64,000 nt of DNA from an uncultured Gemmatimonadales bacterium (lineage in GTDB: Bacteria > Gemmatimonadota > Gemmatimonadetes > Gemmatimonadales > GWC2-71-9): NCBI GenBank assembly GCA_963828735.1, contig CAWHFW010000005.1, positions 1,632,001-1,696,000 on the forward strand, written 5' to 3'. The notes under the pieces are model-generated. The model made no database searches. It was not told where the DNA came from and was given only the letters and a program-made list of their open reading frames with translations. Shown here piece by piece: positions 1 to 64,000 of the stretch (position 1 is its first letter; each line of letters opens with the position of its first letter). The position numbers and the translations under genes are program-made.

Positions 1-630
1 CGGACGAACCTGGAGGTAGGCGGCCGGGTGACCGGTCCGTCCGACCTGCTCACCACCATCGACGTGCTCGATCCCGTGTACGTGAGCTTCCGGCCCTCGG
101 CCCAGCAGCTGCTCGCCTGGCATCAGGACCCGGACGCACGCAAGCTGATCCAGCCCGGCAGTCCGCTCTCGGTCGAGGTCGGGCTGCCCGACGGCTCGAA
201 GCTGCCGCGGACCGGGCGGCTCGACTTCGTGGCGCCGTCGCTCGACGCGGTCACGGGTACGCAGGAATTCCGCGCGCTCTTCCACAACCCGGATCGCCTG
301 CTCGTGCCGGGGCAGTTCGTGCAGGTAAGGCTCATCGGCTTCACCCGCGACAGCGCCCTCGCCATTCCGCAGCGGGCGGTCCAGCAGGCGCTGGGGCGGC
401 AGTTCGTCTATGTCGTCGGCCCGGGCGACACCGTCGCCGCGCGCGACATCGAGCCCGGCCCGTGGAGCGGCAACCTCTGGATCATCGACAAGGGCCTCAA
501 CGCGGGCGAGCGGGTCGTGGTGGATGGCACGCAGAAGGCCGCGCCCGGCCGGCCGGTCCGGCCGGTGGCGCTGGCGGACAGCGCGGCCGCCGCACCCGAG
601 TCCACGTCGAAGCTGGGAGCCTCGCGGTGA
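1..630 (+). CDS. RND efflux periplasmic adaptor (MFP) subunit, 5'-partial
   Basis: AcrA/MexA-like C-terminal motifs (LDPVYVSF, LLVPGQFV, IPQRAV, GLNAGERVVVDG); stop overlaps the next GTG start. Confidence 0.93.
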   Translation, partial: RTNLEVGGRVTGPSDLLTTIDVLDPVYVSFRPSAQQLLAWHQDPDARKLIQPGSPLSVEVGLPDGSKLPRTGRLDFVAPSLDAVTGTQEFRALFHNPDRLLVPGQFVQVRLIGFTRDSALAIPQRAVQQALGRQFVYVVGPGDTVAARDIEPGPWSGNLWIIDKGLNAGERVVVDGTQKAAPGRPVRPVALADSAAAAPESTSKLGASR

Positions 631-3600
631 ACGACAGCTCTTCCAACGGGCCCCGCTATTTCTTCATTCGGCGGCCCGTGCTCGCCATCGTCATCAGCCT
701 CATCGTCACCTTGCTCGGCGTGTTCGCGATCCGGCTCCTGCCGATCTCGCGCTACCCGCAGATCACGCCCCCGGCCGTGCAGGTCCAGGCGACGTTCCCC
801 GGCGCCACCGCCGAGGACGTCGCCGAGGCGGTCGCGGCCCCGATCGAGGCGCAGCTCTCCGGCCTTCAGGGCCTGCTCTACTACTCGTCGGCCAACGCGA
901 GCGACGGGACGATGAGCCTGCAGATCTACTTCGACGTGACCCGGAGCCAGGACCTGGCCGCGGTCGACGTGCAGAACGCGGTGAAGCTGGCCGAGTCCCA
1001 GCTGCCGGACGCGGTGCGGCAGAACGGGATCACGATCCTCAAGGCCAACACCGACATCCTCGGCGTCGTGGCGCTCACGTCGAGCGACCCCAGGTACGAC
1101 GCGGCGTATCTCACGAACTACATGAAGCTGAACATCGAGGACGAGATCAAGCGGACGCCCGGGATCGGCAACGCGCTGACCTTCGGCGGCCTCGAGTTCT
1201 CGATGCTGATCCAGCTCGACCCGGACCGCGATGGCGCAGCTCGGCATCACGACGAGCGACGTGGCCGCGGCCGTGCGCGAGCAGAACGTCACCAGCCCGG
1301 CCGGGCGGCTGGGGCGGGAGCCGGCGCCGGTGGGCACGGAGCTCACGCTGCCGGTCACGACGCTCGGTCGGCTCAAGACGCCCGAGCAGTTCGCCGACAT
1401 CGTGGTGCGCGCAAAGGCCGACGGATCGATCGTCCGCGTGCGCGACATCGGCAAGGTGGTGCTCGGCTCGCGCAACTACGATCTCGCCGGCCGGCTGAAC
1501 GGCAGGGCCGTGGCGCCGCTGCTGCTCTACCTCCGGCCGGGCGCCAACGCGCTGGCGGCCAAGGAGGCGGTGGTGAAGCGCATGAACGAGCTGTCGCGCA
1601 ACTTCCCGCCGGGCGTCCAGTACAAGATTCCCTTCGACACGACGCCGTTCGTGACCGCGTCGATCAAGGAAGTCGTGACCACGCTGGTCGAGGCGATGCT
1701 GCTCGTCACGCTGGTGGTCTTCATCTTCCTCCAGAGCTGGCGGGCGACGCTCATCCCGATGCTGGCGGTGCCGGTCAGCGTCATCGGCACGTTCCTCGGC
1801 CTGCTGATGCTCGGCTTCACCATCAACGTGCTGACGCTGTTCGCGCTGGTGCTGGCGATCGGCATCGTCGTGGACGACGCGATCGTCGTCATCGAGAACA
1901 CCGAGCGTCTCATGGCCAACGAGGGCCTCCCGGCTCGCGAGGCCGCCGACCTCGCGATCCGGCAGGTCGCCGGCGCGCTGGTCGCCATCGTGCTGGTGCT
2001 CTGTGCCGTATTCGTGCCGGTGGCGTTCGTCGGCGGGGTGACGGGCGAGATGTTCAAGCAGTTCGCCGTGACGCTCGTGATCGCGGTGGTCCTCTCCGGC
2101 ATCGTGGCGCTCACGCTGACGCCGGCGCTCTGCGCGATGCTCCTCAAGGAGTCCAACGAGGCGCACACCACCGGCATCTTCGGCGCGTTCAACCGGCTGT
2201 TCACGCGCGTGACCCGGGGCTATTCGCGGGGCGTCGCCGGCGTGCTCACCCGGCCCCGGCTCTGGGTCACGGCCTTCCTCCTGATGGTGACCGGCGCGTT
2301 CATGCTCTGGCGCCGCGTGCCGACGGGGTTCATCCCGACCGAGGACAAGGGCTACTTCGCGATCGCGATGCAGCTTCCCGACGCGGCATCGCTGCAGCGC
2401 ACCCAGGCCGTGATCCGACGGGTCGAGGGCTTCCTCCACGAGGAGCCGTCGGTCGTGAACGTGGTCGCGTTCGCGGGGCTCGACGTGCTGACCCGGACCA
2501 ACCAGACCAACAGCGCGACGATCTTCATCCTGCTCAAGCCGTGGGACGAACGCGGGAAGGATCAGACGATCGACGCCATCACCCGGCGGATCAACGGCAA
2601 GCTGTTCGGGATGAAGGACGCGGTCGGATTCGCGTTCAACCTGCCGGAGATCCCGGGCCTGGGCGCCACCTCCGGCGTCGAGGGCAACCTCCAGAACCGG
2701 TCCGGCAAGGACGTGCGCGACTTCGCGCTTCAGGTGCAGGCCTTCGCGGCCGCGGTCAACAAGCTGCCGGCCGTGCAGGGCATGACGACCACGTTCCGCG
2801 CGAACGTGCCGCAGGTGTACCTCGACGTCGATCGCGCGGCCGCGAAGGCGCGCGGCGTGAGCCTCACGGACCTGTTCAGCACCCTACAGACGTTCCTCAG
2901 CACGCTCTACATCAACGACTTCAACCTCTACGGGCGGACCTACCGCGTGCAGGCCGAGGCGCAGCAGCAGTTCCGGCGCACGCCGGAGGATCTCTCGCGG
3001 CTGTACGTCCGCGGGCGCGACAACGAGATGCTGCCGGCGTCCTCGCTCGTGCATACCGAGTTCCGGAGCGGCCCGACCCAGCTCCTGCGCTTCAACGGTT
3101 TCGGGAGCGCCTTCTTCACCGGGACGCCCAAGACGGGACGGAGCAGCGGCGAGGTGATGAAGGAGATCGATCAGCTCGTGGCCCAGCAGTTCGAGCCGCA
3201 GGGCGTCAGTATCGCATACTCGGGGCAGTCGTTCCAGGAGCGCGCCGCGACGGGCCAGGCCGGGCTGGTATTCGCGCTCGGCATGGTGATCGTCTTCCTC
3301 GTGCTCGCGGCGCAGTACGAGAGCTGGGCGATCCCGTTCGCCGTGTTGTTCGGCGTCCCGTTCGGGATGCTGGGCGCGCTGCTGGGCATCTGGCTCCGCG
3401 GAACGCCGAGCGACATCTACTTCCAGGTCGGCCTGATCACGGTGGTCGGGCTGGCGGCCAAGAACGCCATTCTGATCGTCGAGTTCGCCAACGAGATGCG
3501 GCACCGGGGAGTGGATCTTCGCGAGGCCGCGATCGAGGCGGCACGCGAGCGGTTCCGGCCGATTCTCATGACGTCGTTCGCGTTCATCCTCGGCGTCGCG

Positions 3601-3810
3601 CCGCTGGTGATCGCGAGCGGCGCCGGCGCGGGCAGCCGCCACTCGCTCGGCACGGGCGTCTTCGCCGGCATGCTGTTCGCCACGACGATCGGCATCTTCT
3701 TCATCCCGCTCTTCTTCCGCTTGATCGCGGGGCTGGCGGATCTGCGCAAGCGGCAGCCCGCGGGAGCGGGGGAACCGCTTCCGTCGCCGGCGTCGCCGGA
3801 GGCCCGATGA
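627..3810 (+). CDS. HAE1-family RND efflux permease (AcrB/MexB-like), with a +1 frameshift near 1230
   Basis: N-terminus (FFIRRPVLAIVIS, YPQITPP) is in the frame of ORF 462..5297 from GTG 627; the rest (AIGIVVDDAIVVIEN, GLAAKNAILIVEFA, RPILMTS) is in ORF 1231..3810; one extra G in GACCGC-G-ATGGCG. Confidence 0.92.
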
Positions 3811-5297
3811 CGCGGTCTCTGCACGCGTTGGCGCTCGCTGTCCTCGCGGCCGGCTGCGCCGTCGGGCCCAGCTATCACCCGGAGGAGGCCGTTCCGCCCG
3901 CGACCAAAGTGGGAACGGCTCGCTCGAGCGACAGCACGGCCACCTTCTTCGATTCGCTGGCGGCGGCCCGGGCGGGTGACAGCGTCGCGGCGACGCCGCC
4001 GGTGCCGGCTCGGACCCTGACGCCGGACACGCTGGCGAGCCTCGCCTGGCTCGACCTGTTCCGGGACTCCACGATGATCGGCCTGGTGCGCACCGCGCTG
4101 GCGCAGAACCGCGATCTGCAGACCGCCGTGGCGAGGATCCGCGAGTTCCGCGCGGAAGTGGGCATCGCCCGCTCGCCGCTCTTCCCGGAGCTGAGCGCGA
4201 ACGGCAGCGTGAGCACCAACCAGGTCGCGGTGGGCGCGTTCCCGCCGACCTCGTACGACGCCTATCGCGTCACCGGCGACGTGGCCTGGGAGCTCGATTT
4301 CTGGGGCAAGACCCGCCGCGGCATCCAGGCGGCCAGCGCCGATCTCGCCTCGGAGCAGGAGGCGCAACGCGCGGTGGTGCTGTCGCTCGTGAGCGACGTG
4401 GCCACCGGCTACCTGTCGCTGCTCGAGCTCGACCAGGAGCGCACCATCGCCGAGCGGACGCTGGCCTCGCGTCAGGCGACGCTGGCCCTCGCGCGGCAAC
4501 GGTTCGAACAGGGACTGACGTCCGAGCTCGACGTGCGCCAGTTCGAGGCGCAGGTGGCGGTGCCGGCGGCGACCCTCGCGCAGACCGAGCGCCTTCGCGC
4601 CCAGCAGGAGCATGACCTCAGCCTGTTGCTGGGGGAGGCGCCGATGACGGTGGCCCGCGGCGGCACGCTGGTCGAGGCCGTGAGCGCGGTGACGGTGCCC
4701 GACTCGCTCCCGGGGTCCCTGGTGGCGCGGCGACCCGACGTGGCCGCGGCGGAGCGCGCCTACGCGGCGGCGACCGCGCGAATCGGCGTCGCGCGAGCCG
4801 CCCAGTTCCCTACGATCTCGGTCAGCGGGTACTACGGCTCGCAGGCGCCGAGCGCCGATGCGTTCCTCGGCGCGAGATCCGAGATCTATCAGGCGCTGGC
4901 CGGCGTCTCCTTCCCGCTCTTCACGGGCGGCCGGCTGGTCAACCAGACCCGCGCCGCCGAGGCGCGGGCCGAGCAGGCGCGAGCCCAGTACGAGCAGAGC
5001 GTGCTCGTGGCGCTCCGCGAGGCGAGCGACGCCTTGGTCGGCGTGCGCACCGCCCGTGATCAGGTGGCCGCGCAGGCCACCCAGGCCCAGGCCCTGCGCC
5101 GCGCACTGCAGCTCGCGGACCTGCGCTACCGGACGGGCATCGCGAGCTATCTGGAGGTGCTCGATGCGCAACGCGGGCTGTTCGATGCCGAGCTCGCCTT
5201 GAGCCAGGCCCAGCTCCTTCAGCTGTCGGCGGCGGTGGAGCTGTATCGGGCGCTCGGTGGGAGCTGGTCGGTGGAGGGGACGAGCGGACAGCGCTGA
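3807..5297 (+). CDS. Efflux outer-membrane factor lipoprotein (NodT/OprM family)
   Basis: ATGA overlap with the permease; lipobox LAAGC; WELDFWG, RRPDVAAAE, LYRALGGSW. Confidence 0.93.
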   Translation: MTRSLHALALAVLAAGCAVGPSYHPEEAVPPATKVGTARSSDSTATFFDSLAAARAGDSVAATPPVPARTLTPDTLASLAWLDLFRDSTMIGLVRTALAQNRDLQTAVARIREFRAEVGIARSPLFPELSANGSVSTNQVAVGAFPPTSYDAYRVTGDVAWELDFWGKTRRGIQAASADLASEQEAQRAVVLSLVSDVATGYLSLLELDQERTIAERTLASRQATLALARQRFEQGLTSELDVRQFEAQVAVPAATLAQTERLRAQQEHDLSLLLGEAPMTVARGGTLVEAVSAVTVPDSLPGSLVARRPDVAAAERAYAAATARIGVARAAQFPTISVSGYYGSQAPSADAFLGARSEIYQALAGVSFPLFTGGRLVNQTRAAEARAEQARAQYEQSVLVALREASDALVGVRTARDQVAAQATQAQALRRALQLADLRYRTGIASYLEVLDAQRGLFDAELALSQAQLLQLSAAVELYRALGGSWSVEGTSGQR

Positions 5298-5317
5298 GGT
5301 CGAGCCGTTTGCTCGAT

Positions 5318-5743
5318 CTAGAGCTCGACGGTCACGCTCCGACAGACCAGCTGATCGTCCTGACACACGCTGACGTGGAGGGTCCCGTGGACGTCCTCGT
5401 GCCTCCCCGGCAGCACGGCGGACGGCGGCTCCGCGAAGTAGGCCGAGTCGGAGGTCAGGCGACCGCTCGCGAACCTCAGCACGGTTCCGCCGGTCGTCTC
5501 GAGGGCCGGGGCCAGGCGAGCGTTGAGCTTGAGATGCGGTCCGGCGTGCAGCGTCACCCGCGTGTCGGGTCCGTCGGGCGCCGTGGTGAGATGGAGCGTG
5601 GCCCCGGCGGGTGTCGGCGCGCGGCAGCCGAGCGCCGCTCCCGCCATCAGGAGCAGGAACATCGCCTTGCATGACCCGGAAAAGGCGGGAGCCGCGGGTC
5701 GCGCCGGCCATATCGAAGCGATGCGCACCGTCGATATGCTCAC
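5318..5743 (-). CDS. Hypothetical exported protein with a C-terminal Cys pair (DsbD N-terminal-like); start may be 5662
   Basis: Hydrophobic segment ending ALGC; VSVCQDDQLVCR; lies directly downstream of the redoxin. Confidence 0.55.
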   Translation of the reverse strand: MSISTVRIASIWPARPAAPAFSGSCKAMFLLLMAGAALGCRAPTPAGATLHLTTAPDGPDTRVTLHAGPHLKLNARLAPALETTGGTVLRFASGRLTSDSAYFAEPPSAVLPGRHEDVHGTLHVSVCQDDQLVCRSVTVEL

Positions 5744-5747
5744 GTAG

Positions 5748-6335
5748 TCACTCCGCCAGCAGCTTCCGGATCCGCTCGTCCCACGTGCGGTAGGTCCCGT
5801 CGTTCAGGTGGAACTCCCCGTATCCCTCGTACCTGATGTTCCCGCGCTTGTCGATCAGCACGAAGCTGGGCCAGTAGCGAATGTTGTAGAGGTCCCAGGT
5901 CTTCGAGTCGTTGTCCTGCGCGTTGGGGTATTCGATGCCGTACTTCCGGAGGGCGCGCTCCACGTTCCCCTTGTCGTGCTCCCCGGCGTATGGCGGGAAC
6001 TCGGGTGTGTGCACGCCGATCACGGTGAGTCCCTGGTCGCGGTACCTCTTGTCGAAGTCTACCAGCGAGGGCACGGTGTTGGTGCAGTTCCAGCAGGTGA
6101 AGACCCAGAAGTTGAGCAGGACCACCCGGCCCTTGAGCTCGGACAGGGTCAGCGGGTGATCGCTATTGAGCCAGCTCGTGTTGCTCCAGGCCGGGGCTGG
6201 GGCGGACATGCGGGACGGCTCGTTGAGCAGCGGAACGCGCGCCTGCGCCTGCGCCCGACTGGCCGACTCGAGAGCGGCGCCACCGGCCGCGGCGGCGGCC
6301 AGGGACAGGAAGAAATGCAGGGTTGGGCGGGACAT
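5748..6335 (-). CDS. Exported redoxin / TlpA-DipZ-like thioredoxin-fold protein
   Basis: Signal peptide; LKGRVVLLNFWVFTCWNC, GVHTPEF, YWPSFVLIDKRG. Confidence 0.9.
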   Translation of the reverse strand: MSRPTLHFFLSLAAAAAGGAALESASRAQAQARVPLLNEPSRMSAPAPAWSNTSWLNSDHPLTLSELKGRVVLLNFWVFTCWNCTNTVPSLVDFDKRYRDQGLTVIGVHTPEFPPYAGEHDKGNVERALRKYGIEYPNAQDNDSKTWDLYNIRYWPSFVLIDKRGNIRYEGYGEFHLNDGTYRTWDERIRKLLAE

Positions 6336-6441
6336 GTAGCGACTCCGGAAGTGGACATCCGGGGAACGTCACCACGGGCCGAACGGTTTCCTCCGGCTCC
6401 CTTGGCGGGTCCCGGGCCCCTTTCTATATTCCCACCCCCAC

Positions 6442-6514
<73 letters not shown>

Positions 6515-6556
6515 CTCCCCGTAAGCACTTATTACGACATGGTTTGTTATTATGCA

Positions 6557-6578
6557 GGCCACCTAAATGTGGGTGGCC
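6557..6578 (+). terminator. GGCCACC/GGTGGCC hairpin downstream of the tRNA
   Basis: Inverted repeat followed by GTTCTTGTTTT; the same stem recurs at 21893 and 25730. Confidence 0.65.
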
Positions 6579-6590
6579 GTTCTTGTTTTG

Positions 6591-6610
6591 GTACCTGAAA
6601 CGTACCTGAA
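6591..6610. repeat. Tandem GTACCTGAA repeat, 11-bp period (putative integrase arm-type sites)
   Basis: GTACCTGAA-AC-GTACCTGAA; related pairs at 8073 and 18796. Confidence 0.6.
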
Positions 6611-6795
6611 ATTCCTTCACCCCGAACGAATTTCTCCCGAACGCATCCGGAGAGCCTGTGCTGATTTCGGATATCAATTGGGGTGGCGCGCCGCTCCGCT
6701 CGCTCCCGACCTCCTTGTGAGGCTGTGGACCATAGGGTTTCACAAGGTCGTTTGCAGCTGATTAGCAATTCCTTAGGCTGACAACGAGCATCGCG

Positions 6796-7053
6796 ATGAA
6801 TCGTTTCGGCATTCCTGCGAACATAGAGCAGAGGATAAGGTCACGAGACACGCGCTGCGTGTACTGTAGCAAGCAATTCTCCTGCGCTTCACGTAAGGAC
6901 ATGCCGACCATCGAGCATCTGCACGAGAAACGGCCCTTCTATTGGGCGGAAGGCTTGAAGGAGGAGGGTCTGGCCATTTGCTGCGGTAGCTGCAACGGAG
7001 CCGGTGAGAAGATACCTCCGATCCGCAAGGTGAGCGCTCGAAGTCACGGATGA
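6796..7053 (+). CDS. Small HNH endonuclease-like protein, possibly truncated
   Basis: RD-x-CVYC...TIEH...LAICCGSCN zinc-binding HNH pattern. Confidence 0.7.
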   Translation: MNRFGIPANIEQRIRSRDTRCVYCSKQFSCASRKDMPTIEHLHEKRPFYWAEGLKEEGLAICCGSCNGAGEKIPPIRKVSARSHG

Positions 7054-7389
7054 CCATCAAGGCGAAACAATCTCGCGAGCATTGTGATTTTTTTCTGAAG
7101 GCACCATCTCGACCGATTTTTCTCCCCAAGCATCCTCGCGACCCCTGGCCACGCCTTTGCTCGGGCCACCAACTCGCACGCACCGAAATCCGTTTACTAC
7201 GCTCGCGCCTCGGTGTCAGCCAGCTCGCCCGCGAGGACGCACGGGTTCCGGTCAAGCACCGGGACTACAGCACGGAGCACGCCATTCTGGTCACGAGACG
7301 ACACGGTTTGTGAAGCAGCCGAATATTATTGAGCAGAAGGCTTATAGGGTTACCTGGGGGTGATAGGCGAAGGGGGGACAAAGAAGACA

Positions 7390-8007
7390 ATGAAAACATC
7401 ACTTCAGGCAAGCAAGAGCGTACTGTCGCTCATTGACCACCAGTCAAATCTGTTCAATGGAATTATGTCGCATAAGCCGGCATATATAAAAAACAATGTG
7501 CTGGCATTGGCAAAAGGTGCATCGATATTGGGAATTCCGGTTGTACTGACCGTGATAAGTCCACAAACTAATGGACCGATGATTTCTGAAATCACTGAAA
7601 TGTTTCCTGATGTTTCCGTAATAGTCCGCAAACATCCTTCATTCAATGCTTTTGACGAGCCGGAATTTGTTCAGGCAATAAGAAATACGGGACGAGAACA
7701 ACTCGTACTTACCGGTCTGTGGACCAGCATGTGTATGTCGTTCAGCGCACAGCAAGCTTTGCAGGAAGGTTTCGAAGTCTTCGGAGTGATGGATACTTCC
7801 GGTTCCGAATCGTTGGATGCATACAATATGGCTGTGCAACGTATGACTGGTGCAGGAGTAATACCTTGCACGTGGATGCAAACTGTTTCTGAATGGATGG
7901 ATAACTGGCTAAACCCTAAGGCTGGCGACATGTTCACTCAAGTGTACTGTCCGTACAGCAAAGGCAATCCGTTTTTTGACCAAGATATGCCTGAAGGCAC
8001 CAATTAG
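7390..8007 (+). CDS. Isochorismatase-family cysteine hydrolase (YcaC-like)
   Basis: LIDHQ, GIPVVLT, NAFD, LTGLWTSMC; clearly more AT-rich than the host genes. Confidence 0.88.
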   Translation: MKTSLQASKSVLSLIDHQSNLFNGIMSHKPAYIKNNVLALAKGASILGIPVVLTVISPQTNGPMISEITEMFPDVSVIVRKHPSFNAFDEPEFVQAIRNTGREQLVLTGLWTSMCMSFSAQQALQEGFEVFGVMDTSGSESLDAYNMAVQRMTGAGVIPCTWMQTVSEWMDNWLNPKAGDMFTQVYCPYSKGNPFFDQDMPEGTN

Positions 8008-8072
8008 AGATCACATTGCGGGTCGCTGGGCACCCCTTGTCGGGGGATGTTGGGTAGCGGTAGGAACTTTCA

Positions 8073-8092
8073 GTACCTGTGTAGTACCTGAA
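8073..8092. repeat. Tandem GTACCTG repeat, 11-bp period
   Basis: GTACCTG-TGTA-GTACCTGAA, 145 bp upstream of att copy 1. Confidence 0.55.
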
Positions 8093-8217
8093 CTCCGTGG
8101 TATTGAAGGGTTCTCGGTGATGCTCGATGCTCGATGCTCCCATGGGCCTGTCGTAACTCATGGCTGGGCGGCCGCTAATCGTTCTGGACAGAGCTGGAGG
8201 AATCGACCGATGACGCC

Positions 8218-8258
8218 CTGAAATCCGCGTGTCGGGGGTTCGATTCCCTCTCTGGCCA
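8218..8258 (+). repeat. tRNA-Phe 3'-end duplicate 1 (att-like)
   Basis: Matches 6473-6514 except for one missing A. Confidence 0.95.
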
Positions 8259-8375
8259 CTCCGCAAAATCAACGGATTAGTAACTGCGGCAACGAGTTTG
8301 GGATTTTCCCGCTTGTGCCTCTGTGGTTCCCTGATTTCCTGTCTTTCCCTGAGTTTTGGGCCCTTGCACGACGTT

Positions 8376-8580
8376 GCTCTGCGGAAATCGACCCGAACGC
8401 TATTGCAGCCCTGAGGGAGCACTTTCCTGGCATTCCGATGGCGGAAGACATCACTCGGCTGAAGCGGTTGCCTGTGGGGACCTCTTTGGTTGCTGGGGGA
8501 TTCCCATGTCAGGATTGTCACAAGCTGGTCGTACAGCGGGCATCCACGGGAAGAACTCGGGCCTGGTCAATCACGTGTAG
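8376..8580 (+). pseudogene. C5 DNA-cytosine methyltransferase fragment
   Basis: EIDPNA...EDIT...AGGFPCQD, then LSQAGRTAGIHGKNSGL in a shifted frame; motif I and the C-terminal part are absent. Confidence 0.8.
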
Positions 8581-8747
8581 GAAGGGGCCGTATTGATCAC
8601 ACAGGGGTGAAGACCGCGACAAGTTACGTCGCCGAGATACTTCCATCCGAGGTAGCTGGTCCAGCGTGATGCGCGCCCGGTGCACGGCCGAAGCAGTAGT
8701 CGGGCGCGAAGCCGGAACGCCACGCGCCCGGTACTGCCGTACTCGGT

Positions 8748-9179
8748 CTACTCTTCTCCCATCGCCTTTTCTCCCATCGCCCGCTCGACCGCGCGAGCTA
8801 GAATGGCTTGCCGGACCGCGCGCTTCACAAGGGCCCTCTTCAGCGCACGCTTCTTCACCGCGCGCTTCGCGACCGCCCGCTTCAGCGCACGCTTCTTCAC
8901 CGCGCGCTTCGCGACCGCCCGCTTCAGCGCACGCTTCTTCACCGCGCGCTTCGCGACCGCCCGCTTCAGCGCACGCTTCTTCACCGCGCGCTTCGCGACC
9001 GCCCGCTTCAGCGCACGCTTCTTCACCGCGCGCTTCGCGACCGCCCGCTTCAGCGCACGCTTCTTCACCGCGCGCTTCGCGACTGCCCGCTTCAGCGCAC
9101 GCTTCTTCACCGCGCGCTTCGCGACTGCCCGCTTCACTTTCCGCCTCGCTGCCGCTTTCTTGATTGCTTTGGGTGGCAC
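8748..9179 (-). CDS. Lys/Arg/Ala-rich histone H1-like repeat protein (143 aa)
   Basis: AAGGAGG RBS before GTG 9179; seven copies of KRAVAKRAVKKRAL. Confidence 0.7.
   Translation of the reverse strand: MPPKAIKKAAARRKVKRAVAKRAVKKRALKRAVAKRAVKKRALKRAVAKRAVKKRALKRAVAKRAVKKRALKRAVAKRAVKKRALKRAVAKRAVKKRALKRAVAKRAVKKRALKRALVKRAVRQAILARAVERAMGEKAMGEE
8839..9132. repeat. 42-bp tandem repeat, 7 copies
   Basis: TTCAGCGCACGCTTCTTCACCGCGCGCTTCGCGAC(C/T)GCCCGC units at 8839, 8881, 8923, 8965, 9007, 9049, 9091. Confidence 0.95.
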
Positions 9180-9456
9180 TTTTCCCTCCTTCTGACTGCC
9201 CGAGGACCGCGGGAACGCCCGCGCGCGACGCTGCCACCCACGATGGGGATGGACAGCCTGGCCCAATACTAGTTTGAGCACCGGATTACTGAACAGTGGA
9301 CTCTAGTGCAGGCTGCGGTGCTGCAGTGCGGGAGCCAGGGAAGACGAAGGGCACGAACGCTGCGATCGAGCGGTTAGGTACTCTAAAGACATCGGGCCTG
9401 GCCATCATAGCTGGGCCCCATGTCTCTCACGATGAGGTGAGTGCGGTCGCTTCGAT

Positions 9457-10246
9457 CTACGCGAAATCCTCTGGAGCAGGCGGTCGGAAGATCAGATCGA
9501 AGGCCAGGAAGAGATCCTTGGAGAAGGGGTAGAAAAGCACCGGCGCAACCACCATCATTGCCATACCCCCATACAGAAGTAGTCCCCATGGGGGCGCAGG
9601 CCATCGGTATATGAGAATGCCCACGAAGATTGCTCCGAAGAACAGCTCCGCCGCCACAATGTTGAGCATATAGGCCCCGACCTGATAGCCCTCCTCGCCC
9701 CGCTCCAGGCGCATTCGACAGATCGGGCAGCGGGACCTGCATCTGGAGCCAATTCTTGAAGAGTGGCCCGCCCCCACAGTTCGGGCAGCGAAGCCGCGCT
9801 GCCCGCCAGAGCAGAGAGATTGGACGCGCCCAGGAGGTTTCTTGCCCGGAGGCCGTCAGCGGGGTCTCGGAACCCTTCGGGGGCCCACCTCGGGGCCGGA
9901 TGTGCTTCCTTGGTGAGTGCTGCGCGGGGGCTACCGATCCAACTCTCGTTCCCCATTTGGCTTCGAGTTGTCGGGCGAGATCCAACGGAACCGGCACCGC
10001 CAATACGCGCTCGGTTTGGGAGAGCTGGCTCTGCGGCGTGGGGTGTGGGGAATCCTCTCGATCCTCTACGGCAGCTTCGAGCCACCCGGAGAGTGCGTCC
10101 TGCGCGATGGCTAAGACATCCTCCCCGGGCTCGACGAACGTACGGCAGCCGGGACAGTCGGGAAAGCTGATAAGGGTGTAGGTGCCTTCTGTGGTGAGAA
10201 TCGCCGGGTAACTCACCGACGCCTCAGTCTCGAGCGGCTTCATCAC
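9457..10246 (-). CDS. HicB-like antitoxin domain in frame with a DUF983-family membrane domain (frameshift near 9740)
   Basis: N-terminus YPAIL...ISFPDCPGCRT...AQDALSGWLE; C-terminus RLRCPNCG/CPIC...ERGEEGY...FYPFSK closely matches the ORF at 53922. Confidence 0.65.
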
Positions 10247-10603
10247 GTTCTCCTTTGGTCCGGCGAGGGGGTTTGATGGCCAGAGGTATCACCCAAGGGG
10301 TTTCCACGAGCTTCCGAGAGACCGCCGGGAGCGCCGTGCTTGAGCTGCCATGGTCTTCCGAGAGGCCTCGAGTTGAAGGTACGTGGCGCTGCGGCGGATT
10401 ACAGAGAGGAGGGTCAGGGCGATTCGTGCAACCTTGGACGCGGCAGCTGATTCGCATTCGTTAGGCACAAGTAAGGCGACCCGGGTCCGCCGAATGACGA
10501 TGATCTGCCGGTTGCTTGCGTGGGATAACACAGGGATAGCATCTGGGATGCCCGCGTCGACATCTCCGGATGCGCCGACGACTTCCGGCGGCGGACACTC
10601 GCG

Positions 10604-10645
10604 CTGAAAATCCGCGTGTCGGGGGTTCGATTCCCTCTCTGGCCA
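10604..10645 (+). repeat. tRNA-Phe 3'-end duplicate 2 (att-like)
   Basis: 42/42 identical to 6473-6514. Confidence 0.96.
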
Positions 10646-10779
10646 TTCTAAGTAAATCCCTCGCACCCAACCGCTTGCCCAAACTAGTGCTCCCCCGATA
10701 AGCGAAGGTTGCGACGTGGCTTACTAGCGTTCCCACGGCGCGGCAGGCACATTGCAGAACACCCCTACCTGGCCGTTCC

Positions 10780-13755
10780 GTGACCGCAGTAGTCCCACCG
10801 CTGGCCCAGGCCCTACGCGATCGCTACGTGCTCGAGAAGGAACTCGGGCGTGGGGGCATGGCCACGGTCTACTGCGCCCGTGACCTCCGACACGACCGGC
10901 TGGTCGCCCTCAAAGTTCTCCATCCCGAGCTCGCGGCGACACTGGGCCCCGAGCGCTTTCTCCGCGAGATCCGACTCACCTCCCGCCTGCAGCATCCGCA
11001 CATTCTTCCAGTCTTCGACTCCGGCGAGGCAGCAGGCCAGCTCTGGTACACCATGCCCTACGTCCGTGGAGAGTCGCTCCGGGATCGCCTGCGGCGGGAG
11101 GTTCAGTTGCGCATGGACAGCGCACTGGACCTCACCAAGCAGGTGGCGGACGCCCTCGGATACGCCCACAGGCAGGGCATCGTCCACCGAGACGTCAAGC
11201 CGGAGAACATCCTGCTCGAAGGCGAGCGCGCCGTTGTAGCAGATTTCGGCATCGCCCGGGCGCTGGACCTGGCCGGGGGCGAGCGACTCACCCAGACGGG
11301 CCTGGCTCTGGGAACGCCCTCGTATATGAGCCCGGAGCAGGCAGTGGGGAGTCCTGCGGACGCGCGGAGCGACATCTATTCCTTGGGATGTGTGCTCTAC
11401 GAGATGCTTGCAGGCGAGCCGCCGTTCACCGGTCCGACCGCCCAAGCGATCCTGGCCAGGCGACTGAGCTCCCCGGTTCCCACTCTCCGCACCGTTCGGG
11501 AAACCGTGTCCCCGGCGGTCGAGCGGGCGATCGAAGTCGCGCTCGCCAAGGTGCCGGCCGACCGGTTCGCAACGACCGGCGAGTTCGTTGCGGCGCTGTA
11601 TGCGGCCGGCCCGAGCGATGCAAAGCCCTCAGCTGCCGTCCGCGGCATCCCGCGGCGCTGGGCCGCTATCGCGGCAGGGATCGCCGTTGCCGTAGTCGCG
11701 GCTGCTCTCGCCCTGCAGCGGTGGTCAACGCCAGCCATCCACCCGGATACCCGCCTGGTAGCCGTGGTTCCGTTCCGGATCGCGAGCAGCGACTCCTCGC
11801 TCGCTTACCTCCACGAAGGCATGGTCGACCTTTTCGCGGCGAAGCTCAACGGAGAGGGAGGCCCGCAGTCGGTGGACCCTCGCTCAACCATACGGCTTTG
11901 GCGCGCTGCAGCCGAAGGAAGAGCCGACTTGCCGGAAGCGGAGGTTCTGCGCCTGGCGCGGCGGCTCGGGGCGGGCCGGCTTTTGACCGGCAGCGTGATC
12001 GGAACATCCGAGCGGCTGGTGCTTAGCGCCGCCGTGCTCGACGTAGCCACCGGCAGGACACAGCTGCAGGCGACCGTGGACGGACGCTACGACAGCCTGC
12101 CATATCTGGTCGACCGGCTTACGGGCCAGCTGTTGGCGCTCGGAGCGGCGGTCCAATCCCAGCGGCTCAGCAGCCTGACCAGCACGTCCCTCCCCGCCAT
12201 TCGCGCTTACCTGGCCGGCCAGGCGGCCTTTCGGAACGGCCGGTTCGAGGAAGCGGTCCAGCGGTTCAACGAGGCTACCCAACTGGACTCCACATTCGCC
12301 CTGGCAGGGATGGAGTTGGCGCACGCGGCGGGTTGGCTGATCAGCGGAGGTGAGGATGCGGAAGCGCGGGGACTGAGACTCGCTGTGGCCGGCCGCGAGC
12401 GTCTCGGCCAGGGCGACCGCGCGCTGCTGGAGGTCAGCAGCGGGCAGTGGTCCGGCGCTCCTGACATGTTTCAGAAGTGGCACGCCGCCGCCTCCGCCTA
12501 CCCGGAACGCCCCGAAGTGTGGTACGGCCTAGGGGACTCGTATTTCCACTGGGGCCTGCTGGCCGGCATGAGCGACCCGTTGCGGCGTGCCGGCGAAGCC
12601 TTCCGCCGAGGCTGGGTGCTCGACTCTAGCAGCACTAGCGATTCCATGCTTCCCAGGCAGTCTCCGGTGTTGGCCGAGCCACTGGGTCACATGATCGAAC
12701 TAGCTCAGATCGCGGGAGATACTGCTGAGGTCCGCAGGCTCGTCGCGCTAGGCTTGGCGGTGGATTCGACCAACCGGTATCTCCAATGGCACCTGGCCGT
12801 CAGCCTGGGCGACTCGGCACGGCGAGCGTTCTGGGCCAGGCCCGATCTTCCCGACGGGGTCTTCAGCATTATTGGCATGTTCACCTCCTGGACCGGAATC
12901 GCCGCCAGCGACGGCGCGCGCGCGAGAACCGAGGAGGTTCGTCGATTGAGGCGCAAGAACCCAGACTTCGCCGGGTTCCTTGAGCGCGGAGTGGCGCTGA
13001 ACGCCGGCCGCCCGAAGGAAGCGTATCGCCATCTCGACGAGCGGCATGCGCCGACCAGGCAAGTGCTTCAGTTGCAGGTCTTAGACGCCCTCTATTGGGG
13101 CGGGGACACCAGCGCGGCCGTCGAGGCCGTCCGCCGGCTCAGGCCCTTTGCCGAGGCAGGTTCAATGCGCGGGGACGAAGCACGAGAGCGATACCACGCT
13201 CTCTGCGTCGTGGCTCAGTGGCGCCTCGCGCGCGGTGAGACCCAGGGTGCCGACCTGGCGATCCGGCGGCTCCGCGCCACCACCGTACCCGGACTCGCCT
13301 CGGCCGATTCGGCAGAGTTCGCCCGCTACGCCGCCCTCTGCGCCGCCGTTGCCGAGGCGCTGCAGGCCGCGGCGCTCCGTCGGCCGGACGTCCGGATGCG
13401 GACCGAACGGCTCGACTCCCTCGCCCGGACCTTCATCTTCGAGGTCTGTTGTGGGCAGTCGGTTCCAGGAGTGAACCTGGTCCTTGCACATCTTTGGGAA
13501 GCGCAGGGAGATCTCCCTCGCGCGCTCCAGGCGGTGCGCCGGCGCGCAGCGGGCTACGGGCTCACCCCGAAGCTCATGTCCACCTTCTTGCGCGAGGAAG
13601 GCCGCCTCGCCGCGTTGGCGGGCGAACGTGGGGAGGCCATTCGAGCCTACCAGCATTACCTGGCGCTGCGGCCCGATCCCGAGCCATCAGTCAAACCCGA
13701 GGTCGAGCAGGTGCGGGCGGACCTGGCCGATCTGATCGGCGAGCAGGGCAAGTGA
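10780..13755 (+). CDS. Membrane-anchored Ser/Thr protein kinase with an extracytoplasmic helical/TPR region
   Basis: LGRGGMATVY, VALK, HRDVKPEN, DFG, GTPSYMSPEQ; TM helix; C-terminal TPR-like repeats. Confidence 0.93.
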   Translation: MTAVVPPLAQALRDRYVLEKELGRGGMATVYCARDLRHDRLVALKVLHPELAATLGPERFLREIRLTSRLQHPHILPVFDSGEAAGQLWYTMPYVRGESLRDRLRREVQLRMDSALDLTKQVADALGYAHRQGIVHRDVKPENILLEGERAVVADFGIARALDLAGGERLTQTGLALGTPSYMSPEQAVGSPADARSDIYSLGCVLYEMLAGEPPFTGPTAQAILARRLSSPVPTLRTVRETVSPAVERAIEVALAKVPADRFATTGEFVAALYAAGPSDAKPSAAVRGIPRRWAAIAAGIAVAVVAAALALQRWSTPAIHPDTRLVAVVPFRIASSDSSLAYLHEGMVDLFAAKLNGEGGPQSVDPRSTIRLWRAAAEGRADLPEAEVLRLARRLGAGRLLTGSVIGTSERLVLSAAVLDVATGRTQLQATVDGRYDSLPYLVDRLTGQLLALGAAVQSQRLSSLTSTSLPAIRAYLAGQAAFRNGRFEEAVQRFNEATQLDSTFALAGMELAHAAGWLISGGEDAEARGLRLAVAGRERLGQGDRALLEVSSGQWSGAPDMFQKWHAAASAYPERPEVWYGLGDSYFHWGLLAGMSDPLRRAGEAFRRGWVLDSSSTSDSMLPRQSPVLAEPLGHMIELAQIAGDTAEVRRLVALGLAVDSTNRYLQWHLAVSLGDSARRAFWARPDLPDGVFSIIGMFTSWTGIAASDGARARTEEVRRLRRKNPDFAGFLERGVALNAGRPKEAYRHLDERHAPTRQVLQLQVLDALYWGGDTSAAVEAVRRLRPFAEAGSMRGDEARERYHALCVVAQWRLARGETQGADLAIRRLRATTVPGLASADSAEFARYAALCAAVAEALQAAALRRPDVRMRTERLDSLARTFIFEVCCGQSVPGVNLVLAHLWEAQGDLPRALQAVRRRAAGYGLTPKLMSTFLREEGRLAALAGERGEAIRAYQHYLALRPDPEPSVKPEVEQVRADLADLIGEQGK

Positions 13756-13913
13756 GCAACAAGATTCACGCGGCCTCATGCACCTGGACATAGGCTCGCA
13801 GCAACATCCGCAGATCAGAGGTCGGTGACAGCGCATGAGCCTTACGTTGAGAGCGGTGGCCGAGCTGCCGCCTTGCCGTACCACTTCGAGTGGACACTGC
13901 AGGGAGAGGTCTC

Positions 13914-16900
13914 ATGAACACTCTCGGGACCAAGCTCGTCCTCATCGTGACGGCATGGCCGATGGCGGCCGATGGCCTCGCCGCCCAGGGAGTCACCACC
14001 GCAGCGCTGTTCGGGACGGTGACGGGTTCCGATTCCACCGCGCTCGAGGATGCCGTCGTCACGGTGACCAACACCGCTACCGGCGAGCGATGGCAGACTG
14101 CTACCCGTGCCCGCGGCAGCTACGTCTTCGAGTATCTGTCGGTCGGCGGCCCCTACCTCCTCGAGGCCCGGGCCATCGGGTTCTCGCCAGGGCAGGGACC
14201 GGCGATCCTGCTCTCGTTGGGCGAGCGGCGCCGGGCCGATCTCTCCCTGACGGCAGCCATCGTCGAGCTGCCTGAGATCGCAGTCTCCGCGGCGGTCGAC
14301 CCGCTGGTGAACCCGGCACGCACCGGGCCCGCGCAGACCATCGGCGACTCACTGATCTCGCGAATGCCGATCCGGAGCCGGGACTTTTCTCAACTAGTCT
14401 ACCTCTCCCCGCAGGCCGTGCTCGACGCCGTCGGGCGGTGTGTCCATCGCCGGGCAGTCGGACCGGCTCAACGGCTTCCAGATCGACGGTGCCACCAATC
14501 TCGACCTCACCGGATTCGCGGGTGGCGGCGGCTTCGGCACGCCGGCCGCGAGCAGCGGGGTGCGCACTCTCTCGGTCGAGGCGCTGCGGGAGCTGCAGAT
14601 CCTCTCTGCGCCGTTCGACGTGCGCTTTGGCACCTTCGCCGGTGGACTGGTGAACGCGGTGACCCACTCGGGCTCGAATCGCTGGGCGGGATCGCTCTCC
14701 GGCTACTTCGAGGACAAGGCGCTGACGGGGCGGGACTCGACCGGCCTCCGGGCGGAGGACTTCAGCACCAAGGAGTTCGCCTTCACGCTGGGCGGACCGA
14801 TCGTGCGTGACCGCGCCGCGTTCTTTCTGGATCTCGGACTGCAGCGAGACGTCATCCCGCAGGCGACACCCAGCATCGGTAGCGACACCACCGGTGGCGC
14901 CGACTCGGCCGGGGTGGGAATCCGCTACGCCAGCGCGGTGCGGTTCCAGGAAATTCTTCGGAACACGTACGGCGTTGAAGCGGGGAGCTTCGCCGCAGCG
15001 CCCGCGCGCCGTGCCGAGCGGGAATCTCTTCGCCAAGGTGACGCTGCTGCCCGCGGTGAACAACCGGCTGGAGCTGTCCTACAACTACGGCGCACGGGAA
15101 CCTGGAATTCCCCGTCGACCGGAGGCCCTACCAGGCCTACGCGCTCTCCTCCAACGGGAGTCATGGCCCCGGGCACGGTCAACGCCACCCGGCTCACCTG
15201 GACGATGGCGCGCGGAAGCCGGCTCTCGAACGAGCTCAACGTGGCCTATCTCCGGGTGCGTGAGGAGGAGCGCTGCCTGTCATCGAGCCCCTATTCCGAG
15301 GTCGAGGTGCGGGCCGACGAAAGCTTCCTGGTGGCGGGAGACGGCTTTAGCTGCACCGTGAACTTCTCCGACCAGGACGTCTGGGAGCTGACCGACAACC
15401 TGTCGTGGTTCCAGGGCGAGCATCAGCTCACGTTCGGTACCCACAACGAGCTGATCCGTACCCGGCGGCTAACCCAGATCCAGCCGCTGGGGCACTGGGA
15501 GTTCGCCAGCCTGGACTCCCTGCAGGCCGGACTGCCGGAGCTCTACTTCGGAAGCGTCCCGAACCCGCTCCAGCCGGAGGGCGCGGAGTCGGACCTGGGA
15601 ATCAACCAGCTCGGGCTTTACATCCAGGATCAGTGGGCCGCGACCCCAAGTCTCACCCTGACGGCTGGCCTGCGGATGGACGTGCCCTTCGTGACCTCGA
15701 GCCCGGTGAGGAATCCGCTACTCCAGTCGGAGCTGGGGATCGACAACACGCTCACACCAAGCGGGAACACCCTCTGGTCACCCCGGCTCGGGTTCAGCTA
15801 CGACCTCGGTGGCAAGGGATTCCTCCGGGGTGGGGTGGGGGTGTTCTCCGGCCGGCCGGCATACCACTGGATCAGCTCGGTATACGGCGCCACCGGACTC
15901 AACGCGTCCGATCTCTCTTGCGAAGGCCCGGACGTTCCCGCGTTTACCCTCGACCCCGACAACCAGCCCAGCACCTGCGGGAGTGGCGCCATCCCGGTCG
16001 TGGCCGAAGTAAACTACTTCGACCCTTCGTTCCGCTTCCCTCAGACCTTCCGCGCGGCGCTCGGCACCGACCTCCGGCTGCCCTGGGGAGTGGTGGGGAC
16101 AGTGGACCTGCTGTACGTGCGCGGGATGAACCAGATCTACCTGACCGACGTAAACCTGGTGCCGACCGGCACAGCCGACGGCGAGAATGGCCGGCAGCTG
16201 TATGGCGCGCTCGATCCGGACAGCGGCACCGCGACGCCCAACAGGCGGAGCGCCGACTTCGGGCCCGTAATCGAGGTGCGCAACTCCAGTGGGGAGCGCT
16301 CCTACGTGGCTACCGCCCAGCTCCAGAAGCGCTTCGCCGGGGGCGCGGAACTCGGTGTGGCCTACACTTACACCGACAGCAAGGACCGGCTGTCGGCCGC
16401 GGCGGACTTGGCGTCCTTGAACATCGGCAGGGTCAACATCCTCGATGGGCCCCTGGACCAGAGGCGACTGGCGGTGTCGATGTACAGCGTGCCTCACAAG
16501 ATCACCCTGGTCGGGGCCCTCGACCTTCCGTACCGGTTCCGGTTCTCCCTGTTCTACAGCGGGTTCTCGGGTGCCCCCTACACTTACCGCATTTCCGGTG
16601 ATGCTAACGCGGACGGGGTGACCGCGTTTGGGGGGCCGACGTTCAACGACCCCGTGTACGTGCCCCGGGACGCGGCCGACATCACGCTGAAGGACCCGGG
16701 CCAGTGGGAGGCGCTGGACAGTTACATCGAGAGCCAGCCGTGTCTGCGGGAACAGCGGGGGCAACTGCTGCGGCGAAACAGCTGCCGAGACCCGTGGGTG
16801 TCGGTCATGGACGCGCGGTTCTCGAAGGCCATCCCCACCGCGAGCGGGCAGTCGATCGAACTGATCGCCGACCTCTTCAACGTCCTGAACTTTCTCGATG

Positions 16901-17070
16901 GTGATTGGGGGGTCCGGCGGTTCATCGGGGAAACTCGGATCCTGAGGCTGGTCGGCTATGACGCGGCGAACGGCCGCGGGATCTACGCGTTCGACACTCA
17001 GGATCCCAACATCCGTGATCACGAGGCCACCCGCTGGCGGATGCAGCTCGGGGCGCGGTACACGTTCTAG
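13914..17070 (+). CDS. TonB-dependent receptor with an N-terminal carboxypeptidase-regulatory-like domain; several frameshifts (about 14430 and about 15000-15160)
   Basis: GGAGAGG RBS; signal peptide; APFDVRFGTFAGGLVNAVT, FTLGGPIVRD, YIQDQW, terminal QLGARYTF; GNLFAKVT...LELSYNY lies in another frame. Confidence 0.85.
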
Positions 17071-18401
17071 CCAGCGTTACCACGGTGACGCGGAGAGCCT
17101 GGAGGAGCTGAAGCCGCTCCGGCAGCTATCAAAAAGGCCAGGAGCGGGATGGCGATCGCGTAAACGTACTGCGTCCGCGACACGCCGATGCCGAACGGAA
17201 ACCAGATGCCCGGCACGCCGATCGTATCGAGCAGCTCGCCGCCGAATAGCCCGACCATAATCGAGGCTAACGTGACGAGCGCCAGGATCTGCATTGGTCC
17301 GCTGCGGACAATGCGCGCGCCTATCACGACAAACAGCGCGATCGACCCGAGCCGGCTGCCACTTGTCACACTCGCCGAATGGGTCATGGCGCCGAAAATC
17401 CCGGCGCCCGCCAACGCCACAGCCGACACATCGATGCCTCGCCAGGGACGTCGGCACCAGCGGTTCCAGGCCAACGTCCAGGCGGTCACCGCTGGCACCC
17501 ACATCACTGACGCCAGCCACGCATAGGTAGTCAGATCTACCAGATCGGTCCATGAGGCGATCGCATTGCTGAGGCGCCTGGCCGCGGTAAACGCAAGCGC
17601 GATGCTGGCAAAGATCCAGAAACCCTTGTGGCTGCTGCAAGACCGGCACCCCAGTGCCAAGCCGATGAGTGCCAACATGGCGATCGGCTCGATCACATCG
17701 ACGATGTAACCGGCGATGGTTCGCTCCCATTGCACACGGTGGAGCGCATCGCTTATCGGCCGCGGAGCCAGTATGGGCGCGCTGTGCATGCCGCCGCCGT
17801 CTGCGCTGACCCCGGAACTGGGAAGCATGTATGTGCGGACAGCGAGCACGCCACGGGCGCCCGCCGCATCGGCGGGAAGGGCGAACCGCAGCGGCCGCGT
17901 GCCGACTACGCGCGGGGCTGGGCCGAGCCTCCCCGACCCGCCTAGCCGTTGGCCGTTCCAATAGAGTTCGTAGCCGTCCTGGACGAGGGTCGGCCCGAGG
18001 ATATCCCACGACGCGCGTCCGGCCGGCACCGTCACCGCGCGCCGGTACCAGGCGTAGCCGTGATAGCCGGGATGACCGTACGCCATCCACCCGCCTACGT
18101 AATCGGGCAGACCCACGTCGCCGTCGTGGCTGCCCGGCAAGGCGGTCATATCGACAGTCTCCCAACCGCTATCGTCTGTATTGGCGTCCGCCCAGTGCGG
18201 GTCATCGCCGGTATGGAATCGCCAGGAGCCATCGAGCAGCGTAGCTGCGGCGCGCAGCGTCGGCGGATCAGGCCGGCCGCCGCTCGCCAAGTCGGCGATC
18301 ACGATGGCCAATGCCATCAGCGTCGCTATGACGATGCCGACGATCAGTTTGCGTTGTGTTCCGTCGATGGATGCCGTCGAAGATGTCGATTTGGGCATCA
18401 T
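17067..18401 (-). CDS. Membrane protein with a GH2-like sugar-binding jelly-roll domain and a multi-TM C-terminus
   Basis: LDGSWRFHTGDD, GYAWYRRAV, YELYWNGQRLG, followed by several hydrophobic helices. Confidence 0.75.
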   Translation of the reverse strand: MMPKSTSSTASIDGTQRKLIVGIVIATLMALAIVIADLASGGRPDPPTLRAAATLLDGSWRFHTGDDPHWADANTDDSGWETVDMTALPGSHDGDVGLPDYVGGWMAYGHPGYHGYAWYRRAVTVPAGRASWDILGPTLVQDGYELYWNGQRLGGSGRLGPAPRVVGTRPLRFALPADAAGARGVLAVRTYMLPSSGVSADGGGMHSAPILAPRPISDALHRVQWERTIAGYIVDVIEPIAMLALIGLALGCRSCSSHKGFWIFASIALAFTAARRLSNAIASWTDLVDLTTYAWLASVMWVPAVTAWTLAWNRWCRRPWRGIDVSAVALAGAGIFGAMTHSASVTSGSRLGSIALFVVIGARIVRSGPMQILALVTLASIMVGLFGGELLDTIGVPGIWFPFGIGVSRTQYVYAIAIPLLAFLIAAGAASAPPGSPRHRGNAG

Positions 18402-18795
18402 GCCATGATCTCATCGTCGGGTTTTCGATGTCGGCAAACAGGCTACTACTGGTAACTACGCAGGTCGCCGCCTTAACGTGCCACACGGCGCCGAATGTGT
18501 TCTCGCCGTCTCTGAGCGACAAGAGATCCTAGAGCAGTCCGGGTATGCCCGGAGGCCTGCCCCAAGCTGCCTGCGCGATATGTCGCTCGCGGGAAAGCGA
18601 CCTTCATTTCTTGATCACCTTGGCGAGATGTGATCAACTTGGCGAGCACTCTATTTCGCAGCCATTGTCGTGGCCAGGGGTCTGCATGTGAGCAGGGCGC
18701 CGAGGTCAATCCGCTAGCCAAAGCACAGTTTCGTGTGCCCCCGGATAGCGCCGGGAGAATGGGGGTTCGAGGGCGGGCTCGGACTCGTGTGCTAG

Positions 18796-18817
18796 GTACC
18801 TGATTAGTACTGAACTC
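18796..18817. repeat. Tandem GTAC(C)TGA repeat, 11-bp period
   Basis: GTACCTGATTA-GTACTGAACTC, 137 bp upstream of att copy 3. Confidence 0.5.
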
Positions 18818-18932
18818 AACCTATCTGGAGAGTTCTGAGGAGTTCTAGGCGGATTCAGTTGAAGGCGTATATCGTTACTGGGGAGGTCTTAAAGGTTCTC
18901 AAAGAGTGCTCAAGCGAGCGGCAACTAACGCC

Positions 18933-18974
18933 CTGAAAATCCGCGTGTCGGGGGTTCGATTCCCTCTATGGCTA
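18933..18974 (+). repeat. tRNA-Phe 3'-end duplicate 3 (att-like)
   Basis: 40/42 identical to 6473-6514. Confidence 0.93.
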
Positions 18975-19096
18975 TTCGCGTAAAGCAACGAGCCGTCATC
19001 GCTTGGATTTGGGATCGGTCGCTCTTCAAATTCGCCCGCCGGTCGTGACACCGCCTCCCTCCTGCGAGGCGTTTCATGGTCGACAGGCCGCCCCGC

Positions 19097-19124
19097 TTGA
19101 CTCCCACCCCATCCAACCTATAGT
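19097..19124 (+). promoter_or_regulatory. Putative sigma70 promoter for the GH20 gene
   Basis: TTGACT-16 bp-TATAGT. Confidence 0.4.
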
Positions 19125-21576
19125 GGCCCATGCCGCTTCCCGGCCCCCCTCGCTTTTCGATCCTCGATTGTCATCACGCCGGACCGGATTGCTAACCGTC
19201 GGGGCGGCGCTCTTCCTCGCAGTGGTCGCCACGGGATGCGCGGGCACGAGAGCGACGCCCGAGCCGGTGCCTCAAGTTGTCGAGCGATACCCGATCATTC
19301 CAGCGCCACGGCGCCTCCAGGCCAGGCCCGGCGAATTCCGGCTCGATCGCGAGACGCGCATCATGCTCTCCGATCCCGCCAGCACGGGACTCCGCACGTT
19401 GGCGGTGCTCCTGGTCGCTCCCCTCCGAATTGCCTCTGGACTCCCGCTGCCGGTCTCTCCGGAACCGGCGTCAGAGCACGCGACCAACGCAATCTCGATC
19501 CGACTGACGGCAGATGCGGCCCCCACGGAGCCGGAGAGTTACCGCTTGGTCGTCGCGCAGCGGGGGGCGATCCTCTCGGCCCCGACGCCGGCCGGGCTGT
19601 TCCACGGACTTCAAACGCTCCGGCAGCTCCTCCCGCCTGAGCTGGAGCGCGGGGTCCGATCCGGCGGTGTGTGGGGGAGAGGCGTTGCGCAGACGGGGGA
19701 CTCGGCGCCACCGCCGGCACGGTGGGTCATCCCCGCCGTGGAGATCGAGGACGCGCCCCGCTTCCGCTATCGCGGTATCCTCTTGGACGTGGCGCGCTGG
19801 TTCTACCCGCCGGAGTTCATCGAGAAGCTCATCGACCTCCTTGCGCTCTACAAGCTCAATACGCTCCACCTGCACCTGACCGACGACCAGGGCTGGCGGC
19901 TGGAGATCAAGAAGTACCCGCGCCTCACCCAGGTGGGCGCCTGGCGGAAGGAGACGATCGTGGGGCAGAACTTCGATCCCTACGTCGGCGATGGGACGCC
20001 CAACGGTGGCTTCTACACTCAGGAGCAGGTGCGCGAGCTCGTGGCGTACGCTGCCGCACGGCACGTCACGATCATACCCGAAATCGAGATGCCCGGCCAC
20101 GCGCGGGCGGCCCTCGCAGCGTACCCGGAGCTGTCGTGCACCGGCGGGCCGTTCGAGGTGTCGACCAGGTGGGGCGTGCACGAAGACATCTTCTGCCCGA
20201 GCGAACAGACCTTCGCGTTCCTGGAGGACGTCCTCGTGGAGGTGATGCAGCTCTTCCCCAGCGAGTACATCCACATCGGCGGCGACGAAGTGCCGAAGAA
20301 GCAGTGGGAGGACAGTCCGGTCGCCCAGGAGGTGATTCGGCGGGAGGGGCTCGGTAACGAGGAGGGCCTGCAGGGCTACTTCATCAGGCGCATCGAGGGC
20401 TTCCTCCGCGCGCACGGCCGCCGGTTGATCGGATGGGACGAGACCCTCGAGGGGGGACTCGCGCCTGAGGCGACGGTGATGTCGTGGCGTGGAATCGAGG
20501 GTGGGATCGAGGCCGCCCGGCAGGGGCACGACGTCATCATGACACCGGCCAACCGTGCCTACTTCGACTACTACCAGGGTGATCCCGCGGCCGAGCCGCT
20601 GGCCATCGGGGGCTTTCTCCCGCTCGACAGCGTGTACGCATTTGAGCCGGTCCCAGGCGAGCTGACGCGCGAGCAGGCCGCCCACGTGCTCGGCGGCCAG
20701 GGAAACGTGTGGACGGAATACATCCCGACGCCGGCGCGGGCCGAGTACATGATTCTGCCCCGTATGCTGGCGCTCGCCGAGGTTCTCTGGTCGACGAGGG
20801 AAGCCCGGAACTGGAACCGGTTCGTTGTGGGACTCCCGGCCCAGTTCGCGCGGCTGGATGCACTGGGCGCCGAGTACCGTGTGCCGGAGCCCGTCGGATT
20901 CGGTGGTGACCGGCTGGTGCTCGAGGACCGCATCCGCGTTACGATCAAGCCGCCGTTTCCCGGCGGTGAGGTTCACTACACGATCGACGGCTCGGAGCCT
21001 ACGGTGACCGCGCCCCGATACACCGGCCCCCTTGACTTGCACCTGACCCCCGCTCCTGTGACCGTGAGTGCGCGAGTGTTCCTGCTGAACGGACGCGGGA
21101 GCCCGATCGCCAGAGCACGGATCGCCCGCGCGACTTGGACCGAGTCGGCCGCGGTCCGAGCGGACACCCTCCGGCCGGGCCTCGCCTTCGCGTACTTCGA
21201 AGGGAAGTTCCGGGCGGCCGATGATGTCAGGCAGGGCGAGCCGCTACGGGTGGGCACGGTTCCCGACGTTGAACTCCGCGGCGCCGAGCGTCCGGAGTAC
21301 TACGGCGTTCGCCTCTCAGGGCTCCTGCGGGTGCCGGGCGACGCGCTCTACACCTTCCATCTCTCGTCAGACGATGGCGCCAAGCTCCGCATCGGGAATA
21401 AGGCCATTGCGGAGAGCCAGGGGGGTGTAGGGCAGGGCCAGATCGCCCTTCGGAAAGGCTTCCATCCCATCGAGGTGGTGTTCTTCCAGGCGACTGGGCC
21501 CGCCGAGTTGCGACTGGAGGTCTCCACCCCAGGCTCTTCGATGCAGCCTGTGCCCGCGGAGTGGTTCGCGCACTGA
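19123..21576 (+). CDS. Beta-N-acetylhexosaminidase (GH20) lipoprotein with CHB_HEX_C/Fn3-like and PA14 domains; start uncertain
   Basis: DAPRFRYRG, HLTDDQGWR, EIEMPGH, HIGGDE, YTIDGSEP, SDDGAKL; lipobox-like ATGC. Confidence 0.93.
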   Translation: MAHAASRPPSLFDPRLSSRRTGLLTVGAALFLAVVATGCAGTRATPEPVPQVVERYPIIPAPRRLQARPGEFRLDRETRIMLSDPASTGLRTLAVLLVAPLRIASGLPLPVSPEPASEHATNAISIRLTADAAPTEPESYRLVVAQRGAILSAPTPAGLFHGLQTLRQLLPPELERGVRSGGVWGRGVAQTGDSAPPPARWVIPAVEIEDAPRFRYRGILLDVARWFYPPEFIEKLIDLLALYKLNTLHLHLTDDQGWRLEIKKYPRLTQVGAWRKETIVGQNFDPYVGDGTPNGGFYTQEQVRELVAYAAARHVTIIPEIEMPGHARAALAAYPELSCTGGPFEVSTRWGVHEDIFCPSEQTFAFLEDVLVEVMQLFPSEYIHIGGDEVPKKQWEDSPVAQEVIRREGLGNEEGLQGYFIRRIEGFLRAHGRRLIGWDETLEGGLAPEATVMSWRGIEGGIEAARQGHDVIMTPANRAYFDYYQGDPAAEPLAIGGFLPLDSVYAFEPVPGELTREQAAHVLGGQGNVWTEYIPTPARAEYMILPRMLALAEVLWSTREARNWNRFVVGLPAQFARLDALGAEYRVPEPVGFGGDRLVLEDRIRVTIKPPFPGGEVHYTIDGSEPTVTAPRYTGPLDLHLTPAPVTVSARVFLLNGRGSPIARARIARATWTESAAVRADTLRPGLAFAYFEGKFRAADDVRQGEPLRVGTVPDVELRGAERPEYYGVRLSGLLRVPGDALYTFHLSSDDGAKLRIGNKAIAESQGGVGQGQIALRKGFHPIEVVFFQATGPAELRLEVSTPGSSMQPVPAEWFAH

Positions 21577-21810
21577 GGTGGTCGCTGAGACGCTTCCGGC
21601 GACACTGGCATTAACGTATGGAAGCTAGACTCCGTAACACCCCCGGCGTATCTGCTCTAAGTCCCGTCACGCACCTCATCCCGGTGTGGGGGCTTCTGTG
21701 GGGACTTGGCAGCGGCACTCGGCCCGATTCCGGCGGACTGGTGCGGCTTCGTCCCAAACTATGCGGCTTAATGCGGGGTCTCTTTGCCTCCCTGCGGCTC
21801 GTCCATCGGC

Positions 21811-21850
21811 CTGAAAATCCGCGTGTCGGGGTTCGATTCCCCTCTGGCCG
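21811..21850 (+). repeat. tRNA-Phe 3'-end duplicate 4 (att-like)
   Basis: Two 1-nt deletions in the T-stem and a terminal A>G relative to the tRNA. Confidence 0.9.
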
Positions 21851-21892
21851 TTCGCCCTAACTCCCCTATATAGCAGAATATCACTCACCAGG

Positions 21893-21915
21893 CGGCCACC
21901 TTCTTGAGGTGGCCG
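21893..21915 (+). terminator. CGGCCACC/GGTGGCCG hairpin after att copy 4
   Basis: Inverted repeat followed by GTTTCTCTATTT. Confidence 0.6.
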
Positions 21916-22037
21916 GTTTCTCTATTTGGGCCTTCTCGATCTCAATGCGGCAGTTCGGGATGAAGCACCTTGAGCGCGACGGGCGGGGCGCGCTCGAGGG
22001 TTCCGAAACGCCAGCCGGCTCGCGGCTGCCCTTGCGA

Positions 22038-22055
22038 TATATGACTTACACATAC
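22038..22055. promoter_or_regulatory. Putative MarR operator TATATG-N7-CATAC
   Basis: AT-rich near-palindrome just upstream of the marR start; second copy at 22614. Confidence 0.5.
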
Positions 22056-22066
22056 ATCTTCAATTC

Positions 22067-22585
22067 ATGTCCGACGCCCGTACAGCCAACCTCCTGGGTG
22101 CCGCCGTCACGGCGCTCAACGACGAGCTGGAGGCCGCCACGGCCTCCGCCGCGGAGCATGGTGCTGCCTTCCCGGCCGCGTTGGTATCGGTGCATTGGGC
22201 ACCGGGGCTCAGCATCGAGCAGTTGCGCCGCATACTGGGCCTCTCGCATAGCGGCACCGTGCGGTTGCTGGATCGGCTCCAGCGGGAGGGCGCGGTGGAA
22301 CGAAAAGCCGGCCAGGACGGCCGCTCGGTGTCCGTGCACCTGACCGCCCAGGGGAGACGACATGTGCGGACGATCCTCCATCGGCGCCGCGCGGTCATGG
22401 GCAGCGCGCTCGAATTGCTGGCCCCGGCGGAACAAGATCAGCTGCGTCGCCTGGTGGAAAAGCTGCTCGCGGGCATGACACGGGACCGTGCACACTCGGA
22501 CCACATCTGCCGCCTGTGTGATGAAGCGGCCTGTCCCATCGCCGCATGCCCGGTGGAGGGCGCGGTTCGGGGGGAGCAGGCCTGA
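22067..22585 (+). CDS. MarR-family regulator with a Cys-rich C-terminus
   Basis: wHTH LGLSHSGTVRLLDRL...DGRSV; tail HICRLCDEAACPIAACP. Confidence 0.9.
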   Translation: MSDARTANLLGAAVTALNDELEAATASAAEHGAAFPAALVSVHWAPGLSIEQLRRILGLSHSGTVRLLDRLQREGAVERKAGQDGRSVSVHLTAQGRRHVRTILHRRRAVMGSALELLAPAEQDQLRRLVEKLLAGMTRDRAHSDHICRLCDEAACPIAACPVEGAVRGEQA

Positions 22586-22613
22586 CTCGGCCAGCGTCAT
22601 TCGACGAGGTAAT

Positions 22614-22631
22614 TATATGTATGCTGCATAC
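22614..22631. promoter_or_regulatory. Second putative MarR operator TATATG-N7-CATAC
   Basis: TATATGTATGCTGCATAC downstream of marR. Confidence 0.5.
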
Positions 22632-22971
22632 TTATATATTCTCCGAGCCTTCGACAGCGCCACCGGCTCCCGTCGAGGGAGGAGTCCAGACCCGGAGCGG
22701 GAGATCGCCGATGGCCGGTGGCCGAGTGCTGCAGTCAACCGGCACGACTCGCCTTCACCAGATCGCCCCGACTCAACGGGAACCGGCGGTCGGCCGGTGA
22801 AGGAAGGGAACCTCGTCGCAAAGCGCCCGGGGCTTCTGGGTGTACCTGGGAGAGCCCGCACTGAGTGACAGCGGGGACTTCCGCAGCGGCCGACGCCCCT
22901 CCGACTCGACGGAACCACCGCCGACCGACCTACCCTCGCGCCGGCCCCCTCCCGCGGGCATCTTAAGTCCG

Positions 22972-25632
<2,661 letters not shown>

Positions 25633-25655
25633 ACTGACGGCCGGTCTCTGACGCC

Positions 25656-25696
25656 CTAAAATCCGTGTGTCGGGTCTTCGATTCCCTCACTGGCCA
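25656..25696 (+). repeat. tRNA-Phe 3'-end duplicate 5 (most degenerate)
   Basis: One deletion and four substitutions relative to 6473-6514. Confidence 0.85.
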
Positions 25697-25729
25697 TTCT
25701 CGAGTCGTGCGAAGATCTGATGCACAGCG

Positions 25730-25757
25730 ACGGCCACCCAGGTTGGGTGGCCGTTTT
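25730..25757 (+). terminator. ACGGCCACCCA/TGGGTGGCCGT hairpin with a T tract
   Basis: 11-bp stem running into TTTT. Confidence 0.7.
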
Positions 25758-25830
25758 CGTCTGACGAGGGTCCTGGATCACGACGCATGCACCGCAGTGC
25801 GCGCGAAAGCGCGGCGTCGATCCTAGAGCC

Positions 25831-26349
25831 TCATTGGTTGGGATACAGCTGGACACAAGAGGACACACGCGCACTTTGGGCAGTGAGGATACGGCCGCCG
25901 TTTCGAGTGACCATCCAGGAACACAGCTGCCGAGTGGTCTTACTGGCGACCTGGGAATTGTCGGGCGCGAGTGCAAGCCCGGTGATGCCGTCTCGCACCA
26001 CCACCACGAGGGTGTCGTACTTGCCGCCGACGTCGACGGTGACACGGGTTTGGCCGAGCCGCGCGGACATCGGCGATTCGATGGCGACGGACTGTGCCTT
26101 GCGGAGCCGCAGCCGGGCCTTCGTGCTGTCCTGCGTTCGCCAGGCGACCGCCGTCGTTTGATCGACCTTCCCGTCCTTCCGGGTCACGCGGGCGCGAATC
26201 ACACCCCACGTTGGGCGGTCCAAGCGTGCGGTATCGAGGCCTTGCGGGCGGGCGTCCGTGTAGATCTGCACCCGGACGATCGGGTTCTGGGCTGCCACGG
26301 GACGTGCAGCCAGGGCGAGGAGCGCAAGCAGGCACCAACGGTTAATCAC
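25831..26349 (-). CDS. Secreted protein with an Ig-like (Big_2-like) domain
   Basis: Purine-rich RBS and GTG; signal peptide ending PVAAQ; VAWRTQDSTKA...GQTRVTV pattern. Confidence 0.6.
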   Translation of the reverse strand: MINRWCLLALLALAARPVAAQNPIVRVQIYTDARPQGLDTARLDRPTWGVIRARVTRKDGKVDQTTAVAWRTQDSTKARLRLRKAQSVAIESPMSARLGQTRVTVDVGGKYDTLVVVVRDGITGLALAPDNSQVASKTTRQLCSWMVTRNGGRILTAQSARVSSCVQLYPNQ

Positions 26350-26770
26350 GAGCCACTTCCCTTTCTGGGTCACACACGGCACCGCCCAACAAGGGGCAAT
26401 GGCGGACGTAGCGAATGTTCGCTTCCCGGACCCGGTTGAGAGGCATGTGTCGCGGTGCCCCTTCCGGGTTCCACGCACAAGCCAGGAGCTTCTCAGAATG
26501 GACAGCATGCGGCAGCTCTGGCCGAAAGGCCTGAGCCAGCGTCTTGCTGTTTTATGGGGGAGGTGAGGCCGGGACGAAGTCCGGTCGGCAGGTCGCGATG
26601 GAATGGACACCGGAGAGGCGCCATCTCGTCTTCGCAGCTCGCGACGGCGAGAATCTTCGTGAGGGCGACGCGCGGTGTCAAGGCTCCGCGGGCCGGATCT
26701 CGCGACGTATGCCCAAGTCGCAACAGCCACCCGTTGCTGGGCACCCGGCGCCCTCGTATGATGGGCAACC

Positions 26771-29764
26771 GTGGTCGTATTCATGTTCTCCCTCGCGATG
26801 TCGGTCTGCGTCATCGCCCGCGCCGACACGACGCCCGGTGCCCGGGACGTCGTTCGCCAGGCGATCCATGCGGTGGAGGGCGATAGCGTCGCCCCTCTCC
26901 GCACGGAATGGTCGGCGCGCGTCTCTCGGGACTCGAGCGATCGTGCGGCGTTGCTGGGACTCGCCACCCTGGCAAGGCTCACCTACGACTACCCCGCCGC
27001 AGACCGGCTCTATTCCCGGCTGTTCAACGCCGACTCGCTGCGCCCCGACTCCTACACCGCCTACGCCCGACTCGGCCGCGCCTGGTCCTTCGAAGAGCGC
27101 GGGCAGAGCGACGCCGCGGGCGACGAGTTCGCGCGGGCCCGGGACGTCGCGCATGCGGCGAACGACTCCCCGGCCGAAGCGGAGGCGCTGATCGGGCTCG
27201 CGTTCGCCCGCGGGCCGACCGCTGGCATGACGGCGGCCCGGGCAATCCTCGACACCGCGGGGCGGCTCATTCCGAAATCGGCCCTCGATCTCCAGGCGGA
27301 GCGCGGGTGGCGCCGTGCCATGGTCCGCGCATTGCTCGCCGACTCGGGCGCGACGGCCGAGGCCGTGGCGAGCGTGACGCTCGCCATCCGCTCGGGCGAG
27401 CTCCGGGTCCAGGCCCAGGCCTTCCGTGGGCTCGGGAGGATCCTGGACTGGCGGGGACGCGACGACTCGGCGTTCGCCGCCTTCCGCGAGGCCGAGCGTC
27501 GGTTCCGACAGGCGCGGGACCGGACCTGGTTGGCCGTCACGCTGGCGAACAAAGGGAACTTCCTGCGCAAGCGTGGGGACTTGAGCGAAACGATCGAAGC
27601 GTTTCGACTCTCGGCTGCCGAGGGCGAGCGGTCGCACAATCTCTGGGCGGTCGCGAGCGCGCACACGGCCCTCGGCGTCGTTGCCATGCAGGTCAACGAT
27701 CTCACCGCGGCCGCGGAGCACCTGAATCGGGCGGTCGCCATGTTCGAGGCGCAGGGCGACCGATCGAGTGCGATGAACGCGCGCAAGTTCCTGCCCATGA
27801 TCGCGCTCGCCGATCGTGACTTCACGACCGCGAGACGGCAGACGCTCGAGGCGCTGGCGTTCTACCAGGGAACCGGAGAGACGCTGGACCAGTTCGGGGC
27901 CGACCAGACGCTCGCCACGATCGCGATGCGCGAGCGGAATTGGCCGGCCGCTGCCGACGCGCTTGCGGCAGCCCGGGCGCTCCTGCCGAGGCTCGAGGGA
28001 CCGCGATGGGCCGCTGATCTGGCGTACGACGAGGGGCGCCTCGCCCTCGCCCGTGGCGACCTCGCCGCGGCGGAGCACCTGTTTCAGGGCTATCTCCGCA
28101 CGCTCGACACCATCCAGCATGTCCCGCGGTACGACGTGCGCCTGCGGCTCGCGGACATCTACGCCCGGCGTCGAGACCTCGCGGCCGCGGGGCGCGAGGC
28201 GACGTCAGCCTGGGACGAGCTCGAGCGGTGGCGCGCCACGCTGACCGACCGCGAGCTCAGGTTGCTCGCCTTTCAGGTCGCGGGTAGTGAGAACCAGGTG
28301 TCTCCCGCCAGCGTGAGCGAGCAGCGCGCGAGCGTGGCGCGGGTGCTGGCGGCGCTCGCGACCGGCGGGCGAGCGGCGGACGCGTTCGAGCTCGCGGAAC
28401 GGCGCCGCGCACGAGAGCTCCGGGATCGGATGGCGCGCGCGCAGGTGTTGCGCACGCCCGGGCCCGACGTCGATCAGGCCACGACACCAGGCAAGGCCGC
28501 ACCGGTCTCGGCGGGGAGCATCGCCGCCCTCATCCCCGACCGCCGCACCGCGATCCTGGAGTACGTGACGGGCGGGCTGGGAGCGCCGACTACCCTGTTC
28601 GTGCTGACCCGGCCGAGTTCGGGTGACGTCGCCGTGCGGGCGCGCGTCCTGCCGCCGGCCGACTCGCTCGCCGGCGAGCTCACGCGCTTCCTGGCGCTTC
28701 TGCAGCACGGGGATGATCTCGGGCCGCTTCCGGCCTCGTTCGGCCGCGCGTTGCTCGACCCGGCGCTGGATGACCTCGGTGCCGAGGTCACGCGCCTCAT
28801 CGTGGTCCCGGACGGGCCGCTGCAGCGGGTGCCGTGGGACCTGCTCCGGCTCCCCGACGGGAGGTACGTGGTCGAGCGATTCGCGGTGAGCGTGGCGCCC
28901 TCTGCGGCCATCCTCGCCGCACTCTGGCGCCATCCGAGGCCCGACACCGCCGACCCTGGCCACCCGATGCGAGTCCTCGCCTTCGGCGACCCGGCGTTCG
29001 GCCGAACCACAGCGGGCGGTCCGGCGTTCGCTGATGCGGAGACCGAGCTCCCGCCCGATTCGTCGGGGCGACCCCAGCGTCTTGAGGGCTCCGGCCGCGA
29101 GGCACGGCTCGTGGCGCGCTACAGTTCGGGCGCGGAAGTGCGGCTCCGCGAGGAGGCCAGCGCCTCGTACCTCAAACATGCGCCGCTCGAGCGCTTCCGA
29201 GTCATCCACTTCGCCACGCATGCCGTCGTCGACGAGCGTTCGGTGAGTCGCACGGTGCTGGCGCTGGCCCCCGGCGGCGGCGAGAGCGGCCTGATCGGTC
29301 CGGGCGATCTGGCCGCGCTCAGGCTCGATGCGGACCTCGTCGTGCTCTCCGGATGTCGTACCGCCGGTGGCGTCGTGGTGGAAGGTGAAGGCGTGCAGGG
29401 TCTCACGGCGCCGCTGATCCAGGCGGGGACACGCAGCGTCGTCGCCAGCCAATGGCGCATCGGCGATCGCAGCACCATCGCGTTCATCCAGGATTTCTAC
29501 CAGGCGCTCACGCGGGGCATGCCGGTCGGCGACGCACTCCGCGCGGCGAAGCTCGACGCGCTCCATCGCGGCGCTCCGCCGAGGGAATGGGCGGCATTCA
29601 CGATCGTGGGCGACCCGCTGGTGCACGTCCCGCTCGAGGCGCCATGGCCCAGAGCGTGGCCATCGGTCGTGCTGGCGGTCGTCGCGCTGGCGCTCGGCGC
29701 GGGAAGCATCGTGATTCTGCGCGGCCGCAGGGGAACCGGCGCGACGTCGGCCACTGTTCCGTAG
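26771..29764 (+). CDS. TPR and CHAT (caspase-like) domain protein with a C-terminal TM anchor
   Basis: Helical repeats; IVVPDGPL, IHFATHA, LVVLSGCRT, SQWRIGD, WAAFTIVG. Confidence 0.9.
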   Translation: MVVFMFSLAMSVCVIARADTTPGARDVVRQAIHAVEGDSVAPLRTEWSARVSRDSSDRAALLGLATLARLTYDYPAADRLYSRLFNADSLRPDSYTAYARLGRAWSFEERGQSDAAGDEFARARDVAHAANDSPAEAEALIGLAFARGPTAGMTAARAILDTAGRLIPKSALDLQAERGWRRAMVRALLADSGATAEAVASVTLAIRSGELRVQAQAFRGLGRILDWRGRDDSAFAAFREAERRFRQARDRTWLAVTLANKGNFLRKRGDLSETIEAFRLSAAEGERSHNLWAVASAHTALGVVAMQVNDLTAAAEHLNRAVAMFEAQGDRSSAMNARKFLPMIALADRDFTTARRQTLEALAFYQGTGETLDQFGADQTLATIAMRERNWPAAADALAAARALLPRLEGPRWAADLAYDEGRLALARGDLAAAEHLFQGYLRTLDTIQHVPRYDVRLRLADIYARRRDLAAAGREATSAWDELERWRATLTDRELRLLAFQVAGSENQVSPASVSEQRASVARVLAALATGGRAADAFELAERRRARELRDRMARAQVLRTPGPDVDQATTPGKAAPVSAGSIAALIPDRRTAILEYVTGGLGAPTTLFVLTRPSSGDVAVRARVLPPADSLAGELTRFLALLQHGDDLGPLPASFGRALLDPALDDLGAEVTRLIVVPDGPLQRVPWDLLRLPDGRYVVERFAVSVAPSAAILAALWRHPRPDTADPGHPMRVLAFGDPAFGRTTAGGPAFADAETELPPDSSGRPQRLEGSGREARLVARYSSGAEVRLREEASASYLKHAPLERFRVIHFATHAVVDERSVSRTVLALAPGGGESGLIGPGDLAALRLDADLVVLSGCRTAGGVVVEGEGVQGLTAPLIQAGTRSVVASQWRIGDRSTIAFIQDFYQALTRGMPVGDALRAAKLDALHRGAPPREWAAFTIVGDPLVHVPLEAPWPRAWPSVVLAVVALALGAGSIVILRGRRGTGATSATVP

Positions 29765-29847
29765 GGTCCGGGCGGCAAGGCTCCATCGACTCCAGCTAGC
29801 TTGCACACCGGCACGAGCACGTCACTCACTCCGCTGTCCGAGGCCTC

Positions 29848-30945
29848 ATGCACCAGCCGGCGTACGCTCCCGCCCTGGCTGCCGCGGCGATCGTCGACGA
29901 CTTCTTCGCCCGACAGAGCCCCGACCTCGCCCCGGAAGCGAGCCTCGTCGCTGCGGTGGTCGACGCCGCGTTCTGGGCGAGCCTTCGCCGCGAGGAGGGC
30001 CGCTCGCCGCGCGTGTCGCTCGCGATGGTGCCGCCCGAGCGCACGGGCCAGCCGATGACGTTCGAACGTCCCGTGCCGCTCGAGACCGACCTGCTCGTCC
30101 GGCTCAGTCCTGCCGTCGAAGGCCCCGGCATCCACCTCGGCGTCTGGCGCGCCGCCGCCGGCGACCTGCGCATCTGGGGTGCCGTCCGCGAGCTGCCCGA
30201 CTTCTGCCTCGTCGCCGAGGTGGTGGAGCCGGGGCTGCTCGTGCTCAAGTATCAGCGGGAGAAAGACGCGAAGTTCGGAAACCTCGCCGTCCTCCGTGGA
30301 GACCAGCTACGAGTCGTGGAGGAGGGCGACGGAAGCATGCCCGGAAGGCCCGCGCTCCTCGGCGCCCTCCTGGGCTCCGACAACCTCGTTCCCTGGACCG
30401 AGGGCGGCACGCTGCTGACCCAGCTCGCGGTCTCCATGCGCCGTCACGGGCACGGCGCGTCGTTGCTGGTGGTGCCGAGCGGGACGGAGAGCTGGCGTCA
30501 ATCTCTGGCACAGCCGACGAACTACGCGATCGCGCCTCCGTTCACCGGCCTGGCGCGCCTCCTCGGCCGGCGCGAGGAGCCCGGCGTGATCGACGAGATG
30601 GGCGACCTGGTCGACGCGATCGCCGGACTCACCGCGGTGGATGGCGCGGCGATCCTGACTCAGCGCTTCGAGCTGCTGGCGTTCGGGGCGACGATACGTC
30701 GACGCGAGGGACAGCCGCCGATCGAACAGGTGGTCATCACCGAGCCAGTCGTTGGCAACACGCCGTCCCGCGTGAACGCCATCGACCTGGGCGGCACCCG
30801 ACACCTGTCCGCCGCGCAGTTCGTCCACGACCAGCAGGACGCCTTGGCTTTCGTGGCGTCGCAGGACGGGCGGTTCACGGTGTTCGCCTGGTCGCGCAAG
30901 AAGGGAGTCGTGCACGGGCATCGCATCGAGGTGCTGCTGCTCTAG
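29848..30945 (+). CDS. DACNV-type sensor domain with a diadenylate-cyclase(DisA_N)-like domain
   Basis: AFWASLRREEG near the N-terminus; HGHGASLLVV, LTAVDGA, GGTRHLSAA, VASQDG. Confidence 0.75.
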   Translation: MHQPAYAPALAAAAIVDDFFARQSPDLAPEASLVAAVVDAAFWASLRREEGRSPRVSLAMVPPERTGQPMTFERPVPLETDLLVRLSPAVEGPGIHLGVWRAAAGDLRIWGAVRELPDFCLVAEVVEPGLLVLKYQREKDAKFGNLAVLRGDQLRVVEEGDGSMPGRPALLGALLGSDNLVPWTEGGTLLTQLAVSMRRHGHGASLLVVPSGTESWRQSLAQPTNYAIAPPFTGLARLLGRREEPGVIDEMGDLVDAIAGLTAVDGAAILTQRFELLAFGATIRRREGQPPIEQVVITEPVVGNTPSRVNAIDLGGTRHLSAAQFVHDQQDALAFVASQDGRFTVFAWSRKKGVVHGHRIEVLLL

Positions 30946-31043
30946 CGGACCGCGCCGTGAGGCAGGGCGCCGGCAGACGCGGCAGATTCATGTGTGGCGG
31001 AACGAATCGAGACATGACATCGAGTGGAAAGGCAGGCTGTGAC

Positions 31044-31682
31044 ATGCCGACGTTCGGCGTGCTGGGATCGGGCGAGGTCGGACAGACGCTCGCGAAAGGA
31101 CTGAAGGACCACGGCTACCAGGTGCGCATCGGCAGCCGGACACCCGCCAAGCTGGCGGACTACTCCAGGCAAACGGGTATCCAGGCGGGGACGTTTGCGG
31201 ACGTGGCCCGCTGGGGCGAAGCGGTCGTGCTCGCGGTCGTGGGGACGGCCGCCGAAGACGCCCTGGCGCAGGTGGGGCGGGACGCATTGCGCGGCAAGCT
31301 CGTCATCGACACGACCAACCCGATCACCGACGAGCCGCCGGAGCAGGGCGTGCTCAAGTACTTCACGGATCTGAACTCGTCGCTCATGGAGCGGCTCCAG
31401 CGCAGCTATCCCGAGGCCCGCTTCGTGAAGGCGTTCAACTGCGTGGGGAGCGCGCGGATGGTGGACCCGGACTTCGGTGGCACGCGGCCGACGATGTTCT
31501 ATTGCGGCGACGACGCGGATGCCAAGGCGACGGTCGCGCGGGTGCTCGATCAGTTCGGCTGGGACATCGAAGATATGGGGGGCGCGATCGGGGCGCGCGC
31601 CATCGAGCCGCTCGCGATGCTGTGGTGCATTCCGGGATTCCTGCGGGACAGCTGGGGACACGCGTTGCATCTGCTGCGGTAA
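31044..31682 (+). CDS. NADP-dependent oxidoreductase (F420_oxidored family)
   Basis: GVLGSGEVG, IDTTNP, VKAFN, CGDD. Confidence 0.9.
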   Translation: MPTFGVLGSGEVGQTLAKGLKDHGYQVRIGSRTPAKLADYSRQTGIQAGTFADVARWGEAVVLAVVGTAAEDALAQVGRDALRGKLVIDTTNPITDEPPEQGVLKYFTDLNSSLMERLQRSYPEARFVKAFNCVGSARMVDPDFGGTRPTMFYCGDDADAKATVARVLDQFGWDIEDMGGAIGARAIEPLAMLWCIPGFLRDSWGHALHLLR

Positions 31683-31712
31683 CACGCGGCGCGCGGCGAG
31701 GACTTCGGCGGC

Positions 31713-32351
31713 CTACAGCAGGATCACGCCCGCTCGCGCGCCCGCCGCAACCGCCTCCGCGCGAGTCGACACGCCGAGCTTGTGGAACAGCGCGGCCATG
31801 TGCGTCTTGACCGTGTGCCGGGAGATCCCGAGGCGCGCGGCGATCTGCTTGTTCACCAGGCCTTCAGCGAGGAGCGCCAGGATCTGGGCCTCGCGCGTGC
31901 TCAGCGGCTCGGGGGGAGCGATGGCGCGGGCCGCGATGCCCGGCATGGCCTCGGCGAGCGCATCGGGCGGCAGAACCACCAGGCCCGCCGCCGCGGCCTC
32001 GACCGCCGCCGCAATGGCATCCGCGCTGGCGGTTCGGGGAAGCACCGCCTGGGCGCCGGCGCGCACGGCCCGGACCGCCCAGCCGCGGGGAAGCGAGTCG
32101 CCGAGCAACACGAGCGCCGGTGCGCGCGCGGCCGCGTCGGGCGCGAGGGCGAGGCGCGGCGGTTCGGCGCCCGCGTCGAGAAGGGCGAGCACCACCTGGA
32201 CGCCCTGCGCGGAGCCATCCTCAATGCGCCGGCGCGCGTCGGCCGGCGTCGCACTGCCCCCGCCGACGGCGACGTGTCCTCGGACGGTGAGGAGCGCCTC
32301 GAGGCCCGCGCGCTCCAGTTCGGACCGGGCCACGACGAGCACGCGAATCAC
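31713..32351 (-). CDS. NarL/LuxR-family regulator with an atypical receiver domain
   Basis: LSTREAQIL...GLVNKQIAARLGISRHTVKTH; canonical acidic pair absent. Confidence 0.88.
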   Translation of the reverse strand: MIRVLVVARSELERAGLEALLTVRGHVAVGGGSATPADARRRIEDGSAQGVQVVLALLDAGAEPPRLALAPDAAARAPALVLLGDSLPRGWAVRAVRAGAQAVLPRTASADAIAAAVEAAAAGLVVLPPDALAEAMPGIAARAIAPPEPLSTREAQILALLAEGLVNKQIAARLGISRHTVKTHMAALFHKLGVSTRAEAVAAGARAGVILL

Positions 32352-32959
32352 GCCGCCCGCGCCCCGCGCCCGCGCTCGATCTCGCGCACGAATCGTTCGA
32401 CCACGTGCGTCGGCACGGCGATCCCCAGTCCTCCCACGATCATCGCGTTGATGCCGACGACTCGCCCGGCGGCATCGGCCAGTGGCCCGCCCGAGTTGCC
32501 CGGCGCGAGCCGGATGTCCGCCTGCAACCATCCACCCGGGCCTCGCTCGCCGGTCGGCGCACGATGCACGATGCCGAGCGCGGCGGCGTAGGCGACGCCC
32601 AGCGGATGTCCCACGGCGACGACCAGCTCGCCGGCGCGGAGCCCGCGCGCGTCCGCCCGGAGCGCCGCGACCCGGTCGTCGCCGGCAATGGCCAGCGCGG
32701 CGAGGTCCCGGCGCGGGTCGCGCGCGACGACTCGCGCGCGGTGGGCCCTCCCGTCCGGCAGCACGATGTCGGCTCCGGTCGCCGTCGCGACGTGCGCGTT
32801 GGTGACGATGAGCCCGCTCCGGAGCCAGACGACGCCGGCGCCGGCGCTCCGCCCGCCGGCGTGCACGTGCACCGTGATTTGCCGGAGTCGGCTGGCGACG
32901 TCGCCCAGGGCCTCCTCGACCGCCGGCACATTGCCGAGCAGCGACTCAGCGGCGCTCAC
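32348..32959 (-). CDS. Trypsin-like (S1C) serine protease without PDZ
   Basis: TNAHV, DLA, PGNSGGPL. Confidence 0.9.
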   Translation of the reverse strand: MSAAESLLGNVPAVEEALGDVASRLRQITVHVHAGGRSAGAGVVWLRSGLIVTNAHVATATGADIVLPDGRAHRARVVARDPRRDLAALAIAGDDRVAALRADARGLRAGELVVAVGHPLGVAYAAALGIVHRAPTGERGPGGWLQADIRLAPGNSGGPLADAAGRVVGINAMIVGGLGIAVPTHVVERFVREIERGRGARAA

Positions 32960-33881
32960 GAGGACGCTCCCCGACCGTCACCGTCAGCCGTTCCGCCCGC
33001 CCACCCCGCGCCACGCTGAGCCCGATCGCGGCGCCGATCCGGTCGCCGCCGAGCGCGGCGAGCACGTCGCCCGGGTCGCTCACGGGTCGGTCGTCGACTG
33101 CGAGCAGGATGTCCCCGATAAGCACGCCGCCACGATCGGCGGGGCTGTCCGGCTCGACGTTCACCACGACGAGCCCCGCGTCCGAGTCGATCTCCAGGCT
33201 GCGCTGCAGAGGCGCCGGCAGACGGACCGGCTGCGTCGCGATCCCCAGCCAGCCGCGCGCGATGTGCCCCTTGGCCAGCAGCTGGCCCACCACACGGGAG
33301 ACGGTGCCGGCCGGGACGGTGAGCGCGCTGGCGCGCGCCAGGCCGGAGGTGTTGATGCCGACCACGCGTCCGGCCGCGTCGATCAGCGGGCCCCCCGAGA
33401 AGCCATCGTAGACCGCGACGTCCAGCCGAACGAAGCGATCGATCGCACCGCCCTGCCAGGTGCGCCACTCCCCGCCGACCGCGCTCACGATGCCGAGACT
33501 GGCGGTGACCGCCGGCCCCGGGCGCCCCAGCGCAAGCGCGAGCTGACCGACCCGGGGCGGCTCCGTCGCAACCGAGGCGGGCGGCGCCGCCGAGCCGGTA
33601 ACGCCGTCGGCCAGGCGAAGCACGGCCAGGTCGGTGGACGGGTCGCGCCCGGCGAGCGTGGCTCGCGAGGAGCTGCCGTCGTGCAGGGTGACGGTGATGT
33701 CGTCGTCGCGCTGGATCGTGTGGTGCGCGGCGACGACCACGCCGGGTTGCCAGACCACGCCCGACGCGGGGATGCGCCGGCGCGCGTGAATCGCGACGAC
33801 CGAGCGACCGACGGTCTCCACGGCGGCGGCGAGGTCGTTCGAGAGGGCGGTCAGCGGACCACCCGGAGTGGATGCGGGCAT
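32946..33881 (-). CDS. Trypsin-like (S1C) serine protease with a PDZ domain
   Basis: AAHH, DPSTDLAVL, GFSGGPL, GWLGI, SPADRGG. Confidence 0.9.
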   Translation of the reverse strand: MPASTPGGPLTALSNDLAAAVETVGRSVVAIHARRRIPASGVVWQPGVVVAAHHTIQRDDDITVTLHDGSSSRATLAGRDPSTDLAVLRLADGVTGSAAPPASVATEPPRVGQLALALGRPGPAVTASLGIVSAVGGEWRTWQGGAIDRFVRLDVAVYDGFSGGPLIDAAGRVVGINTSGLARASALTVPAGTVSRVVGQLLAKGHIARGWLGIATQPVRLPAPLQRSLEIDSDAGLVVVNVEPDSPADRGGVLIGDILLAVDDRPVSDPGDVLAALGGDRIGAAIGLSVARGGRAERLTVTVGERPRERR

Positions 33882-34156
33882 GAAGGCTCCTGAGTGAGTA
33901 ACCGGAGAGCAGAATGGCGGGTTTCCTGCGGCCGCGGGATCGGACGTTTGGGCGAGGGCAGGGTCGGATGTTGGGCGGAGGGCGCTCGGCAAACCATTTT
34001 CGCGTGGCGGGCATCTACTACGGTATCGGCGCGAACGAGGCCGCCACCCTCATCGCGTTGATACAATCGTGAACGTGTGAAACGATCGAAACGGACGACG
34101 CCCGCGTCCGTAGTTCGTACGAGATTGCCACCGCCTGGACGGAGTCGTTGCACGTC

Positions 34157-35377
34157 GTGAACCGTCGCCATTTCGTGACCGCCGTCGCGGGCGGAGTGCT
34201 CGCGACACTTCCCGCTCCACCGGTGTGGCCGGCTCAGGTGGCCCTGGCGAGACGCTCGGGGCCCCTCGTCGGGCCGCGATGGCGCCCAACGGCCGAGCTG
34301 CTCCGGACCCTGCCGCGCCTGCTCGAGCTCGCCGCGGTTCCGGGCCTGTCGTTCGCGACCGTGGACGAGGGCCGGACGTTTCAGAAGAACGCCGGTCGCG
34401 CCAGCCTGCAGCCTCGGCATGGCGTGTCGGACGAGACGGTGTTCGAGGCCGCGTCCCTCGGGAAGCCGTTGTTCGCCTACGCCGTGCTGCGGTTGGTCGA
34501 CGCGGGCCGCTTCGACCTGGATCGCCCGCTATACGACTATCTCCCCGCGCCTGAGGCGGACACACCACGGATGCGGCGCGTCACCGCGCGGCACGTTCTG
34601 AGCCACACGAGCGGCCTCCCCAACTGGCGGCACGCGTCGGGGCCGCTGACGCCGGCCACCGAGCCCGGCGAGACCTTCGAGTATTCCGGCGAGGGCTATT
34701 TCTTCCTCCAGCGAGTAATCGAGCGCGTCATGGACCGGCCGGTCGCCCGGCTGCTTCGTGAGGACGTACTCGAGCCGCTCGGGATGCGCGACAGCAGCTG
34801 GGTCTGGCGCGATACGTACGACCGTCGCATGGCCGTGGGGTACGACGAGGCCGGCGAGCCGGCGGAGGTGTACGCGGCCATCGGCCGGCGGACCGCGCTG
34901 ATCGCGCGCGAGTGGGGCAAGCCGCTGGAGGAGTGGCGCTACGAGGACTCGGTCCGGACGGTGCCGCTCGTGAACCCGGCCTGGCCGATACTACCGATCT
35001 ACATGGTCCCCAACGTGGCCGCGTCACTGCTCACGACCGCGCGCGACTACGCGCGCTTCCTAGCGCACGTGGTGGCCGCCCCCGGACCGAGCGGGCTGGC
35101 GCTCGGCGCCAACCTCCGCGAGGCCATGACCGCGCCGCAGGTCCGGCTCAACAGCGCGCTCGCCTGGGGCCTGGGTTGGGGTCTCCAGGACGACGAGTAC
35201 GGCCAAACCCTCTGGCACTGGGGCGCCAACAACGGCTTCCGCAATTTCTGCCTGGCCGACGCCGACAACCGCCGCGCCCTCGTCGTGCTCACCAACAGCG
35301 GCAACGGACCCAGGGTCTACGAGCGCGTAATCGTCTCGCTCACCGGCCACGACCACCCCGCGTTCCTTCGCGCGTGA
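34157..35377 (+). CDS. Serine hydrolase, beta-lactamase/class C-like family, possible Tat signal
   Basis: NRRHFV; ASLGK, LSHTSGL, YSGEG, WHWG. Confidence 0.9.
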   Translation: MNRRHFVTAVAGGVLATLPAPPVWPAQVALARRSGPLVGPRWRPTAELLRTLPRLLELAAVPGLSFATVDEGRTFQKNAGRASLQPRHGVSDETVFEAASLGKPLFAYAVLRLVDAGRFDLDRPLYDYLPAPEADTPRMRRVTARHVLSHTSGLPNWRHASGPLTPATEPGETFEYSGEGYFFLQRVIERVMDRPVARLLREDVLEPLGMRDSSWVWRDTYDRRMAVGYDEAGEPAEVYAAIGRRTALIAREWGKPLEEWRYEDSVRTVPLVNPAWPILPIYMVPNVAASLLTTARDYARFLAHVVAAPGPSGLALGANLREAMTAPQVRLNSALAWGLGWGLQDDEYGQTLWHWGANNGFRNFCLADADNRRALVVLTNSGNGPRVYERVIVSLTGHDHPAFLRA

Positions 35378-35424
35378 ACCGTCGCGGTGCAAGACCGGGG
35401 CGGCCAGCCGTCCTAGTTTCTGTC

Positions 35425-35952
35425 ATGCGCGACCAACACCGTCCCAAACAGGATCTCATCAGCGAGGTGATCGCCCTGCGCAAGCAGTTGGCCGATCTCC
35501 GCGAGGCGATGACCGCCCGGCGCCGGGTGGAGGATGCCCTGCGTCTCTCCGAGGGACAGCTCCGCACGCTCATGGACGCGGCCCCGGTGGGACTCTGCCT
35601 GTTCCGGCCGAACGGAACGCCCCTCGTGGCCAACCGACCATTCGCCCGGCTCCTGGGCTACGACTCGACCGCCGAGCTGCTCCGGGTCGCCGATACGCTC
35701 GGCGTCTTCGGGAGCCGGGAAGAGCAGGGGCGGGTGTTGGCGCTGGTGGAGCGCGGCCTCGAGCGGGTGGCGGGCGTCGTCTTCCGGCGGAAGGACGGCG
35801 CTCGGCAGGCATTCGGCGTGATCGGCTCGGTTTCGAGCGACCCGCACGCCATCGTCCTCGTGATCCTCGAGCGCCAGCCGCAGCCGTGGCGCTCCGCGCC
35901 GCTCGCGGCGCTCAGCCCGGCGTGGTCGGCGCCGGGGTCGCGGACGGGGTGA
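35425..35952 (+). CDS. Stand-alone coiled-coil and PAS domain protein
   Basis: RRRVEDALRLSE...LMDAAPVG...ANRPFARLLGYD...RRKDG. Confidence 0.75.
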   Translation: MRDQHRPKQDLISEVIALRKQLADLREAMTARRRVEDALRLSEGQLRTLMDAAPVGLCLFRPNGTPLVANRPFARLLGYDSTAELLRVADTLGVFGSREEQGRVLALVERGLERVAGVVFRRKDGARQAFGVIGSVSSDPHAIVLVILERQPQPWRSAPLAALSPAWSAPGSRTG

Positions 35953-36025
35953 AGTCGGACGATCCGCCATCGGAAAGAGCGAGGCGCGGGGCAGGGGCGG
36001 CGTGGCGAGGTTGGGGTAACCAGGG

Positions 36026-36073
36026 GTCACACTGAGTGAAGCGAAGGGGGCATGTGCCGACGCATGCCCCTTC
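36026..36073. repeat. REP-like palindromic element
   Basis: AGTGAAGCGAAGGGGGCATG...CATGCCCCTTC; related inverted copy at 38656-38713. Confidence 0.6.
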
Positions 36074-36173
36074 CTCGTCTCGTACGGGCGGTGTCCTGCG
36101 CATCCAGTCGTTGGCGGGTGTCCCGCCTCCCGACCATTATACTTGGTCCATTCCCCCGACTCAGGAGACCGCC

Positions 36174-36941
36174 ATGCGATCCGTCGCTGAAACGGTGGTG
36201 CGCGGCGCCTCGACGATCGCGGTCGTCGCCCTGACGGCGTGCGGGGGGAATCACGGCGAATCCACCCCCCCAGCCTCACCCGCGGCATCCCGGAGTACGA
36301 CGAACGAGGCGCCCATCGATACCGTTGGGCTCCCCCGCATTCGCTTCGCCCGCGGCACGACGTCCGGCACCATCGACGAGAAGCTCGGCGCCGGCCCCCA
36401 CAGCTACGTCCTGTCCGCGCAGGCCGGTCAGATCATGCTCGCGCACGCGATCGCCTGGCCAGTCGAAAATCCGCCGCCCGAGCCCCTGGTGCAGGTGTTC
36501 GAAGCCACCAACGGGCGCGAGCTCACCTCGCCGCGGGGGGAGCCGGAGGTCTGGTCCGGCCGCCTTCCCATCACGGGAGACTACGTCGTTCGCGTGACGA
36601 GAACGGCCCCGATCTACTACACACTGGCGGTCCAGATCCCCAGGCGGGTGGAGCTGAGCCCGGCCGAGCCAACGGCCGTCTTCACGGGCACGGCTCCCTC
36701 GCGTGCACCGATCGATTTCCTCGTACGCGTCGACGCCAGCCGCACCCTTGAGGTGAACCTCGGCGGGGCCCCCACGGTCGGGCTCCACATCTACGGGCTG
36801 GACGACGGCGCCCAACTCTCACGGCTGTCTGACCGCCAACGCCTCTATTCGGGCCGCGTGGAACGGACGCAGGACTACGTGGTGAGCATGGTGCCGTGGG
36901 GGGAGCGGGCCGCGTACGACCTGCGGGTTACGGTGCGATAG
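36174..36941 (+). CDS. Lipoprotein with two PPC-like beta-sandwich repeats
   Basis: AGGAG RBS; lipobox LTAC; RIRFARG, GRLPITGDYVVRV and a second similar repeat. Confidence 0.75.
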   Translation: MRSVAETVVRGASTIAVVALTACGGNHGESTPPASPAASRSTTNEAPIDTVGLPRIRFARGTTSGTIDEKLGAGPHSYVLSAQAGQIMLAHAIAWPVENPPPEPLVQVFEATNGRELTSPRGEPEVWSGRLPITGDYVVRVTRTAPIYYTLAVQIPRRVELSPAEPTAVFTGTAPSRAPIDFLVRVDASRTLEVNLGGAPTVGLHIYGLDDGAQLSRLSDRQRLYSGRVERTQDYVVSMVPWGERAAYDLRVTVR

Positions 36942-36987
36942 GGCGGGCGGCAGGCGCGATGCACACCCGCCGCCCGTCCGGCCTGGC

Positions 36988-38010
36988 TCACCCTCCACCC
37001 GCTCCTCCCACTACCGGCAGGACTTCCCCGCTGATGTAGCTCGAGCACGTCGGGGCCGCGAGGAACACGTACGCCGGCGCGATCTCTTCCGGCTGGGCAG
37101 GGCGCTTCATGGGCACATCGGCGCCGAACCGCGAGACCTTCTCCGCGTCCTGGTCGGCCGGGTTGAGCGGCGTCCAGACCGGGCCAGGCGCGACGCAGTT
37201 CACTCGAATGCCGCGGTCCAGCAGGTTCTGCGAGAGCGATTTCGTGAACGCGTGGATCGCGCCCTTGGTCGAGGCGTAGTCCAGGAGCTCCTTGCTTCCC
37301 TCGATCCCGGTCACCGAGCCGGTATTGATGATGGACGAGCCCTCGCCGAGGTGCGGCGCCGCGGCGCGCGCCATGTAGAAGTAGCCGAAGATGTTGGTGC
37401 GGAACGTGTGCTCGAACTGCTCGTCGGTGATGTCCTCGAGCGACGGAACGTGCTCCTGGAAGGCGGCGTTGTTGACCAGGATGTCGAGGCCGCCGAGCTC
37501 CTGGACCGTGGTCTCCACGGCGTCCTGGCAGAACGCCGAGTCGGTGACGTCGCCGGGGATGAGCAGGGCCCGGCGCCCCTCGTCCTCGACCGCCCGGCGG
37601 GTTTCCTCGGCGTCCTGGTCCTCGCTCAGGTAGACGATCGCCACGTCTGCTCCCTCCCGCGCGAACAGCACCGCCACCGCTCGCCCTATTCCCGAGTCGC
37701 CGCCGGTGACGAGGGCGACCTTCCCCTCGAGCTTGCCGGAGCCACGATAGTCGGGGGCCTCGTACTCCGGGCGGGGATGGAGGTCGGCCTCGATGCCTGG
37801 CTTGGCCTGGTGCTGCTTCGGGAGGGGTGGCTCGGGATAGCGCCGCGCCCCCAATTGTGCCGCCCCCGCTCCCTTCGATTGACCCTGCTTCCCGCGGCGC
37901 CCTTCCACGCCGCGCTGGAGCCGACGATCGGACTCGGCCTTCTTCTTGGCGGCCGTGGCGGCCGCCTTCTTGGTTCCGGACCAGCGCCCGGCGCTCTTCT
38001 TGACTGCCAC
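36988..38010 (-). CDS. SDR-family oxidoreductase (general-stress YghA/YhxC-like)
   Basis: TGGDSGIG, NNAA, YASTK, APGPVWTP. Confidence 0.93.
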   Translation of the reverse strand: MAVKKSAGRWSGTKKAAATAAKKKAESDRRLQRGVEGRRGKQGQSKGAGAAQLGARRYPEPPLPKQHQAKPGIEADLHPRPEYEAPDYRGSGKLEGKVALVTGGDSGIGRAVAVLFAREGADVAIVYLSEDQDAEETRRAVEDEGRRALLIPGDVTDSAFCQDAVETTVQELGGLDILVNNAAFQEHVPSLEDITDEQFEHTFRTNIFGYFYMARAAAPHLGEGSSIINTGSVTGIEGSKELLDYASTKGAIHAFTKSLSQNLLDRGIRVNCVAPGPVWTPLNPADQDAEKVSRFGADVPMKRPAQPEEIAPAYVFLAAPTCSSYISGEVLPVVGGAGGG

Positions 38011-38172
38011 TGTTCCTCCTCGGTGATCGCTGCCTGCGTTCGACGGACGATGGCAGTCCCGACAGGCCGGCGGCGGTGACCGCCCTCACCGGCGTGGCCA
38101 CTGGCGCGGGCGAAACGGCGGCCCCTGTCCGCGCGTAGTGCCCGCAATCCCACCATCGCCGAGGTCCGACCC

Positions 38173-38619
38173 ATGTCTCCACGCTACGTTCTCACACTCG
38201 CCCTCCTTGCCGCCGTGCCCGCCGCCCGCGCGCAGACCGCGGCCGACTCCACTGGCATCCGCGCCGCGGCGCTCGATTATGCGGAAGGTTGGTACAGCGG
38301 CGACGGCGACCGTATGGCGCGCGCGGTCCATCCCGAGCTGGTCAAGCGCATCCTGGTGACCGATACCGCGACCGACCGCGCCTTCGTTCAGACCATGGGC
38401 GCGTCTGCTCTGGTCAACGGCGCGCGCCACGGCTACGGCAAGACCACCCCGGCCGATCGCCAGCAGAAGGACGTGCGTATCCTGGATGTGTTCGGCAACG
38501 CGGCCGTTGCCAGGGTGATCATGGCGGACTGGATCGACTACCTGCAGCTCGTGCGCGCCGATGGACGCTGGCAGATCGTCAACGTGCTCTGGGAGCGAAA
38601 GCCCGACCGGAAGGCATAG
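38173..38619 (+). CDS. Secreted NTF2-like (lumazine-binding/SnoaL-like) protein
   Basis: Signal peptide; DYAEGW...MARAVHP...DYLQL...WQIVNVLW. Confidence 0.85.
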   Translation: MSPRYVLTLALLAAVPAARAQTAADSTGIRAAALDYAEGWYSGDGDRMARAVHPELVKRILVTDTATDRAFVQTMGASALVNGARHGYGKTTPADRQQKDVRILDVFGNAAVARVIMADWIDYLQLVRADGRWQIVNVLWERKPDRKA

Positions 38620-38655
38620 CGGACGGGCCGACCCTTCGCGGGCCACGGCATCCCA

Positions 38656-38713
38656 ACGAAGTGAAGGGGACGTGCCCACACGCACGCCCCCTTCGCTTCA
38701 CTGGGTCACTCAG
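38656..38713. repeat. REP-like palindromic element (inverted copy)
   Basis: GAAGGGGACGTG...CACGCCCCCTTCGCTTCACT, between convergent genes. Confidence 0.6.
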
Positions 38714-38756
38714 TCCGGCAGGCTGCCGGCCCGAGCTCCCGCGGTGACTGTCGGAC

Positions 38757-40319
38757 CTACTGGCCGAGCTTGATTCGCTCCACGCGCCGAGTCTGCGCGC
38801 GAGCGTTGTACACCCGCAGGCTCACGATGCTGCCGGGCTTCTGCGCGGCGATGGCCTTCTTGAGGTCGGCCGGCGAATGAATCGGCGTGCCTTCGACCTC
38901 GAGAATGATGTCCGGTCCGCCATTGTCCGGGTCGGTCAGCTCGCCGTAGGACGGGCCGCCGGCCTTCACGTCCGTCACGATGGCGCCGCGCTGGTCCGGA
39001 CGCAGATGGAGTTGCTGGATGTCGTCACCATCCAACGGCGCCACGGTGATACCCAGCTTGCCGATGCTGGCCGCCGAGTCCTCGGCGTTGTCGCCGTCAC
39101 TCGCCGCGCTGTCATCCGCCGAAGCCACGGCGCGAGCGGCCGGCAGCTCCTGGAGCCGGACGTCGAGCGTCTTGTGCACGCCGCCCTTGCGCGCGACCTC
39201 CACCTTCACGACGTCACCCGGCTGCCGGAACGCGATCTGCTGCTGGAGCTGGCCCACGTATTCGACCGGCTTGCCGTCCACCGACACGATGATGTCGCCG
39301 GGCTCGAGCCCGGCCTTCCGCGCGGGCGAGGTCTCGCTGCCGAAATCCTCGACCACGACGCCGCGGATGTCCGGCAAGCCGACATAGGCCGCATCATTGG
39401 GCGAGACGTTCCGCACCGTCACACCGAGGGCGGCGCGCATGACGCGGCCGTGCGCGATGATCTGGTCCATCACGTGCCGCGCCAGGTTGATCGGAATGGC
39501 GAAGCCGTAGCCCGAATAGAACCCCGTCTGGCTGGCGATCGCCGAATTGACGCCGATCACCTCGCCCCGCACGCTCACGAGCGGGCCCCCCGAATTGCCG
39601 GGATTGATCGCGGCATCCGTCTGGATGAAGTCCTGGATGCTCCGGTCACTCGAGTTGGGGAGCGCGAGCGACCGGCCTTTCGCGCTGATGATGCCCGAGG
39701 TGACCGTGAAGGTCAGGTTCTCGCCGAGGGGGTTGCCGACCGCCAACACCCACTCGCCCACGCGCGAGTCGTCGCTGTCCCCGAGGGGCGCGGGCGTCAG
39801 GTTGTCCGCGTCGATCTTGAGCACGGCGAGGTCGGTGCCCGGATCCGTGCCGACGACCTTGGCGCTGAACTCACGCCGATCGAGCAGCCGCACCGTCACC
39901 TGGTCCGAGCCGTCGACGACGTGATTGTTGGTGAGGATGTAGCCGTCCTTCGAGACGATGAAACCCGAGCCAGCGCTCTCCTGAAAATCGGGGCCCTGCT
40001 GAGGCATGTGAGGGAAGAACTGCTCGAATCCGGGCGGCACTTGGAACTGCATCTGCGGGTGACGCTCCGTGCGTCCGGACTTGATGAACACGACGCTCGG
40101 CTTGACGTGCTCCGCGACCGATGCGAACGCTTCGCTCAAGTCCGACAGGGTGGCCGCGCCGGCCGGAGGCGCCGCCTTGCCGGTGGCCACCGCAGGCGCG
40201 CTCGGCTGCTGGGCGGCGGAGAAGTGAGGAAGCTGAAGAACCCCGGCCACCAGCAGGCCGGCGAGGAACGCGAGCGCCACGCTGCTGGATCGCAAGCGGT
40301 GCATCCATCCATGCGACAT
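38757..40319 (-). CDS. htrA: DegP/HtrA (Do family) serine protease with two PDZ domains
   Basis: GSGFIV, TNNHVV, TDLAVLKI, QTDAAINPGNSGG; export signal. Confidence 0.93.
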   Translation of the reverse strand: MSHGWMHRLRSSSVALAFLAGLLVAGVLQLPHFSAAQQPSAPAVATGKAAPPAGAATLSDLSEAFASVAEHVKPSVVFIKSGRTERHPQMQFQVPPGFEQFFPHMPQQGPDFQESAGSGFIVSKDGYILTNNHVVDGSDQVTVRLLDRREFSAKVVGTDPGTDLAVLKIDADNLTPAPLGDSDDSRVGEWVLAVGNPLGENLTFTVTSGIISAKGRSLALPNSSDRSIQDFIQTDAAINPGNSGGPLVSVRGEVIGVNSAIASQTGFYSGYGFAIPINLARHVMDQIIAHGRVMRAALGVTVRNVSPNDAAYVGLPDIRGVVVEDFGSETSPARKAGLEPGDIIVSVDGKPVEYVGQLQQQIAFRQPGDVVKVEVARKGGVHKTLDVRLQELPAARAVASADDSAASDGDNAEDSAASIGKLGITVAPLDGDDIQQLHLRPDQRGAIVTDVKAGGPSYGELTDPDNGGPDIILEVEGTPIHSPADLKKAIAAQKPGSIVSLRVYNARAQTRRVERIKLGQ

Positions 40320-40424
40320 GTCGTCCATCTCCTGGATCGTGAATGCCAGCGATGGGCCCGGCACCCGGCCGGGCCCCAACGGTCAGCAGATGCGTGAATG
40401 CGGCGAGTAGTTGCAGCGGCCGGC

Positions 40425-40532
40425 TCAATCACGCTCCAGCACGATCGTCGTGCGGCGGGACGGCCGGCGGCTGAGGACGTAGGCCGCGGCGACCACGGCG
40501 GCGAGGGCGATTCCGAAGACGTACCACATCAT
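40425..40532 (-). CDS. 35-aa single-pass small membrane protein (below the ORF-track cutoff)
   Basis: GGAGG RBS; MMWYVFGIALAAVVAAAYVLSRRPSRRTTIVLERD; GC-rich third positions. Confidence 0.6.
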   Translation of the reverse strand: MMWYVFGIALAAVVAAAYVLSRRPSRRTTIVLERD

Positions 40533-40672
40533 TGGAGCCTCCGAGCGGGAGTGGGGTGAACCGACACGTGGGAGACACCGGCCTGCGACACCGCAAGGCC
40601 ACCTATCGGCTTCGGTGTTTCTTCGGTATCTTACGCAGGTCCACCTCCGATCACCCCTGCCGTGTCGTCCTC

Positions 40673-41227
40673 ATGCCGAAAAGCTCCTACGATTTCGACC
40701 CCGAGAGCTACGCGCCGGTGGCAGCGCGCGTCGAGCTCTTCTATGAGAAGTACCCTGCCGGCCGCATCCTCACCGAGCTGGTTCAGCACACCGACCAGCA
40801 GATCGTCTTCCGCGCCGCCGTCTACCGCACGGCGGACGACCGTGAGCCGGCCGCCACGGGCTGGGCCGCCGAGCGCGTGGGCGATGGCGAGATCAACGCC
40901 GTTGCCTGTCTCGAGAACACCGAGACCTCCGCCATTGGGCGAGCGCTCGCCAACCTCGGCTTCCTGGCCTCGCGGCTCCGGCCCAGCGCCGAGGAGGCGA
41001 CGAAGGCGGCCCGGGCCCGCACGCGCCTCGGCGCCGAGCCCGACCTGCGCCAGCTTCTCCGCACGGCCGAGCGGGCCGGACTCGACGCGGAGCGCGTCGA
41101 AGCCCTCCGGTCGCGAGTGGCCCGGGGCCTCACGCCCGCCGAGCTCGCCGAGGTGCAGCACGAGCTTCGTCGCTTCATCCAGCGGCGTATGGAGGATCAT
41201 GCCGCGCGCGCCGGCCGCGGGCCGTGA
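40673..41227 (+). CDS. Hypothetical protein resembling phage ssDNA-annealing proteins
   Basis: Y-x-x-VAARV...YPAGRI...ATGWAAE...LENTETSAIGRALANLG; resemblance recalled from phage SSAP-like proteins, not verified. Confidence 0.6.
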   Translation: MPKSSYDFDPESYAPVAARVELFYEKYPAGRILTELVQHTDQQIVFRAAVYRTADDREPAATGWAAERVGDGEINAVACLENTETSAIGRALANLGFLASRLRPSAEEATKAARARTRLGAEPDLRQLLRTAERAGLDAERVEALRSRVARGLTPAELAEVQHELRRFIQRRMEDHAARAGRGP

Positions 41228-41313
41228 CGATGTCGCTGGGTGGTGTCACATAGGGAAGGACGTGAGTCACGGGGCTTCGACTCGCGACGCCTGACCCACG
41301 ACACTGCCGACCT

Positions 41314-42060
41314 ATGGATCCTCGACGACCCCCTTGGCGCGAAGTAGCCGGGCGACGACCCGCAATGGGAGACGTGGCGCTGGTGGCCGCGCTCCGGTGC
41401 GAGGACGAAGGCGCTCTGCGCGAGTTCTATCTGCGCTTCCGTCCCATGCTCCTGGCTGCCGCCGGCCGCCTCGGGGTGGATGGCGGTGAGCGCGAGGTGC
41501 TGGCCGACGACTGCCTGGCGGACGTCGCCGTCCATCTCATCACCTCGAGTGCCCCGCCGCCCCGCTGCCTGCCGGCCTACCTGACGCGGAGTCTTCGCAA
41601 TCGGGTGCTCAACGGCGCACGGGCGCGGACCCGCGCCGAGCGTCGGGACGCTCACGCCGTGCACGCAGGTCCGGACGAAGGCGAGATCGCGGCCTGCTCG
41701 GAGCACGCCCGCCGCGCGAGCGGCGAGCCGGACGCCCCGCCGCTCTCGCCCGTGCTCGAGCGCCTCGCCACCGCCCTCGAGGCCACACTGGGCGAAGACG
41801 ACCATCTCCTTGCCGTATGGATGAGCCACTGCGCTCCCCAGCGCGACATCGCGGTCTGGCTCGGCATCGCTTACAAGGCGGCGGCCAAGAGGATCGAACG
41901 TCTCCGCGAGCGGCTGCAGCTCGCGGCGCTGCGTCACGTCGAAGGCACGGACGGCGAGGAACGCCGGGAGCTGCTCACCTTTCTCGGACGGGCCACGCTC
42001 GCACCGGGCCCGGCCGCCCGGCTCGCGGCCGTGCGCGATTCTGTGGAGGAAACGGCATGA
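41314..42060 (+). CDS. ECF-like sigma-70 factor (start 41314 or 41365)
   Basis: Region-2-like DVALVAALR...DEGALREFY...AYLTRSLRNRVLN; region-4-like HTH QRDIAVWLGIAYKAAAKRIERLRERL. Confidence 0.72.
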   Translation: MDPRRPPWREVAGRRPAMGDVALVAALRCEDEGALREFYLRFRPMLLAAAGRLGVDGGEREVLADDCLADVAVHLITSSAPPPRCLPAYLTRSLRNRVLNGARARTRAERRDAHAVHAGPDEGEIAACSEHARRASGEPDAPPLSPVLERLATALEATLGEDDHLLAVWMSHCAPQRDIAVWLGIAYKAAAKRIERLRERLQLAALRHVEGTDGEERRELLTFLGRATLAPGPAARLAAVRDSVEETA

Positions 42061-42749
42061 GCGACAGGAACGAGTGGGAGCGCGATGCGGTCGTCTGGCT
42101 CGCCGGGCGGCGCATCGAGGCCCGGGAAGGAGGCGGCCCGGCCCGCCACGCGGGGTTCGATCGCTGGCGCGCGGCCGCGGAGCGGGAAGCGGCCGCGGCA
42201 CGGTTCGCCGAACGGGTACGGGCGCGCGTGGCGACGGTCGGTCGCGGCGTGCGTCGCATCGACCACGCCCCGGAGCCGATTCGGGTCGGCCTGTCGGGCG
42301 CGCTCGCGACGACGCTCGCGGCCGCTCGAGGCCTTGGCGCGGCGCCGCTGGTCGAGCTTGGCGTCGCCGCTGGCACGGGCCGCGAGCTGCTCGACGAGGC
42401 GTGCGAGGTCTGGGTCGCGCTGCCCGCCGATCTCCCGGCCGGCCGCTACGTGGCGATCCGGGTGGTCGGAGACAGCATGGTGCCACTGCTCCATTCCGGG
42501 GACGTGGTCCTCGTGGACCTCGACGGCGCCGTCGCGGCCGGTGCGGTGGCCGTGGCCCGGCATCCGGACCATGGCTATGTCGTGAAGCGGGTAGGACGGG
42601 CGCTGGAGTCGGGGTTTTTCCTGGAATCCTTCAACCCGGCGTACCCGAGCCTCTGGCTGGCGGCGGGATCGGGGAAGCTGCTCGGGCCGGTGGTGCTTCG
42701 GTGGTGCGACCATCGCCCGTCGAAACCGAGACTTGCCACCGCTCCGTAG
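42057..42749 (+). CDS. S24-family (LexA/UmuD-type) autopeptidase with no evident N-terminal HTH
   Basis: GGAGG RBS and ATGA overlap; cleavage loop PLVELGVAAGTG, catalytic Ser in RVVGDSM, Lys in YVVKR, LESFNPAYP. Confidence 0.88.
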   Translation: MSDRNEWERDAVVWLAGRRIEAREGGGPARHAGFDRWRAAAEREAAAARFAERVRARVATVGRGVRRIDHAPEPIRVGLSGALATTLAAARGLGAAPLVELGVAAGTGRELLDEACEVWVALPADLPAGRYVAIRVVGDSMVPLLHSGDVVLVDLDGAVAAGAVAVARHPDHGYVVKRVGRALESGFFLESFNPAYPSLWLAAGSGKLLGPVVLRWCDHRPSKPRLATAP

Positions 42750-42801
42750 TCAGGGCATCATCCGCGCCGGGCGAATGCCCGGCCACCTCATCGGAGTGTC
42801 C

Positions 42802-44793
42802 ATGGCACGTTGCGTTCTGGCTCGTCGGCGGTTCCCGGTCCTGATTCTCGCGGTCACCGCCGCCTGCTCCGGCGGCAAGTCCGCGCCCACCACGCCCGCC
42901 CCGGCCACCACCCGCGAGAGCACGACCGCGCCCGCCACCGTCCACTCGCTGCCCGTGCCGGCGCTCGAGGGCTACGAGCTTGCCGTGAACCGTGGGACCC
43001 GTGGGCGGAATGGCGCGCCTGGCCCGCGCTACTGGCAGCAGTGGGCGGACTACACGCTCCAGGCGGAGCTCAATCCGGTCTCCAAGCGGATGACCGGCAA
43101 GGGCACGATCAAGTACTACAATCGCTCGCCGGACACGCTCCGCACGGTCTACATCCAGCTACTGCAGAACATCTACGCGCCGGGGGCGCGCCACAACACG
43201 AACGTGCCGTGGTCCGTCGAGGGGGTCGAGCTCACCCGCGTCGCCGCGCAGGGGGCCAGCATCGCCGAGGTCGGAGGTGACGGAGCGGGCTACGATGTGA
43301 GCGGCACGATCATGCGAGTCCGGTTGCCCAAGCCGCTCGTTCCGGGAGGCACGGCCGACCTCGCCATCGACTGGAAGCTCCGCGTTCCGCCCGACGGCGC
43401 GCCGCGTGGCGGCCAGGACGGAGAGGTCTTCTTCATGAACTACTGGTACCCGCAGATGGCCGTCTACGACGACATCAACGGGTGGCAGATCGACCAGTAT
43501 CTGGGCAACGCCGAGTTCTACATGGGGTACGGGAACTACGACGTGAGCCTCACCGTGCCGGCGGGCTGGCTGGTGACGGCCACGGGTACGCTGCAGAATC
43601 CCGACCAGGTGCTCACGGCGCAGACGCGCGCGCGGCTCGACTCGGCGCGAGCGGGGCACAGCGTGGTGCACGTGGTGACCGATCTCGAGCGCGAGCCGGG
43701 CAAGTCCACCACCGTCGGCACCGACGGCAAGCTCACCTGGCACTTCCGCGCCCAGAACGTGCGCGACGTGGCCTGGGCCACCTCAGCGCGGTATCTCTGG
43801 GACGCCACGACGGCCGCGGTCGGTGATGCCAACGGCGACGGCAAGCCCGACACCTCGTTGATCCAGGCGTTCTGGCGGCCCGAGGAGCGGACCAATCATT
43901 GGGACGAGAGCGCGCGCTACGGCCAGCACTCGATCGAGTTCTTCTCCAAGTATCTCTGGCCGTATCCCTATCCCCACATGACGGCGGTGGACGGCCCGAA
44001 CTCCTGTGGCGGCATGGAGTACCCGATGATGACATGCATCGGCGGGCAATGGGATACGCTCGGCATGTACGAGGTGACGACCCACGAGATCGGTCACATG
44101 TGGTTCCCGATGATCGTGGGCTCGGACGAAAAGCGCTTCGCCTGGATGGATGAGGGCTTCACCCAGTTCGACCAGTCGCAATCCATGGCCGACTTCTTCA
44201 AGGGATTCGACGACGAGGCGCGGAACCGGAAGAACTACATGGACTTCTCGTCCGTGGCGGGAGAGGTCGAGCTGATGCACCATGGCGACCGGTTCCCCAG
44301 CTACAACGCCTACGGCGTCGCGGCCTACTACAAGCCGGCCACCGTCCTCGTCGCGCTGCGGGGCGTGCTGGGGCGCGATCTCTTCCACAAGGCCTTCGTC
44401 GAGTATATCAGGCGCTGGCAGTACAAGCATCCGTCGCCCTATGATTTCTTCGAGACGGTCGGGGACGTCGCGGGCCGGGATCTTTCGTGGTTCTGGCGGA
44501 CCTGGTTCTTCGAGACGTGGCGTCTCGACCAGGCCATCGACACGGTCGCGATCGACGGGGACTCGTTGGACGTCTTGCTCGAGAACCGCGGCAAGGCGCC
44601 GATGCCGGTGCCCCTGGTGATCACTCGAGCCGACCGCGCCGACACGGTGACGGTCCCCGTGGACGTCTGGCTCAGCGGCGCCAAGCGGACGATGGTGAAG
44701 GTGGCCAAGGAACCGGCGGTGAAGAGCATGGAGATCGACCCGGGCCATGACTTTCCGGATATGGATCGGGACAATCAGCGGTGGCCGAGATAG
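42802..44793 (+). CDS. M1-family zinc aminopeptidase, lipoprotein
   Basis: Lipobox-like TAAC; GGMEYP, HEIGH, WMDEG. Confidence 0.92.
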   Translation: MARCVLARRRFPVLILAVTAACSGGKSAPTTPAPATTRESTTAPATVHSLPVPALEGYELAVNRGTRGRNGAPGPRYWQQWADYTLQAELNPVSKRMTGKGTIKYYNRSPDTLRTVYIQLLQNIYAPGARHNTNVPWSVEGVELTRVAAQGASIAEVGGDGAGYDVSGTIMRVRLPKPLVPGGTADLAIDWKLRVPPDGAPRGGQDGEVFFMNYWYPQMAVYDDINGWQIDQYLGNAEFYMGYGNYDVSLTVPAGWLVTATGTLQNPDQVLTAQTRARLDSARAGHSVVHVVTDLEREPGKSTTVGTDGKLTWHFRAQNVRDVAWATSARYLWDATTAAVGDANGDGKPDTSLIQAFWRPEERTNHWDESARYGQHSIEFFSKYLWPYPYPHMTAVDGPNSCGGMEYPMMTCIGGQWDTLGMYEVTTHEIGHMWFPMIVGSDEKRFAWMDEGFTQFDQSQSMADFFKGFDDEARNRKNYMDFSSVAGEVELMHHGDRFPSYNAYGVAAYYKPATVLVALRGVLGRDLFHKAFVEYIRRWQYKHPSPYDFFETVGDVAGRDLSWFWRTWFFETWRLDQAIDTVAIDGDSLDVLLENRGKAPMPVPLVITRADRADTVTVPVDVWLSGAKRTMVKVAKEPAVKSMEIDPGHDFPDMDRDNQRWPR

Positions 44794-44858
44794 GGCGAGG
44801 ACCCTCGACCCTTCGACCCCCTGACGGCCCGACCCCCCCGAAGGGTAACTTTTCCCAC

Positions 44859-47069
44859 ATGCCCCGCCTCCTGATCGTCGCCAACCGGCTGCCCATCACC
44901 GTCAGCACCACCGAGCGTGGCGTCGAGGTGCAGCGGAGCACGGGAGGGCTGGCCACCGGGCTCCTGCGCTCGCATGAGAACTCGGACGGCGTCTGGATCG
45001 GCTGGACGGGGGCCCCGGCCGACCTCAACCCCGCACAGCGGGCGGCGCTGGACCAAGAACTCGCGACGATGCGACTGGTGGGGGTGCCGCTTTCCGCCGA
45101 ACTCGTGACCAGCTTCTACGAGGGGTATTCGAACGGCGTTCTGTGGCCGCTCTTTCACTACTTATTGGACCAAGTCCCGCTCCAGATCAGCCATTGGGAC
45201 GGCTACGTGGAGGCCAACGAAGCCTTCGCCGACGTGGTAGCCGCGCACTACCGGCCCGGCGACATGATCTGGATTCACGACTACCAGCTCTTCCTGCTCC
45301 CCGGCCTCCTGCGCGAACGCCTGCCCGGAGCCCGGATCGGGTTCTTCCTCCACATTCCGTTTCCGTCCGAAGAGCTGTTCCGCACGCTGCCCTCGCGCGA
45401 CCGCCTGCTGCAGGGCATGCTCGGCGCCGACCTGGTCGGCTTCCATACACCGGCGTATCTCCGGCACTTCGCGACATCGCTGACCGACATCCTCGGTTAC
45501 ACGGTCGAGATCGACCGGGTGCAGGTGCCCGGTCGGGAGGTTCGGCTGGGAGTGTTCCCGATGGGCGTGGACGCCGCGGCGTTCGCCATGATGGCCGGGG
45601 ATCCGGCGGTGGACGGCGAAGTCCACGCCATTCGGGGCGACGGCAGCGTGCGGATCCTCTTGGGTGTGGACCGGCTGGACTATACCAAGGGGATCCCGCG
45701 TCGCCTTCTCGCCTTCGAGCGCATGCTGGAGCGGCATCCGGACCTGCGCGAGAAGGTGCGTCTGGTGCAGGTGGCCGTTCCGTCACGGACCAACGTTGGG
45801 GCCTATCAGGATTTTCGCTCGTTGGTGGATGGGCTGGTCGGTCGGATCAACGGCGCGTTCGGCACACCGCGATGGGTTCCCGTGCACTACATCTTCCGCG
45901 GGCTGCCCGAGTCCGACCTGGTCGCGCTCTATCGCGCCGCCGACGTGATGCTCGTGACCCCTCTGCGCGACGGCATGAATCTGGTCGCCAAGGAGTTTGT
46001 CGCCTCGCGGACCGACGGAGACGGCGTGCTGGTGCTGAGCGAGTTCGCCGGCGCGGCGTGGGAGCTGCCCGAGGCGCTCCAGGTCAACCCGTACGACCTC
46101 GAAGGCTCGGCCGAGCAGTACTACCGCGCGCTCATGATGCCGCGCGAGGAGCGCCGCGCGCGCCTGGCACCCCTTCGGACCCGCGTGCACACGTTCGATG
46201 TCCATCGCTGGGTGGCCTCGTTCCTCGAGTGCCTCGCCGAGATCGCCCCGGCTGAGGCGAGGCTGGCGGCGACGGCCGGCGGCGCGGCGGCCAGGCGCGA
46301 GCTGGCAGGTCGGCTCGCGGAAACGGAGGCGCTGATCCTCCTCCTCGATTACGACGGCACGCTCGTGCCATTCACGCCGACCCCCGAGCTGGCGCGGCCC
46401 GATCCCACCCTGCGCGGCCTCCTCCGCGCGCTCGCCGCGCGACCGGATACGGAGGTGCATCTGGTGAGCGGCCGGCCCCAGGAAACCCTGGATGAGTGGT
46501 TCGGCGATCTCCCGATCTGGCTCCATGCCGAGCACGGCTTCGTGTCGCGCGATCCGTCGATCCGGAATTGGGTGGCGGCGGCGGAGTTCGGCGGGAGCTG
46601 GCGCGAGCCGGTGCTGGCGATGCTCCGGGAGATCACGCAGCGGACGCCGGGGTCGCTGGTGGAGGTCAAGGCCGCCGCACTCGCGTGGCACTACCGTATG
46701 GCCGACCAGGAGACCGGCGCCCGCCGGGCCAATGAGCTCCGGCTCCACCTGAGCCAGCTGTTGAGCAACCAGCCCGTGGAGATCCTCGCGGGCAACCGGG
46801 TGATCGAGATCCGGCCCTATGGCGTGCACAAGGGGCGCATCGTTCCCGCGCTCCCGCCGGACCGGCTGGCCGCGACCACGATCCTGGCCATCGGCGACGA
46901 CCGCACCGACGAGGACCTGTTCGGCGTCCTTCCACCGGATGCCATTTCGATCAAGGTCGGGCCGGGAGATACCAAGGCGCGGTTCCGGGTGGACGGCGTG
47001 GCCGCGGTTCGACAACTGCTGCACTCGCTGGTGGACGCGGGGGTGGGCGTGGGTGCGGAGCGGGGTTAG
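44859..47069 (+). CDS. otsAB: Bifunctional trehalose-6-phosphate synthase/phosphatase
   Basis: [39 protein letters not shown] motifs LDYDGTL and GDDRTDED. Confidence 0.95.
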
Positions 47070-47081
47070 GTCGGACCACCC

Positions 47082-48215
47082 ATGCGCATCGAAACCCTCG
47101 CGGTTCACGCCGGCCACCATCCCGATCCTGCGACGGGCGCGGTGACGCCTCCAATTCACCTCACCACCACGTTCGCCCGCGACGCCGAGGGCGCCCTTCC
47201 GCACGGGTTCATCTACGCTCGCAGCGACAACCCGACCCGCCGCGAGCTCGAGACCTCACTCGCCGCGCTCGAGGGTGGCGAGACGGCCCTGGCCTTCGCG
47301 TCCGGCATGGCGGCCACCGCAGCCGTGTTCCAGTCGATGCTGCCGGGCGAGCACGTCGTCGCCCCACAGGACGCCTACTACGGCACGGCGAAGCTCCTGC
47401 GCGAGGTGATGGCCGGCTGGGGGCTCGACAGTACGCTGGTGGACATGGCCGACACGCACGCGGTCGCGGAGGCGGTGCGGCCCGAGACCCGGCTCATCTG
47501 GATCGAGACGCCGTCGAACCCGAGCCTCGCCGTCACCGATATCCCGCGGATTTCCGCGATCGCGCGGGCGGCGGGCGCGCGCTGCGTCTGCGACAACACG
47601 TGGGCCACGCCCATGCTCCAGCGGCCGCTCGCGCTCGGCTGCGACGCGGTGATGCACTCGACGACCAAGTACCTGGGCGGCCACAGCGATCTGACCGGCG
47701 GCGCGCTGGTGCTCCCGGCCGACGACGAGTGGGCCGCCCGCCTCCGCACGCTGCAGCAGCTCGGCGGCGCGGTCCCTTCCGCGTTCGACTGCTGGCTGCT
47801 GATGCGCGGCATCCGAAGTCTGGCCTGGCGAATGCGCGGGCACTGCGAGAACGCGGCTCGGGTCGCGTCGTTTCTCGCGTCCCACCCGGCTGTGGAGGTG
47901 GTGCACTACCCCGGCCTCGCGAGCGACCCGGGCCACGCGGTCGCCGGGCGACAGATGACGGCCTTCGGAGGAATGGTCTCGATACAGGTGAAGGGCGGCG
48001 CCGACGCCGCGCTCGGCGTCGTGCGGCAGGTGAAGCTGTTCACGCCGGCCACCAGCCTGGGGGGAACGGAAAGCCTGATCGAGCACCGGGCGTCGGTGGA
48101 AGGACCGGAGAGCCGCACGCCGCCCGGCCTGCTGCGGCTCTCGATTGGATTGGAACACGCCGAGGACCTGGTCGGGGATCTCGACCAGGCGCTGCGCGCC
48201 GCTACTCGCTGCTGA
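47082..48215 (+). CDS. Cystathionine gamma-synthase/lyase family PLP enzyme
   Basis: YAR-x-DNPTR, FASGMAA, IETPSNP, HSTTKYLGGHSD, SLGGTESL. Confidence 0.93.
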   Translation: MRIETLAVHAGHHPDPATGAVTPPIHLTTTFARDAEGALPHGFIYARSDNPTRRELETSLAALEGGETALAFASGMAATAAVFQSMLPGEHVVAPQDAYYGTAKLLREVMAGWGLDSTLVDMADTHAVAEAVRPETRLIWIETPSNPSLAVTDIPRISAIARAAGARCVCDNTWATPMLQRPLALGCDAVMHSTTKYLGGHSDLTGGALVLPADDEWAARLRTLQQLGGAVPSAFDCWLLMRGIRSLAWRMRGHCENAARVASFLASHPAVEVVHYPGLASDPGHAVAGRQMTAFGGMVSIQVKGGADAALGVVRQVKLFTPATSLGGTESLIEHRASVEGPESRTPPGLLRLSIGLEHAEDLVGDLDQALRAATRC

Positions 48216-48615
48216 CGGCCTCGGGCTGGATTCGTCGCAGGGCGCGCTTGGCGGCCGCGGCGATCTCGTCGTTGATCTCCTCGTCCATCATCTTCTTGAG
48301 CTTCGGGACCGCGGCCTTGGCGGCCGGACCGATCTCGGCCAGCGCGACCGTGACGGGGAACCGCACCGACGCCTCGGAATCGTCGAGCGCCTCGATGAGC
48401 GCCGGCACGGCGGGAGCAGCCGCCGGGCCCATCCCCGAGATCTCGTAGGCAGCGGCGTTCCGCGTCTGCGGGGCGATGGCCTTGAGGTCGGCGACCCACT
48501 CGGTCAGCGTCCGCCCGTCCGCCACGGGCTCCTTGGCGGTCGCTCCCTGCGCCCACGCGCTCGACGTCAGGACCAGCGCGGCTACGGCAAGCGGGCCCAG
48601 GATTCGTTTCGACAT
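48202..48615 (-). CDS. Secreted HEAT-repeat protein
   Basis: Signal peptide; GPAAAPAVPALIEAL and GPAAKAAVPKL repeats. Confidence 0.8.
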   Translation of the reverse strand: MSKRILGPLAVAALVLTSSAWAQGATAKEPVADGRTLTEWVADLKAIAPQTRNAAAYEISGMGPAAAPAVPALIEALDDSEASVRFPVTVALAEIGPAAKAAVPKLKKMMDEEINDEIAAAAKRALRRIQPEAVSSE

Positions 48616-48632
48616 GCAGCCTCCAACGAGGG

Positions 48633-49589
48633 TCATTTCGCGGGGCGCGACCGCGCCCCTGACGAAATATAGGCGTACATCCCCTCGAAGACGGCGGCGC
48701 CGCGCTCGAGCCGCTCGGCGTCGTCCGGATAGGCCACGACCAGCCCGTTGATCAGCGCGGCGATTCCCGGCACCTCGGGTCGGCCGAACTTTTCGTCCTT
48801 GAGATCCACGTCGTGAACGATCTCGGCGAGCGCCCGAAGGCCCGGCTCGCCGAGCCCGAAGCGCGTGAGCAAGGTCTCGAACGTGCAGCGATCACCCTCG
48901 TGGGTGAACTCGCCCTGATACATGTCGAAGCGGAGCTCGCCGGGCTCGGGCTGGTAGCCCTTGGCCGGCACGAACTTGAACCGCGCGGCCGGATCGATGA
49001 ACCGGCGGATGAGCCAGGCGCTCGAGATCCGGTCCACCTTGACGCCGGTGCGTGTGACCCAGGTGGCGCCAGACGGTCGGGGGACGGATCCCTGCTCGGC
49101 GACCTCGGTCCCGCGTTCGGAGAGGGCGGCTTCCGCCGCCGCCCGACCCGGCGCGTCGAAGAAGTCGAGCCGCTCAGTCTCCTCCAGCCGGCGACGCAGG
49201 CGGTCCCTCGCCTCGTCGGATCGGTCGTCACCGCCCAGGGACCGCGCTTCCTCCGCGATCGCCGCGTAGTCGGATGTCCGCTCGGATTCGAACATGGTCC
49301 GGATCTCCTCGTCGCTGATGCCCGCCAGAAACTGTCCGCGACAGAGCGCGGCCTCGCCCCCCTCCGCTCGGATCTCCCGCACCAGCCACTCGAAGTCCTC
49401 CCGCGTGTCCGCTCGCCGAGGCAGCACGTAGACGGAGTTCTTGAGCGCCACAGCCCCGATGCGCTGCAGACGGCGGCGGACCTTCACGCGGAAGTAGTCC
49501 GGCTTGGGCGGGATCTGGTGGAAGAGCACGAGCCATTCGGGCGGGCGGGTGCCGCCCTCTTGCGCGAATATCGCAGTTGAATCATTCAT
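48633..49589 (-). CDS. chrB: ChrB-family chromate-resistance regulator
   Basis: WLVLFHQIPPKPDYFRVK...GAVALKNSVYVLP; WVTR...DRISSAWLIRRFIDP; FTHEGDRCTFE. Confidence 0.9.
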   Translation of the reverse strand: MNDSTAIFAQEGGTRPPEWLVLFHQIPPKPDYFRVKVRRRLQRIGAVALKNSVYVLPRRADTREDFEWLVREIRAEGGEAALCRGQFLAGISDEEIRTMFESERTSDYAAIAEEARSLGGDDRSDEARDRLRRRLEETERLDFFDAPGRAAAEAALSERGTEVAEQGSVPRPSGATWVTRTGVKVDRISSAWLIRRFIDPAARFKFVPAKGYQPEPGELRFDMYQGEFTHEGDRCTFETLLTRFGLGEPGLRALAEIVHDVDLKDEKFGRPEVPGIAALINGLVVAYPDDAERLERGAAVFEGMYAYISSGARSRPAK

Positions 49590-49606
49590 AGTATCAACTG
49601 TAGCAT
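49574..49606. promoter_or_regulatory. Inverted repeat CAGTTGA-N13-TCAACTG overlapping a putative promoter
   Basis: 7-bp perfect arms in an AT-rich patch between divergent genes; TTGAAT-18 bp-TAGCAT. Confidence 0.55.
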
Positions 49607-49634
49607 TCCATGAAGCCTGCCGCAAGGAGGCCCC

Positions 49635-50027
49635 ATGCAGCGGCAATTCGATCTGGTCTACGCCTACCTGGCCCTGGGTCAGCGGCCCGGCAACGCGGGC
49701 GAGGTGGACGAGCGCACGAGGCTCCTGGTGCGCGAGCTGGCCGCGGAGCGAAGCGGGTGTCGCTGGTGCATCGACCGGACGCGGCACGACTGGCGCGTGG
49801 CCGGGTTGCCGGTGGATCTTCTGTCCGACATCGGCCGCCATGATTCGGCGTCCGCGTTCACCGAGGCCGAGCGTTCTGCGCTCGCGCTGGTGGACTCGAT
49901 CGCCTGCGCGACCGGGCGCGCCGCCGAGGCCATGTCCCAAGTCCGCCGCCACTTTTCCGAGCGCGCGATGGCCGAGCTCATCGCGTGCATGGCCGACCAC
50001 CACCTTATCGCCGACGGGCATCCATGA
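49635..50027 (+). CDS. AhpD/carboxymuconolactone-decarboxylase-like protein
   Basis: AAGGAGG RBS; GCRWC; FTEAERSAL; RRHFSE. Confidence 0.75.
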   Translation: MQRQFDLVYAYLALGQRPGNAGEVDERTRLLVRELAAERSGCRWCIDRTRHDWRVAGLPVDLLSDIGRHDSASAFTEAERSALALVDSIACATGRAAEAMSQVRRHFSERAMAELIACMADHHLIADGHP

Positions 50028-51415
50028 CCGCTCGCCTCCGCATCGCGCTCTGCTTCGCCGCTCTCTCGCTGCCGGCCCTGGGCTCGCTCCAGGCGCAGCA
50101 GGCTGACATCGCCACCGCCTATCGCGCCGCGGCGGACAGTCTGATCCGAGCCGCTACCGCGGACAGCGCGGCCTACCAACGACTCGGCCGTTTGGTGGAC
50201 ACGTTCGGCAGCCGCATCAGCGGCTCGGCGAGCCTCGAGGCGGCGATCGACTGGATCCTCGACACGATGAAGGACGACGGCTTGCAGAACGTGCGGGGCG
50301 AGCCGGTCATGGTACCGCACTGGGTTCGCGGCGAGGAATCGGCCGAGCTGGTGAAGCCGCGGCGGGCAAAGCTCGCCATGCTTGGGCTCGGCATGAGCGT
50401 CGGCACGCCGCGGAAGGGCATCACCGCGCCGGTGCTGGTGGTGGGATCGCTGGACGAGCTGCAGCAGCGCGCCGCGGAGGCCAAGGGGAAGATCGTCCTG
50501 CTCGACGTGCCGTTCACCGACTACGTCGCCACGCGGAAGGTCCGGACCGACGGTCCTTCCGCGGCGGCGAAGGTCGGCGCGGTCGCATGCCTCATCCGTT
50601 CGGTGGCGTCCAGCTCGATCCGGAGCCCGCACACCGGCCAGACGCGCTACGACTCGACCGCGGCGAAGATCCCCGCGGCCGCGCTCAGCGTGGAGGACGC
50701 GGCGATGCTGCATCGGTTCCAGAATCGCGGCGAGCCGATCGTGCTCACGCTTCGCATGGGGGCCAAGACCTTGCCCGATGCGCCGTCGCGCAACGTGGTG
50801 GCCGAGGTGGTCGGACGGGAGAAGCCGGACGAGGTAGTCGTCGTGGGCGGCCACATCGATTCTTGGGACGTGGGGCAGGGCGCGATGGACGACGGAGGCG
50901 GCTCGGTGGCGGCGTGGGAGGCCGTCCGGCTGATGCAGCGCCTCAACCTCCACCCTCGACGCACCGTGCGCGTGGTGCTCTGGACCAACGAGGAGAACGG
51001 CGGCGCCGGGGCCGAGGCCTATGCCGCTTCGCAGGCAGCTCAGGTGGACAAGCACGTCCTCGCGATCGAGTCGGACAACGGCGTGTTCAATCCCAAGGGG
51101 TTCGTCCTGGCGGCCTCGGACTCGTCGGCGGCGGTGGTGCGGCAGGTGGCGGCGCTGCTCCAGTCCATCAACGCGACGGAGGTGCAGCGCGTGACCGAGA
51201 GTCCCGCCGCGGACATCACTCCCCTCGCCAAGCAGGGCGTGCCCACCATGGAGCTCGACGTGGACAGCGGCCGCTACTTCTGGTATCACCACAGCGAAGG
51301 CGACATGCTGGACAAGCTGGACCCCGGCGAGATGGCGCGGTGCGTGGCGTCGATCGCGGTCATGGCCTACGTGGTCGCGGACCTGCCGGACGCCCTTCCG
51401 CACGCGACGAACTGA
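50024..51415 (+). CDS. M28-family peptidase (carboxypeptidase Q-like), secreted
   Basis: GGHIDSWDVGQGAMDDGGG, WTNEE, ESDNG, YHH. Confidence 0.92.
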   Translation: MTARLRIALCFAALSLPALGSLQAQQADIATAYRAAADSLIRAATADSAAYQRLGRLVDTFGSRISGSASLEAAIDWILDTMKDDGLQNVRGEPVMVPHWVRGEESAELVKPRRAKLAMLGLGMSVGTPRKGITAPVLVVGSLDELQQRAAEAKGKIVLLDVPFTDYVATRKVRTDGPSAAAKVGAVACLIRSVASSSIRSPHTGQTRYDSTAAKIPAAALSVEDAAMLHRFQNRGEPIVLTLRMGAKTLPDAPSRNVVAEVVGREKPDEVVVVGGHIDSWDVGQGAMDDGGGSVAAWEAVRLMQRLNLHPRRTVRVVLWTNEENGGAGAEAYAASQAAQVDKHVLAIESDNGVFNPKGFVLAASDSSAAVVRQVAALLQSINATEVQRVTESPAADITPLAKQGVPTMELDVDSGRYFWYHHSEGDMLDKLDPGEMARCVASIAVMAYVVADLPDALPHATN

Positions 51416-51504
51416 AGGGCGGCATCCGGTGGCGCCGGGCATGGGGGGCGAAACCGTCCGTCGCCCCCCCGCGTAGGCCTTGGTACCTCTCACATCCCGA
51501 GCCC

Positions 51505-53856
51505 ATGCTCCTCACACTCCTCCTGCTGACGGCTGACACCGATCCGGCCGCCGTGTACAACGGTCGCGCCGGTCGCTTGGACGTCCACCCACCGAGGCTC
51601 GAAGCCGAGCTCACGGTGGACGGGGCCCTGGACGAGGCGGCGTGGTCGCAGGCGGCGTTGCTCACGGGGTTCTCGCAGTTCGCGCCGGTAGACGGCGTCG
51701 CCGCGTCGGATTCGACCGAGGTGCTCGTGTGGTACTCGGCGACCGCGATCCACTTCGGAATCCGGGCGTTCGAGGCGCACGGCGAGGTGCACGCGACGCT
51801 CGCCGATCGCGATCGCATCGGCGCGGACGACAACGTGCAGATCCTGCTCGGCACGTTCGACGACGGGCGGCAGGCCTCCATGTTCGCGGTGAATCCGCTC
51901 GGCGTGCAGTCGGATGGCGCGCTGGTCGAGACCGGGGCCACCAGCGGCAATGGGTTCAACAACGCGGTGGTGCGGCGGGAGACGGCGGACCTGAGTCCCG
52001 ACTTCGTGTTCGAATCGAAGGGACGGCTCACCGACTACGGGTACGAGGTCGAGATCCGGATTCCGTTCAAGAGTCTCCGTTTCCAGCCGGCCGCGGAGCA
52101 GCGCTGGGGCATCAACGTGACGCGACAGGTGCAGCACTCCGGCGTCGAGGACTCGTGGGCGCCGGCCAAGCGTGCCAGCGCGTCGTTCCTCGGACAGTCG
52201 GGGCACCTCGTCGGGCTCACGGATCTCCGGCGCGGGCTGGTGCTCGAGTTCAATCCCTCGTTGACCTCGAAGACGACCGGATCGCCGGGCGTGAACGGCT
52301 GGGCGTACACCGGCGGTGGACCGGAGGTGGGCGGGAGCGTCCGCTGGGGCATCACCAACAATCTCAACCTCAACGCGACGGCGAACCCGGACTTCTCCCA
52401 GGTCGAGTCGGACGAGGGACAATTCCTGTTCGACCCGAGGAACGAGCTCTTCTTCTCCGAGAAGCGGCCGTTCTTCCTCGACGGCATCGAGCTATTCAAC
52501 ACGCCCAACTCGCTGATCTACACGCGGCGCATCGTCCAGCCGATGGGCGCCGCCAAGCTCACCGGCAAGGGATTCGGCACCGACATCGCGCTGCTCTCCG
52601 CGGTGGACGATCCGGGCGTCTCGGCGACCGGCGACGTCCATCCGGTCTACAACCTCCTCCGGCTGCAGCGCGACGTCGGGGCGCAGTCGCGCGTCGGCGT
52701 GGTCTACACCGACCAGGTCGTGGGCAGCGACTACAACCGCGTGGCCGGCGCCGACGCCCGGATCCTCTTCGGCGAGGTGTACAGCGTCCAGCTCCAGCTG
52801 GTCGGCAGCCGCACCCGCACCGGCGGCATCACGACGACGGCGCCGATGTGGTACACGCGGTTCGTCCGGAACGGGCGGACCTTCGGCTTTCGGTTCACCG
52901 CCAACGCGAGCGATCCGGACTTCCGGGCGCGGAGCGGCTTCTTCCCGCGTCCGGGGTTGTCCCACGTCAACTTCGATCCGCGGGTGACCGTGTACGGCCA
53001 GCCCGGGAGCCTGGTCGAGAGCGTAACCGGCGACGTGAACCTCGACGGGCTCTATCGGTACGATCAGTTCGCCACCAGCGAGGGCATGCAAGAAGAGAAG
53101 ATGCACTTCAACGGGAACGTGCGGCTCCGCGGCGGGTGGAACGTGGGCGCGTCGATGCTGGTCGAGGCGTTCGGCTATCCGGCCGAAGTGTACAGCGACT
53201 ATCGCATCGAACTGCCACGCGCCGACGCCAGCGGGGTCGATACGGTGCCGTTCGTGGGGAGTCCGCGCATTCCCAATCGCGACTACGTGCTCCAGCTCGA
53301 CACGCCCGAGTTCTCGACGTTTTCGGGCAACGTGTTCGTGCTGTGGGGGCACGACGAGAACTTCTACGAGTGGGCCTCCGGCGCGCTCACGCTGTTCAAC
53401 GCCGGCATGGACTGGCGGCCGACGGACCAGCTCAGGATCAACGGTACCTACCAGCTCCAGCGGGTGGGCCGCCGACCGGACGGCAGCACGGTCAACCTCC
53501 AGCACATCCCGCGGCTCAAGGTGGAGTACCAGGTGTCCCGGCCGGTCTTCGTGCGCGTGGTCGGGGAATACACCAGCGAACGGCAGGACAACCTGCGGGA
53601 CCACACGCGCACCGAGGCGCCGCTGCTGATCTTCGACCCCGCGGTGGACGACTTCGTGCGGGCGACAGCGTTCACGCGCGCGTCGTTCCGAGGGGACCTC
53701 CTGTTCTCGTACCAGCCCAACCCCGGCACGGTCCTGTTCGCGGGGTATGGGAGCACGCTGCGGGACCCGGTGGACCCGGACGATCCGCTGCGGACTGGGC
53801 TGCGGCGGTCGGACGACGGCTTCTTCTTCAAGATCAGCTATCTGTTTCGGATGTAG
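51505..53856 (+). CDS. CBM9-like and DUF5916 outer-membrane protein
   Basis: VDGALDEAAW, EIRIPFKSLRF, NPDFSQVESD, EKRPFF, terminal FKISYLFR. Confidence 0.88.
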   Translation: MLLTLLLLTADTDPAAVYNGRAGRLDVHPPRLEAELTVDGALDEAAWSQAALLTGFSQFAPVDGVAASDSTEVLVWYSATAIHFGIRAFEAHGEVHATLADRDRIGADDNVQILLGTFDDGRQASMFAVNPLGVQSDGALVETGATSGNGFNNAVVRRETADLSPDFVFESKGRLTDYGYEVEIRIPFKSLRFQPAAEQRWGINVTRQVQHSGVEDSWAPAKRASASFLGQSGHLVGLTDLRRGLVLEFNPSLTSKTTGSPGVNGWAYTGGGPEVGGSVRWGITNNLNLNATANPDFSQVESDEGQFLFDPRNELFFSEKRPFFLDGIELFNTPNSLIYTRRIVQPMGAAKLTGKGFGTDIALLSAVDDPGVSATGDVHPVYNLLRLQRDVGAQSRVGVVYTDQVVGSDYNRVAGADARILFGEVYSVQLQLVGSRTRTGGITTTAPMWYTRFVRNGRTFGFRFTANASDPDFRARSGFFPRPGLSHVNFDPRVTVYGQPGSLVESVTGDVNLDGLYRYDQFATSEGMQEEKMHFNGNVRLRGGWNVGASMLVEAFGYPAEVYSDYRIELPRADASGVDTVPFVGSPRIPNRDYVLQLDTPEFSTFSGNVFVLWGHDENFYEWASGALTLFNAGMDWRPTDQLRINGTYQLQRVGRRPDGSTVNLQHIPRLKVEYQVSRPVFVRVVGEYTSERQDNLRDHTRTEAPLLIFDPAVDDFVRATAFTRASFRGDLLFSYQPNPGTVLFAGYGSTLRDPVDPDDPLRTGLRRSDDGFFFKISYLFRM

Positions 53857-53921
53857 CGGGCGGCGAATGTCCGCCGCCGCGGGTTCGCTCCCCATGTGCC
53901 GCCCCGCGTTACCTTCCTTCC

Positions 53922-54338
53922 ATGTCAGGCCAACTCTCCAGGACGCTGCGCCTCTTCGGGCGCGCGCTCCGGTTGCGGTGCCCGAACTGCGGTCAGGGCA
54001 GGTTGTTCACGTCCTGGCTTCGGATGCGCGAGCGGTGTCCCGTCTGCGGGCTCAAGCTGGAGCGCGGCGAAGAGGGATACCAGGTGGGCTCGTACATGTT
54101 CAACATCGTCGCCGCCGAGCTCGTGTTCGCGGCCGTGTTCGTGGGGGTCGTGGCGCTGACCTGGCCGGCGCCGCCGTGGAAGCTGCTTCAGTTCGGAGGG
54201 AGCGCCTTGATGGTGATCGCACCCTTCGTCTTCTTTCCCTTCTCCAAGACGCTCTTTCTCGCCTTCGATCTGGTGTTCCGTCCGGCGTCGAACGACGAGC
54301 TCTGGGGGCCGGCCGGCGACTCGGTCCGCACGCGCTGA
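53922..54338 (+). CDS. DUF983-family membrane protein
   Basis: RCPNCGQGRLF...CPVCG, two TM helices. Confidence 0.85.
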   Translation: MSGQLSRTLRLFGRALRLRCPNCGQGRLFTSWLRMRERCPVCGLKLERGEEGYQVGSYMFNIVAAELVFAAVFVGVVALTWPAPPWKLLQFGGSALMVIAPFVFFPFSKTLFLAFDLVFRPASNDELWGPAGDSVRTR

Positions 54339-54865
54339 TGGAGCTCGACCTCCCCGGCGGCCGGATCCGAAGCTGGCGCCCGGGCGACGAGCCCTCGCTG
54401 GCGCGCCACGCGGACAACCGGAAGATCTGGCTCAACGTGCGCGACCGCTTCCCGCATCCGTACACCCTCGCGGCCGCCGAAGAATGGGTGGCCATGGCCT
54501 CGGCGGCGGACCCCCAGACCCAGTTCGCGATCGAGGTGGGCGGTGAGGCGGTGGGCGGGATCGGGCTGTTCCTGCAGCAGGACGTGGAGCGCTACTCGGC
54601 GGAGATCGGGTATTGGCTCGGCGAAGCGTACTGGGGGCGGGGAATCGCGACGGCGGCGGTGCAACGGTTCACGGACTACGCGTTCGACGCGTTCGGGCTC
54701 TGCCGGATCTATGCGAGCGTGTTCGTCTCGAATGAAGGGTCGATCCGGGTGCTGGAGAAGACCGGATATCAGCTCGAAGGGCGGCTACGGCAGGCGGCGG
54801 TGAAGGATGGGCAGGTGGTGGACGGGCTGCTCTACGCGACGCTGCGGCCGTTTCGAGGGCCTTGA
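54338..54865 (+). CDS. GNAT N-acetyltransferase (RimJ/RimL family)
   Basis: AEIGYWLGEAYWGRGIAT, NEGSIRVLEK. Confidence 0.92.
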   Translation: MELDLPGGRIRSWRPGDEPSLARHADNRKIWLNVRDRFPHPYTLAAAEEWVAMASAADPQTQFAIEVGGEAVGGIGLFLQQDVERYSAEIGYWLGEAYWGRGIATAAVQRFTDYAFDAFGLCRIYASVFVSNEGSIRVLEKTGYQLEGRLRQAAVKDGQVVDGLLYATLRPFRGP

Positions 54866-55068
54866 CCGTGCGGTCGGGGTCCGCGGCTGCGGCGGGGGCG
54901 GGGCTCGCGGCGGTCGCTGCAGGGCGCTCCGGCGGGTGGGATCGCGCAGCGGGTTGAGCGCGCCCTGACGCTCCCTCTGCGAGCCCCGCCCCCGCCTCCG
55001 CCCGACGCTCCTGGGCGCGCGAGCTCTCGTTCGAGCGACGACATTGCCTGATTCGCTATCTTCGCCCG

Positions 55069-55103
55069 GTCTTACCGTCTTACCGTCTTACCGTCCTTAC
55101 CGT
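55069..55103. repeat. Short tandem repeat (GTCTTACC) x3 plus one variant
   Basis: GTCTTACCGTCTTACCGTCTTACCGTCCTTACCGT, intergenic. Confidence 0.8.
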
Positions 55104-55197
55104 TGCGTGCAAATCCTTCCCTCACCCGCATCACCCGACTTGCCGGGGCATGGACATTGCCCCATCGTGTCATTGCTTCCCTCTCATCGAGGTCCCT

Positions 55198-55785
55198 GTG
55201 AACCGAGCGCTCTACGCCGCGGGCTGGGGGTATGTGGCGCTCTGCGGCCTGGTTCTGCTGACGCGGCGCGGCGGCGCGCCCGTGGCAGTCGGCGGAGAGC
55301 CGCCCGCCCCCGTCCCCGCCTTCCGCGGCGAGGCGGGCGAGTGGTTCGCCCAGGTCAAGCCGTTCTGCAATGCCGTCGAGGTGGAGGTCCGGCAGCAGCA
55401 CCTGCCCGCGCCGGCCACGGTAGACGGGGCGGGGTACAGTGCGGCCTGCTACGCGCTCGCCGGGAAGATCGATCGCGCGCGTGAAGTGATCGACCGGCTG
55501 GCCGACGGCGACCGGAGCAGCGCCGCCGGCATCGTGTTCGAGGTCGGCCACCCCGTGGCCGACGCCGGCGACGATCAGTCGGCCGGCCCCATCATGCGGC
55601 TGGTGGTGAGCTATCAGCCCCGGAACTACATGGCGCTCTACCACGCCGGGATGTCCGAGTACATCCTGGGCCAGATGGACCTCGCGAAGACCCACCTGAC
55701 TCAGTTCCTCGACCTCTACCGCAGCGACGACGGCTGGCGGAGCAACGCGCTCGACGTGCTCCGCCGGCTGGACGCCGCGCACTGA
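55198..55785 (+). CDS. Membrane-anchored hypothetical protein with TPR-like helices
   Basis: N-terminal hydrophobic segment; YMALYHAGMSEY...AKTHLTQFL. Confidence 0.65.
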   Translation: MNRALYAAGWGYVALCGLVLLTRRGGAPVAVGGEPPAPVPAFRGEAGEWFAQVKPFCNAVEVEVRQQHLPAPATVDGAGYSAACYALAGKIDRAREVIDRLADGDRSSAAGIVFEVGHPVADAGDDQSAGPIMRLVVSYQPRNYMALYHAGMSEYILGQMDLAKTHLTQFLDLYRSDDGWRSNALDVLRRLDAAH

Positions 55786-55792
55786 GCCGCTC

Positions 55793-57634
55793 GTGACGTC
55801 GTCCGCCGCGGCGTCCGGGCCCGGCTATCTCTCACCGGGAACCGTGCTGCGGGGCCGGTACGAGATCGGTCGCGAGCTCGGCCGCGGCGGCTACTCGGTG
55901 GTCTACCTCGCTCGCGACCGAGAGCTGGACACCGACGTCGCGCTCAAGCTGCTCGTCCCGCCGCCCGCGGCGGCGATTGTGGCCCGCGAGCGAATGCGCC
56001 GCGAGGTCCAGGCCGTGCGCGGCCTCTCCCACGCCAACATCGTGGCCGTCTTCGATTTTCTCGAAGAGGGCCCGTGGAGCTTCATCGTGATGGAGTACGT
56101 CCGCGGCCCCGACCTGCAGGTTCGGGTGGCCGACCGCGGCCCGCTCGACGCGGACACCGCCGTCGCCCTCGGCCGCGACGTGGCGGCGGCGCTTTCCACG
56201 GCGCACCGACGGGGCATCCTCCACCGCGACGTGAAGCCGCAGAACATTCTGCTCGATTCGGACGGCAGGGCCCGCCTCACGGACTTCGGCTCCGCCAAGC
56301 TCGACGGGCAACTCGGCGTCACCGGAAGCGGAACCCTGGCCGGCACGCTCGCGTATACCGCGCCCGAGGTGCTGGCGGGCCGCCGTGGCGACGCTCGAGC
56401 CGACGTGTATGCGCTCGGTCTCACGCTCTACTATGCGCTCACCGGCGACCTGCCCGAGCGCTCCTCACCGCACCTCCCGCCGACGCCTGTGCTCGAAGGA
56501 TTTCGCCCGCGGCGATCCGCGCCCGCCGCCCCGGGCTGGCTCGACGACGTCGTGGCGCACGCGACCGCCTCAGCGGCCGAGGCCCGCTTTCCGACGGCGG
56601 CTTCGCTCGGCGAGGCGCTTGCGCGACCCGGGGCTGCGTCGGCGCTGCTGATGGATGACGGCGGCACGTGTCTGCTCTGCGCCGGCCCGGACCCCCTGGC
56701 CCTCGGCCTGTGTCCGGCGTGCGGCGGCTCGACTGACGCCGCTGACACGCTCGTCTTCCTGCGGCGTGAGGCGACGGCCTCGGATCGTCGCGCCGCCGCG
56801 CTCCGTCTCGCGGTGGTACTACCGGACCTGGAGCGCGGCGCGACGCGCGCGGCCGCGTGCGGTGAGCGGCCGGTCTTCCGGGTGCCGAGGGCCGGCGTGA
56901 CGCGCCTGGTGCAGGAGCTCGAGCGGCGCGACCTGGCCGTACGGGCGGTTCCCACCACCCGCGCGTGGAGCGCGCTGCCGGCCAAGGCGTGGGTCACGGC
57001 CGGCGCGGCGGTGACCGCGGGCGCGATCGCGGGAACGGCGGCGATGCCCTTTCTGCTCTGGACCAGCCCGATCGTTGGGACGCTCGTGCTGATGGGTGCC
57101 CGGCGAGATGCGCGGACGCCGCTCGTGGCGCCGCCCGCCCGCGAGGCCGCGTTACCCCCGGCGCTCGAGCGCACGGTGATCGAGGCCCTGGTGGGGCTCC
57201 CGCCCGGCACGGCGCGGAGCCTGCTCGCGGACGTGGTGCGGGCGAGCGACGGGTTGTTCGCCACTCTCGCGAGCGCGGGCGACGAGCGCGGCATCGGGGC
57301 CTCGATCGAGGAGCTGGTGGCGGCAGCGTGCCGGGCCGCCACGGACCTGGCCGATCTGGACGAGAACCTCGCCCGGTTCGAGCGCCAGCGCGAGCGTTTC
57401 GCGGCCGCCGCGCCCGAACGGCTGGACGCGCTCACCCGCTCGGAGCGGACGCGCGATGCGCTGGTGCAGCGGCTGCTGGAGGCGATGACCGCGGTCGCGA
57501 GGCTTCGGACGCAGCAGGCGGAGCTGGCGCAGGCGAGCGATCCCACACTCAGCGAGCTCGCAAGCGAGCTCCGGCGCGAGGCGGAAGCGCAAGCCGCCGC
57601 GGCACAGGAGCTGGAGGCGTTCCTGAGGAGTTAG
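55793..57634 (+). CDS. Ser/Thr kinase with a zinc ribbon, TM hairpin and C-terminal coiled coil
   Basis: LGRGGYSVVY, HRDVKPQN, DFG, YTAPE; CLLC...CPAC. Confidence 0.9.
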   Translation: MTSSAAASGPGYLSPGTVLRGRYEIGRELGRGGYSVVYLARDRELDTDVALKLLVPPPAAAIVARERMRREVQAVRGLSHANIVAVFDFLEEGPWSFIVMEYVRGPDLQVRVADRGPLDADTAVALGRDVAAALSTAHRRGILHRDVKPQNILLDSDGRARLTDFGSAKLDGQLGVTGSGTLAGTLAYTAPEVLAGRRGDARADVYALGLTLYYALTGDLPERSSPHLPPTPVLEGFRPRRSAPAAPGWLDDVVAHATASAAEARFPTAASLGEALARPGAASALLMDDGGTCLLCAGPDPLALGLCPACGGSTDAADTLVFLRREATASDRRAAALRLAVVLPDLERGATRAAACGERPVFRVPRAGVTRLVQELERRDLAVRAVPTTRAWSALPAKAWVTAGAAVTAGAIAGTAAMPFLLWTSPIVGTLVLMGARRDARTPLVAPPAREAALPPALERTVIEALVGLPPGTARSLLADVVRASDGLFATLASAGDERGIGASIEELVAAACRAATDLADLDENLARFERQRERFAAAAPERLDALTRSERTRDALVQRLLEAMTAVARLRTQQAELAQASDPTLSELASELRREAEAQAAAAQELEAFLRS

Positions 57635-57915
57635 GGCGGCTCCGGAGGCTTTCCATTACCCATGCCCAGCCCCGTTTCCTGTCGCCCACCCGCCACAGCA
57701 GTCGCATCCTCGGCCTCCCTAGCGCAACCAACTGCAGACCTATACTGGCTTGTGCCAAGCTCCATTCCCTCGCGGGCTTGCACCGGTGCTCGGCCATCCT
57801 GTTACCCACCCCCGAGGCATGCGTCCGCTGGCGTACCTCTTGCCCCTCCCCTTCTGAACACTCCTGACACATCGATCACATCGAATACTACTCCCCGGGG
57901 AGCGGCCGGGCCTCT

Positions 57916-59130
57916 ATGCGCGTGTTGCTGCTCAACTACGAGTATCCGCCCTGCGGCAGCGGGGCCGGCCTCACGACCGAAGCCCTCGCCGAAGGCCTTG
58001 CGACGCGCGGGGTGACGGTCGATGTCGTCGCCGGCGGAGATCATGCGTCCTCCGATCCCAAACTGTTCTGGGACGGCGAAGCCGAGTCGGAGGGTATGCT
58101 CATGGTCCACCGGGTCTCGAGCCGGCGGCGCGCGGCCCAGGAGTCGGGGGTCCGAGGGGCGATGGGCTACCTCTCGGCTGCCCTGCCCGTGGTCCGCCGC
58201 CTGCTCGAGCGTGAGCAGTACGACGTCGTGCATTTCGTGTTCTCGCTTCCCACCGCGGCCATGCTGCCGCTGCTCGACCTGCACGGGGCGCCGCTCGTCG
58301 TGTCACTTCGTGGATCCGACGTCCCCGGATACGACGAGCGTCTACGCGGCGTGCAGCGCGCGCACCGGCTGCTCAACCCGCTCACCCGTTGGATCTGGCG
58401 CCGCGCCGACCGTGTGGTGGTTCCCTCGGAGAGCCTTGGGCGACTCGCGCAACGGACCGATCCGCGGCTCCGGTACTCGGTGGTTCATGGAGGCGTGGAG
58501 CTGAGCTGCTTCCGACCGCGCGTCGCGCTCCGGCGGGTGCCGGATGGAATCACCCGCTGCCTCGCGGTGGCGCGACTGGTCGAGCGCAACGGTCTGGATG
58601 ACCTCATCGAGGCGTTCGCGCTCCTCGACCGGGAGCGATACCAGCTCGAGATCGTCGGCAGCGGGCCGCACGAGGCGGCCCTGCGCGAGCGAACGCAGCG
58701 GCTCGGGCTCGAGCGCCAGGTGAGGTTCACCGGCTGGCTCGACCGCGGGCAGATGGCGCGGCGGTATCGGGAGGCCGATCTGTTCACGCTCACGCCCTGG
58801 GTCGAGTCGTTCGGCAACAGTTTCCTCGAGGCGCTGGCCTCGGGGCTTCCCGTGGTCGGAAGTCACGTCGGGGGAATCCCCGAGATGATCGAGCACTCCA
58901 AAAACGGGATGCTGGTGAAGCCGCGCCGCCCGCCCGAGCTGGCCCACGCGATTTCCTACCTTGCCGCCGATCCGCGGCTCTGCGCCGAGATCGGACGGCG
59001 GAATCGCGCGCAGGCGGAACAGAAGTTTTCCTGGGACCGGATGACCACTCGCTACATCTCGCTCTATAACGGCGTCCAGCACCACGTCCCTGCCCGCCGA
59101 GTGGTGGAACTTCCCTCGAGCAGTTGGTAG
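57916..59130 (+). CDS. Glycosyltransferase family 4
   Basis: LLNYEYPP, SLRGSDVPG, ESFGNSFLEALASGLPVV. Confidence 0.92.
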   Translation: MRVLLLNYEYPPCGSGAGLTTEALAEGLATRGVTVDVVAGGDHASSDPKLFWDGEAESEGMLMVHRVSSRRRAAQESGVRGAMGYLSAALPVVRRLLEREQYDVVHFVFSLPTAAMLPLLDLHGAPLVVSLRGSDVPGYDERLRGVQRAHRLLNPLTRWIWRRADRVVVPSESLGRLAQRTDPRLRYSVVHGGVELSCFRPRVALRRVPDGITRCLAVARLVERNGLDDLIEAFALLDRERYQLEIVGSGPHEAALRERTQRLGLERQVRFTGWLDRGQMARRYREADLFTLTPWVESFGNSFLEALASGLPVVGSHVGGIPEMIEHSKNGMLVKPRRPPELAHAISYLAADPRLCAEIGRRNRAQAEQKFSWDRMTTRYISLYNGVQHHVPARRVVELPSSSW

Positions 59131-59147
59131 GTCCACGGACCTCTTCC

Positions 59148-60461
59148 ATGCCTGAACTCGCGGAGTGGCTGTCGGGCGGCTCGCCCGCGCAGCTGTTCGT
59201 GCACGGCCACACCCACGCCGACCGCGCGCTGGTGCTGGCGCGTCCTCAGGACATCGTCTGCGTGCCAGACGAGGTTGACCCCTCGTATCTGGCCTACCTG
59301 GCAAACCTGGGTCTCGGACCACGACCGGGGCACGTCGTCGCCGCATCACGCTTCGGCCCGCCCGCCCCGGCCGACCGGGCATTCTGGGCCCAGCTTGCCT
59401 GGGTCGCCGACGCACTCCGCGCGCTGGCGGACCTGCTCCGCCGAAACGGCGTCACGCGGCTCCATCCGTTTGCAACGTCCGGCGGCGAACAGTCGCTGGC
59501 CGCGGCGCTCGAGGTCGCGGCGGACACGGAGGTCCGCGTCGCCGCGGCCGATCCCGAGACCGCGGCATACGCCAGGCAGAAGCACCACATCCGCGCGAAG
59601 GCGATGGAGCTGGGCGTGCCCGTGGCGGACGGCGAGGTGGTGACGCTGCCCAAGGCCGGAGGCCGCCGGCGCGGCGACTACGACGCCGTGCGCGCCGCGG
59701 TAGAGCGCCACCTGCGTCCCACAGGCCGCGCCATCGTGCGCGGCGCGCAGGGTGCGGCCGGCGAGTCCACCTTCGTCGTCGGCGGCCGGGGCGAGGACGT
59801 GGACGGGCTGCTTCGCCGCCTGTGCCAGCGCGAGGACAACCGGGTGTACCTGGTCGAGGTGCTTCTCCCGGCGATCGTGTCGCCCCATGTGCAGCTCCAC
59901 GTCGCACCCGATGGCGGGCCGATCGTCTGTGTGGGCGTCACCGACCAGCGGTGGGAGCGGCCGTTCGTCCACGGGGGCAACATCCATCCGTCGGCCGGCC
60001 GGAGCGTGCAGGAGATGCTGGATTGGGCGGAGCGGCTTGCGCGTTGGCTCCAGGGCCTGGGCTACGCCGGACTTCTCGGGCTCGACTTCGTGGAGTATGC
60101 GGACCCGGACACGGGCGCCGTGCGGACCATCCTCGCCGAACTGCATCCGGACATGGATACGGCCACCTACCCCCTCGCGATCCAGCAACGCTTGAACGCG
60201 GGGCAGCGCGAGTGGGGCCGTCCGGAGAGCGGGGCGTTCGTGTCTGGCACCCTCAAGATCCGGCCAACGACGTTCGCGCGGTTTCGGCGAGCGGCGGAGC
60301 CGTTCCTGTACTCGCCCCGCACCGGGCGCGGGATGGTTCCCTACCACGTGAGCCGGCTGGGAGAGGGTCGCTGTGGCATGGTGATGCTGGGTGGCTCGAG
60401 GGACGAGGTGCTGCGCGCCTACGGCGAGCTCCAGACCTGGTGCCGGCGAGAGGAGCGCTGA
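59148..60461 (+). CDS. preATP-grasp/ATP-grasp-like protein (divergent)
   Basis: DRALVLARPQDIV, YLVEV, TDQR...HGGNIHP, GYAGLLGLDFV. Confidence 0.6.
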   Translation: MPELAEWLSGGSPAQLFVHGHTHADRALVLARPQDIVCVPDEVDPSYLAYLANLGLGPRPGHVVAASRFGPPAPADRAFWAQLAWVADALRALADLLRRNGVTRLHPFATSGGEQSLAAALEVAADTEVRVAAADPETAAYARQKHHIRAKAMELGVPVADGEVVTLPKAGGRRRGDYDAVRAAVERHLRPTGRAIVRGAQGAAGESTFVVGGRGEDVDGLLRRLCQREDNRVYLVEVLLPAIVSPHVQLHVAPDGGPIVCVGVTDQRWERPFVHGGNIHPSAGRSVQEMLDWAERLARWLQGLGYAGLLGLDFVEYADPDTGAVRTILAELHPDMDTATYPLAIQQRLNAGQREWGRPESGAFVSGTLKIRPTTFARFRRAAEPFLYSPRTGRGMVPYHVSRLGEGRCGMVMLGGSRDEVLRAYGELQTWCRREER

Positions 60462-60463
60462 GG

Positions 60464-60493
60464 TTGACACTCGGGGTCGCGGGCCCGTAATAT
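60464..60493 (+). promoter_or_regulatory. Putative sigma70 promoter
   Basis: TTGACA-18 bp-TAATAT. Confidence 0.5.
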
Positions 60494-60518
60494 CCGTCAT
60501 CTCGATCCCGAGTCGAAT

Positions 60519-60587
60519 GTGACGTTGTCGAAGCGCGAGATCGTGTGCATGTGTCGCTGTATGGTCCCCGTCGAGGCGTGGGGCTAG
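60519..60587 (+). CDS. Putative Cys/Met-rich leader peptide (22 aa)
   Basis: GTG...TAG encodes [22 protein letters not shown] upstream of a sulfurtransferase. Confidence 0.55.
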
Positions 60588-60621
60588 AGCGGTCGCGCGC
60601 GAGCTCAGGATGTTCGAGATC

Positions 60622-60665
60622 ACCGGCCGCACTCCCTCGGGGAGCCCGCGGCCGGTCTTCGTTTC
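60622..60665 (+). terminator. Attenuator-like hairpin in the sulfurtransferase leader
   Basis: ACCGGCCGC/GCGGCCGGT outer stem, CTCCC/GGGAG inner stem, then CTTCGTTTC. Confidence 0.5.
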
Positions 60666-60708
60666 GGGATGCGACCAGCGATCTCGTCCACGTCCAAGGA
60701 GGCTAGTG

Positions 60709-61602
60709 ATGGGCACAGCACAGGCAGTACCGGCGGCGACACCGATCGAGCAGCGAGGCTATGCCCACCCCGAGGTGCTGGTCTCGACCGACTGGGTGGC
60801 GGAGCATCTCAACGATCCGAAGGTGCGGCTGGTGGAGTCCAACGAAGACATTCTGCTGTACGACACCGGGCACATTCCCGGCGCGGTCAAGATCGACTGG
60901 ACCACGGACCTGAACGACCAGCTGATCCGCGACTACGTGGACCGGAACAGGCTCCAGGCGCTCCTCCGGTCGCGCGGCATCAATGACGACACCACGATCG
61001 TGTTCTACGGTGACAAGAACAACTGGTGGGCGACGTACGCGCTCTGGGTGCTCCAGCTCTTCGGCGTCACCAACGTGAAGATCCTCGACGGCGGACGGCT
61101 CCGCTGGGTGGACGAGGGCCGGAAGCTCTCGAGCGACACACCGACGTATCCGGCGGGGAACATCACGGTCGGCGAGCGAAACGACCAGCGGATCCGCGCA
61201 TTCCGCGACGACGTGCTCAACCACCTGAAGAAGAAGGGCCAGCTCGTGGATGTGCGGAGCCCGGAGGAGTTCCGGGGCGAGAAGACCCACATGCCCGAGT
61301 ATCCGCAGGAGGGCTGCCTCCGCGGCGGGCATATCCCGGGCGCCAAGAGCATTCCGTGGGCGAAGGCGATCGACCTCGACACGCACACGTTCAAGTCGGC
61401 GGCGGACCTTCGGAAGCTGTACGAACAGGAGAACGCGCTCACGAAGGACCAGGAGACGATCGCGTACTGCCGGATCGGCGAGCGCTCGTCGCACACGTGG
61501 TTCGCGCTGACGTATCTGCTGGGGTTCGACAAGGTGCGAAACTACGACGGGTCGTGGACCGAGTGGGGGAATGCAGTGCGGCTGCCGGTGGAGAAGCCGT
61601 AG
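60709..61602 (+). CDS. Thiosulfate/3-mercaptopyruvate sulfurtransferase (two-domain rhodanese, SseA/CysA-like)
   Basis: AAGGAGG RBS; GHIPGA twice, [18 protein letters not shown]. Confidence 0.95.
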
Positions 61603-61972
61603 GCTGAGTCAAGTTTTTAGACGCCGGCTGCCGAAATCGGCACAGCGGCGCAGTTGGAAGGGTGAACAGCGGGAGTGCTGCCTCGGTGCGGCGCTTCCGC
61701 TGTCGCCTGTCCCCCCACCCCCACCATCTCGTCACAGAGGTGCTCCGGCCAAAAGGGCCCTAATCAAGGCATTGACGGTGAGCGGGCACTGGCCCAACAC
61801 CTGCATTTAGACGGCGCGCCTTTCCAATCCATCACGACGACATAGAGCCGAAGTCCGGCTCCCATCGACCATAGCATTGACCAACTCCTGGTCGCCGTTC
61901 GCGGCGAGGACTTGGTATCGTTCGCGCCCCCGGTCCCGGAGGGCGTGTGTCCGTTCCTCTGTGGAGGCTCCG

Positions 61973-64000
61973 ATGCGCGGCGTCATGGCGGTCGTCCGTG
62001 TTCTTGTCGTCCTTCTGGTCATCGGGTTCATCGCGAACTGTGCTGACGGCCCGACGGCACCGGAGCGGAGCGTCGCAAACCAGCCATCGGTCGCCCTGGC
62101 GACGGCCGGGGATGGCAACGGACTCTCGATCACGACGGACAAGGATGACTACGCGCCGGGGGACACAGTGTGGTTCACGGGGGCGGGGTGGACACCGGGC
62201 GATACCCTGGACATTCTGCTCACCGATTCGGTCGATGTTCACAACTGGTGGGTGGGCATCGACGAGGGCGGCGGGTTTCGCGATTCCACGTACGTCGTAG
62301 ATGTCAATGACATCGGTGTCACGTTCACGCTAACTGCGACCAACCGTCGCAATCCCAACCAAACACTGACGGTGATCTTTACTGATGGTAATCCTCAGGT
62401 TAACACCATTACGCTAAGTCCTACGAGGCCTAATCCGGGCATCAGTCCATTTACCGCATCCTTTACAGTTACAACCGTCGGGACTGGGCCTGGCGGTTCG
62501 AACATTACAACCTGGGCGGCGACAGGCTGGCGCATCTATCCCCGTCCTGGTTCGGCCTCAGGCACATTTACGTGTGTCGACAAGGTTCCGGATCAAACAA
62601 CCGAAACCACCTCCGCGCCCCAGGTCATCACCTTGACGACCCCAGCAGTGGCCGGCGACTACACGCTCGACGTGCAAACATACGACAACAACACCTGCGC
62701 AGGAAATCCCGTCGGCAACGGTGCTAAGAAGGACTTCACGGTCGGGATCTCCGATTTGACCATCACAAAGAGTCACTCCGGTAACTTCACAGCAGGCAGC
62801 ACTGGCACCTATACGATCATCGTGACGAACTCCGGCACTGGTATTACCGATGCCCCCGTCACCGTCACGGACGTTCTCCCGAGTGGCTTCTCCTACAACG
62901 CTGCGAGCGGTAACAACTGGGTGTGCACCCAAACACCGGCCGGTACCGCAAGTTGCACGCGCGGCGGGGGTAACAACGCGATTGCCGCTGGCGCCTCGGC
63001 TGATGCCATCACCCTCACAGTGAACGTTGCTTCGAACGCCGCGGCTTCGATCAACAACGTTGCCACAGTGGCTATCGGCAATGGAGGGAACGAGTCCAAC
63101 ACCGGCAACAACTCAGCGAGCGACCCGACCACAGTCGTGCCGGCCGTCACGCCGGCCTCGAAACTCGCTTTCACCAGTAGCGCGCTCAGCGTTGTTGTCG
63201 GTGAGTGCTCTCCCAAGGTAACGGTGCAGACTCAGACGGGCCCTGGCGCGGCGACGAACCCGAGCACGAACGTCACTGTCAATCTGACGAGCTCGTCAAC
63301 CGGCGGCACGTTCTTCGGCGACGCAGCGTGCTCCAGTTCGATTACCAACCGGCTGATCCAGACCACAGGCAACACGGCGGACTTTTACTACAAGGACAGC
63401 AAGGCCGGTACGCCAAAGTTGACCGCGACCGACGCCGCCGCGAACTTGACCGCGGCCGAGCAGACGGAGACGGTGGGCCAGGCTGCGACTACAACTTCGA
63501 TCAGCTCCGTATCGCCGAGCCCGGCGACCTTTGGCCAGCAAGTCACGGTCAACTATGCGGTTTCGGTGACTTTGCCCGGCAGCGGCACCCCGACGGGCAG
63601 CGTGGAGGTCAAGAACGGAAGTGATGTGTTGTGCTCGGCTTTGGTCGCCGCCGGCAGTTGTAGCTTCTATCCGACTGGGGCGGGCGCGCTCAGCCTGACG
63701 GCAAGCTACCAGGGCGACGCCAACTACTCGTCGAGCACTTCGTCGCCAGCCACATCGCTCACCGTCGACCCGGCGCCGACGACCACGACCATCGGCACCG
63801 TGTCGCCGAGCCCGGCGACCTTCGGCCAGCAAGTGACCGTCAACTTCAGCGTAGTTCCCAAGCACAGCGGTACCTACGGCTCGGTCATGCCCACTGGCAC
63901 GGTGCAGGTGAAGAACGGCAGCGTCGTGCTCTGCTCCGGGACGGTGGCATCCGGAAGCTGCGCATTCTATCCGGGCGGTGCGGGTACGCTGAGCCTGACG
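61973..64000 (+). CDS. Large surface lipoprotein with DUF11 and Ig-like (Big_3-like) repeats, 3'-partial (absent from the ORF track)
   Basis: GGAGG RBS and ATG 61973; signal ending FIANC; TDKDDYAPGD; SDLTITKSHSGNFTAG; two SPSPATFGQQVTVN repeats; the checked motifs share one frame and it runs off the window end. Confidence 0.85.
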   Translation, partial: MRGVMAVVRVLVVLLVIGFIANCADGPTAPERSVANQPSVALATAGDGNGLSITTDKDDYAPGDTVWFTGAGWTPGDTLDILLTDSVDVHNWWVGIDEGGGFRDSTYVVDVNDIGVTFTLTATNRRNPNQTLTVIFTDGNPQVNTITLSPTRPNPGISPFTASFTVTTVGTGPGGSNITTWAATGWRIYPRPGSASGTFTCVDKVPDQTTETTSAPQVITLTTPAVAGDYTLDVQTYDNNTCAGNPVGNGAKKDFTVGISDLTITKSHSGNFTAGSTGTYTIIVTNSGTGITDAPVTVTDVLPSGFSYNAASGNNWVCTQTPAGTASCTRGGGNNAIAAGASADAITLTVNVASNAAASINNVATVAIGNGGNESNTGNNSASDPTTVVPAVTPASKLAFTSSALSVVVGECSPKVTVQTQTGPGAATNPSTNVTVNLTSSSTGGTFFGDAACSSSITNRLIQTTGNTADFYYKDSKAGTPKLTATDAAANLTAAEQTETVGQAATTTSISSVSPSPATFGQQVTVNYAVSVTLPGSGTPTGSVEVKNGSDVLCSALVAAGSCSFYPTGAGALSLTASYQGDANYSSSTSSPATSLTVDPAPTTTTIGTVSPSPATFGQQVTVNFSVVPKHSGTYGSVMPTGTVQVKNGSVVLCSGTVASGSCAFYPGGAGTLSLT

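Follow-up and report, generated by a model that had tools for sequence, protein, structure and literature searches.

When the gene of an extracytoplasmic-function (ECF)-like sigma factor runs directly into the gene of a LexA-type peptidase, the question arises as to whether the peptidase holds the sigma factor in check and releases it by cutting itself when DNA is damaged. The locus considered here belongs to an uncultured Gemmatimonadales bacterium and lies in a stretch of 64,000 nucleotides, which is called the window hereafter. An earlier note on this DNA had described a module of three genes, namely a gene reminiscent of phage single-strand annealing proteins (SSAP), the sigma-like gene and the S24 peptidase gene. 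All three ORFs and every motif named there are found at the locus; the genes of the module stand, and the locus additionally holds a LexA-type box, a compact motif that we call motif 2 and a divergent small gene. Along the window, the features are as follows:

40425-40532, minus strand: small ORF of 35 aa, hydrophobic and divergent; likely target of the sigma factor in this genus
40574-40590, minus strand: motif 2 (TGTCGC-N5-GGTGTC), copy facing the small ORF
40610-40626, plus strand: LexA-type direct-repeat box (nTTCGG-N5-nTTCGG)
40627-40632, plus strand: -10-like hexamer directly 3' of the box; likely housekeeping promoter
40673-41227, plus strand: SSAP-like accessory gene, 184 aa; phage-type N-terminal domain, helical C-terminal part
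41231-41247, plus strand: motif 2, copy 5' of the sigma gene; probably a site of autoregulation
41314-42060, plus strand: sigma-like gene, 248 aa; divergent ECF fold
42057-42749, plus strand: S24 gene, 230 aa; S24 autoprotease with an N-terminal helical hairpin; candidate self-cleaving anti-sigma factor

The stop codon of the sigma ORF and the start codon of the S24 ORF share the sequence ATGA, which confirms the overlap previously noted, and an alternative ATG at 41365 would shorten the sigma protein to 231 aa. Each of the three genes is present as one copy in the 4.78-Mb genome, which also encodes RecA, ClpX and a canonical LexA, the latter being the sole other S24 match; the nearest homologs are labelled Gemmatimonadales. 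The operon is flanked by genes of a DegP-like protease and of an M1 peptidase, and it is this M1 peptidase gene, not umuC as for UmuD, that lies 3' of S24 in the window. We rejected the M1 peptidase as a member of the module because it has a -35/-10-like site of its own (42733-42761) and other genera carry different genes at this place.

The sigma-like character of the middle ORF is borne out at the level of the fold, since the best Foldseek and VIA matches of its AF2 model (pLDDT 87, pTM 0.51) are ECF sigma factors. The model consists of a sigma-2 domain, a linker with a conserved (C)SE..R(A), a sigma-4 domain and two additional C-terminal helices (214-247, with E219, F223 and R226 conserved); sigma-3 is absent, as in ECF sigma factors. 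All top Foldseek rows are ECF sigmas, none reaching E 0.001, and so are most of the top VIA rows, with Z up to 11.1. At the sequence level, the ORF matches TIGR02937 with E 1e-6, which is below the model cut-off, and the profiles of CnrH (E 1.7e-7) and SigH (E 3.3e-5). Residues by which ECF sigmas read the -35 and -10 elements are conserved as well: R196, aligned with E. coli sigmaE R176, is invariant in the 79 family members compared, Y89 (the equivalent of sigmaH W81) is found in 72 and N, H or R96 (the equivalent of sigmaH N88) in 74, to which N100, discussed below, is to be added; the acidic residue D/E66 is retained in 70/79. The main text of the ECF reclassification mentions neither Gemmatimonadota, LexA, S24 or peptidase, nor DNA damage or SOS, and its supplementary group descriptions could mention the family (PMC7826278). 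ShbA, which is among the top fold matches, functions while depending little on sigma-4, and the corresponding excerpt describes no compact upstream element (PMC12019637).

The identity of the downstream partner as an S24 peptidase is upheld (PF00717, E 9.5e-16, residues 102-207), its domain fold matches LexA and lambda CI, and the motifs VAAG (103-106), GDSM (138-141) and VKR (176-178) are intact, as had been reported. The residues of the LexA/CI cleavage site and of the Ser/Lys pair are almost all invariant (A104, G106, S140 and K177 in 79/79 members, A105 in 78/79), and it is from these catalytic residues that we infer self-cleavage of the S24 protein. The cut would fall after VAA in 60 members, IAA in 11, AAA in 7 and IAS in 1, so that the N-terminal piece would end in -AA in 78/79. 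In LexA, a Glu near the catalytic Lys has a role in cleavage. Here the Glu four residues before this Lys is replaced by Gly in 78/79 members, with an Asp or Glu two residues before that position in 75/79; cleavage of the S24 protein could therefore be slow or differently controlled.

The N-terminal part sets this protein apart from its S24 relatives. None of the 79 members matches a helix-turn-helix (HTH) family at E<=0.05, in agreement with the earlier note, and the model (pLDDT 86) places two long helices (3-22 and 32-61) before the S24 domain, where LexA and CI carry an HTH; at ~100 aa and structured, this N-terminus also differs from the short unstructured arm of UmuD. An Atlas search with residues 1-100 gave no match. 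Class I anti-sigma factors have a four-helix N-terminal domain, to be compared with the two long helices of the unbound S24 model. Within the hairpin, W37 (74/79), F34 (65/79) and L15 (65/79) are conserved, as would be expected of a binding surface, and residues 1-39 carry a net charge of zero or below in 66/79 members. At one locus (L174), a second, truncated gene joins sigma-2 to the S24 hairpin (33.5 bits versus 6.6 for the best shuffle); this single case found may be a deletion product. The covariation between sigma and S24 (79 pairs, effective number 45) culminates at z 8.0 for sigma Y39 and S24 F50, the top values of five shuffled pairings being 6.1-7.1, and 65 of the top 100 pairs fall in the N-terminal part versus 48 expected. 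Taken from the coupling, the charge, the conservation and the one fusion, the prediction that the hairpin acts as an anti-sigma factor appears reasonably likely.

The distribution of the genes tells which of them belong together. Matches to a 150-sequence sigma profile were obtained in 24/401 genomes across the phylum and in 109/401 genomes from one family of the same order, a count that takes in three unpublished genomes (G535, G667 and G625) of which the other claims are independent; with a smaller profile, the sigma family falls into no fewer than 301 clusters (50% identity, E<=1e-30). The loci examined are part of these matches: 100 genome loci after dropping duplicates, the window and two weak matches, loci interrupted by contig or locus ends being left out of the assessable totals (92, 94 and 97). 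The S24 gene lies 3' of the sigma gene in 88/92, the adjacency seen between ECF sigmas and their anti-sigmas, and overlaps it in 74 of 82 pairs, by four bases in 50. The box precedes the operon in 85/97 (shuffle rate 0.5%) and the SSAP-like gene the sigma gene in 70/94; the four loci devoid of S24 are also devoid of the box and of the SSAP-like gene. We therefore regard sigma, S24 and box as the core of the module. The co-occurrence anticipated for the triad holds for sigma and S24, which are widely conserved together, and does not extend to the SSAP-like gene, which is an accessory. Of the outcomes that the earlier note named as refuting, none arose for the fold of the middle ORF, for the co-occurrence of the genes or for the S24 N-terminus. 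The sigma/S24 module is real, conserved and unusual. Among the viral contigs searched with the S24 protein, no relatives were found. As regards expression, ten soil metatranscriptomes (n=10) contained 7-13% of the words, and in the contigs of four of them depth was low and patchy, and no start sites emerged.

What controls the operon itself can be read from the direct repeat nTTCGG-N5-nTTCGG, found 5' of the first gene in 35/35 loci examined, plus L006. A matrix built from the operon sites gave 14 matches above 12 bits in the genome. Among the top ten, one is this operon, whose score is high by construction, three are unexplained and six lie 5' of DNA-repair genes, named here by best match: an Rv2578c-type radical SAM gene, the error-prone DnaE gene dnaE2, a TIGR03916 radical SAM gene, recA, lexA and uvrA. 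Genes for radical SAM proteins and for error-prone polymerases typically belong to the SOS response (PMC7739468, excerpt). In all of five genomes (5/5) chosen for having no sigma match, the box was found 5' of recA and, in two copies, 5' of lexA. Since the same box precedes recA, lexA, uvrA and dnaE2, even in genomes lacking the operon, repression of the operon by LexA through this predicted box is very likely. A promoter box common to lexA and recA is the mark of the SOS regulon, and the link to DNA damage put forward for this locus thus gains independent support. The direct repeat as the promoter of the sigma factor was rejected, the box being present in genomes without sigma and in both directions (5' of uvrA, dnaE2 and the radical SAM genes). 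The -10-like hexamer that follows the box reads TATCTT here and TATATT or TATAAC in relatives, and a TTGAC-type -35 adjoins the box at three loci (L076, L081 and L074). The alphaproteobacterial LexA box, GTTC-N7-GTTC, is likewise a direct repeat with a period of 11, and differs from the Gemmatimonadales consensus in sequence (PMC3323433, excerpt). Judged from the listings of the literature searched, we found no description of a LexA box in Gemmatimonadota.

The output of the sigma factor appears to be written in motif 2, of which one copy lies just 3' of the stop of the first gene and an inverted one 5' of the 35-aa ORF, both oriented toward the downstream gene. These two copies are the only exact matches to the pattern in the 4.78 Mb of the genome; allowing one mismatch, the genome yields 27 matches, 7 of them followed by a ribosome site and an ORF, the small-gene copy alone being convincing. 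In congeners, motif and small gene go with the sigma factor: neither is present in those without sigma (4/4), and the sigma-bearing one (1/1) has motif 2 twice plus the small gene. An ORF of 33-35 aa that starts 58-65 nt from motif 2 is conserved in 20 rows, two duplicates and the window included. The sequence of motif 2 varies by lineage, and the identical variant is often repeated 5' of a neighbouring gene; of the 78 loci in which motif 2 was called, 42 have a second copy, a number that takes in duplicates and some chance intragenic matches. Judged by eye, the putative targets elsewhere are mostly predicted membrane or secreted proteins.

Which protein reads this motif was approached with a motif matrix blind to bases 4-11, which gave calls in 58 of 79 paired loci and none in 21 (shuffle rate 3.9%), the z scores being drawn from 27 representatives of less than 60% identity. 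In the upstream half of the motif, the sigma column that covaries most with base 4 is 192 (z 7.2-7.7), a residue of the sigma-4 recognition helix, and base 6 is led by column 191 (z 3.2-3.3); in the downstream half, column 100, in sigma-2, comes first for both base 14 (z 9.3-10.1) and base 15 (z 6.4-6.7). Columns 191 and 192 align with R171 and S172 of E. coli sigmaE, which contact the -35 element (PMC1540707, excerpt), and column 100 with N92 of M. tuberculosis sigmaH, which contacts the -11 pair (10.1101/534826, excerpt). In the 58 loci, V, I or L192 goes with A4 (both in 16, neither in 42, no exceptions), N100 with T14 (both in 40, neither in 17, one exception; 57/58 concordant) and R or K191 with AC at bases 5-6 (52/58 concordant); in five loci left uncalled by the blind matrix (L091, L097, L133, L156 and L162), V192 is accompanied by a motif beginning TGTAA or CGTAA. 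Kinship inflates these z scores, as can be told from S24 column V103, which also scores 8.6 with base 15. In the test on a poorly supported tree, each trait changed 6 times, but the well-supported branches yield 1 independent pair; the sign test was not significant. The argument comes instead from the match between the top columns and the readers predicted by structure, not from z by itself, and it makes it highly probable that the sigma factor, not S24, reads motif 2. Residue 195 versus base 5 was discarded as evidence, for 34/41 loci are concordant but the independent pairs are split.

The geometry of motif 2 is unusual. Its halves stand 7 bp apart, from the upstream hexamer to the four-base -10 core, whereas ECF promoter spacers measure 14-17 bp (PMC5758882, excerpt); with T16 taken as the -10 base of the sigmaH numbering, the hexamer upstream would lie at about -25 to -20. 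The spacer is fixed, being N5 in 78/107 regions, N4 in 4 and N6 in 2 with a matrix trained at N5, other spacers having given up to 42/107 calls. Taking TGTCGC for an ordinary -35 with a -10 located 16-17 nt downstream was rejected, nothing being conserved at that distance. Sigma-4 normally sits on the beta flap tip; that of sigmaH wraps the tip, and sigmaH prefers a spacer of 17. So short an ECF spacer was not found in the literature searched, as judged from listings. We lean slightly toward motif 2 as a true RNA-polymerase promoter, on which sigma-4 would be shifted by ~9 bp from its usual position toward the -10. Such a compact promoter, if true, would require sigma-4 to be arranged on RNA polymerase in a new manner, the -35 being nearly one helical turn nearer the -10 than described.

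The part played by the first ORF is less central. It carries LENTETSAIGRAL at residues 80-92 of its 184 aa, and the SSAP label given to it is to be taken as putative. The likeness to Rad52/Sak/Mgm101-type proteins consists in that domain, whose ~110 aa resemble families of phage proteins with no assigned function (phrog_11717, E 9e-26), in the name of its Atlas family (PF27148 'dsRBD-like', score 0.97) and in one phage ORF annotated 'mgM101-like' among 15 records. It differs from them in that searches of the domain against PDB and Pfam, Rad52 families included, gave no credible match to a solved structure or Rad52 family.

It is tempting to assemble these elements into a damage switch that needs two keys and reinforces itself by positive feedback. 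DNA damage would generate activated RecA (RecA*), LexA would be cleaved and the operon expressed; the S24 hairpin would hold the co-translated ECF-fold sigma inactive until activated RecA, probably the trigger, induces self-cleavage at Ala105-Gly106; the freed sigma would then transcribe from the compact motif TGTCGC-N5-GGTGTC. The regulon would be small and local, made of the sigma gene and one or two neighbouring genes of membrane or secreted proteins. An -AA end can serve as a degradation tag, and the fragment of E. coli RseA ends in -VAA. The final step for RseA is removal of this cytoplasmic fragment by ClpXP (PMC8103513, excerpt), and by analogy the chances are about even that the N-terminal S24 piece is removed in the same way. 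As a whole, this chain, in which RecA* triggers an S24 anti-sigma to cut itself and thereby to release an ECF factor reading compact promoters, seems to us somewhat more probable than improbable. Stated in its strictest form, that RecA*-cleaved S24 makes a positive SOS arm and that an ECF factor starts from promoters with a -35-type element at about -25 to -20, it is tentative and rather doubtful. Since the likely target here is a 35-aa hydrophobic peptide, and those elsewhere are for the most part predicted to be membrane or secreted proteins, the switch may serve to change the envelope or to bring about release rather than repair. That the target genes are not DNA-repair genes counts against the model.

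For the compact site to be read, either RNA polymerase would adopt an arrangement not yet described, or a protein with a sigma fold would have turned into a one-piece transcription factor, and the latter deserves to be weighed: the protein would no longer be a polymerase subunit and would bind the 17-bp site by itself, still under S24 control. A spacer of 7 bp in place of 14-17 bp speaks for it, and helices 214-247 (E219/F223/R226) could fill the flap-binding face. Nevertheless, the downstream half of the motif, with GTC/CGTC followed by T or A, resembles an ECF -10 and covaries with the residue aligned to sigmaH N92; the counterparts of W81 and N88 are retained together with the acidic D/E66 (70/79), and both copies face the downstream gene. 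We hold this reading to be unlikely. Slightly less probable is that S24 serves as a positive, UmuD-like cofactor whose cleaved piece is needed by the sigma factor, for instance to place sigma-4 on a short-spacer site. The near-obligate 1:1 coupling would suit a two-subunit factor and the promoter geometry may require a helper, the sigma-2/hairpin fusion being compatible with either sign; yet motif 2 is retained 5' of sigmas without S24 (L150 and L100), the -AA end points to an N-terminal piece that is removed, and ECF partners coupled downstream are usually inhibitors (PMC8103513, excerpt).

Two further alternatives shift the control to another protein. An SSAP-like protein bound to single-stranded DNA, such as that of a phage, could act as the co-protease and make the module an anti-phage or RecA-independent sensor, in line with a mostly viral domain and with the presence of the gene at 70/94 loci. 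The idea of the SSAP-like protein as cleavage trigger, already in the earlier note, is weakened by the 24/94 loci without the gene, 19 of which keep S24; the SSAP activity is putative, the anti-phage role finds no support in PADLOC (0/3 matches), and the LexA-type box of the operon makes RecA* likely to act upstream anyway. We consider this explanation quite improbable. S24 proteins are usually repressors, and S24 might thus bind motif 2 through a non-HTH domain with the sigma factor as a bystander, a view to which the S24 column covarying with base 15 would lend itself. But the hairpin is acidic or neutral and without HTH, and motif 2 is non-palindromic, follows the known DNA-reading positions of the sigma factor and persists where S24 is absent, which leaves this last possibility very little credit.

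The predicted switch borrows from known systems and departs from each of them. With E. coli sigmaE-RseA it shares the ECF fold and a partner encoded directly downstream; it differs in that the S24 partner is a soluble protein with a Ser-Lys protease of its own and a two-helix hairpin, in that the likely signal is DNA damage, and in the 7-bp spacer of the cognate motif. With LexA, lambda CI and UmuD it shares the S24 fold, the Ala-Gly site, the Ser and the Lys, whereas the S24 protein here has no HTH, has Gly in place of the Glu before the Lys, and is coupled to a sigma factor, not to an operator or umuC, in a genome with a separate canonical LexA. The five modes of ECF control listed in the excerpted review do not include a self-cleaving partner (PMC8103513), and an ECF factor with an S24 partner was not found in the literature searched, judged from listings, in keeping with the earlier note, to which no characterised system of this kind was known. 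The novelty would lie in the mode of control and the geometry of the site, the protein folds being known and the anti-sigma role predicted. A self-cleaving partner, if true, would mean that RecA* could turn genes on directly; a residue-to-base code is already predicted for the sigma factor, and the parts of the module could become a DNA-damage-gated orthogonal switch. Finally, variants of motif 2 such as TGTAAC-N7-CGTC share an AAC-type -35 and a CGTC-type -10 with the B. subtilis sigmaW/X/M/V promoters (tgaAAC, CGTA/CGTC), from which they differ by a spacer of 7 bp instead of 14-17 bp (PMC5758882, excerpt).

In the genome of the uncultured Gemmatimonadales bacterium (G000), the LexA-type direct repeat nTTCGG-N5-nTTCGG (the box) that precedes the operon of SSAP-like, ECF-fold sigma and S24 autoprotease genes also stands in front of repair-type genes, which encode an Rv2578c-type radical SAM protein, an error-prone DnaE, a TIGR03916 radical SAM protein, RecA, LexA, and UvrA. 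Judged from sequence, the distribution of the box outlines a predicted SOS regulon of Gemmatimonadales, and our literature search found no description of an SOS regulon delimited by this box in the order.

Box sites at repair genes in G000 (loci L063, L065-L068, and L071)
C5:2333560
C5:2311460
C5:463182
C5:70181
C4:195230
C5:647822

Three more strong matches in G000 (C5:2313070, C5:2291855, and C6:117397; L067, L069, and L070) have no recognisable repair gene alongside.

Among the relatives, one clade (L117, L124-L126, L131, and L134) possesses the box, sigma, and S24 but is devoid of the SSAP-like gene, and motif 2, the compact site (TGTCGC-N5-GGTGTC in the window) probably read by the sigma factor, gave no call there. 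At L002, L003, L060, and L061, motif 2 sits within the end of the first gene, and a 12-bp unit is repeated a variable number of times between that gene and sigma. Within 3248-7156 of L146 and 3200-7064 of L150, the sigma gene has neither S24 nor box and shows coupling to consecutive genes resembling, when read by eye, gspE-gspG-gspF; motif 2 is retained in L150. The truncated sigma gene of L058, followed by unrelated genes, possibly reflects a chimeric contig. Immediately 3' of the intact operon of L174, a second, truncated gene (4638-5129) joins sigma region 2 to the N-terminal S24 hairpin, possibly as a decoy or a deletion product.

The family member P0273 (400 aa) carries a tandem duplication of the S24 domain. 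In L137 an additional S24-like gene (4311-5126, minus strand), located 5' of sigma, apparently has no Ala-Gly site and neither the GDSM nor the VKR motif.

At the end of the S24 gene, the window contains the following element:

42733-42761, TTGCCA-N17-CATCAT, overlapping the S24 3' end

This element is likely the promoter of the flanking M1 peptidase gene, and the overlap may be the reason for S24 tail conservation in the window's genus. In L074 and L076, TGGCACG-N4-TTGA lies immediately past the S24 stop and resembles a sigma-54 promoter. A secreted-looking protein with a motif like PVVVFRF..G...DPLD..SF.V.VDG.DRT recurs 3' of S24 (L164, L166, L168, L004, L161, and L174), its gene being preceded in several of these loci by a second copy of motif 2.
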